The position numbers were made by a program, and so were the translations under genes. From assembly GCA_003345555.1 (NCBI GenBank), contig PRDJ01000010.1, positions 60,001 through 92,000 of the forward strand: DNA of 32,000 nucleotides, in the 5' to 3' direction. The notes beneath the pieces are model-generated. The model worked only from the letters and a program-made list of their open reading frames with translations. It did no database searches and was not told where the DNA came from. Below are positions 1-32,000 of this stretch, piece after piece. The stretch's first letter is position 1; each line of letters opens with the position of its first letter. This DNA is from Candidatus Thorarchaeota archaeon. GTDB lineage: Archaea > Asgardarchaeota > Thorarchaeia > Thorarchaeales > Thorarchaeaceae.

Positions 1-10
1 TATAGCAAGC

Positions 11-952
11 ATGGTCAAGCAAGTAAAAGGCGCACGGCTTGAATTTGACGACGATGCGTCAGACATACCTCTTGCTGGCGGAACTCACATGGTTGTCAAG
101 GTTGATACTTTCAATAGTGGGTCAGACTGGTTACCTGGCATGACCGAGGCCCAAGCCGGAAGGAAGACTGCAGTCTTGGTAATCAGCGATCTCGTGACGA
201 AGGGTGCAACTCCAATCGCAAGCATGCTGTCACTGTGTGTCCCACCAGACCGCGATGCAGCTGGAGTCCAGGACATGATTCGGGGATTCTCCCAGTATTG
301 TGTGCAAAGCGGGGCGAGTTTCGTCGGCGGTGACATGGGTCTCTCGTGCGAGACAGTCCTTACCGGCGTAGGACTGGGCACTGCACCTAGTAATGGAATT
401 GTTCCGAGGGGCGGAACGAAGAAGGGCGACATTATCGCAGTAACCGGACTATTTGGGTTGACATCTGTCGCATTCAGAATACTGTTGGATGGTTTGGACG
501 CTCCGAATCCATTGAAGGCGATGGCTCTCGCTGCAGCTTACAAACCCGAGCTTGACCTGACGCTAGTACGGATGCTTGCGAAGGAAGGGGCAATCACTGC
601 ATCAATGGACAGTAGTGATGGCCTTGGAATCACGCTCAATACAATGGCTGCACACAGTCAGCTTTCTTTCGACATAGAGCAGCTTCCAGTTGCCCAAGGC
701 GTCTCGGAGTTTGCGGAAGCGAACAACATCGGCCTTCTCGACTTGATTATGCGCGGCGGAGAGGAATTTCGTATTGTACTTAGCTTGCCCATCGACAAAT
801 GGGACAAAGCAGTATCCATCGCGAGAAGAGCCCGCGCCGAGCTCATTCCTATCGGACACGCGCAAGATGGCAGCGGCGTGACGTGGAAGAGCCCTAAGGG
901 TCCAATAACCATCCCTATGAAGGGTTACGATGACTTCAGGGAGTGGAGCTAG
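11..952 (+). CDS. thiL: Thiamine-monophosphate kinase (true start possibly upstream of the window)
   Basis: DDA motif near the N-terminus, VISDLVTKGA (SDLAAMGA-like), GGD, SMDSSDGL and GGEEF motifs of the PurM/ThiL fold; the frame is open to the window edge. Confidence 0.88.
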   Translation: MVKQVKGARLEFDDDASDIPLAGGTHMVVKVDTFNSGSDWLPGMTEAQAGRKTAVLVISDLVTKGATPIASMLSLCVPPDRDAAGVQDMIRGFSQYCVQSGASFVGGDMGLSCETVLTGVGLGTAPSNGIVPRGGTKKGDIIAVTGLFGLTSVAFRILLDGLDAPNPLKAMALAAAYKPELDLTLVRMLAKEGAITASMDSSDGLGITLNTMAAHSQLSFDIEQLPVAQGVSEFAEANNIGLLDLIMRGGEEFRIVLSLPIDKWDKAVSIARRARAELIPIGHAQDGSGVTWKSPKGPITIPMKGYDDFREWS

Positions 953-2677
953 CTGGATCGGGTTGTCATTGTAGACGGCTATGTTGACGAGCCGACGTGC
1001 TTGGGTGTTCCTCCGTATATCAGCCCTTATCCGAGATACATAGCGGGCGCGATATGGACACACTCTCCTCAGACACAGATTCTCTACCAGACTATCGATC
1101 AGCTGCGAGAGGCAGCAGACGAGACGCGTTCAAGTTGGACTCATGCCGGAGCAGTCATGCTGATTGCAGGGATGATCGTACCGGGCAAGTACATCGGTGG
1201 AACTCCAATCTCCGTCAGGGAAGCAAGAGAGTTCTTTTCAGCACCTGAATCGGCTGGCATACCAAAGCTGTTGGTTGGCCCGTGGGCACGATTCGGTTGT
1301 GGGCTAGAGGGCGGAAGGTTTGCACTGGGTTCAGATGTCTTATCTCCACCATTCGATTACATTGTCCGAGGAGACGCCGAGATCGTAATTGGCAGAGCGG
1401 CGGAAGACGGGTGGGACTTTTCGGCTGTTGATCTTGATGAAACTAGAGGCAGTCCTCAGGACATCAGTGAATACGCTGTCAGAGGTAGCGCGATCGTAGA
1501 GCAGCATCCCGGCCATTCGATGGGCTATCTCATCTGTGAAATCGAGACTTACAGGGGATGTCCTCGATATGTATCAGGTGGGTGTTCCTTCTGTATTGAA
1601 CCCCTCTATGGGCTACCAGCACAACGTGAGCCAGAAGACATTATCAGGGAGATTGAGTCGCTATACAATCACGGCGTTAGAGCATTTCGGATTGGGAGGC
1701 AGGCGGATTTATTCACTTATGGTTCAACAGAGATGGGCGAGACTGAGTTTCCTACTCCTTCTCCTAGAATTATCGAGTCTCTGTTTTCCGGAATACGTAC
1801 AGTTGCACCGAAGCTGCAAGTTCTGCATATCGACAACGTGAACCCGGGAACGATTGCGGCACACCCCGAGGAGAGTAAGGCGGTTGCCCGCATTATCATG
1901 AAGTATCACACAGTCGGAGATGTGGCCGCGTTTGGTGTTGAATCGCTCGATCCTGAGGTGAAGAAACGGAACAACCTGAAGGTCACTCAGGAGGAGGCCG
2001 TGACAGCGATAAGGATTCTGAATGAAGTGGGCGGGCAGAGACCAGATTGGGAGCTTCCGCATCTCCTTCCCGGAATAAACCTACTGTATGGTCTGCCGGG
2101 CGAGAGCAAACGGACATTGGAGTACAATATGGAGTTCTTGCGGGAGCTGGTTACAGAGGGGCTTCTCGTGCGAAGAATCAACATCAGGCAAGTAATCAGG
2201 TTCCCCGGCACCCCAATCTCACGAGGTGAAAAGGGGCGGTTAAGACACAGTGAGTTCATACGACACAAGAGGGAGATCAGAGAGCAAATCGACCAGGTGA
2301 TGATTGCAAGAGTAGCACCCCTCGGCACAATCATCCGTTCTGTATATCCGGAACAACGTGAAGGGAACGTTCAACTGCTCAGGCCCCTAGGTACATATCC
2401 CCTGCTTTGTCACATGCCAATGGGACAGGAAGTATCTGAAGCGGCAGATGTGTTTGTCGTCGACCATGGGCCAAGATCCGTCACTGTTCTCCCCTTTCCC
2501 TTCCTACCCAATCGTGCTAGCATGGCTCAATGGAAGGTGGTGCCGGGAATTGGAGACAAGAGGGCTGCAAGCATGAAGAGCAGTGGGCCATGGCATGACT
2601 CACAGCATATGGAAGAGCGTCTTTCGATGGAACTGCCAAGCTGGTTCAAGAGGTGCCTGTCCTTTGAACCGGGTTGA
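953..2677 (+). CDS. Radical SAM protein, archaeal COG1031-like (C-terminal TRAM-like and HhH regions); probable CTG start at 953
   Basis: The frame extends upstream of the ORF-track start to give DGYVDEPTCLGVPPYISPY, the family N-terminal signature; also RGCPRYVSGGCSFC, YGLPGES and VPGIGDKRA (HhH). Confidence 0.8.
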   Translation: MDRVVIVDGYVDEPTCLGVPPYISPYPRYIAGAIWTHSPQTQILYQTIDQLREAADETRSSWTHAGAVMLIAGMIVPGKYIGGTPISVREAREFFSAPESAGIPKLLVGPWARFGCGLEGGRFALGSDVLSPPFDYIVRGDAEIVIGRAAEDGWDFSAVDLDETRGSPQDISEYAVRGSAIVEQHPGHSMGYLICEIETYRGCPRYVSGGCSFCIEPLYGLPAQREPEDIIREIESLYNHGVRAFRIGRQADLFTYGSTEMGETEFPTPSPRIIESLFSGIRTVAPKLQVLHIDNVNPGTIAAHPEESKAVARIIMKYHTVGDVAAFGVESLDPEVKKRNNLKVTQEEAVTAIRILNEVGGQRPDWELPHLLPGINLLYGLPGESKRTLEYNMEFLRELVTEGLLVRRINIRQVIRFPGTPISRGEKGRLRHSEFIRHKREIREQIDQVMIARVAPLGTIIRSVYPEQREGNVQLLRPLGTYPLLCHMPMGQEVSEAADVFVVDHGPRSVTVLPFPFLPNRASMAQWKVVPGIGDKRAASMKSSGPWHDSQHMEERLSMELPSWFKRCLSFEPG

Positions 2678-2719
2678 GGTGACAGCGTAACTTGGGACGG
2701 AATGAACGAGAATGAGTTG

Positions 2720-2829
2720 TGGCGGGCCCGGCGAGATTTGAACTCGCGACTTCTAGCTATCCGACAAGGCCTGCCTGAAGACATGGCCTATAGAGGGCTA
2801 GCGCCCTGTCCTGGCTGGGCAACGGGCCC
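2720..2829 (-). tRNA. tRNA-Arg(TCT) with 32-nt intron at 37/38 (2759-2790), encoded CCA
   Basis: Cloverleaf: acceptor GGGCCCG/CGGGCCC, D stem GCCC/GGGC, anticodon stem CTAGC/GCTAG, T arm GCGAG TTCAAAT CTCGC; anticodon loop CC-TCT-A[intron]A. Confidence 0.88.
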
Positions 2830-2963
2830 ACGACCGGTCTCTGTTCGCCGAGACAGATTCAGACTTCTCCCGATGGGCATTTCTTATAGACACTTCGGTG
2901 CACAACAGCCCTTTGCCTCTTCAAGGGCGTGTCCGTTTCGGGTCAGGTTGCCGCTCATGCGTT

Positions 2964-3215
2964 CTAGCCCAGAACGAATTCTGGAGGATACATGACAAAG
3001 TACTGTACGACGACAGCTAACAGCACTCCACTGAGTACTAGCGCCTTTCCCTTGGATTGATTCACATCAGTGAACCAGAGTATCGCCCCTGCAAGGACCA
3101 CGATTACCGATGAAACCGAACCCACGAAAACAAGGAAGCCCCAGACATCTGCCAAGTAACTTGCGATAATGCCTATGAAATCTGTCAATGGGCTTAGAAC
3201 CCGGAATAGCAGCAT
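2964..3215 (-). CDS. Small two-TM membrane protein (83 aa), possibly VirB2/TrbC pilin-like
   Basis: ATG at 3215; two hydrophobic helices joined by a short NQSKGK loop; fits between tRNA-Arg and the deacetylase gene. Confidence 0.65.
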   Translation of the reverse strand: MLLFRVLSPLTDFIGIIASYLADVWGFLVFVGSVSSVIVVLAGAILWFTDVNQSKGKALVLSGVLLAVVVQYFVMYPPEFVLG

Positions 3216-3328
3216 GTCGTCATCCGAAGACAAGTGTGTGTGAATCCGATATAAACTCCTGAAGACTGCAATGACTAGTTCCAACAATCACAGCTTGGCC
3301 CGTACGCATTTCATGCCATATAGACTGC

Positions 3329-4111
3329 TCACTTTCCCTGCATTCCCTCGCAGAAGGCGAGAATGTTCCTTCCGAGGTCTTCATGGTTATATCCTCCCTC
3401 CAAGAGGCCGAAGCGTCGTCCGCCACACCGCTGTTGGGCGAACTCGAAGACTAGGCGCCCTATTCTTCTGAAGGCATCAGTTGACAGATTGTGACCCCAG
3501 CAGTGTTCATACTCGTCGAAGCCTGCGGAAGCAGCGATTATGTCGACGTCTGGGCTGTTGTCAAGAGCAAGTTTGACATCAGAGAGATAGTTGTCATCAC
3601 CATGCCCCTCTGGGTTATGAATTATCACTCTCCTGTCTCCACCGAGGATGTTGACTGTTCCGTCTCCAAAGTGCAGGTCGAAGTCAAGAATGAACGCAGA
3701 GCTGATCAGACCGTGAGACAGGAGATGCAAGACAGCGATGGCAATGTTGTTGAAATAACAGAAGCCCCAATAGCTGTTGCGTGAAGCATGATGGCCGGGC
3801 GGTCGGATTAGGCCGAATGCCGGTTGTCCCTTGACTGCTATGTCTGCAGTCAAGATGGCCCCGCCTGCGGCAAGGGCCGCCATCTTGTAAGGCTGTCCAC
3901 TATGAGACGCGTCATCTTCTCCTTTGACACGATTGAGAACAGGCAGTGAATGTGCCTGAAGTATATCATTCTCTGAAGCAGGTTCCGGAGTTGTTAGTTG
4001 ATAGCCGCGATGATTACGAAAAACGTTGATAGCAGAGTCTAGTCTTCCCGGGGCACCCGCAGGGGTATTATCATAGGATTCTCTCATGAGTGGGTGAAAT
4101 ACGATTTTCAA
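3329..4111 (-). CDS. Histone deacetylase family (Zn-dependent, class II-like) protein; probable TTG start at 4111
   Basis: RPPGHHA, GFCYFNNIA, DFDLHFGDGT, SAGFD and LEGGY motifs. Confidence 0.92.
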   Translation of the reverse strand: MKIVFHPLMRESYDNTPAGAPGRLDSAINVFRNHRGYQLTTPEPASENDILQAHSLPVLNRVKGEDDASHSGQPYKMAALAAGGAILTADIAVKGQPAFGLIRPPGHHASRNSYWGFCYFNNIAIAVLHLLSHGLISSAFILDFDLHFGDGTVNILGGDRRVIIHNPEGHGDDNYLSDVKLALDNSPDVDIIAASAGFDEYEHCWGHNLSTDAFRRIGRLVFEFAQQRCGGRRFGLLEGGYNHEDLGRNILAFCEGMQGK

Positions 4112-4214
4112 AGCACCACATCTCGTGCATATGCAACTTGAACGTTCGACAAGCTCCTTGTTCGAGACGATTACCAATTGAGAAATCGGAGCTTGCAGAT
4201 AAAAGATAGCATCA

Positions 4215-4241
4215 GACAGACAGGCTCACGACCTGTCTGTC
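4215..4241 (-). terminator. Perfect 10-bp hairpin downstream of rpl12 (terminator or processing stem)
   Basis: GACAGACAGG-ctcacga-CCTGTCTGTC, 45 nt after the rpl12 stop; followed on the minus strand by a T-rich stretch. Confidence 0.5.
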
Positions 4242-4285
4242 CCTAGTGACTCTAGAGAAAAAGAGTGGGGAGCAAGGAGGTTTTT

Positions 4286-4588
4286 CTAACCAAACAGACT
4301 TCCAAGACCTGCAGTGAACTCTTCTTCTTTCTTTTCTTCTTTCTCTTCTTTCTTCTCTCCGGCTGCAGGTTTTCCGGCTGCTGCTGGTGGAGCAGCGGGG
4401 GCTGCGACAGCCACGGTGGCACTCTTGAGGGCTTCGTCGATGTCTACGCCCTCAAGTGCTGCGAGCAGAGCCTTCACTCTGGACTTGTCAGTCTTCACAC
4501 CTGCCGCTGTAAGAACGGCATCCATGTTCTTCTCATTGATTGGCTGACCTGCTTTGTGGAGAAGAAGTGCTGAGTATACGTACTCCAT
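4286..4588 (-). CDS. rpl12: 50S ribosomal stalk protein L12 (aP1/P1-P2 type)
   Basis: [11 protein letters not shown] start, Ala/Pro hinge, acidic tail ending GLGSLFG. Confidence 0.97.
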
Positions 4589-4599
4589 ATTTCATTACC

Positions 4600-5502
4600 T
4601 CACTTGTTAGCTTTCTCTAGCATGTCAGAGGGTACCGCATCCGGGCTCTTACTAGAGAGCACCGAAGCAAGTGCGAGTGCCTCCGAGTTGGCCTTAGCCA
4701 AGAACTGGGGAAGTAAGTCTGGGACAAAGTAGCCGATCTTCATTGCCAGATTCTTGGCTTCGAGATTCGCTTTTCCTAGCATGATTGTAATAGTCTCTGC
4801 GGTCGGATACTCGATGTTGACCGAGAGATTCATCGCATATTGGTGGGCCAGAATGACCTCCTTCAGTAGACCCTCAAGGTTTACTTCAAAGGCTTGGGCC
4901 GTGATGACAGATCCATCTGTGAATGCCGCGGCGAGCCTAAGCCGTAGTTCCATAGGCTCAATTCCAAGTCGGCTCAGTACCAAGGCCATTGCACTCGATA
5001 CTGTCTCACCTTTCTTGACCACCACAGTGTCGTCAGTGATGTGTATGACTCCGGTCTTGACACGAGCCGGAATCTTGAGTGCTGCAAGCTCACTGATGAA
5101 TGGACCCGGTGCAACACCAGTATTCATTGCAGGAACCTTGATGTCGTTCGTGGCAACTTGGCCTACTTTGGCTGGTGCCTTTGACTTACTCTCACTAAGG
5201 AACTTGCTGAGCGTAAATGGGTCCTTATCGCTGAAAATGAACGCAACAGCTCCCTTCACATGATCGGCAAGAGCCTCGAGTCCCTTAGTCTTGCTTTCCT
5301 TGATGGCTCGAATCATGAGTGTATTCCGTGCCATTTTCAAGGTTGCTGAGCCGCGCAAGCTATCTCTGATTGTTTGAAGCTGTTTTGCGCCGATTCCTGC
5401 CACAATGACGAGGCCCACCATCTTGCTCTTCTTAATCATCGAGACCAGCTGGGTGACCTCATCTTTCTTCCATTGTGGTACGACGTGTTCATATCCTGCC
5501 AT
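4600..5502 (-). CDS. rpl10: 50S ribosomal protein L10 (uL10/P0), without the usual C-terminal acidic tail
   Basis: PQWKKDEV, ARNTL, PAKVGQVA..DI, TGVAPGP motifs; position between rpl1 and rpl12. Confidence 0.95.
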   Translation of the reverse strand: MAGYEHVVPQWKKDEVTQLVSMIKKSKMVGLVIVAGIGAKQLQTIRDSLRGSATLKMARNTLMIRAIKESKTKGLEALADHVKGAVAFIFSDKDPFTLSKFLSESKSKAPAKVGQVATNDIKVPAMNTGVAPGPFISELAALKIPARVKTGVIHITDDTVVVKKGETVSSAMALVLSRLGIEPMELRLRLAAAFTDGSVITAQAFEVNLEGLLKEVILAHQYAMNLSVNIEYPTAETITIMLGKANLEAKNLAMKIGYFVPDLLPQFLAKANSEALALASVLSSKSPDAVPSDMLEKANK

Positions 5503-5514
5503 CAATACTCACCT

Positions 5515-6171
5515 CTAGACAGATATCCGGATAGGCGGGCCCATCGTTGTCTTGACTTTCACACTACTAATCTTGGACGCGTGACCCTTGCTCTCAACAA
5601 AGCGGAGCACTGCCAATATGTTGTCAGCTATCTCCTTGTCACTCATCTTCATATGACCGACCTTAACGTGGAATGTCGGGATGTTTCTCATCCGTATTCG
5701 CACTGTTCGACGGTACTGCCCTATTATGCCCTTCAAGTCTGCTTGTGGAGGGAAAGGTCGGGGCATCTTGCCTCTTGTACCGAGTGCTTGCCCGAGGTAC
5801 CGACCGACGAGGGGCATGGTATCAGTCGATGCAACGAAGAAATCGTAGTTCTTGGCCAACGTTCTGCGCGTCTTCTTGTCCTCGCCCATCTTTGCGATTT
5901 CCTCCTTTGACACAATGTGCTCAGCGCCTGCGGCTGTCGCTTTCTCTGCGAACTCTCCGTCACCAAAAGCACATACTTTCGCAGGGGGATACAGGGCGTT
6001 AGGGATAATCAATTCCTGATTGAGCCTATTCTCGGATTTCGACACGTCCAACTCCTTTCTCCTGAAGTTGACCGCGACGTCGAAGCTCTGTTCGAACTTG
6101 ATACCTCTCTCTGTCCCCTTCGCTCTCGCCTCGGACACAGCTGTTTGGATACTCTCAAGGTTGAACGACAT
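5515..6171 (-). CDS. rpl1: 50S ribosomal protein L1 (uL1)
   Basis: KFEQSFDVAVNF, GRYLGQALGTRGKMP and VKTTMGPP motifs. Confidence 0.96.
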   Translation of the reverse strand: MSFNLESIQTAVSEARAKGTERGIKFEQSFDVAVNFRRKELDVSKSENRLNQELIIPNALYPPAKVCAFGDGEFAEKATAAGAEHIVSKEEIAKMGEDKKTRRTLAKNYDFFVASTDTMPLVGRYLGQALGTRGKMPRPFPPQADLKGIIGQYRRTVRIRMRNIPTFHVKVGHMKMSDKEIADNILAVLRFVESKGHASKISSVKVKTTMGPPIRISV

Positions 6172-6174
6172 TCT

Positions 6175-6681
6175 CTACTTCTTCCCCCTAAGAGGCTCGT
6201 TGAGCTGCTGGTCCCACTTTCCTTCCTTGATTTCCTGCTGGAACTCCTTTGCAGGCTTTCCCTCAATTGTGACGCCCACTGAGACGCAAGTACCAGCGAT
6301 TATCAATGCAGCTGACTTCATTGTGAGAGCTGTAAGATCTCCTGCCTTTGCTTTTGCAATCGACTTCAGCTGATCTATTGTGATATTTCCAATAGTCTGT
6401 GTTTTCGGAGTCGCGGATCCCTTGGGGGCACCAATCTCCTTCAGAATCAAGGCACTCGTAGGTGGAATCCCGACTTCAATCTCGAATGTTTTCTTGATAG
6501 TGTCCACGATGATTGTTACTGGCACTTTCAGACCTGCGAAGGGCTGTGTGACTTCGTTAATCTTCTGCACGACTTGGAAGACATTGACTCCGGTCGGTCC
6601 CAAGGCTGGTCCAATCGGAGGTCCTCCTGAAGCCTTACCTCCCTCAACCATCGCAGAGACTCTAGTCTTCTGTTCACTCAA
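6175..6681 (-). CDS. rpl11: 50S ribosomal protein L11 (uL11); TTG start at 6681
   Basis: GGKASGGPPIGPALGP, PPTSALI and GTCVSVGV motifs; GGAG ribosome-binding site upstream. Confidence 0.96.
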   Translation of the reverse strand: MSEQKTRVSAMVEGGKASGGPPIGPALGPTGVNVFQVVQKINEVTQPFAGLKVPVTIIVDTIKKTFEIEVGIPPTSALILKEIGAPKGSATPKTQTIGNITIDQLKSIAKAKAGDLTALTMKSAALIIAGTCVSVGVTIEGKPAKEFQQEIKEGKWDQQLNEPLRGKK

Positions 6682-6840
6682 ACAAATCACGACTCCTGAT
6701 GCAGTATATTCGGTCCATCGAAATGTAACCGTTAGGGTCGACCGCTTGGAGACAAGAAGTGATACGTCCAAGTCGGTCTACTGCATTACCAGTCATTCAT
6801 CTTCACCCCTGGCACGGCGTCATTGCGCCTGTGTCTGATT
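6682..6840 (-). promoter_or_regulatory. Structured 5' leader of the rpl11-rpl1-rpl10-rpl12 operon
   Basis: Nested inverted repeats ATGCAGTA/TACTGCAT (6699-6706/6779-6786) and GACCGCTTGGA/TCCAAG-T-CGGTC (6740-6750/6767-6778). Confidence 0.55.
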
Positions 6841-6869
6841 AAGGAGCAGCGATTCCCAGCCGAGGTCGG

Positions 6870-6877
6870 TTTTTAAG
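6870..6877 (-). promoter_or_regulatory. TATA box for the rpl11 operon
   Basis: CTTAAAAA on the minus strand in the spt5-rpl11 intergenic region. Confidence 0.5.
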
Positions 6878-6935
6878 CATTCCGAAGGGGCCTACACAGT
6901 TTCTATGCCCGCTCGCGGCAAAGAGCGAAAGGGCG

Positions 6936-7601
6936 TCAATGCGACCAGAACGAGTCTTCTTCCTCTTCTGGACGAGGCGCCTCGCCTTTCTCTCCTGGTA
7001 CTACCTCTTCAACAGCCTTTCCCTTCTCGACGATCTTGGCAAAGTCTGCATGGACTCGCAAGGGAATCGTGTGTGGGCTTTCAAGTAGCTCCAGTATAAG
7101 TTCCTCTTTGGATGTATCAACCCTTGAGACCTTTGCTCTCTCACCCTTGAAGGGTCCGGATATGATTTCGACCACATCTCCAATCGATATACCCTCGGCA
7201 GCTGGCGGGGGCGCGAGGAACTTATCGATTTCATCTAAGCTGACCTTTCCTCCGACTCGTCCTCGGACATGAGGTACACCAGATATCGCTATTTCAACAT
7301 CCCTGAACTCCATTGTCTCAAGGAAAACATATCCACGTAGAGTCTCTGGAACAAGTATTGCCATGACTCTGCCGAGCAACTGGTTCTTGGACACTAGCCT
7401 TGGCTCACCCTTCTTCTTGCCGGCCTTGCTGCAACTCTCCATATGCTTGGTAGTGCTTTTCTCTGAAGAAAACTGCTCACCGCAATATGGGCACTCCCAT
7501 AAATCAGTCTCTCCTGTCACGGCAGTCGTAATCAGATCTGCAACAGACCTCTCTTGACTGATGGTTGTCCTTATGGCGTAGATGCTTGTCTTCGACTGCA
7601 A
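6936..7601 (-). CDS. spt5: Transcription elongation factor Spt5 (NGN + KOW) with inserted C2HC zinc finger
   Basis: IYAIRTT..QE, LRGYVFLE, KOW motif GDVVEIISGPFKGERAKV; syntenic between secE and rpl11. Confidence 0.93.
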   Translation of the reverse strand: MQSKTSIYAIRTTISQERSVADLITTAVTGETDLWECPYCGEQFSSEKSTTKHMESCSKAGKKKGEPRLVSKNQLLGRVMAILVPETLRGYVFLETMEFRDVEIAISGVPHVRGRVGGKVSLDEIDKFLAPPPAAEGISIGDVVEIISGPFKGERAKVSRVDTSKEELILELLESPHTIPLRVHADFAKIVEKGKAVEEVVPGEKGEAPRPEEEEDSFWSH

Positions 7602-7638
7602 ATCAGGCCCTCCTTCAAGGTCCTTTGTCTGCCCGTCT

Positions 7639-7821
7639 CTAGGCTCTTCCCCACAGGCTGGTCAGTGCGGTCATCAGCAACTGGACTATGAAGCTGAGCA
7701 TCCCAACAAGGAACATTGCTAGGAGGCTAATCTTCGTGCTTGACCAGAACTCCTGACGCGATGGCTTTGTGGCAAGCTTCAGGATTCGCGCGCTTTCTCT
7801 GATGAAATTACCGAGGCCCAT
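7639..7821 (-). CDS. secE: Protein translocase subunit SecE/Sec61 gamma
   Basis: RILKLATKPSRQEF motif followed by one TM helix; synteny. Confidence 0.93.
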   Translation of the reverse strand: MGLGNFIRESARILKLATKPSRQEFWSSTKISLLAMFLVGMLSFIVQLLMTALTSLWGRA

Positions 7822-7922
7822 TGGTGCGGCACATTCCTGCTCGATTCATGTCCGGGATTACCGGAAACAGAACCAACCACCCGTGGTGCACTTTTAACCC
7901 TTGCTGACAGACCAAGACCTTG

Positions 7923-9056
7923 TCAGCTCAGCTTTGGCACTCCCAGTTCCCTTTTCAAATCCTCTGCTAGTGGTGTCACCGGCATAGACTCAGCATCAAA
8001 GATGTACGGTGAGCTGACGCCGGAGGCTATTATCGTGACTCTAATCCTATCCTCAAGCTCGGGTATTATGACAGCACCATAGATGATCTCAGCACCCGGA
8101 TTCACTTGTTCTGTCACGAGCTCGACCACGCGCTTCGCCTCCCTGAGCTGGAGGTCAGTACTGCCGCTTATGTTGATGAGAATGTTGTGTGCGTTTTCTA
8201 TCGAGACATCAATCAACGGGTTTCGCAATGCGTTATTCACTGCCTCTTCGACCCTGTTCTCGCCCTGCCCTTCGCCCAGAGCGATTATTGATACACCACC
8301 ATTCTTCATTGTCGTCCGCACATCTGCAAAGTCCAAGTTGACCAGGCCTGGCCTCGAGATGAGTTCTGAGATTCCTTTGACTGCACGTACTAGCACTTCA
8401 TCAGCTACCATGAAAGCTTCTGGAAGGGACAAGTCAGGAGCAATTTCGAGCAACTTCTCATTCGGGATAGCAATCAGAGTGTCCACATGCTCCATTAGGC
8501 TCTTGAGCCCTCTCATTGCATTGCTTTTCCGAATCGCGCCCTCGATTTCGAACGGAAGGCAGACGATTGCTACGGTAAGTGCACCATTTTCCTTTGCTGC
8601 TCTGGCAACGTGCCCGGATGCTCCAGTTCCTGTTCCACCGCCCATTCCAGCCGTGATGAATACCAAATCCGCTTTCACTGCGTCCTTGATCTGCTCATAT
8701 GATTCCTGCGCGGCTTTCTCACCAATATCGGGGTTGTTGCCGGCACCAAGGCCTCCACATGTCTCTCGGCCGAGTAGGAGCTTGTGGTGAGAATTGCAGT
8801 AGTACAGGTCTTGAGCATCTGTATTCATGGCCAGCGTTTCTGCTCCCTGAATTCCCACATCCATCAGACGAGTCACAGCATTGTTGCCTGCTCCGCCAAC
8901 TCCAACGACGAGTATCTTGGCTGTTGCAGACTCAAGAATGGATGCCAGTTCTTCATCAGTAATGGCGTCCTTGCTGGTCCTCCTTACCGGTCTCGTTCCC
9001 GGCAGGTCGCGTTTCGGTAGTGCTCCGCCTAGTACTTCTTCAAGCAGTGGGTGCAA
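7923..9056 (-). CDS. ftsZ: Cell division protein FtsZ (FtsZ1 context); probable TTG start near 9056
   Basis: GVGGAGNNAV, NTDAQDL, GAGNNP, GGGTGTG and NLDFADV motifs. Confidence 0.96.
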   Translation of the reverse strand: MHPLLEEVLGGALPKRDLPGTRPVRRTSKDAITDEELASILESATAKILVVGVGGAGNNAVTRLMDVGIQGAETLAMNTDAQDLYYCNSHHKLLLGRETCGGLGAGNNPDIGEKAAQESYEQIKDAVKADLVFITAGMGGGTGTGASGHVARAAKENGALTVAIVCLPFEIEGAIRKSNAMRGLKSLMEHVDTLIAIPNEKLLEIAPDLSLPEAFMVADEVLVRAVKGISELISRPGLVNLDFADVRTTMKNGGVSIIALGEGQGENRVEEAVNNALRNPLIDVSIENAHNILINISGSTDLQLREAKRVVELVTEQVNPGAEIIYGAVIIPELEDRIRVTIIASGVSSPYIFDAESMPVTPLAEDLKRELGVPKLS

Positions 9057-9141
9057 CTCTACAATACACCTTCTAGTCTCTACTATGATGTAGATATTAT
9101 CTGAAGAAAAAGTGGAATACTCTCGACGTATTACCCGCGCG

Positions 9142-10110
9142 CTACTTCCGCCTTGGTCTTTCCTGTCTTCCTGCCTTGAAGCTTCTGAGAATTGGCTCGA
9201 TAGATATCCCGTGCTTGTTGAGCAGCTTTGCGACTTCATCCAGTGTGGGTTGCCCGTTTTGCGCTCCAATCTTTGTAATCTTGAGAGCAGCTACGGCATT
9301 CGCCATGTGAAGTGCCTGTTCAATCTTCTCCAGTCTCGTCCATGACGTCAAGAAACCTGCGGCAAACGCATCTCCCGCACCGGTCGTGTCTGCAACAGGG
9401 ACGTCAAAGGCCCTTGACGTACAGAACTCAAAACCATCGGATGCTATCGCGCCCTCGCTCCCCATCTTTACAATGACTACGCCCGGAAAGGTTTTTGCCA
9501 AGCCTCGGACTTCACTCTCAGTCGGTTCCACCTTGAAGTACTCTCTGAGTTCGTGTTCATTTACGAAGAGCAGGTCAGTGTGGCGCAATACACTGAAGTA
9601 GTCAATCGTCTCGGCGGTTTTTCCGGGGTCTAGAGAAAGGACCATTCCTTCCGTTGTGGCAATCTCCGCGGCTTTACTGATGGTCATTGGCAGACCGCCC
9701 GCCACGTGTATCGTCCTAGCTCTTGCCAGATAGTCTTCCTCGAGCACATGCTTCTCTAAGAACCTGTTCGCACCGGGCTCAACCATGATTATGCGCTCAT
9801 CATTAGGGGCAGTAGCAATCACAAACACGCCGGTCGGTTGATCCGCCAATACGAGGATTGAATCTGTATCGACTCCGATTCTGGACAGCTCGCGAAGATA
9901 CAACTGGCCATATACGTCATCTCCCACACAGCACACAAGACCGGTCTTTACGCCGAGGCGTGCTGACTGAGCGGCGAAGTTCGCTGCCGAACCACCAAAC
10001 GAGACGTGGCCCTGTTGGCACATCAGGTGTTCGTTCTTTGCTGGAAGCCTTTCGACCTTGAGTAGCACGTCAATGTTCGCGCGTCCCACTGCAACAACTT
10101 CAAGGGACAA
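9142..10110 (-). CDS. PfkB-family carbohydrate/nucleoside kinase
   Basis: GGSAANFA and DTTGAGDAFAAGF PfkB signatures. Confidence 0.92.
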   Translation of the reverse strand: MSLEVVAVGRANIDVLLKVERLPAKNEHLMCQQGHVSFGGSAANFAAQSARLGVKTGLVCCVGDDVYGQLYLRELSRIGVDTDSILVLADQPTGVFVIATAPNDERIIMVEPGANRFLEKHVLEEDYLARARTIHVAGGLPMTISKAAEIATTEGMVLSLDPGKTAETIDYFSVLRHTDLLFVNEHELREYFKVEPTESEVRGLAKTFPGVVIVKMGSEGAIASDGFEFCTSRAFDVPVADTTGAGDAFAAGFLTSWTRLEKIEQALHMANAVAALKITKIGAQNGQPTLDEVAKLLNKHGISIEPILRSFKAGRQERPRRK

Positions 10111-10123
10111 GTGCAGATACCTC

Positions 10124-11047
10124 TTAGATAGTCAATGCAAGTATTGCTTTCTGGGCATGCAACCGGTTCTCTGCTTGGTCAAACACAACAGAATGGGCGC
10201 CGTCAAGGATTTCGCCGGTGATCTCCTCGTCACGATGAGCTGGGAGACAATGCATCACAATCACGTCTTTCTTTGCTCCTTCGACTAATCTGCTATTAAC
10301 TTGGAATGGCATCAGGGCCGTTTCCTTCTCCTTAGTCCTTTCCTGTCCCATGCTGAAGAAAGTATCAGTGTAGATCACGTCGGCATTCTTGACAGCATCG
10401 ATGGGGTTGTTTACGATTTGCAGGATCGTTCTGTGGTTCTGACTGAGATCCATTGCCCTTTTCGTAATCTCCTTGTTTGGCGTGTATCCCTTAGGCGACC
10501 CTATTGTCACGTTCATGCCTAGTATCGTACAGCCTTCCATTATGGAATTGCTCACGTTGTTGGAGTCCCCTACGTACGCAATCTTGAGCCCCTCAAGTTT
10601 CCCCTTGTGTTCCTCGATTGTCATCAAATCAGCCATTATCTGGCATGGATGCGAGGAATCGGTCAAACCATTGATTACAGGCACGGACGCGTACTTGGCC
10701 AGTTCAATGATATCGCTATGAGCAAACACTCTCGCCATGATTGCATCGCAGTATCTACTAAGTACCCGGGCCGTATCTGCGATAGTCTCACCACGGGCTA
10801 GCTGCATACCCCCTTGCTCAAGGTAGAGCGCGTGTCCTCCCAGTTGTGTCATTCCCACCTCGAACGAGACTCGGGTCCGCGTAGACGCCTTCATGAATAT
10901 CATGGCAAGAGACTTGCCCTTCAAGAGCTCGTGCGGCTTGCCGCCTTTGAGTTTGTTTTTCAGATCGTGCGCGGTGTTCAATATCGTTCTAAGATCCTGT
11001 CTCTCGAAATTATAAAGATCGATAAAGTCTCGACCCTTCAGACTCAA
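10124..11047 (-). CDS. argF: Ornithine carbamoyltransferase; probable TTG start at 11047
   Basis: STRTRVSFE, HPCQ and MHCLPAHR motifs; GAGGTG ribosome-binding site upstream. Confidence 0.95.
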   Translation of the reverse strand: MSLKGRDFIDLYNFERQDLRTILNTAHDLKNKLKGGKPHELLKGKSLAMIFMKASTRTRVSFEVGMTQLGGHALYLEQGGMQLARGETIADTARVLSRYCDAIMARVFAHSDIIELAKYASVPVINGLTDSSHPCQIMADLMTIEEHKGKLEGLKIAYVGDSNNVSNSIMEGCTILGMNVTIGSPKGYTPNKEITKRAMDLSQNHRTILQIVNNPIDAVKNADVIYTDTFFSMGQERTKEKETALMPFQVNSRLVEGAKKDVIVMHCLPAHRDEEITGEILDGAHSVVFDQAENRLHAQKAILALTI

Positions 11048-11114
11048 TAGAACCACCTCTGTGAAGAAACCCAACGCGGCTTCACAGGCACCCGGTAATA
11101 AAAGTGTTCACTGC

Positions 11115-12026
11115 CTACTTTTCTCCGATTAGTCTTCGGGCAAACCATTCAGGGTCAAACCGCTGGAGGTCGTCATAACTCTGCCCCGTGCCCACGTAAA
11201 CTATCGGTTTCCTGGTCACATAGACGATGGAAAGGGCCGAACCGCCCGACGGGTCTGCGTCAATCTTTGTCAGGATTGAGCCATCTATTCCAATAGCTTC
11301 ATTGAACTCCTTGGCTTGTGATAAGGCATCATTGCCAGTAAGCGCGTCTCCGACAAACAGCTTGAGGTCCGGTTCTGCAACTTTCGCGATTTTCGCCATC
11401 TCAGCTAGGAGGTTCTTGTTGCTCTGCATTCTCCCGGCAGTGTCAATCAATACGACGTTGATGTGCTTAGCTTTCGCATGAGCAACGGCATCGTAAGCTA
11501 CCGCGGCCGCATCCGACCCATATTCTTGCCTTATTACCTTTATACCCAGCTTCTGAGCATGCAGCTCGATTTGCTCGATGCTGCCCGCTCGGAATGTATC
11601 GCTCGCAGCGATGACAACCGAGAAACCGTTTTTCTTGTACAAGTTCGCGACCTTGGCAAGAGTGGTTGTCTTTCCAGTGCCGTTGACTCCGACAAACATG
11701 ACAGTAGTTGTATCGCCTTGATTCTTCTTTTCCGCTGCGAATTGTATGGGGTCTAGGGGGGCCTTCGGTGTTAGCACATCAAGTATGGATTCGTAAACCG
11801 CGCTTCTGAACAGCTTCGTGATGTTCTCGAGTCTGCCTGCTCTGCTTCCCAGGAGCTTTTTCTTAGTAAGCTCCGAGATATGCTCGGCTGCCTCCATTGC
11901 CACGTCATTTTGGATTAGCACGAGTTGCAGTTGCCAGACGGCATCGGTGAGGTTCTTCTCGTTCAGTTCTTTAGTGACAGCCTTCGCTATGGCAGAGTCC
12001 AAGGCACCCCGGAGCTTATCAAACAC
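11115..12026 (-). CDS. ftsY: Signal recognition particle receptor FtsY; GTG start at 12026 overlapping the pfdA stop
   Basis: GVNGTGKTTT, DTFRAG, DTAGR and TKID motifs; MFDKLR start. Confidence 0.96.
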   Translation of the reverse strand: MFDKLRGALDSAIAKAVTKELNEKNLTDAVWQLQLVLIQNDVAMEAAEHISELTKKKLLGSRAGRLENITKLFRSAVYESILDVLTPKAPLDPIQFAAEKKNQGDTTTVMFVGVNGTGKTTTLAKVANLYKKNGFSVVIAASDTFRAGSIEQIELHAQKLGIKVIRQEYGSDAAAVAYDAVAHAKAKHINVVLIDTAGRMQSNKNLLAEMAKIAKVAEPDLKLFVGDALTGNDALSQAKEFNEAIGIDGSILTKIDADPSGGSALSIVYVTRKPIVYVGTGQSYDDLQRFDPEWFARRLIGEK

Positions 12027-12462
12027 CCTTTGGCTCCTCCTGAGCCTGTTTCTGTGCAAGCTCCTGGAGTTGGGCATTCACGCTTGCGGCCTGCAAAACT
12101 ATGTTCTGATAGTCTTTGGCGAGCTGCGCATACTGCTGCTCCAGACTGGCAATATCCTCCCCCAGATCCCTTTTCGCGTCCTGCAAGCCCTGAGATATTC
12201 TAATGCTACTTCCGATATCTCGCGTGACCTCTCCTGGGTTTGCCAACTGAGCTTGGATGTACGCGTTGCCGCCAATGCTGATTAGCATCTCCTCCCCTCC
12301 CTGTTTCTTCTCCATCTCTTCAAGGACTGCTAATCCACTTCTGTAGTTTGAGAGCACGGCACGTAGCAGTTCCAAACGTTGCTGGACTGCTTCCATATTG
12401 GACTCAAGCACGCTCTGGTCTTCGAGGAGCTTCTGTGCGCGCCCCTGCACGTCCTCAGGCAT
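12019..12462 (-). CDS. pfdA: Prefoldin subunit alpha
   Basis: Coiled coil with central beta-hairpin (ISIGGNAYI, DIGSSI); conserved position between rplX and ftsY. Confidence 0.88.
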   Translation of the reverse strand: MPEDVQGRAQKLLEDQSVLESNMEAVQQRLELLRAVLSNYRSGLAVLEEMEKKQGGEEMLISIGGNAYIQAQLANPGEVTRDIGSSIRISQGLQDAKRDLGEDIASLEQQYAQLAKDYQNIVLQAASVNAQLQELAQKQAQEEPKGV

Positions 12463-12704
12463 TACTGAGCGCTCTCCACTCCGAGGCGTCTACGCAATTC
12501 GAGGCTCTTTACTTCGGCTGGCTTGAGTTGCTTGATTTCCGAGATCTCTATGTCCCTTCTCCTAATCCTGTGGCGACTGCCAATGTCAGAGAGGGTTCTC
12601 TCTCGAATGTGCGACTCTTTTTCCCCTATCAATTCCTTTGCAAACTTGAATGTATGTTTGTTTTTCCGGTATGTTCCGGTTACGGACCACGCTATCTCGT
12701 CCAT
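12462..12704 (-). CDS. rplX: 50S ribosomal protein L18Ae/LX (eL20)
   Basis: FAKELIG and SDIGSRHRIRR (GS.H..KR motif); synteny. Confidence 0.9.
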   Translation of the reverse strand: MDEIAWSVTGTYRKNKHTFKFAKELIGEKESHIRERTLSDIGSRHRIRRRDIEISEIKQLKPAEVKSLELRRRLGVESAQ

Positions 12705-12718
12705 TGAAGAACACCTCG

Positions 12719-13384
12719 CTAGACAAATCCGAGTACTTGGCTGATATGGGCAAGCTCAACACCAGTCGTGTCAGTGCCAGCTATCATGCCATCGCTGTTG
12801 GCCAATACTCCTAGTCTTGTATACGGACTGCCTCTGTTGACTGTTCCCACTTCAACATCAACTTTTAACAGCTCCGCTATCTGCTCAATCTCCTCAGTAG
12901 TAGCGAGTGGATGAACCACGGCACCGCGACTTGTCACCACTGTGTTCGCGCCAACAATCGGGAGTTTGGCCACGGTCCCGGGGACAACTTCGACTCCAAG
13001 AGTATCAGATATCTTGCGCCGGGCCTTGGCATCGAAGTCAGAGTGGCAGATTGCACCCTTGTCATTTGCCAAGATTATATTGCCCAATGCGGTCATCTTG
13101 TTGTCTATCCAGTCGACTCTGATGTCGCCATAGGTCTTGAGTCGCGCAAGCTCATCGCTCGTCACTGTATAGGGCAACAGCAGTCCATTTGAGTTCGCAA
13201 TACACATTATGCCTACTGCATCAAGTGTAGCTACAGTCGATTTCACCAATGGAAGCTTGAACGTATGGTTGATTGTTTCAAGCGATTTGTCTGACATTCG
13301 TGGAGATACCTGCACGAACTTGTCAGTGGCGATTCCAAAGACTCCAACGTTCGAATCGCCCTCGAAATCAGTCCGGGCGATCAC
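12719..13384 (-). CDS. eif6: Translation initiation factor 6
   Basis: GDSNVGVFG, GNIILAND and GTVNRGSP pentein repeats. Confidence 0.96.
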   Translation of the reverse strand: MIARTDFEGDSNVGVFGIATDKFVQVSPRMSDKSLETINHTFKLPLVKSTVATLDAVGIMCIANSNGLLLPYTVTSDELARLKTYGDIRVDWIDNKMTALGNIILANDKGAICHSDFDAKARRKISDTLGVEVVPGTVAKLPIVGANTVVTSRGAVVHPLATTEEIEQIAELLKVDVEVGTVNRGSPYTRLGVLANSDGMIAGTDTTGVELAHISQVLGFV

Positions 13385-13389
13385 GCGGG

Positions 13390-13821
13390 TTACGCCTCCG
13401 CCAGATAGACCTTCACTTCATTCTCAGAGTTTTTAGTAGCCCTGATCCTAAGCTTGCGTGGCGGTCTCTGGATCCCGCGAGCCCATATCCGTTCATTCAC
13501 TTCGGGCTGTATCAAGAGCCCCTCGGGCTTCATATGCCTCTGAACGAACTCCCTAAGAACTCTGACCTCTCTCTTAGCCCTGTTATGGCGGCTGCGAGCC
13601 CAGTACACTCTGCGGAAGGGCACAGTATAGATTCTCTCGTCGATAATCTCTTCTTCCGCCGGTTTCTCAGCCGGTGCAGCGGCTTCCTTCTCTTCCCTTT
13701 TCTCAGCTGGGGCCTCAGCTTCCTCTACCTTCTCAGCTGCTGCGGCAGTCTCCTTTTCAGGTTCTGGAGCTTCTGCTGGTTCTTCTTCAACCTTAGGTTG
13801 TTTCTTTCCTCGTTTGCTCAT
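13390..13821 (-). CDS. rpl31e: 50S ribosomal protein L31e with long acidic N-terminal extension
   Basis: ERIYTVPFR, NERIWARGIQRPPRKLRIRA. Confidence 0.95.
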   Translation of the reverse strand: MSKRGKKQPKVEEEPAEAPEPEKETAAAAEKVEEAEAPAEKREEKEAAAPAEKPAEEEIIDERIYTVPFRRVYWARSRHNRAKREVRVLREFVQRHMKPEGLLIQPEVNERIWARGIQRPPRKLRIRATKNSENEVKVYLAEA

Positions 13822-13835
13822 TGACAATCACCCGG

Positions 13836-13991
13836 CTAGGGCTTGATCTTCGCGTCACGCCAATGCCGCTGCGCTGGCGTTCTTCTGACCTTTCCACCGG
13901 TCCTCATCACCGCCCACGTCGGCACACTACTGTTGCTTCTCAATTCCTTCCCAAGCCTAAGCTTCTTTCCGAGTGTCTTGGATCTTGCCAT
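13836..13991 (-). CDS. rpl39e: 50S ribosomal protein L39e (51 aa; absent from the ORF track)
   Basis: Translated by hand: MARSKTLGKKLRLGKELRSNSSVPTWAVMRTGGKVRRTPAQRHWRDAKIKP. Confidence 0.95.
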   Translation of the reverse strand: MARSKTLGKKLRLGKELRSNSSVPTWAVMRTGGKVRRTPAQRHWRDAKIKP

Positions 13992-14015
13992 AGTAAACAC
14001 CTCTTTGCGGCAGCT

Positions 14016-14348
14016 TTACCTGAATGTAACTTTCCTTTCTCTTTCACGCCCTTGTATCTGAGCTAGCAATGCCCTTAGCTGCTCGTCGGTGACACGCTCC
14101 TTCAGCTTCCCAGCACTGGCGAGCTCAATGAGCTGCATCTCGAGCTGTTCGGCAAATTGGGGTCTCACCATTTTGATATTGGTGAGTCTTGAGCGAGCTT
14201 CAGGAGTGAGGATTTGCCGCAATATGCTCTCCTTCTTGGCCTCTCTGTCAGCAGACTGCTGCTCCTGAATCCGTTCCTGTAGCGCCTGGTCTCTCATAGC
14301 AGCGAGTTTCCTTTGACGAATGGCTTCGAGCTCTTCGTCGTCACTCAT
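14016..14348 (-). CDS. PDCD5-like DNA-binding protein (MTH1615 family)
   Basis: DEELEAIRQRKL, ILTPEARSRLTNI, LE.QLI.LA motifs; synteny after rps19e. Confidence 0.93.
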   Translation of the reverse strand: MSDDEELEAIRQRKLAAMRDQALQERIQEQQSADREAKKESILRQILTPEARSRLTNIKMVRPQFAEQLEMQLIELASAGKLKERVTDEQLRALLAQIQGRERERKVTFR

Positions 14349-14364
14349 TGAGACCAGTCCTCGT

Positions 14365-14817
14365 CTAGTACTTCTCAAGACTTGGTATTGCTTTTGACAG
14401 TTCAGTTTTCAATGCACCCGACAACTTATCCAAGTATGATCTGCCTATGTCAGTCATTTCGCGTCCTTTGCTGGCGCGTCTCTTGATGAAACCAGCTCTC
14501 TCGAGCTGCTGGATGCAGAGCCGAACTATCGATCCTCCGCCTTTTCTCTCTCTTGCCGGCTTATCGCCGCGTCTCTTTCTTCCACCGTATTCGATTCTGA
14601 GTCTCTCTACACCGATTGGCCCTTCGAGGTAAACCTTCCTGAGAACACTTGCACATCTAACATACCACCAGTCAGGGTCATCTGGAGCTCTCTCTCTTTG
14701 TACTCCTGTCTTTACGAAAGGAGCCCAATCGGGGGGCTGAATATCTTTCCTAGACCTGAGGTCTTGAGCCAAACGACGAATCAGGATGTTGGCGGGTATG
14801 TCATATACGGTGGGCAT
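14365..14817 (-). CDS. rps19e: 30S ribosomal protein S19e
   Basis: MPTVYDIPA, PDWAPFVKTG, DWWYVRCASVLRK, LQQLE-like IQQLE motif. Confidence 0.97.
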   Translation of the reverse strand: MPTVYDIPANILIRRLAQDLRSRKDIQPPDWAPFVKTGVQRERAPDDPDWWYVRCASVLRKVYLEGPIGVERLRIEYGGRKRRGDKPARERKGGGSIVRLCIQQLERAGFIKRRASKGREMTDIGRSYLDKLSGALKTELSKAIPSLEKY

Positions 14818-14984
14818 AGGTTCTGTCACCACATCCGACTGAGAAATGGCCACCAGACCCGGACTGGGCCGGTTGCCTATCTCAGAAGGCTGGCACTCCA
14901 CCCCTGAGAGCACATAAAAGCATTACCATCCGTAAGCATGACATTAACGCTCGAAAATCATCTTGGTCCAAACCGATGCGTCCA

Positions 14985-15281
14985 CTACTGCTTCTTTCCG
15001 ACAGGCATCGAGCGAACTCTGAACATGACGGCCGTGTTCCCTCTGATGCCAATCAGCTTTGCTCCTGCCTTCGCACACAGGTTCTCAAACAGGGCCTGCT
15101 TGGAGTCATTTTCCCCTACCGAGCTCCGAAGAAGTCGAACCTTTACGTACTTATGCTTCTTCAGGAGGCGCTTGGCTTCCTCAATCAGTCCGTCTGTCAC
15201 ACCTGACTTACCTACCTGCATCATAGCAGGATCTTGCCAAGCAATTCCAACCCTCACAGGGTCTGGTTTGTCCGAAGTCAT
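14985..15281 (-). CDS. YhbY/CRM-domain RNA-binding protein
   Basis: MQVGKSGVT, HKYVKVRLL and GIRGNTAV motifs; synteny with rnp4 and rps19e. Confidence 0.88.
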   Translation of the reverse strand: MTSDKPDPVRVGIAWQDPAMMQVGKSGVTDGLIEEAKRLLKKHKYVKVRLLRSSVGENDSKQALFENLCAKAGAKLIGIRGNTAVMFRVRSMPVGKKQ

Positions 15282-15314
15282 ATCGTTCCGCCGTCCAGGA
15301 TGAAGGTCCGCTCA

Positions 15315-15641
15315 TTAAGGTTCTTGTCCGACCGGGAATCTTCTGATGGCTCCGCAGTTGAGACAGGTCACGGACACGTGAGTCGATCTGTTATGTCTCA
15401 GTCGAACTCTGGAGGTCTGCCCAGGGATGAGAACCGAACCACATTCCTTGCACAGTCTTCGGCTGATATGACGTGGTATCTTTACGCGTGTTCTCCGACC
15501 CAGCGCTTTAGCAATATTCATCCAGCGGCGTGCAAGCTCAGGTCTCGTCGTTGCCACACTGAGAGCTTGACCCCATAGAATCTCGATTCTTTCATGGGCC
15601 AGCTTTCTCATCTCGGCCTTTGGTGCAGTTCTCTTGGCCAT
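15315..15641 (-). CDS. rnp4: Ribonuclease P protein component 4 (Rpp21/Rpr2)
   Basis: AHERIEIL, CKEC...CLNC zinc ribbon, IRRFP. Confidence 0.93.
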   Translation of the reverse strand: MAKRTAPKAEMRKLAHERIEILWGQALSVATTRPELARRWMNIAKALGRRTRVKIPRHISRRLCKECGSVLIPGQTSRVRLRHNRSTHVSVTCLNCGAIRRFPVGQEP

Positions 15642-15700
15642 CAAGTCACGTCGAATACCCGAAGTGGGCATACTCCTTAAATCATTCGCCAGAAGGAGTT

Positions 15701-16432
15701 CTGAAGGCTAGCAAATTGCTTCACCTAGTGTTGTTGGAGTGCCCGCTCGAACTCATCCCACCAGAGCTGACCCGGCTCAAGGAGATACAGAGGTTTGCAT
15801 CACTGAAGGGCAAGAAACCTCAGGAGGTCTTACTCGATCAAAGCCACCACGGCCGATCGATGACGCGTCTTCAGGATTCTGACCGCCGTGGCAGGCCCGA
15901 TATTGTCTTTCTCAGCTTGATGTCAATCCTTGAGTCTCCTCTCTGCAAGGAAGGTCTGCTTACAATTCACCTCCATTTGCGCGATAATCGGATCGTGGAG
16001 GTAAAACCGGATGTCCGACTGCCGCGTAACTACGACCGATTCGTTGGACTTATGGAGCAGCTTCTAGGCCTTGGTTCGGTGCCACCGGAGGGGCCTGCTC
16101 TATTGAGGGTGATCGGTCAGGGGCTGTCTGAACTCCTCTCACAACTGCCTGAAGGCAGAGGAGATGCGCTCACAGTATTAGCTGTGGAGGATGGAAGGAA
16201 GACCACGATTGATGCTCTCGTATCGCTTTTTCCTGAGGATCCAAACGTGCCGGTCATTGTCGGAGTTGGTGCATTTCCTCATGGCGATTTCGATAAGGCC
16301 ATACCGCAACTGTTCGAGAATCACGTGAGTCTTTATGGTGAAATCATGATGGCATGGCATGTTTGCTCTGAGATGCTCTGGACCTATTCGTTGAGGACCG
16401 GAATCAGCCGGAAACAGTTCTCAAGCAAATAG
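15701..16432 (+). CDS. nep1: 16S rRNA pseudouridine N1-methyltransferase Nep1 (SPOUT); start at CTG 15701 or TTG 15716
   Basis: LLDQSHH, RGRPDIV, RLPRNYDRFVGLMEQL and VGAFPHGDF motifs. Confidence 0.93.
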   Translation: MKASKLLHLVLLECPLELIPPELTRLKEIQRFASLKGKKPQEVLLDQSHHGRSMTRLQDSDRRGRPDIVFLSLMSILESPLCKEGLLTIHLHLRDNRIVEVKPDVRLPRNYDRFVGLMEQLLGLGSVPPEGPALLRVIGQGLSELLSQLPEGRGDALTVLAVEDGRKTTIDALVSLFPEDPNVPVIVGVGAFPHGDFDKAIPQLFENHVSLYGEIMMAWHVCSEMLWTYSLRTGISRKQFSSK

Positions 16433-16470
16433 GACATGAAGGTTTCACTGAGGATTGCAGCAATGACCAT

Positions 16471-16484
16471 CGAATAACTTTAAA
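16471..16484 (+). promoter_or_regulatory. BRE/TATA promoter of tRNA-Gly(TCC)
   Basis: CGAATAAC-TTTAAA about 30 nt upstream of the tRNA. Confidence 0.6.
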
Positions 16485-16513
16485 TCACGCCGGCTGGCTT
16501 GGGCAGAAATGGA

Positions 16514-16636
16514 GCGTCTGTAGTCTAGTCACATTAGCTTGAAGACAACCCAACAGGCGGCTAATGAGAGACTAAGGGGCTATGATTGAGCCCTTCCAAG
16601 GCTCGGGCCCGGGTTCGATTCCCGGCAGACGCACCA
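16514..16636 (+). tRNA. tRNA-Gly(TCC) with 48-nt D-loop intron at 14/15 (16528-16575), encoded CCA
   Basis: Acceptor GCGTCTG/CAGACGC, anticodon arm GAGCC CT TCC AA GGCTC, T arm CCGGG TTCGATT CCCGG; intron removal restores D arm GTCT AGGGGCTA TGAT. Confidence 0.92.
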
Positions 16637-16714
16637 CCACCATGATATCATCCACTTCGGACTAGTTCTCAGAGTCTCTCGATGCTCTGGGCTCGGTCAC
16701 GATGAGGTGCTGAA

Positions 16715-18748
16715 ATGAAGTCCCTGAAACACAACGGTATTTACGTCATTCACCCCCCAGAAACCCATGGTCTCGCGATTCGTGCTCGTGGCAGAGAGCT
16801 GACCTTGAATGCGCTTCAAGAAGAGATGGCGGTAGCTTGGGTGAAGAAGCTCGGCACGCCTTACGTCGATGACCCTGTTTTCGCGAAGAACTTCCTCGCA
16901 GACTTCAGCAAGGAACTGGGTATCAAGCCTCCACTGAAGCTTGAAGAAGTCGATTTCACTCCCGTCCTGCGATTCGTCGAGAAGGATCGCCAACGAAAAA
17001 AGAACATGACGAAAGAAGAGAAGAAGGCAGACCTAGAGCGTAGGAAAGCAGAGCGAGACCGGATGAAACAGCTCTACGGCTATGCTACAGTCGATGGCGA
17101 AGCCATGGAGCTCGCGAACTACATGACAGAGCCCTCCGGCATATTTATGGGGCGAGGACAGCACCCCCTCAGAGGTCGCTGGAAGCACGGTGCTCTCGAA
17201 AAAGACATCATCCTGAACCTTGACCGGAGCGCACCGAGACCGAAGGGCGATTGGGGCGAGATTACTTGGGCGCCCGATTGTATGTGGATTGCGAGGTGGA
17301 CTGACAAGCTTACAGGCAATGGAAAGTACATCTGGCTTCACGATTCGACCCCGATAAAGCAGGAACGAGAAGAGGCGAAATTCGACAAGGCCCTCAAGAT
17401 GGAAGCCAAAAGAGAAGAAATCCGTGCTCACATAATGGATGGTCTCCACTCCAATGATCCGAAGCGCAGAGAAGTCGCTGCTGCATGTTATCTGATTGAC
17501 AGGCTAAGCCTGCGAGTCGGGGATGAAAAAGACCCTGACGAAGCCGACACCGTCGGTGCCACTACGCTGAGAGCAGAGCACTTGGCATTCAAGAAAGACT
17601 CTGTCCAGTTCGACTTCTTGGGCAAAGATAGTGTTCCTTGGCACAAGGAGCTGGAGATGCCTGTGGATGTCTACACAGTTTTCAAAGAGCTTCATGATAG
17701 AGCGGTTGAAAGAGTAGATTCCTTCAAAGCCCGTGGGAGCAGCAAGACTGGCGGAGACCCAAAGAAGGCAGCTCAGGTATTTTCGCGTGTGCGTAGCACT
17801 GATGTTAACAAGTTCCTTGGCGAGATAGACCCGGACTTGACAGCCAAGGTATTCCGAACACTTCGTGCTACCGTTACGATTCGGGATGAGCTTGGCAATA
17901 GTGGCATCAGACGCAGCGACATGGACTTCATCAAGCGGACAGCATTCAAGAGGGCAAACCTTGAGGTTGCTCGGGTAATGAACCATACGAAGCAGGCCCC
18001 GAAGGGCTGGGCTGCGACAGCGAAACGCTACGAATCAAGGATCAAGGCCGCCGAAGAACGAGTTGCCAAAGCAAAGAAGCAGCTTGACGAGAAGAAACGC
18101 CGGCTTGCTGATGTGAAAAGAAAGCAGGCACCGGGACTTGCGAGAGCTGAGGAGCTTGTCACGAGACAGAAACAACTGGTCGAGAAATACAAAGACTCTG
18201 TCTCTCGGTGGAGAGAGCGGCGCGACAAGGCAAAGGTTGCTTGGGACAACGCTCGAGACGATAGACAACGTACAAGAGTGAGTAACCGAAAGCGAAAGAG
18301 AACCAAGAAGGAGCGACTTGAGGAAGTGGGAGACCGGGTGGACAATCTGAAGCTCAGGCTGGACAAAGCCGAAGAAGGTCTCGTGAAGGCACGTGAACGC
18401 TACGAGAAGAGCAAGGCTGCCCTAGAGAAGAAGGTGGCTGCGCTTGCTTCATCCAAGCAGAAGTCGGCGGAGCAGATTGGCCGAGTCGAGAAGATCGTGA
18501 ACACCATCAAGGAGCGAGTCAAGAGGGCTGATGCTGCAAGACAGAAACTGCAGGATGACTACCATATCGCAAAGGACACACGGACATGGAACTTGGGTAC
18601 GTCCCTCAAATCCTACATCCATCCTCGAGTAGTGTATGACTGGTGCAGAAAGGTGGATATGGACTGGCGGTCTGTCTATTCAAAGACGCTCCAAAGGAAG
18701 TTCACTTGGGTAGAGCAGCCTCGCTCTGCATCACCCCTGGGGCAATGA
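16715..18748 (+). CDS. DNA topoisomerase IB (eukaryote-like Top1) with very long coiled-coil linker
   Basis: FMGRGQHPLRG, WHD-like WLHDS, LRVGDEK, FLGKDS, KVFRT, MNH and GTSLKSYIHPR (catalytic Tyr634) motifs. Confidence 0.95.
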   Translation: MKSLKHNGIYVIHPPETHGLAIRARGRELTLNALQEEMAVAWVKKLGTPYVDDPVFAKNFLADFSKELGIKPPLKLEEVDFTPVLRFVEKDRQRKKNMTKEEKKADLERRKAERDRMKQLYGYATVDGEAMELANYMTEPSGIFMGRGQHPLRGRWKHGALEKDIILNLDRSAPRPKGDWGEITWAPDCMWIARWTDKLTGNGKYIWLHDSTPIKQEREEAKFDKALKMEAKREEIRAHIMDGLHSNDPKRREVAAACYLIDRLSLRVGDEKDPDEADTVGATTLRAEHLAFKKDSVQFDFLGKDSVPWHKELEMPVDVYTVFKELHDRAVERVDSFKARGSSKTGGDPKKAAQVFSRVRSTDVNKFLGEIDPDLTAKVFRTLRATVTIRDELGNSGIRRSDMDFIKRTAFKRANLEVARVMNHTKQAPKGWAATAKRYESRIKAAEERVAKAKKQLDEKKRRLADVKRKQAPGLARAEELVTRQKQLVEKYKDSVSRWRERRDKAKVAWDNARDDRQRTRVSNRKRKRTKKERLEEVGDRVDNLKLRLDKAEEGLVKARERYEKSKAALEKKVAALASSKQKSAEQIGRVEKIVNTIKERVKRADAARQKLQDDYHIAKDTRTWNLGTSLKSYIHPRVVYDWCRKVDMDWRSVYSKTLQRKFTWVEQPRSASPLGQ

Positions 18749-18915
18749 TGGGCTGGCTCATGTCCGGAATCCGGCTGGCTTGTTGGTCTTGCTGTCTCCT
18801 GAACGAAGCCCATACTGAGAATCTGGAAGCTTCATTACGGTCCGACTCCACGTATAACTGACAGAGTCTGTACTGTCTAGTCTTTATTATGGCTCTGGCT
18901 GTGAGAGTCTGTATC

Positions 18916-19068
18916 ATGCTGAAAGAAGAATGCCCGTATTGCGGAGGCAGACTCATAGAGAAGCACGAGGAAACTAAGGTCGAAAATGGCAAAACAGTTG
19001 TCTTCGTGCACTTCCGCTGTGTGAAATGCGGAAAATGGACAAGGCGGGAACGGATACATCCACCTTGA
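18916..19068 (+). CDS. 50-aa CPxCG-type zinc-ribbon microprotein (absent from the ORF track)
   Basis: MLKEECPYCGGRLIEKHEETKVENGKTVVFVHFRCVKCGKWTRRERIHPP; TATA-like TTTATTA at about 18883; fills the gap between two convergent genes. Confidence 0.7.
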   Translation: MLKEECPYCGGRLIEKHEETKVENGKTVVFVHFRCVKCGKWTRRERIHPP

Positions 19069-19123
19069 CACTGGAAGAGGTCATCTGGCTCGGCTCTCCT
19101 GAGATACGAAATGAGAAGCGGTG

Positions 19124-19828
19124 CTACAGCTTCACCTCTAGTGACTTTCCCGTGTTTCCCGCAAAGACTGAGAGTCTCGAACCAACACGAACCATTGCAA
19201 TGCCGCCAAGGTAAGGCTCGCGGTCGGTCACGACAAGCGGCCTCCCGAGAAGAAATCTCTTGAGGGACATCAGGGAGAGATCGTGAGTGATGTGGATATG
19301 CATCACCGGGTCCGTTGTCGCTATGAGCCGCGATACAGTATCTGAGCACAGTCTTGACTGAAAACTGCCAAACGACTCTATGCCATTACCGAAGAGACCA
19401 CTTGCCCACTTGTTGACGAACTCAGTGACATTCCTTCCATCGGGCTGGAGATTCTCCCATATCTTCTCCTCTGAATACTCTGGCGAGAACAGTGTGTCGA
19501 GAGATTCAATCCCGAGTACTCTCCCGCCTGCATCGTTGAATCCCTTCGCGATGAAGTCGGCAGTCTCTGAACACCTGGGCACGAAGCTCGTGAAGATATG
19601 AGCCGGTCTCTTTACCCTGAGCCGGCGTCCCATCTCAAACGAGGTCTTCCTACCAAGCTCTGTAAGCCCTCCTGAGAGCATCTCTGCATAGTCGGCGAGC
19701 GTGGTGCGATGCGAGTGCCTCACTACAAGAGCAATGGGTGTCCCTGGGTCCATGGAGTTGGTCCACTTGACCAAAGCTCTCGCACTAGATAACCAATCAA
19801 TCGAGTCCCAGTCCATCGATTCTGACAA
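19124..19828 (-). CDS. Histidine phosphatase (phosphoglycerate mutase-like) family protein
   Basis: LVVRHS, GLTELG, SFVPRCSETA and ITHD motifs. Confidence 0.85.
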   Translation of the reverse strand: MSESMDWDSIDWLSSARALVKWTNSMDPGTPIALVVRHSHRTTLADYAEMLSGGLTELGRKTSFEMGRRLRVKRPAHIFTSFVPRCSETADFIAKGFNDAGGRVLGIESLDTLFSPEYSEEKIWENLQPDGRNVTEFVNKWASGLFGNGIESFGSFQSRLCSDTVSRLIATTDPVMHIHITHDLSLMSLKRFLLGRPLVVTDREPYLGGIAMVRVGSRLSVFAGNTGKSLEVKL

Positions 19829-19997
19829 GTTCGTTCACTGTCACCCTAGGAAGTCTCTCTGTTTGACTCACTAGTGTCTTTTCAGCCTTTCAGGGCTATC
19901 GAGCCAAACCAATTCCTTTCAGACTTGAATAGAAGGATGGCGAAGACCGGCAGGTGACTCCCCGTTTGGTTCAGTCTACCGTGAAGAGAATGAGAAA

Positions 19998-20120
19998 TGG
20001 TGCGACCACCGGGACTCGAACCCGGGCCGGATCCGTGGCAGGGATCCATCATAGCCCCTTAGTCAATCGTTAGCTGCCAATTTGGCTGTCTTCATGCTAG
20101 CGATTCTAGACAATGGTCGC
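19998..20120 (-). tRNA. tRNA-Gly(GCC) with 48-nt D-loop intron at 14/15 (20059-20106), encoded CCA
   Basis: Acceptor GCGACCA/TGGTCGC, anticodon arm GATCC CT GCC AC GGATC, T arm CCGGG TTCGAGT CCCGG; intron removal restores GTCT AGGGGCTA TGAT. Confidence 0.92.
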
Positions 20121-20193
20121 AGCAGTTCAGACCGCGGTCCAGTGCGTTAAAAAGCTTGTCGAAGCACAACGCTCTCGGAGAAGAGGTTCGGCA

Positions 20194-21315
20194 GTGATAA
20201 CCGAAGTTGATCAAGGTCCACAATCGGAAGGCCCACCCTTCGCGAAGGAGCGTGCCGAGTGGATCGAGATTGCAAAGGGCATCGGCGTCACATTTGTGAT
20301 TCTTGTTCATTCCATGATTCCGGACATCAACCCGGTTACAACCCACCTCAGTAGTTTCACTATTCCCATCTTCTTCATGCTAACTGGACTGACATACGAC
20401 AATGAGAAGCACAGAAACCATCTTGGAGTGTTGGCCAAATTGCGAGCGCGTCAGCTTCTGATTCCGTACTTCTCATTGTACCTGATTATGATAGTGCTGT
20501 TCATTCCGTTGTCGTCGTATGTCGACACGTACTTGACACCGGACCAAGTCTTGTTCTGGCTCCTCTATGGGAACGGTCCCCCAAACTCCGCCAGTCATCT
20601 GTGGTTTCTTCCCGTGCTATACTTTGGACTGATGGCATTTGCCTTGGTTGACAAGATTACGTACCGTCTGTCGAGGGGCTTCAAGTGGGTCGCGCTGATA
20701 ATCCTCATGCTAGCCGCAAATACGATTTGGTCAATCTTCCGCCCAGTCCTCATTCCCTGGCGATTCAGTTCAATCCTCATCGCTGCAGCATTTGTGCTCA
20801 TCGGGAACGAGCTGCGCCAATCCAGGGGTCTGAAGGCTTTGGCAAGTCAGTCGGCTGCGAAGAACCTCGCTGGAATCTTGGCACTCACTGTCGCAGTTCT
20901 GACACTTTCTCAGCTCAATGGATTTACTGACATGGCCGTCGATAGCTATGGAGCGTGTGTCTGGCTGTATCTGGGTGCAGGAACAGCGGGCTGCCTTCTT
21001 GTGTTTCAGGTTTCGAGTCTGCTTCACAAATCCTCAGCACCAGGAAGGGGCCTTTTCGCTCTCGGCGGAGTATCCCAAGAGGCATACGAAGTTCATCCTG
21101 TGACCTTCTACTTGGTTCCGATAGTAGCGACGAACTTGGGGTTGTCGTTGACCTCAGACCCCACCGTTGGCAGTCTCTTGTGGCTAGTTCGGTTCTTGCT
21201 CGGTGTTATACTCTCATACGTGCTAGCTAGTCGTCTGATAAGAAAGAACAGCATTCTGTCGTTGATTTTCAGCGGAAGGTCTCGCAGTCAAGACTCTACA
21301 GTGCCGCAAAGATGA
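20194..21315 (+). CDS. Acyltransferase family 3 (OafA/NolL-like) multi-TM membrane protein; probable GTG start at 20194
   Basis: RAEWIEIAKGIG...VHS, IPIFFMLTG and HLWFLPVLY motifs; about 10 hydrophobic helices. Confidence 0.88.
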   Translation: MITEVDQGPQSEGPPFAKERAEWIEIAKGIGVTFVILVHSMIPDINPVTTHLSSFTIPIFFMLTGLTYDNEKHRNHLGVLAKLRARQLLIPYFSLYLIMIVLFIPLSSYVDTYLTPDQVLFWLLYGNGPPNSASHLWFLPVLYFGLMAFALVDKITYRLSRGFKWVALIILMLAANTIWSIFRPVLIPWRFSSILIAAAFVLIGNELRQSRGLKALASQSAAKNLAGILALTVAVLTLSQLNGFTDMAVDSYGACVWLYLGAGTAGCLLVFQVSSLLHKSSAPGRGLFALGGVSQEAYEVHPVTFYLVPIVATNLGLSLTSDPTVGSLLWLVRFLLGVILSYVLASRLIRKNSILSLIFSGRSRSQDSTVPQR

Positions 21316-21372
21316 GCGTTCTTGAGACTAGAGTTAAGAGATGACGGATTTCCCTTCTTTCGGGCGTCAATA

Positions 21373-22089
21373 ATGGCAGAGAGCAGGAATCTCCGCAGCC
21401 TGAAACGAGAGATAATGCGAGAAATCTATGAGAACCGAATGTTGCTGACCGCGAGACGCGATCGTCCTGAAGGTTGGAAGCTGCTATCGGGTGTGTGGAG
21501 CCCGTTCTACATTCAGCTTCGTGTTCTCAATTCCTTCCCGGCTACACTGAAGAAGGTCGCAGAGGCCATGTCTCTCATGCTAAAGAAGGAGGCTCCTCAG
21601 GTCAACAGACTTGTGGGCGTTGCATTCGCAGGAGTTCCTATAGCAACAGCTCTCTCCATAGTATCTGGCATTCCCGCGTGCCATACTCGAAAGTTCGTAG
21701 GCGTGACGACCGATGAGGAGCTGCAGAAGGCGCTGACCCAATACGGTCAGCATTCGTTGCTCGAGGGCGAAGTCCAAGAAGGCGACAGGCTCTGCTTGGT
21801 TGACGACTTGGTCACCCAACTCGATGCCAAGCTGATGGCCCGCACCCAGGTCATGTCTGAACTTGAGAAACGTGGAACCAAGAATGTGAAATGCGATGAT
21901 GTAGCAGTCCTTATCGACAGACAGCAAGGTGCAGGTGATCGAGCCAAGGTCTCGGGTATACAGCTGCACACACTAATCAAGTTCATGGACGAGGGTCTGC
22001 CGTTGATAAAGGATCTAATGCCGCCTGCAGACTACACTACAATCTCCGCATATCTTGCTGACCCGAGCAAATATCAGGGACATGTGTGA
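21373..22089 (+). CDS. pyrE: Orotate phosphoribosyltransferase-like PRTase
   Basis: WKLLSGVWSPFYIQLR, VGVAFAGVPIA, LVDDLVT and VLIDRQQG motifs. Confidence 0.78.
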   Translation: MAESRNLRSLKREIMREIYENRMLLTARRDRPEGWKLLSGVWSPFYIQLRVLNSFPATLKKVAEAMSLMLKKEAPQVNRLVGVAFAGVPIATALSIVSGIPACHTRKFVGVTTDEELQKALTQYGQHSLLEGEVQEGDRLCLVDDLVTQLDAKLMARTQVMSELEKRGTKNVKCDDVAVLIDRQQGAGDRAKVSGIQLHTLIKFMDEGLPLIKDLMPPADYTTISAYLADPSKYQGHV

Positions 22090-22585
22090 ACTCAAGAAGG
22101 ACGCAATTCAAGCGGATGCGTGGAGGCCTACTCAGACGAGCGAGAAAAAGAACCCCGTGGAGCGCATGTTGAACCTAGCGCTCGCTACGTCACTCAATCA
22201 GTATCAGTTCTATCTGGACGCATCATCCACCGTGCAGACCGACGAAATGAAGGAACTGCTGCTTTTTCTGGCAAAGTCTGAAGAAGCAATCATAGACAAG
22301 GTCGAATCTATGATGTTCACGGGAATAGTCGATGCAGTGGAAGAAGCGCGCACAATTGAAGTGGAGGAACCCGATGAGACCCCCTTCGACCTCATGCGAG
22401 CAGAAGTGGACCCTCGGTTGTTTGTGTGCAACAGAGCATTGAAGATTGCATTGAGCGCGTACACTTTCTATTTGTCAATAGCTGCGAGGGCACACTCTCC
22501 GGTGATTAGTCGTCTCTTCCAGTATCTTGTCTTTTCAAAGGCTGAGCAAATCAAGATGATTCGGTCCGTGTGCGAATCGTTCTGA
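22082..22585 (+). CDS. Ferritin-like/rubrerythrin-fold protein with degenerate metal ligands
   Basis: Duplicated helix pairs (ALATSLNQYQFY..EMKELLLFLAKSEE and ALSAYTFY..SRLFQYL); start overlaps the pyrE stop (ATGTGTGA). Confidence 0.65.
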   Translation: MCELKKDAIQADAWRPTQTSEKKNPVERMLNLALATSLNQYQFYLDASSTVQTDEMKELLLFLAKSEEAIIDKVESMMFTGIVDAVEEARTIEVEEPDETPFDLMRAEVDPRLFVCNRALKIALSAYTFYLSIAARAHSPVISRLFQYLVFSKAEQIKMIRSVCESF

Positions 22586-22693
22586 AAGCCTACGTGCACC
22601 ACCCGACATTCCCCTTGTTTGCTGTCTGTTGGAACACGTGTTCCAACAACACCCCGTCTGCGGAGTCTCGAAAAGAAAGACTGAGGAAATAGA

Positions 22694-22700
22694 TTTATAT
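22694..22700 (+). promoter_or_regulatory. TATA box upstream of the 22738 ORF
   Basis: GAAATAGA-TTTATAT in an AT-rich intergenic region. Confidence 0.5.
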
Positions 22701-22737
22701 TCATTTGTTTATTAGTCATAATGTAGTGTGTAGAAAG

Positions 22738-23205
22738 ATGGCGAAGACGGCTAATGGCTCGAAAGGCTCCACTGGAAACGGTGGGGTCCGGGTATGGAAA
22801 CCAGAGCACCGGGTTGACGTGGAGATGGACAGCGAGACCCCTGTTTTCATTCCCCCCATCCATCTTGGTAGCTATCAAGAGTTCAGGAGATTCGCGAAGG
22901 GAGCGGCACTCGTGGTCTACACGCCGGAGTACTTCCATACACCGTTCTTCGCAGACAAGAAGAAGCTGCGTAGGGTCACATTCAGTGCAGTCGGTGTCAA
23001 GATCAAGGGTGTTGCGTTGATGTTCAAGTATGTTCTTGACTACGACAACCTCCCGGACAAGTCTGGAACATGGGACGAGCAGGTAGCAGACACTGATCGA
23101 GCCATCAAGGAACTTGTGGCACGGCTTGAATCCGAGTGCGATATCGTGTGTGGAGCCATCGAGACCGAGCCTTCGTTGGGTGAGGAGCTGTTCATCCGCC
23201 CCTAG
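22738..23205 (+). CDS. Hypothetical protein
   Basis: Open frame with ATG start, its own TATA box and normal composition; no recognised motif. Confidence 0.7.
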   Translation: MAKTANGSKGSTGNGGVRVWKPEHRVDVEMDSETPVFIPPIHLGSYQEFRRFAKGAALVVYTPEYFHTPFFADKKKLRRVTFSAVGVKIKGVALMFKYVLDYDNLPDKSGTWDEQVADTDRAIKELVARLESECDIVCGAIETEPSLGEELFIRP

Positions 23206-23318
23206 TAACAGCCGTTTTCTGTCTAGCTGTCTCTGAGATATTGCGCAGGAAGAGACGTGGCAGGCCACAGACCGACAACGATATGAGGTTTTGAGCCAAC
23301 AAGTGTATGCGATAGCTT

Positions 23319-23840
23319 GTGACAGAGACCGAGCCGGCGGAAGGCGTCGTGCAGAGGATACTCAGGCAATACTCAGACCGACCCAGAGGTTGGAGGGTTC
23401 TGAGTACCCCACGGGGAGAAATGATGGTAATCGGGCCTGAGTCGGCTTTTCAGCTCAAGCTTATTCCGTTGAACCCGTTTGAGTTCACAGGAGCAGGTGT
23501 AGAGATATCAAACCAAGGCGCCGCAGTTGATGAGCTGAAGTCCGCACCCGAATTTGGATTCAGAGCTTTAAGCGAGGATGATGTGAAGCGTCTGTTTGAC
23601 GCATTGAGCAACCCCGGTAACAGCCGCTTCTCGGTGGAATCGATCATCAAGAGGGCACCAATGAGTCTCGATGATATGGATCGGGCACACGGTGGTCACT
23701 TTTTGAGCGGTCCAATCTTGACGAGACCAGATCTCGGGTCGCTTGGTCCTGACATTCTGAAGACTCAGGTTTCTTTGGACAGAGCAGCAGACGACCTGTT
23801 CCGGAAACGCTACCCCCACCGGGCCGGAATGTTCGTGTAG
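23319..23840 (+). CDS. Hypothetical protein
   Basis: 173-aa open frame filling the gap before tRNA-Val; no recognised motif. Confidence 0.7.
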   Translation: MTETEPAEGVVQRILRQYSDRPRGWRVLSTPRGEMMVIGPESAFQLKLIPLNPFEFTGAGVEISNQGAAVDELKSAPEFGFRALSEDDVKRLFDALSNPGNSRFSVESIIKRAPMSLDDMDRAHGGHFLSGPILTRPDLGSLGPDILKTQVSLDRAADDLFRKRYPHRAGMFV

Positions 23841-23896
23841 GGTCTGGCCTTAGTCGACGGTTGTAGGATAGCAGAATCTACTAGCCATATGGGATT

Positions 23897-23973
23897 TGGT
23901 GGGTCGGACGAGACTCGAACTCGTGACCACTGCACTGTCAATGCAGTATCATAGCCGCCTAGACTACCGACCC
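23897..23973 (-). tRNA. tRNA-Val(GAC), intronless, encoded CCA
   Basis: GGGTCGG/CCGACCC acceptor, D arm GTCT AGGCGGCTA TGAT, CTGCA TT GAC AG TGCAG, ACGAG TTCGAGT CTCGT. Confidence 0.92.
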
Positions 23974-24084
23974 GTTCCTGTGTCGGACGACTGCAGTCGA
24001 TTAAAAACGTTACGACATTGGATGCCTTTCTTTGACTTATGACTCAGTCTCAACGAGAGAACGGTCCTGTGATAATCGGTGATT

Positions 24085-24549
24085 TCAATGCCCGCTGCTC
24101 CCGAAACCCTTCTCTCCTCTCTCTGAAGGGGTAAGGGCTTCTGATTTCACCAGCTGCACGTCTGCCACGTGCCTGACGGCGAGCTGACAAATCCTCATTC
24201 CTTTTGTAATTCTGAACGTATCCGAACCGAGGTTCACCATTATTGACTTCACTTCGCCACGAAATCCGCTGTCGATGGTACCCGGAGCATTTAGAACAGT
24301 GACACCATATTGTAGAGCGAGTCCGCTTCTCGGTCTGATTTGTCCTTCATATCCTCGTGGTATTTCCACTGATATTCCAGTTGGCACCGCGATACGCTGT
24401 CCTGGTTGAAGGTCAATATCGATAGTAGAATAGAGATCGAAAGCCACGTCGCCTTCGTTAGCAAGAGATGGCATCTTGGCATCTGGAATCAGTAGCTTCA
24501 CGCGTACTATCACGGCTTCTTCTTTCACAGATGAGTTGTTCTTCATCAA
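24085..24549 (-). CDS. dut: Trimeric dUTP diphosphatase
   Basis: All five dUTPase motifs: AFDL, RPRSGLA, GTIDSGFRGE, RICQL, RGEKGFGSSG. Confidence 0.95.
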   Translation of the reverse strand: MMKNNSSVKEEAVIVRVKLLIPDAKMPSLANEGDVAFDLYSTIDIDLQPGQRIAVPTGISVEIPRGYEGQIRPRSGLALQYGVTVLNAPGTIDSGFRGEVKSIMVNLGSDTFRITKGMRICQLAVRHVADVQLVKSEALTPSERGEKGFGSSGH

Positions 24550-24582
24550 GAACTACTGGAACGAGCTGAATGAAAAAGGAGC

Positions 24583-24658
24583 TGGTGCAGACGGCCGGAT
24601 TTGAACCAGCGACAGCAGGATCTTCAGTCCTGCGCTCTCCCAACTAAGCTACGTCTGC
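24583..24658 (-). tRNA. tRNA-Phe(GAA), intronless, encoded CCA
   Basis: GCAGACG/CGTCTGC acceptor, CAGGA CT GAA GA TCCTG, GCTGG TTCAAAT CCGGC; 76 nt. Confidence 0.95.
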
Positions 24659-24804
24659 ACTCGCTCTTCGTAGTGTATCGTACACCACGAGTCGGGAGTA
24701 ACCGGCAAATCGTCTTTCCTCTGGTTTTTCGATATAAACATAGTGCAAGTCAGTCATAGGATTACACAACGGACAGCGGCAGTAGGGACTCTGCTGAAGT
24801 TGCT

Positions 24805-25323
24805 CTATCTGATTTTCCGATTCACATAGCTGGCAACGATTGCCGTAATGATAGCGGCAGAGTTAACGGCCAGCGGATATGTGTATAGTGAGTCCACAAA
24901 TGCCAGTCCCGCCAACCACGAGGGCAGATTCGTAATGTCAGATATTCCGAATGGCACAAAGTAGAACATCAAGAAGATTGATGTCATCAGCGCGACACCG
25001 ACAAAGACCGGCATATCCGAGGTTGACCTAGCGAACTCGGAGAGTCTGTTGATCCAGTTCAACTCGGCACGCTGTCTCTTTCTCACTTTCCTTTTTGAGA
25101 CAATATTTGCCCAGCGATACATGGCCTCGGCCATCAGAATGTATGAACCCGCAAGGACTGTCATGGCTCCGAGAGCGATGATGAATTGGAGTTCCGCACT
25201 GAGGACTTCAGCATAGGCCTGAGCGTGCCATATGACTGGCAACTGAGCCAGTCCGGCTATCCCGAGGAGCATCAGTATCAGACCCGGCTTGTTGCCACGT
25301 CTCCACCAGATTGCAAGGCTCAT
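24805..25323 (-). CDS. Hypothetical membrane protein (about 4 TM helices with a central basic loop)
   Basis: Hydrophobic segments flanking KRKVRKRQR; TATA-like TTAAAG upstream. Confidence 0.72.
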   Translation of the reverse strand: MSLAIWWRRGNKPGLILMLLGIAGLAQLPVIWHAQAYAEVLSAELQFIIALGAMTVLAGSYILMAEAMYRWANIVSKRKVRKRQRAELNWINRLSEFARSTSDMPVFVGVALMTSIFLMFYFVPFGISDITNLPSWLAGLAFVDSLYTYPLAVNSAAIITAIVASYVNRKIR

Positions 25324-25415
25324 ATTGTTCTACCAGGTGCTTGAGTAGTTGGGTTCCGCAGCCCGATGTCCACTTTAAGCTTTTGGAGGAATAGGGAAGC
25401 ATCAATGGTCTTAGG

Positions 25416-26006
25416 CTACTTCTTGATCCCTTCCAAATGGAACCAATATCCGTTGTCATCCTTCTTCGCGATATGGAAACCAGTCTGTTCCACAATGTCG
25501 CTGATTCTGTCCATCGTCTGACCCTGATTTCCCTTGACTCCGTAGCCCGTTTGATAGACACTTCCGTCTGGCAGAGTATAGCGCATCCTCAGTACGAATC
25601 TTGCTTCACGACAGATTATCTTGCTCGACATTATTGAGAGAGATCCCTTCTTCCTCAATACCCGAAGGACTTCACGGACAACTGCCCGTTTCATTTTCCA
25701 GTCTGCCATGTAATCAAGTGAGAACCAAATCGCGGCAGTCTGGAAGACCGCGTTGCGAAAGGGTAGAGACTCTCCGTCAGAAGCAATCCACTGTGGGGCG
25801 GATTCATAGATTTGAGCCTCTCTGATTTCGCTCAGGTTGATGTCAATCGCACAGACTCTTGAGCCCTCTATTCTGGACACGATTCCCTCTCCTCCTCCAC
25901 CGACGTCTAAGACGAGCCCGGTGCTTCGCAGTCTCTCGAAAGCGATTTCCTGAAATGGCGTCTGGAAAGTTGAGTACTCGGCTCTCGGTGCGAAGGTCAT
26001 AAGCAA
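25416..26006 (-). CDS. Class I SAM-dependent methyltransferase
   Basis: LVLDVGGGGEG (motif I), AIDIN, DGESLPF and EVLRVLRKKG motifs. Confidence 0.88.
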   Translation of the reverse strand: MLMTFAPRAEYSTFQTPFQEIAFERLRSTGLVLDVGGGGEGIVSRIEGSRVCAIDINLSEIREAQIYESAPQWIASDGESLPFRNAVFQTAAIWFSLDYMADWKMKRAVVREVLRVLRKKGSLSIMSSKIICREARFVLRMRYTLPDGSVYQTGYGVKGNQGQTMDRISDIVEQTGFHIAKKDDNGYWFHLEGIKK

Positions 26007-26200
26007 GAGTAGTAAGGCTGCCAGTTAAAAACGACTGGTTCGGTTTGCGGACTGTGCCTGAACAATGAGCAAAGAGTCCTGCTATTTCTTTGGTGGCGGA
26101 CACACCTACTTCTTATACATCCACAAGACTGATACACATGGAGGGTATTATGATTTGACCGTGCTCATAAGCTCGTAGTAGGCAATCGTATGCTAGTTCC

Positions 26201-26725
26201 GTGTCTCATTCGATTGTCATCTGGGATGTTCATATCTTCAAACGCAAGATGGAGTTCTCCTGTGAAATGCATGAAACAGCACGTGACATTGAATCGGATC
26301 TCGAAAAGATAGCGCTAGAGTTGAAAGGAAGAACGCTGAGGGTCTATTGGTATCTACTGAAGAACCCTGAGGAAGCGAGTCTACGTGATATACAGAAGGG
26401 CGCGGGTCTTTCAAGCCCAAGCCTGGCAACCTACCACCTTGACAAGCTGAAAAACCTTGGCCTTGTAAGTACCGACCAACATGGATTATACTCCTTAGAG
26501 AGAAATGTAAAGGTTGGTGTGCTTAGGTTCTTCGTGGGCTCTGGGAGATTGTTAGTTCCTCGCTATGTATTCTATGCAGTGTTTTACATCACGCTAGTTC
26601 TGTGCTATTTGGTGTTTCTCCCCTTCACAACAGGGCCAATCTCCCTGCTCCTTCTCTCTGTTCTGTGTTTTGGGGCGATTACCAGCTGTATTGAGAGTTT
26701 CAGGGCGTGGAGAATGGAAATCTGA
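26201..26725 (+). CDS. Winged-HTH (ArsR-like) protein with two C-terminal TM helices; start may be 26249 or 26267
   Basis: TLRVYWYLL, LRDIQKGAGLSSPSLATYHLDKLKNLGLV HTH, followed by two hydrophobic helices. Confidence 0.8.
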   Translation: MSHSIVIWDVHIFKRKMEFSCEMHETARDIESDLEKIALELKGRTLRVYWYLLKNPEEASLRDIQKGAGLSSPSLATYHLDKLKNLGLVSTDQHGLYSLERNVKVGVLRFFVGSGRLLVPRYVFYAVFYITLVLCYLVFLPFTTGPISLLLLSVLCFGAITSCIESFRAWRMEI

Positions 26726-26800
26726 TTGGTTGAAAAAGTTAGAACGGCTCCACGGAAAGTTAGACGTATCTAGCAATGACACAATACATACACCGGGGTT

Positions 26801-27916
26801 GTGTTGATGAGTACTATGAATTACAGACCCGCACTATATGCCATCGCATCTGTTGCGGCTGCGATTATTCTATTCATTACTGCCCTTGTGACTGGTAGCT
26901 CAGGTTCATCTGTGAGAGTCTTGCCTGGGGTTTCTCTCATTGACTCACCTTTTGCAGAACTTGGCACAGATCCCCTCATAGCAATGGGGTCTTTGTTGTA
27001 TCCCGCCAATTACGAGATTGTAAACGAAAGGCCTTACATAATAAGAGTAGACTACCACGATGCCGATTCTGTAACTGAGCCAGAAGCCGAAGGTGCCGCC
27101 CAGCAGTTCATCAATGAAGTATTCACGAATGAATCCATTCAACAGCTTGAAGTTGACAGAAGATTGACACAATTGCGGGGCGCCCTTCCGAAATGGACAA
27201 TCAATTTCAGGAACAATACGTATTCGGTGCCAATACACATAGAAGCTAGTGTGACGGTGAATGCGCTTTCTGGAGAGATCATTGGGTACGCTGGTAGACC
27301 AATATTGTGCCAAGGAGAAGCGGACAATCAGTCTACTGCTGAGGGCTATGCAATAGCAGCAATGAAGGAAATGGGCTATCTCATACCTTCCAACTCACGA
27401 GTATTCAGCATGAACTGGACCGACCCGACAGCACAGAACGGCGTCACCTATCGTTTCAGATTCCAGGAGGTCTGCAATGATGCTATGATCGACACAAGGA
27501 TAGGGACACTGAGTGTTGAGATAGATGCCGCTAGCGGTGGACTCCAATTCCTGTCATTCGAATGGATTCAGATGGATGAGATACCAGTTGAGGATGTCCT
27601 CTCCGTAGATAGGGTAGGTGATGACGCACTTCTTACGCTCGTTAGAGTATCTGAAGCCGATTTCGACGAAATTAGGCCGCAAGAGTTTCGTCTCTGCTGG
27701 GTGAGGCAGGAAGGAGATTCTGGAAGGACCCTTTTACTGGATGCATTTACTGGTGACTTAGTAGATGCACGAGAGAGCTTTGGTGTCACACATTCTCAGG
27801 ATTATGCGACATGGATTCTCCTCACACCCGTTCTTGTCTCGACCGTCCCTGCAGCATTATTCTCCCTTGGGACAAAGGAGCTTCTTCGTCGGCGAATGAA
27901 AACGCACGATAGATAA
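26801..27916 (+). CDS. Exported, membrane-anchored protein with PepSY/YcdB-like repeats
   Basis: N-terminal signal/TM, C-terminal TM plus basic tail; repeated V[ND]AxxG turns (VNALSGEI, IDAASGGL, LDAFTGDL). Confidence 0.7.
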   Translation: MLMSTMNYRPALYAIASVAAAIILFITALVTGSSGSSVRVLPGVSLIDSPFAELGTDPLIAMGSLLYPANYEIVNERPYIIRVDYHDADSVTEPEAEGAAQQFINEVFTNESIQQLEVDRRLTQLRGALPKWTINFRNNTYSVPIHIEASVTVNALSGEIIGYAGRPILCQGEADNQSTAEGYAIAAMKEMGYLIPSNSRVFSMNWTDPTAQNGVTYRFRFQEVCNDAMIDTRIGTLSVEIDAASGGLQFLSFEWIQMDEIPVEDVLSVDRVGDDALLTLVRVSEADFDEIRPQEFRLCWVRQEGDSGRTLLLDAFTGDLVDARESFGVTHSQDYATWILLTPVLVSTVPAALFSLGTKELLRRRMKTHDR

Positions 27917-27958
27917 TTGTCGTGGGTGACCTTTCGACTTGAATGACAGCCTGGGCGG

Positions 27959-28732
27959 GTGAAGGACGCCTTGAAGGGACTAATCGCTGAAGTCATCGCC
28001 GATTTTATGAAGATGAACTGTAGGAAATCTAGATCCATCATCTTGGCGGGAAGCCGTGCCCTTGGAGAGGCTCAGAATGACAGTGATGTGGACCTTATAG
28101 TAGTGACATGCAACATTGAGGACGCAAGGGACGTGAAGGAGAGTCTAACTAAACTGCAATCGGTTCTAGGCGATACTCCTATCGACTGCAAAGTCTGTAC
28201 GGATAACGGATTTGTCGCTGCCAAGTCAGATTGTGAGCACTTATTCCTCTGGACCGTCATCAGTAATGGCAGTCTGCCCTGTGGGGAAGACATCAGAACT
28301 GACATCAAGCTGAATCCTCGATTGATTGCCGAACTTATGTGGCGACTGATTAAGAATCTAGATACGTCCTGCGATTTGCTCAGAGCAAGGAGCCATTTCA
28401 CTGGCTGCTGCTGTTCAATCTACTACGCTCTGCTAACATCCTACTTCATTGAGCGATTTGTACTCCAGACCAACAAGAGCAATCAACGAAAACACGAGTT
28501 CATGCAAGCACGGTTGCAGAGCGTTCATGATGTTGTCAAGGAGAGATACAAGTGGGTTACGCATCACGTGCCCGATCTCGGGACTACGTCTCAAGTTAGG
28601 ATACCGACAAGTGCTGATAGGAGATACTCCGCAACCGAGTATGTTGAGATTCTCAACACATGCGGGAGTGCCTGTGAATATCTCAAGAATGAGTATTCAA
28701 AGGTCACAAAGTGGGCAGAGCAGTTCATCTGA
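27959..28732 (+). CDS. Minimal nucleotidyltransferase (MNT) fused to a HEPN-like domain
   Basis: LAGSRALGEAQNDSDVDL (Pol-beta NTase GS..DxD motif); helical C-terminal half with RYKWVTH (Rx5H). Confidence 0.75.
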   Translation: MKDALKGLIAEVIADFMKMNCRKSRSIILAGSRALGEAQNDSDVDLIVVTCNIEDARDVKESLTKLQSVLGDTPIDCKVCTDNGFVAAKSDCEHLFLWTVISNGSLPCGEDIRTDIKLNPRLIAELMWRLIKNLDTSCDLLRARSHFTGCCCSIYYALLTSYFIERFVLQTNKSNQRKHEFMQARLQSVHDVVKERYKWVTHHVPDLGTTSQVRIPTSADRRYSATEYVEILNTCGSACEYLKNEYSKVTKWAEQFI

Positions 28733-28920
28733 TACTTACGTGACGGAAGTAATACCGGCATCCTAGACAAGCCCAGTGCTTGACAGTCGCTTGAAAATGA
28801 TTCCCTCAAGCGGTGTTCCGAAAGTGGGATTCTCCGTTTTCGATGAACCGTGCATAATGGCAGGACTTGACGCAACTGCTTGAATAAGACTGGTTCGGTC
28901 CCGTCACTATGCCTGAATGC

Positions 28921-29025
28921 TGGTGGACCGGGCGGGATTTTTGGGCCCGAAGCTGGAAGTCAGTTCCGGAGAACCCGTGACCTCTTCCATGCCAAGGAAG
29001 CGATCTACCACTGATCTACCGGCCC
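28921..29025 (-). tRNA. tRNA-Ala(GGC) with 30-nt T-loop intron at 56/57 (28941-28970), encoded CCA
   Basis: Acceptor GGGCCGG/CCGGTCC with G3-U70, CTTCC TT GGC AT GGAAG; intron removal restores TTCAAAT. Confidence 0.92.
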
Positions 29026-29035
29026 ACGCTGAGTT

Positions 29036-29224
29036 CTATCCTCGCACCCGAACCCCATATACATTCTTGTGGGCCCAGCTGTAACTTCGAATCCTCGTTG
29101 ATGCTCCAAAGCCACAAGCTGCGCATCTATGGTGCGTAATGTGATAGGCTCTTCTACCACATCGCCTACACCTTATGTGGTGAGGGTTGTTAGCTTTTCC
29201 TTTTGACGGAGTGCCTTTCGTCAT
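29036..29224 (-). CDS. rpl37e: 50S ribosomal protein L37e
   Basis: [15 protein letters not shown] and CAACGFG motifs. Confidence 0.97.
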
Positions 29225-29229
29225 GGGAT

Positions 29230-29502
29230 CTACTCCCCTTCAGAGTTCGACTGTGGAGCACCCGGGGGCGGCGATATGATGACCACATTGTCACCTCTTA
29301 CAATGACAGTTTCGATTCGTTCAACCAACTCAGTGTTGGTTTCCGGGTCCACACCCATCTCATCTGCGTCTTCGAGGATGAGGTTCAAGTGCTGGTCGAA
29401 TCCTCGCAATCGACCCTTTATCTTCTTTCGCGCCTTGAGCTCGACTAGCACCTGGCCACCAATCGATCTCTGCAGAAGCTCCGTGGGTCTACTTGCATTC
29501 AC
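29230..29502 (-). CDS. Sm-like archaeal protein (SmAP1/Lsm); probable GTG start at 29502
   Basis: Sm1 ([17 protein letters not shown]) and Sm2 ([13 protein letters not shown]) motifs; conserved linkage to rpl37e. Confidence 0.95.
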
Positions 29503-29677
29503 TAGAATCACCGACACAGAATAGGAGTCGCTGAAGCCTAGGCTAGCGACTTTCGAGCCATTCTCCAGGTTTCACTTAAAAACATGACGATGGAAGCTTG
29601 AGACAACAGGGTCTAACCTACTGATATCTAATTGTTCGGCGTCACAGAATTCAAAAGGCGCATCTCAAGACACATAC

Positions 29678-30193
29678 ATGATGCCGAAGATTGAACGTTT
29701 CAAGACGCGACACCTTTTGAGAAAGAGGGAGCAGAAGGAGGAGCTCGAACGAATCGAGAAGCACTTGAGAGCGAAGATTACAGGTCTAAGCCCTGATATA
29801 CAATTCGAGGAGGGCATTACAGACGATGGCTCTAGAGTGCTTTTACTGAATGGCACAATCGTTTTCTTTGAGTCAGAAGGGAAGTTGTTTCCTACTCTCC
29901 GCGCCCTACTTGACGGCATAATCAGCATACCGAGGGTCGTAGTAGACATGGGTGCGGTGAAATACGTAACCAACGGGGCAGATATTATGCGGCCCGGAAT
30001 AAGAAGTGTCGATGATGGCATAGCCCAAGGCTCAGTCGTCGTTGTGGTTGACGAGCGTCATGGAAAGCCTCTGGCAGTGGGCGTCTCAACCATGAACACC
30101 GAGGGATTGCGTGCAGCATCAAGCGGCAAGGTCGTAATCTCGAAGCATCACGTAGGCGACGACCTGTGGGAGTTCGGAAAGAGTGTGGAATAG
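29678..30193 (+). CDS. PUA-domain RNA-binding protein (pre-PUA + PUA; MCT-1/Tma20-like)
   Basis: LFPTL and VVVDMGAVKYVTNGADIMRPGI motifs, ending HHVGDDLW. Confidence 0.9.
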   Translation: MMPKIERFKTRHLLRKREQKEELERIEKHLRAKITGLSPDIQFEEGITDDGSRVLLLNGTIVFFESEGKLFPTLRALLDGIISIPRVVVDMGAVKYVTNGADIMRPGIRSVDDGIAQGSVVVVVDERHGKPLAVGVSTMNTEGLRAASSGKVVISKHHVGDDLWEFGKSVE

Positions 30194-30262
30194 ACCGACC
30201 TGATAATACTCGGGCTTTTCTTTTAACCGCTATATTCGGTTAGTGACGTTGAGGTGAACTGA

Positions 30263-30664
30263 GTGCGGATTTTCTTCAGACGGAAAGAATACCCTGAAGG
30301 CTCACCTGATGGCTGTTCTCCCGAGAGACATCATTCTCACCTGGGCATTTTCTCACCTGTCTCCAGTCCGTCTGAGTCAGAAGTTCTTCAAGACTTCAAG
30401 AAGCTTTGCGAGCTAGACGCCATATACATCAGATCAAAACGACTGGAGTCCTTGGATGACGTCCCTTTCGTCGTAAATGAGATTCGCGAAGGAACAATTG
30501 TCCTGCTTGACATTTCGAGACTGAATGATGGCAAGGAACAAGGCCACTTGGAACTCAAGCGCATAATTGAACGAATCCGAGGGGAAACACGGGGTTTTGG
30601 CGCTGAGATAGCTCTCGTCAATGACAACTGCGTGATTGTGACTCCTTCATTTGTAAGATTCTGA
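30263..30664 (+). CDS. sepF: Cell division protein SepF
   Basis: IYIRSKRLESLDD..NEIREGTIVLLDIS..ELKRIIERI..VIVTPS matches the archaeal SepF core. Confidence 0.82.
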   Translation: MRIFFRRKEYPEGSPDGCSPERHHSHLGIFSPVSSPSESEVLQDFKKLCELDAIYIRSKRLESLDDVPFVVNEIREGTIVLLDISRLNDGKEQGHLELKRIIERIRGETRGFGAEIALVNDNCVIVTPSFVRF

Positions 30665-30767
30665 GAAAGCACATCGGGCCATTAATTGGGTACCTAGTTT
30701 GGGTCCAGATGGCTTTGAATGGCATCAATATCCATGCCGCTAGCCGCTGCCTTTTGCTCACCCAATC

Positions 30768-32000
30768 TTATCTCAGCTTCGCACTCTCAGTGACGGTGAG
30801 GGCTTTCGTTTCGATGTTCAACGCCTTGTGGATGGTAGAAGCGAGATTCATGCACTTTGTGGCCTCACCATGACATGTCAGTATCATTTCAGGTACTGGA
30901 CTCACTCTCTTGACGAAACTCAGAATCTGTTTTCTGTCTGAGTGACCAGAGAAGCCTTCCACGGTCTCGACGGTCAAGTTCACCGGGACCACAGTCACGT
31001 TGCCTTCGCGATTGCGCATCTGTATTTCTTTCCATCCCTTCTGAACTCTGCGTCCAAGTGTTCCTTCGCCCTGGTAGCTAACAAAGACAACTGCATTATT
31101 GACATCTGGGGCTAGGAGTCTGAAATAGTCAACACTGGGACCGCCTGCAAGCATACCTGACGTGGCCATGATTATGCAGGGCTCACCTGCAACGATTTGT
31201 TCGCGTTGATCAGGATTATCGACTTGAGTGAATATCTCATTCAAGAACGGGTTCACGCCTTGATGGAATATCTTCTCCCGTATTTTCTTGCTAAGCGCCT
31301 CAGGATGGGTGGTGTGTATCGCAGTAGCCTGAGCTATCATCCCCTCAATATAGACCGGAACCTTCGGGATACGGCCTGTGGTGACAAGATCCTCTAGCAC
31401 GAGCATGATTTCCTGTGCACGCCCAACTGCAAGCACGGGTATGAGCACCTTTCCTCTTCTTTCAATCGTCCTCTTTATCACGGACGCAAACTTCCTTTCG
31501 ACTTCTTGCCTCGGCGCCATCTTGTCGGTGGGGTGACCGTACGTGCTTTCTATAATAAGAGTCTCCAATCTCGGGAAGGTGAATGTTGCTGGTTCCAAGA
31601 GTCTTGTTCTTCCGAACTTGAAGTCGCCAGTATATGCGAGATTGTACTGGCCGTCCCCTACATGAAGGTGAACGATTGCAGACCCAAGAATATGACCTGC
31701 ATTGTGCAATGTGAGTCTGACATCAGGAGCAATGTCAGTGACCTCACCATAGTTCAGAGGTATGGTATGGATTATGCCCTCCTTGACATCCCGGTCTCTG
31801 TAGGGTCTCAATTTTCCTTCTCGTTCAGCGACCTCCAAGTAGTCTAGCTGAAGCAGAGTTGACAAGTTCAATGTTGGTGCTGTCATGTAGACAGGACCGC
31901 GGTATCCGTACTTGAAGAGGAACGGAACCATTCCACAGTGATCTAGGTGTGCATGGCTGACTATGACCGCATCCAGCTTGTCTATATTCAGCTCTGGCAT
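30768..32000 (-). CDS. Beta-CASP ribonuclease aCPSF1 (FttA), 5'-partial
   Basis: SHAHLDHCG, AGHILGSA, ESTYG, AVGRAQE, TSGML, GFSGHSD and HGE motifs. Confidence 0.95.
   Translation of the reverse strand: MPELNIDKLDAVIVSHAHLDHCGMVPFLFKYGYRGPVYMTAPTLNLSTLLQLDYLEVAEREGKLRPYRDRDVKEGIIHTIPLNYGEVTDIAPDVRLTLHNAGHILGSAIVHLHVGDGQYNLAYTGDFKFGRTRLLEPATFTFPRLETLIIESTYGHPTDKMAPRQEVERKFASVIKRTIERRGKVLIPVLAVGRAQEIMLVLEDLVTTGRIPKVPVYIEGMIAQATAIHTTHPEALSKKIREKIFHQGVNPFLNEIFTQVDNPDQREQIVAGEPCIIMATSGMLAGGPSVDYFRLLAPDVNNAVVFVSYQGEGTLGRRVQKGWKEIQMRNREGNVTVVPVNLTVETVEGFSGHSDRKQILSFVKRVSPVPEMILTCHGEATKCMNLASTIHKALNIETKALTVTESAKLR

Follow-up and report, generated by a model that had tools for sequence, protein, structure and literature searches.

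A predicted C2HC zinc finger inside the NGN domain of Spt5 is a family-wide feature of a Thorarchaeal lineage

No transcription factor other than Spt5/NusG is conserved across all cellular life, and in its eukaryotic form this factor became a recruitment hub by means of extra domains. The spt5 gene in the window, that is, the whole 32,000-nucleotide stretch of Thorarchaeal DNA that was analysed, raises the question of whether an archaeal lineage has made an addition of its own: the initial annotation placed a zinc finger inside the NGN domain of the encoded protein, at bases 7374-7514, which correspond to Spt5 residues 30-76. Is this element genuine, how widely is it shared, where would it lie on the Spt4/5 heterodimer, and what might it do there?

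The protein encoded at 6936-7601 is Spt5, as first annotated. It scores 144 bits against the Spt5 equivalog model TIGR00405 (cut-off 70), 59.3 bits against Pfam NGN (PF03439; cut-off 22.4), in a match broken into two stretches that flank the insert, and 33 bits against Pfam KOW (PF00467; cut-off 22.3). The top Foldseek matches of its structural model are the Spt5 proteins of P. furiosus, M. jannaschii and T. kodakarensis (E about 2e-15 to 1e-15 for 3p8b_B, 4zn3_A and 9bct_G), and the core NGN residues (GY..E and HVRG) are conserved in homologues, with binding to the RNAP clamp coiled coil and stimulation of elongation as the predicted role. The gene lies in the run ftsZ-secE-spt5-rpl11, the usual archaeal order (Table 1), in which the true start of rpl11 is probably internal to the open reading frame listed. 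A genome search (2.28 Mb, 93% complete) identified this gene as the sole Spt5 locus of its genome; a second, canonical Spt5 paralogue was considered and rejected, as none was found in the search of the whole genome. The canonical archaeal Spt4/5 complexes (3P8B; 3LPE/4ZN1/4ZN3; 9BCT) have in common with the Thorarchaeal pair the NGN and single KOW domains, the secE-spt5-rpl11 order, the single copy and the four-Cys ribbon of Spt4, but the solved canonical Spt5 proteins, of about 147 aa, lack the 44-residue finger and the acidic SFW tail, and their pairs lack the eight-residue Spt4 loop described below.

Table 1 Features of the spt5 locus, with the Spt4 gene of the same genome; coordinates are window positions unless a contig is given, and structural elements are AlphaFold2 (AF2) predictions.
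Feature	Coordinates	Strand	Residues	Basis and remarks
ftsZ	7923-9269	-		same strand as spt5
secE	7639-7821	-		upstream neighbour of spt5; Pfam SecE
spt5	6936-7601	-		221 aa; TTG start, stop 6936-6938; ORF list, TIGR00405, Pfam NGN and KOW
NGN part 1: strand 1 and helix 1	7515-7586	-	6-29	AF2 strand 6-12, helix 17-29; first Pfam NGN stretch
Inserted module	7368-7514	-	30-78	44 residues beyond the canonical loop; pLDDT 85-90; all 16 sampled family genera
Predicted zinc finger proper	7431-7502	-	34-57	beta hairpin and helix; putative ligands C37, C40, H53, C57; core W35, F44, T50, M54; basis: AF2 strands 34-36 and 43-44 and helix 47-56, invariant columns, profile matches to PDB classical fingers
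Lys-rich linker	7401-7430	-	58-67	SKAGKKKGEP in own protein
Third strand (68-71) and return segment to NGN strand 2	7368-7400	-		P67, S71, N73, L75, G77 and R78 invariant or nearly so
NGN part 2: strands 2-4 and helices 2-3	7212-7367	-	79-130	contains invariant GY..E motif; AF2; Pfam NGN residues 71-129
KOW domain	7017-7190	-	138-195	Pfam KOW 141-168; AF2 strands 143-192
Acidic disordered C-terminal tail	6939-7016	-	196-221	conserved SFW motif near end; pLDDT <50 at 196-217
rpl11	6175-6771	-		downstream neighbour; Pfam Ribosomal_L11 N- and C-terminal domains
Spt4 of own genome	G000 C18:177-374			four Cys, read directly

Helix 1 and strand 2 of the NGN domain flank the insert. Counted from the RTTxGQE motif, which marks strand 1 and helix 1, to the GYxFxE motif, which marks strand 3, the spacing is 72 residues in this Spt5 versus 28 in canonical archaeal Spt5, giving 44 extra residues in agreement with the roughly 45 that had been annotated after helix 1. 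The finger pattern reads W-x-C-P-Y-C-x3-F-x8-H-x3-C, followed by SKAGKKKGEP. All four annotated ligands were recovered when the codons were read from the sequence (C37 at 7491-7493, C40 at 7482-7484, H53 at 7443-7445 and C57 at 7431-7433), together with the expected Phe, F44, at the classical core position; the position usually held by Leu is Thr or Ala in the family. The ligand spacing, C37-x2-C40-x12-H53-x3-C57, fits the classical finger pattern C-x2-4-C-x12-H-x3-5-[HC], and Pfam finger models match residues 35-57 below threshold (zf-C2H2_4, 18.5 bits against a cut-off of 27; zf-C2H2, 18.1 against 25.2; zf-C2HC_2, 16.5 against 27). The strict classical-finger pattern occurs once in the six-frame open reading frames of the 2.28-Mb genome, in Spt5, and both this pattern search and tblastn with the insert found no second copy of the insert in the genome. 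Because of this single occurrence, and because the ligands are kept in 120 of 121 close homologues, as the annotation had asked to be checked, the pattern is not a chance one. At the other end of the protein, the predicted acidic tail with FW is also present as an acidic run followed by SFWSH, and the tails of all 21 family loci examined end in an acidic run and [SG]FW.

AlphaFold2 predicts the full-length protein with a mean pLDDT of 82.6 and the insert with a pLDDT of 85-90 (84-sequence alignment), the insert comprising strands at residues 34-36 and 43-44, a helix at 47-56 and a further strand at 68-71. All four elements were retained when the insert was folded alone, which assigns the third strand to the finger module rather than to the NGN sheet. 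The structural neighbours of the insert in Foldseek and VIA-align are classical fingers only, with weak scores as expected at about 50 residues; the C2HC finger of MYST acetyltransferases superimposes with an rmsd of 0.7-0.8 Å over 25 residues at 40% identity, the third zinc finger (ZF3) of Kaiso with its C-terminal extension gives a Z of 3.6, and AFV1p06 (2lvh) gives a Z of 3.3 in VIA-align with an rmsd of 3.3 Å and 42 of 45 residues aligned. A profile of the insert searched against PDB sequences retrieved classical fingers at E-values of 8.6e-7 to 3e-5, partly summed over repeats, and the archaeal-virus finger protein B-129 (2WBT) at 3.1e-5; 2LVH was absent from the best 60 of the 144 sequences matched at E up to 10. 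Altogether, the model makes the insert a classical beta-beta-alpha-type finger that has C2HC ligands and is extended by a third strand, and the module is predicted to bind one zinc ion.

Two known fingers help to place this module. The MYST acetyltransferase finger has the same C-x2-C-x3-F-x8-H-x3-C spacing, an aromatic residue before the first Cys and the beta-beta-alpha fold that is predicted here; in contrast to MYST and classical fingers, the Spt5 finger is single and sits within a loop of another domain, has Thr in place of the core Leu, an acidic body and a third strand, and scores below the Pfam thresholds. AFV1p06 of the archaeal virus AFV1 (PDB 2LVH) has a loop and a third strand after the helix, a Glu that has been demonstrated experimentally as the fourth ligand, and a positive helix face that binds dsDNA (PMC3541406). 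It thus has in common with the Thorarchaeal module the third-strand extension and the Glu fourth ligand that one genus of the family, g2, appears to use, but AFV1p06 is free-standing with a positive helix face whereas the Thorarchaeal finger is an acidic part of Spt5, and no significant sequence similarity between them was detected among the best 60 of the 144 profile matches.

The insert is confined to one family. When 301 Asgard genomes were searched with this Spt5, matches spanning residues 1-221 were found in 75 of the 76 other genomes of its own family, while in every other Asgard family the match begins at residue 39 at the earliest and mostly at about 76-79. The insert was read in all 16 sampled genera of the family with no loss among them. 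By comparison, the RTTxGQE-to-GYxFxE distance is 28-30 residues, and mostly 28, in 20 Spt5 genes of other Asgard archaea read from genome DNA, among them G112, the only genome sampled from the sister family within the same order, and the 28-residue spacing is also found in most archaeal Spt5 representatives. Outside Asgard archaea, all matches of the genome scan in Methanobrevibacter, Methanobacterium, Theionarchaea and Thermoproteota proved to carry the loop in its canonical form. The view that canonical archaeal Spt5 has no zinc finger thus holds for the other Asgard and canonical archaeal loops. The close homologues are Candidatus Thorarchaeota by source name and include the original SMTZ1-45, AB_25, OWC2/3 and BC bins; the reading frame through the insert is intact in hundreds of independent assemblies.

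Within the family, the 75 distinct genome sequences carry the ligand set C-C-H-C in 71 cases, the last Cys one position later in one and Glu as the fourth ligand in three, so that 72 of the 75 are C2HC and three are C2HE, the latter being all three sampled members of genus g2. W35, C37, P38, C40, F44, H53, P67, N73, L75, G77 and R78 are invariant across 28 diverse members. Pairwise NG86 estimates of dN/dS, which are rough with dS near 1, are 0.08 for the whole insert (residues 30-78), 0.13 for the finger (34-58) and 0.13 for the linker (59-78), against 0.03 for the rest of NGN and 0.04 for KOW. The insert is an old, family-wide feature under purifying selection, gained once in the ancestor of the Thorarchaeaceae-type family. 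As to its origin, free-standing relatives of 28-97 aa were sought with a profile among 5.8 billion proteins, and only two truncated Spt5 fragments came back, and a protein atlas search for a donor gave only weak C2H2 leads (score 0.77). Full-text literature searches, which covered a 2026 survey of elongation-factor domains in 218 Asgard proteomes and a paper on the Asgard ribosomal-protein cluster that lists spt5, found no description of the Thorarchaeal Spt5 insert or of the matching Spt4 loop; an insert already documented as widespread would have counted against the initial annotation. Additions to NusG/Spt5 by lineage are already known, in the form of the bacterial domain II and the extra KOW domains of eukaryotes, and this finger is a new case.

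The zinc ribbon of the complex is normally carried by Spt4, and the presence of this partner had been put forward as a point to check. Spt4 is encoded with its four Cys in the same genome and was found in 75 of 81 genomes sampled from the family, with none missing among the 23 of high quality; Elf1 is also present in the genome of this Spt5. Compensation by the insert for a lost Spt4 or Elf1 is rejected, as both are present and intact, and the insert is therefore an addition rather than a replacement. Spt4 of the family has itself changed: an extra loop of eight residues (LPGRNPH-type) is present in 12 of 12 aligned family genomes and in none of 10 other Asgard genomes, the sister family among them, and the Spt4 match is 195-201 nt long in all 75 family genomes with a match versus 174-183 nt elsewhere. 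On one side of this loop is the Spt4 strand that should pair with NGN strand 2, and on the other the Spt4 helix whose N-terminus caps the invariant Spt5 Glu. If this pairing is antiparallel, the end of the Spt4 strand adjoins the start of Spt5 strand 2, where the insert returns, and from this arrangement of the two sequences the Spt4 loop and the Spt5 insert are probably in contact. Their co-occurrence rests on a single ancestral branch, and taken by itself is no proof of co-evolution and could be coincidence.

Fold topology places the insert further. In the NGN domain, with its beta-alpha-beta-beta-alpha-beta topology, the helix 1-strand 2 loop and the N-terminus share one end of the sheet, and the opposite end holds the strand 1-helix 1 loop, the strand 2-strand 3 hairpin and the helix 2-strand 4 loop; strand 2 is an edge strand that is paired with a strand of Spt4 in Spt4/5 crystal structures. 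In human Spt5, K222 is presumably located just before the GY motif, and R246 is the counterpart of the archaeal HVRG arginine. These two human residues contact upstream DNA and the non-template strand, and the strand 2-strand 3 hairpin and the helix 2-strand 4 loop hold DNA-contacting residues (PMC10482750), while Spt4 points away from RNAP and the upstream duplex follows the positive surface of Spt4/5 (PMC3094117). Because the insertion is at the end opposite the DNA-facing residues, and given this geometry of Spt4, the insert would emerge on the RNAP-distal side, beside Spt4. From fold topology and the co-occurrence with the Spt4 loop, we infer that the insert is RNAP-distal and Spt4-proximal.

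The same loop has accepted other inserts. Among 140 archaeal Spt5 representatives, about 17 have inserts of at least eight residues in the helix 1-strand 2 loop and none has one of this size in the strand 2-strand 3 hairpin; the inserts elsewhere in archaea range from helical segments to 180-residue domains, and one of them is a nested KOW domain. The helix 1-strand 2 loop is thus the main internal insertion site of archaeal Spt5. The archaeal Spt5 proteins P0140 (with the nested KOW), P0126, P0154, P0167, P0218, P0236, P0248 and P0259 carry their inserts at this same loop, but the inserted sequences are unrelated and none is a classical C2HC finger, P0236 having a different Cys/His pattern. 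The NusG proteins of Thermotoga and Aquifex (2XHC and 1M1G, both among the Foldseek matches) likewise have a lineage-specific domain, domain II, inside NGN; this domain is located at the strand 2-strand 3 hairpin and has a much larger, unrelated fold that is not known to contain metal, whereas the Thorarchaeal site is the helix 1-strand 2 loop. The Spt4 loop and the insertion hot spot, neither of them noticed in the initial annotation, both agree with an Spt4-side placement of the insert.

The charge of the module bears on what it may contact. The finger body (residues 30-57) is net negative in nearly all family members, at -1 to -7, and the helix positions that contact bases in canonical fingers (-1, 2, 3 and 6; S46, K48, S49 and K52 in this protein) vary in the family. 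Judged by these residues, the finger appears unlike a DNA reader, its acidic body and variable helix positions arguing against canonical DNA reading, and it would fit a role in protein contacts, as is typical of many C2HC fingers. After C57, the linker is charged +5 to +9 in most family genera and -1 to -2 in genus g4; the basic KAGKKK linker of the initial annotation is therefore correct for this protein but does not extend to the whole family, and with g4 acidic, an electrostatic tether to DNA or RNA is common rather than universal. A charge pairing of the Lys-rich linker with the acidic tail, as in auto-inhibition, was also considered and is unsupported, as genus g4 has an acidic linker yet keeps the acidic tail.

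Altogether, these results lead us to favour, with slightly better than even confidence, a model whereby the module forms an extra lobe beside Spt4 in the heterodimer, stiffening or extending the interface and offering a docking or tether surface on the elongating polymerase. In this model, the 44-residue finger module grafted into the helix 1-strand 2 loop of NGN in the sole Spt5 would pack on the new Spt4 loop and enlarge the outer lobe of the heterodimer while leaving the clamp-binding and bubble-facing surfaces of NGN untouched. The acidic finger would make protein contacts through which it stiffens the Spt4-Spt5 interface, docks a partner or does both, and the Lys-rich linker, where present, may serve as a non-specific electrostatic tether to upstream DNA or RNA passing the Spt4 side.

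The alternative that survives best is that the module is itself a nucleic-acid element, as the initial annotation had suggested, in which finger and Lys-rich linker hold on to upstream duplex DNA, to the non-template strand or to nascent RNA as an extra clamp, similarly to the eukaryotic KOW1/NGN DNA clamp. Most classical fingers bind DNA, and so do single fingers equipped with basic extensions (GAGA-type); we count this in its favour along with the positive linker of most genera and the similarity to Kaiso ZF3 and its extension, a DNA-binding unit. The path of upstream DNA along the positive surface of Spt4/5 (PMC3094117) and the dsDNA binding of AFV1p06, with the same third-strand extension (PMC3541406), point the same way. 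Set against this are the acidic finger body and variable base-contact positions, the acidic linker of genus g4, and an insertion point that, by topology, would be at the end of strand 2 opposite the known DNA-touching residues, and we regard this explanation as doubtful though deserving of serious weight. We hold it to be unlikely, in much the same degree, that the finger and a co-evolved Spt4 loop form a dedicated docking site that recruits a lineage-specific partner, such as a chromatin protein, a termination or RNA-processing factor or a ubiquitin-like modifier, to elongating RNAP.

The module might instead be a tolerated insertion that has no interaction role and became entrenched, for instance by packing on NGN or Spt4, being conserved as its removal would destabilise the fold. 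Such an origin would accord with the record of the helix 1-strand 2 loop as the main internal insertion site, with unrelated inserts in other lineages, with an insert that evolves about three times faster than the core (by rough dN/dS values with dS near 1), and with invariant residues that are mostly ligands, hydrophobic core and return segment; yet the retention of the insert in all 16 genera, the matching Spt4 loop and the Lys run that persists in most genera point to a surface in use, making this account rather improbable. Even less probable, and in our view very much so, is a reading in which the finger recognises ubiquitin-like proteins in the manner of UBZ4 (Rad18/WRNIP1 type) and would couple RNAP to the Asgard ubiquitin-like system. 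The C2HC set has near-UBZ4 spacing, the Rad18 UBZ is among the weak structural neighbours (Z 2.5; Foldseek rank 7) and this protein has Glu two residues after the His, but that Rad18 score is level with those of generic C2H2 fingers and no better. UBZ4 fingers need an acidic residue two after the His for ubiquitin binding, and this residue is not conserved, the position (55) being Lys in 79 of 121 homologues with an entropy of 1.66 bits. Finally, the idea that the Cys/His arrangement arose by chance or through an error of assembly or annotation, to which the sub-threshold Pfam scores and nothing more would point, is refuted by the in-frame insert in hundreds of assemblies, the invariant ligands, the confidently predicted fold and purifying selection.

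An Asgard lineage has here independently added a eukaryote-type finger to NGN with a matching change in Spt4, and on the model that we favour, an Spt4-side lobe, this would provide a compact, testable case of how new surfaces can be acquired without disturbing core contacts. The finding also marks the helix 1-strand 2 loop as a permissive site of archaeal Spt5, which would be useful for engineering tags or probes. The feature is confined to one family, and since other Asgard archaea are closer to eukaryotes, it bears on eukaryogenesis indirectly. If, however, the docking-site reading were true, Thorarchaeal Spt4/5 would show in a prokaryote the role of hub that added domains give to eukaryotic Spt5.

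The insert in the NGN domain of Spt5 varies between genera of the Thorarchaeaceae-type family that carries it. In genus g2, the fourth zinc-ligand position of the finger is occupied by Glu, giving H-x3-E (loci L073, L165 and L166 in genomes G005, G236 and G290), and in this respect the g2 finger, known here from sequence, is similar to the viral finger AFV1p06, in which the same arrangement with Glu as fourth ligand has been shown experimentally (PMC3541406). In genus g4, the linker following the finger is acidic rather than Lys-rich (loci L065-L067; genomes G027, G037 and G098), and the whole insert has a net charge of -2 to -9. Separately, the spt5 gene of the window appears to start at a predicted TTG codon (7599-7601, minus strand), in contrast to most family homologues, in which the N-terminus of Spt5 reads M-E-P/x-S-T-S.

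The Spt5 partner Spt4 also has a family-specific element, an 8-residue loop of the LPGRNPH type, which sequence alignment places between the strand that pairs with Spt5 and the next helix. This loop is present in 12/12 aligned family genomes (loci L001 and L054-L064) and in none of the ten other Asgard genomes aligned, the sister family included (loci L171-L180). At the C-terminal end of Spt5, the acidic tail is closed by an [SG]-F-W motif that is invariant across the family, and the tail is similar to the acidic-tip peptides seen in SSB or in ribosomal stalk proteins. Spt5 of other Asgard archaea has comparable acidic tails that also finish in an aromatic tip, e.g. ...EWAKFDGF and ...VFSEFF. 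Only 12 of 127 archaeal Spt5 representatives have such a tail.

Features of Spt5 and Spt4 in the genome of the window (G000)
Feature	Location	Strand	Remark
Spt5 acidic tail, residues 196-221	window 6939-7016	-	disordered, C-terminal to KOW domain
Spt4 gene	G000 contig C18:177-374	-	outside window

Among archaeal Spt5 representatives, the loop between helix 1 and strand 2 is a hot spot for insertions (e.g. P0126, P0140, P0154, P0167, P0218, P0236, P0248 and P0259). In P0140, this loop harbours a nested second KOW domain, and P0167 and P0259 have inserts of ~150 residues, with a spacing between the RTTxGQE and GYxFxE motifs of 181 vs 28 in the canonical protein. The insert of P0236 bears a different Cys/His pattern (CxxC ... 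C-x6-H-x4-H) and may be another metal site. Extensions of at least 8 residues ahead of the NGN domain are found in 97/140 representatives (e.g. P0143, P0147 and P0196), the longest in the alignment comprising 214 residues, and C-terminal extensions in 28/140. Across metagenomic Spt5 diversity, compact proteins of 150 aa do not make up the majority.

Follow-up and report, generated by a model that had tools for sequence, protein, structure and literature searches.

Two tRNA-Gly genes of a Candidatus Thorarchaeota archaeon, found in a 32,000-nt window (the whole stretch of DNA analysed, to which all coordinates below refer), each carry a 48-nt insertion between tRNA positions 14 and 15 of the D loop. 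Their sequence features identify both as archaeal BHB-type tRNA introns at a non-canonical site with a normal splicing signal, and mark them as descendants of one ancestor. We conclude that a single intron family resides in the two isoacceptor genes, probably copied by gene conversion. Ordinary protein-spliced introns at 14/15 are very probably the explanation.

The pre-tRNA-Gly(TCC) gene occupies 16514-16636 on the forward strand (123 nt including an encoded CCA, anticodon at 16595-16597) and comprises a 5' exon of tRNA positions 1-14 (16514-16527), the 48-nt intron (16528-16575) and a 3' exon that starts with a D-loop sequence of the GCC type (16576-16636). The pre-tRNA-Gly(GCC) gene, likewise 123 nt with an encoded CCA, lies on the reverse strand at 19998-20120 (anticodon 20039-20037), with positions 1-14 encoded at 20107-20120, the 48-nt intron at 20059-20106 and the 3' exon at 19998-20058. 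Reading by eye suggested a candidate TATA-like box about 30 nt upstream of each gene, TTTAAA at 16479-16484 on the forward strand for Gly(TCC) and TTTTTAA at 20147-20153 on the reverse strand for Gly(GCC); a promoter scan returned nothing, but used a bacterial model and hence does not apply to archaeal genes. The two genes are convergent and enclose a topoisomerase IB gene, an ORF of no assigned role and a histidine phosphatase gene, and a convergent Gly pair around topoisomerase IB was also found in one congener. An EMG1 gene adjoins Gly(TCC), and its nearest relatives are Candidatus Thorarchaeota proteins (79% to 52%). The sequencing runs listed with near-identical DNA are wetland metagenomes, with no RNA run among them. 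Four sets of DNA contigs compared with the region covered it in patches and yielded nothing about intron variants.

Excising 16528-16575 or 20106-20059 produced 75-nt cloverleafs that ARAGORN called tRNA-Gly(TCC) and tRNA-Gly(GCC), respectively, and the spliced D arm was identical, letter for letter, to that of orthologs without an intron, both from this genus and from outside it. A scan of every candidate position and length, scored by splice-motif geometry and ARAGORN score, gave position 14 and length 48 as the best fit for both genes. The intron coordinates in the initial annotation of this DNA were therefore exact. Its phrase "both tRNA-Gly genes" covers two of three; the third, Gly(CCC) on contig C30, to which it had pointed as a place to look for the same intron, has no D-loop intron and carries an insertion of about 23 nt in the T arm instead.

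The junction proposed in that annotation, 14/15, was ambiguous from excision in this genome alone, as 13/14, 14/15 and 15/16 all yielded the same product, and was settled by a register test on 23 intron-bearing Gly genes (excluding G008, which runs into a contig end). Register 14 gave at least three of four central pairs in 23/23 genes, with a mean of 9.1 of 10 stem pairs, whereas registers 12, 13, 15 and 16 gave at least three central pairs in 0/23. In addition, the mature sequence of three genes (G015, G017 and G032) was restored by 14/15 only. Because register 14 alone fits the geometry in all 23 genes, the junction is fixed at 14/15.

Folding of the TCC intron placed one bulge base ahead of a 10-bp stem (16529-16538 with 16560-16569) and a 21-nt loop, followed at the 3' end by a central-helix strand (16570-16573) and two bulge bases. 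The 5' half of the splice motif spans 16522-16528, with the central-helix strand of positions 9-12 and the bulge TA/G, and the 3' half spans 16570-16576, with the strand GACT and the bulge AA/G (slashes mark the exon-intron boundary). Each 3-nt bulge has the splice boundary behind its second base, a geometry common to the 23 Gly genes. The BHB-like motif described earlier stood in its bulges and in the position of the boundaries, but its helix was complete only in TCC (4/4 pairs); GCC has three pairs and a U-U. On the exon side, helix h consisted of a lone G-U pair followed by a mismatch in 23/23 genes, so that the motif is not a strict hBHBh' but an HBh', and in GCC a relaxed one. Compensatory stem changes, also noted earlier, were borne out by four two-sided changes in the 10-bp stem of the 48-nt set, and the 30-nt introns found at the same site in other Thorarchaeota (below) showed 45 two-sided cells of covariation versus 12.6 after shuffling and 7-13 in slid controls. 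We considered whether the 18 additional bases of the loop came from a nested intron, and a by-eye search revealed no fitting motif.

The genome encodes two EndA paralogues and RtcB. The catalytic EndA has Aeropyrum EndA as its nearest match (E 1e-45), and in an alignment with it retains the Crenarchaea-specific loop (CSL), an equivalent of K44 and the catalytic His. This loop enables the enzyme to cut D-loop introns and relaxed ones (PMC3241643), and an Asgard (alpha-beta)2 EndA with L1 is known (PMC5829648). A close parallel is the D-loop intron of Aeropyrum pernix pre-tRNA-Thr (PMC3241643), whose cleavage was shown biochemically and depends on CSL and K44, both of which the local EndA has; that case concerns another tRNA and organism, and cleavage at 14/15 here is predicted. 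On this reading, the last six intron bases would displace the D-stem partner in the precursor and pair with tRNA positions 9-12 as the central helix, while the 10-bp intron stem would close the other side. Two 3-nt bulges would result, one made of positions 13 and 14 and the first intron base, the other of the final two intron bases and G15. An (alpha-beta)2 endonuclease with an L1/CSL loop may then cut each bulge behind its second base, after which RtcB would ligate the exons, restoring the D arm.

Cleavage and ligation are what we infer from these features, and the relaxed splice motif of GCC leaves some room for insertions that stay unspliced, the genes being pseudogenes or assembly artefacts. 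We consider this extremely improbable, given that these are the sole TCC and GCC genes that a gene search found in a genome estimated to be 93% complete, that the exons are intact and that two assemblies made independently both contain the TCC intron, its stem preserved. Approximately 26 further tRNA introns were delimited in the genome (some boundaries are approximate). Many of them interrupt the D arm, the T arm or the variable region, and the Gly introns therefore fit the local norm.

The initial annotation had also warned that standard tools could miss or truncate these tRNAs, which proved correct. With unspliced genes, ARAGORN missed TCC and truncated GCC, and its intron mode miscalled TCC as Leu(AAG). 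Rfam returned only partial matches to the unspliced genes, that for TCC being a weak tmRNA match.

Comparison of the two introns supported their common origin. They are identical at 34/48 positions, so that the earlier observation of homologous introns of the same 48-nt length held, while its figure of about 31/48 was too low. Identity exceeded chance both in the loop, with 15/21 bases (binomial p about 4e-5), and away from the splice signal, with 28/42 (p about 1e-7). TCC-GCC paralogue introns were 31-35/48 identical versus 40-44/48 for TCC orthologue introns, and paralogue identity below orthologue identity suggests that the copy is older than the split from the sister species. Furthermore, the intron-bearing TCC genes have a D-loop typical of GCC genes in 5/5 cases from two lineages, compared with 0/~30 intronless TCC genes among the loci examined, with one exception elsewhere. 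Because of this GCC-type D-loop, we somewhat favour an account in which gene conversion via shared flanks copied the intron into the isoacceptor gene, at a distance of 3.4 kb, probably from GCC to TCC together with some flank and before the sister split, although the co-conversion signal rests on two lineages only. The sister Gly(GCC) lacks the 48-nt intron and has a different intron near 21/22, so that the GCC-to-TCC account requires loss or replacement there. What looked like a second copy of a tRNA 3' end in the sister genome was traced to overlapping contigs that differ at one base, and is not an attachment site. The Gly pair is not the only case of isoacceptors with a common intron, since Thr(CGT) and Thr(TGT) of this genome have a homologous canonical intron (26/36).

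Homology could also stem from duplication of a whole gene followed by an anticodon change, or from an old Thorarchaeota 14/15 intron that was lost repeatedly. The exons of the TCC and GCC genes are identical at 61/75 positions and 14/15 introns are known from 8 genera, as either of these routes would allow. However, the GCC gene has the family-wide GCC-type anticodon arm and a conserved convergent position, and the stems of 48-nt and 30-nt introns resemble each other at chance level only (mean 3-6 of 21). Moreover, two congeners outside the clade lack this intron in GCC, one of them in both genes, and the present data point to a 48-nt intron restricted to a single small clade whose outgroups have none. 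We therefore regard these routes as unlikely and retain gene conversion as the preferred account.

The site itself is widely used. A pattern search revealed 30-nt insertions at Gly 14/15 in 20/85 other Thorarchaeota genomes, spread over 7 genera; the interrupted gene was GCC in 18 and TCC in 2, and no genome had insertions in both. Overall, Gly 14/15 introns occurred in 22/86 Thorarchaeota genomes searched, across 8 genera, and apparently fall into three unrelated sequence families; because the genomes are incomplete and related, these occupancy counts are descriptive. Carriers of the 48-nt intron comprised this genome (both genes), the sister species (Gly(TCC)) and one metagenome contig (Gly(TCC)). 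A phylum-wide search for long introns of this kind returned this genome and the sister only, plus one match unlike a tRNA; a pattern scan of metagenomes gave one true homolog (L101) and a chance match (L102), and the single match in a viral scan was likewise due to chance. Other Asgard families match the D-loop pattern, and the cases inspected by eye fit 15/16 or other sites, not 14/15. The rarity suggested for position 14/15 was overstated in view of these counts and of the published tRNA-Leu(GAG) of Atabeyarchaeia-2, in which the intron starts from nucleotide 15 (gene begin 271217, intron begin 271231; PMC11291895 Supp. Data 4).

Selection on the intron itself had been proposed from two invariant stretches, the terminal GACTAA and TGAAGACA. 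GACTAA consists of the bulge and the central-helix strand on the 3' side, and the same ending occurs in the unrelated 30-nt introns (G at -6 and A at -2 are kept in 23/23, C at -4 in 22/23). TGAAGACA, at 16540-16547 on the forward strand in the Gly(TCC) loop and 20087-20094 on the reverse strand in the Gly(GCC) loop, is invariant in the four known 48-nt copies and largely unpaired in the predicted fold, and was absent from the 19 short introns checked. When the invariant columns were permuted, a run of this kind was non-significant (p 0.06-0.08). With GACTAA being a splice signal and the TGAAGACA run non-significant, selection beyond the splice signal lost its support: selection acts on the fold and splice signal, and on the loop it is not demonstrable.

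The invariant, mostly unpaired TGAAGACA also raised the idea that the 48-nt intron acts, before or after its excision, as a small functional RNA, its exposed loop pairing with a complementary loop in the intron of tRNA-Arg(TCT) and coupling the processing or fate of different tRNA precursors. The Arg(TCT) intron, at a distance of 13.7 kb, contains an exact complement, TGTCTTCA, as does that of the sister, and two congeners without the 48-nt intron also lack the complement in the homologous Arg intron. The chance of finding such an 8-mer on either strand of 26 shuffled introns (845 nt) was about 0.016, a post hoc and uncorrected value. Set against this, the invariance of the run was itself non-significant in a post hoc test, no compensatory change was seen, a change in the sister's Arg intron breaks a flanking pair, and the Arg motif is half paired in its own predicted fold. 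In addition, 8-9 complementary bases arose by chance in two other intron pairs of 378, and the 8-mer is frequent genome-wide (165 copies, 98th percentile). A box C/D guide RNA within the intron was rejected, with no Rfam match and, by eye, no intact C/D or K-turn boxes; one C-like word was present, and the D-like words lacked the G and were paired in the stem or splice helix. We therefore judge a functional RNA of this kind to be very unlikely, and ordinary protein-spliced introns remain our reading.

Introns are known from 92-95% of tRNAs in complete Asgard genomes (PMC11291895), and several Asgard tRNAs, including Freyarchaeia Gly(CCC), have introns at 15/16 (Valentin-Alvarado 2024, PMC11291895 Supp. 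Data 4). Goswami et al. 2026 (10.64898/2026.10.13.758758) report that annotators systematically miss D-arm insertions in Asgard, that identical intron positions have repeatedly been gained and that introns are rarely copied from one tRNA type to another (1.5% at 80% identity). The published introns share with ours the missed D-arm insertions, the relaxed motifs and the (alpha-beta)2 EndA, but both studies centre on other families, with "Thorarch" absent from the main text of Goswami et al. 2026, and the Gly pair, at 71% and between isoacceptors, would fall below the 80% threshold given there. In Thermoproteales, transposed introns (Fujishima 2010, as summarised in PMC4090602) likewise place similar introns in different tRNA genes of one genome through copying at the DNA level. 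The present case differs in that it concerns a single pair, with one amino acid and one intron position in common, and that the divergence is older; no intron related to the Gly pair was found among the 26 others of this genome, the longest shared word being 7-8 nt. A review's list of non-canonical sites does not contain 14/15, but closes with "etc." (PMC4090602). Our literature search, which covered publications, found no report of the Thorarchaeota Gly 14/15 site, which may already be listed in dedicated tRNA intron databases. Missed and frequent D-arm introns of Asgard are already published, and the modest novelty here is the recurrent Gly site and the probable isoacceptor copy.

These introns leave the known splicing mechanism unchanged. 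They correct the annotation, because two essential tRNAs are otherwise missed or miscalled by standard tools, and add a well-bounded, recurrent site, tRNA-Gly 14/15, to the intron catalogue. The Gly pair provides one concrete candidate for intron copying between isoacceptors in which flanking sequence was converted along with the intron, a case relevant to how Asgard archaea acquire their tRNA introns.

The third glycine tRNA gene of the genome, tRNA-Gly(CCC) (contig C30, 12529-12625, minus strand), carries a T-arm insertion of roughly 23 nt, has a D-loop unlike those of the other two, and is without the 14/15 intron. The 14/15 intron is also absent from Gly(GCC) of the sister species (locus L113, G003:C14, about 9190-9290), where another intron of 29 nt lies near position 21/22. 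In Gly(TCC) of a congener (L069, G002:C30:700-1100), the sequence preceding the anticodon arm apparently does not form a normal 5' part, and this gene is possibly disrupted or replaced. Among Thorarchaeota Gly(GCC) loci L121, L122, L126, L128, L135, L137 and L138, several genes have, beside the intron at 14/15, additional apparent ones that interrupt the variable region and the T arm, and others combine the 14/15 intron with a canonical one at 37/38. Between Gly(TCC) and Gly(GCC) in the window lies a eukaryote-like DNA topoisomerase IB gene (16715-18748, plus strand), a placement kept in a congener.

Introns were also found in tRNAs for other amino acids. The window holds tRNA-Ala(GGC) at 28920-29025 on the minus strand, for which ARAGORN returned no call at that position, with a 30-nt T-loop intron (28970-28941) that has a central helix of 4 bp. 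Elsewhere in the genome, Thr(CGT) (C10:59771-59879) and Thr(TGT) (C63:11638-11746) each contain a 36-nt canonical intron, and the two introns are homologous, with 26 of 36 positions identical. The tRNA-Asn(GTT) gene, which runs from C21:20106 to the contig end, is interrupted by that end; in its ortholog from the sister species, both the variable region and the T arm contain insertions.

In tRNA-Arg(TCT) (window 2720-2829, minus strand), the 32-nt canonical intron at 2790-2759 includes TGTCTTCA (2776-2783, minus strand), the exact complement of the 8-nt loop run of the glycine tRNA introns. Around this sequence, the Arg(TCT) and Gly(TCC) introns could form up to 11 pairs, one of them G-U.

Position 33 of tRNAs is near-universally U. 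We observed C at this position of tRNA-Arg(TCT) in each of the four genomes from the genus and U in Arg(TCT) of a relative from another genus, and C33 was found as well in Gly(TCC) of two congeners. C33 could represent a tolerated variant or could undergo C-to-U editing.
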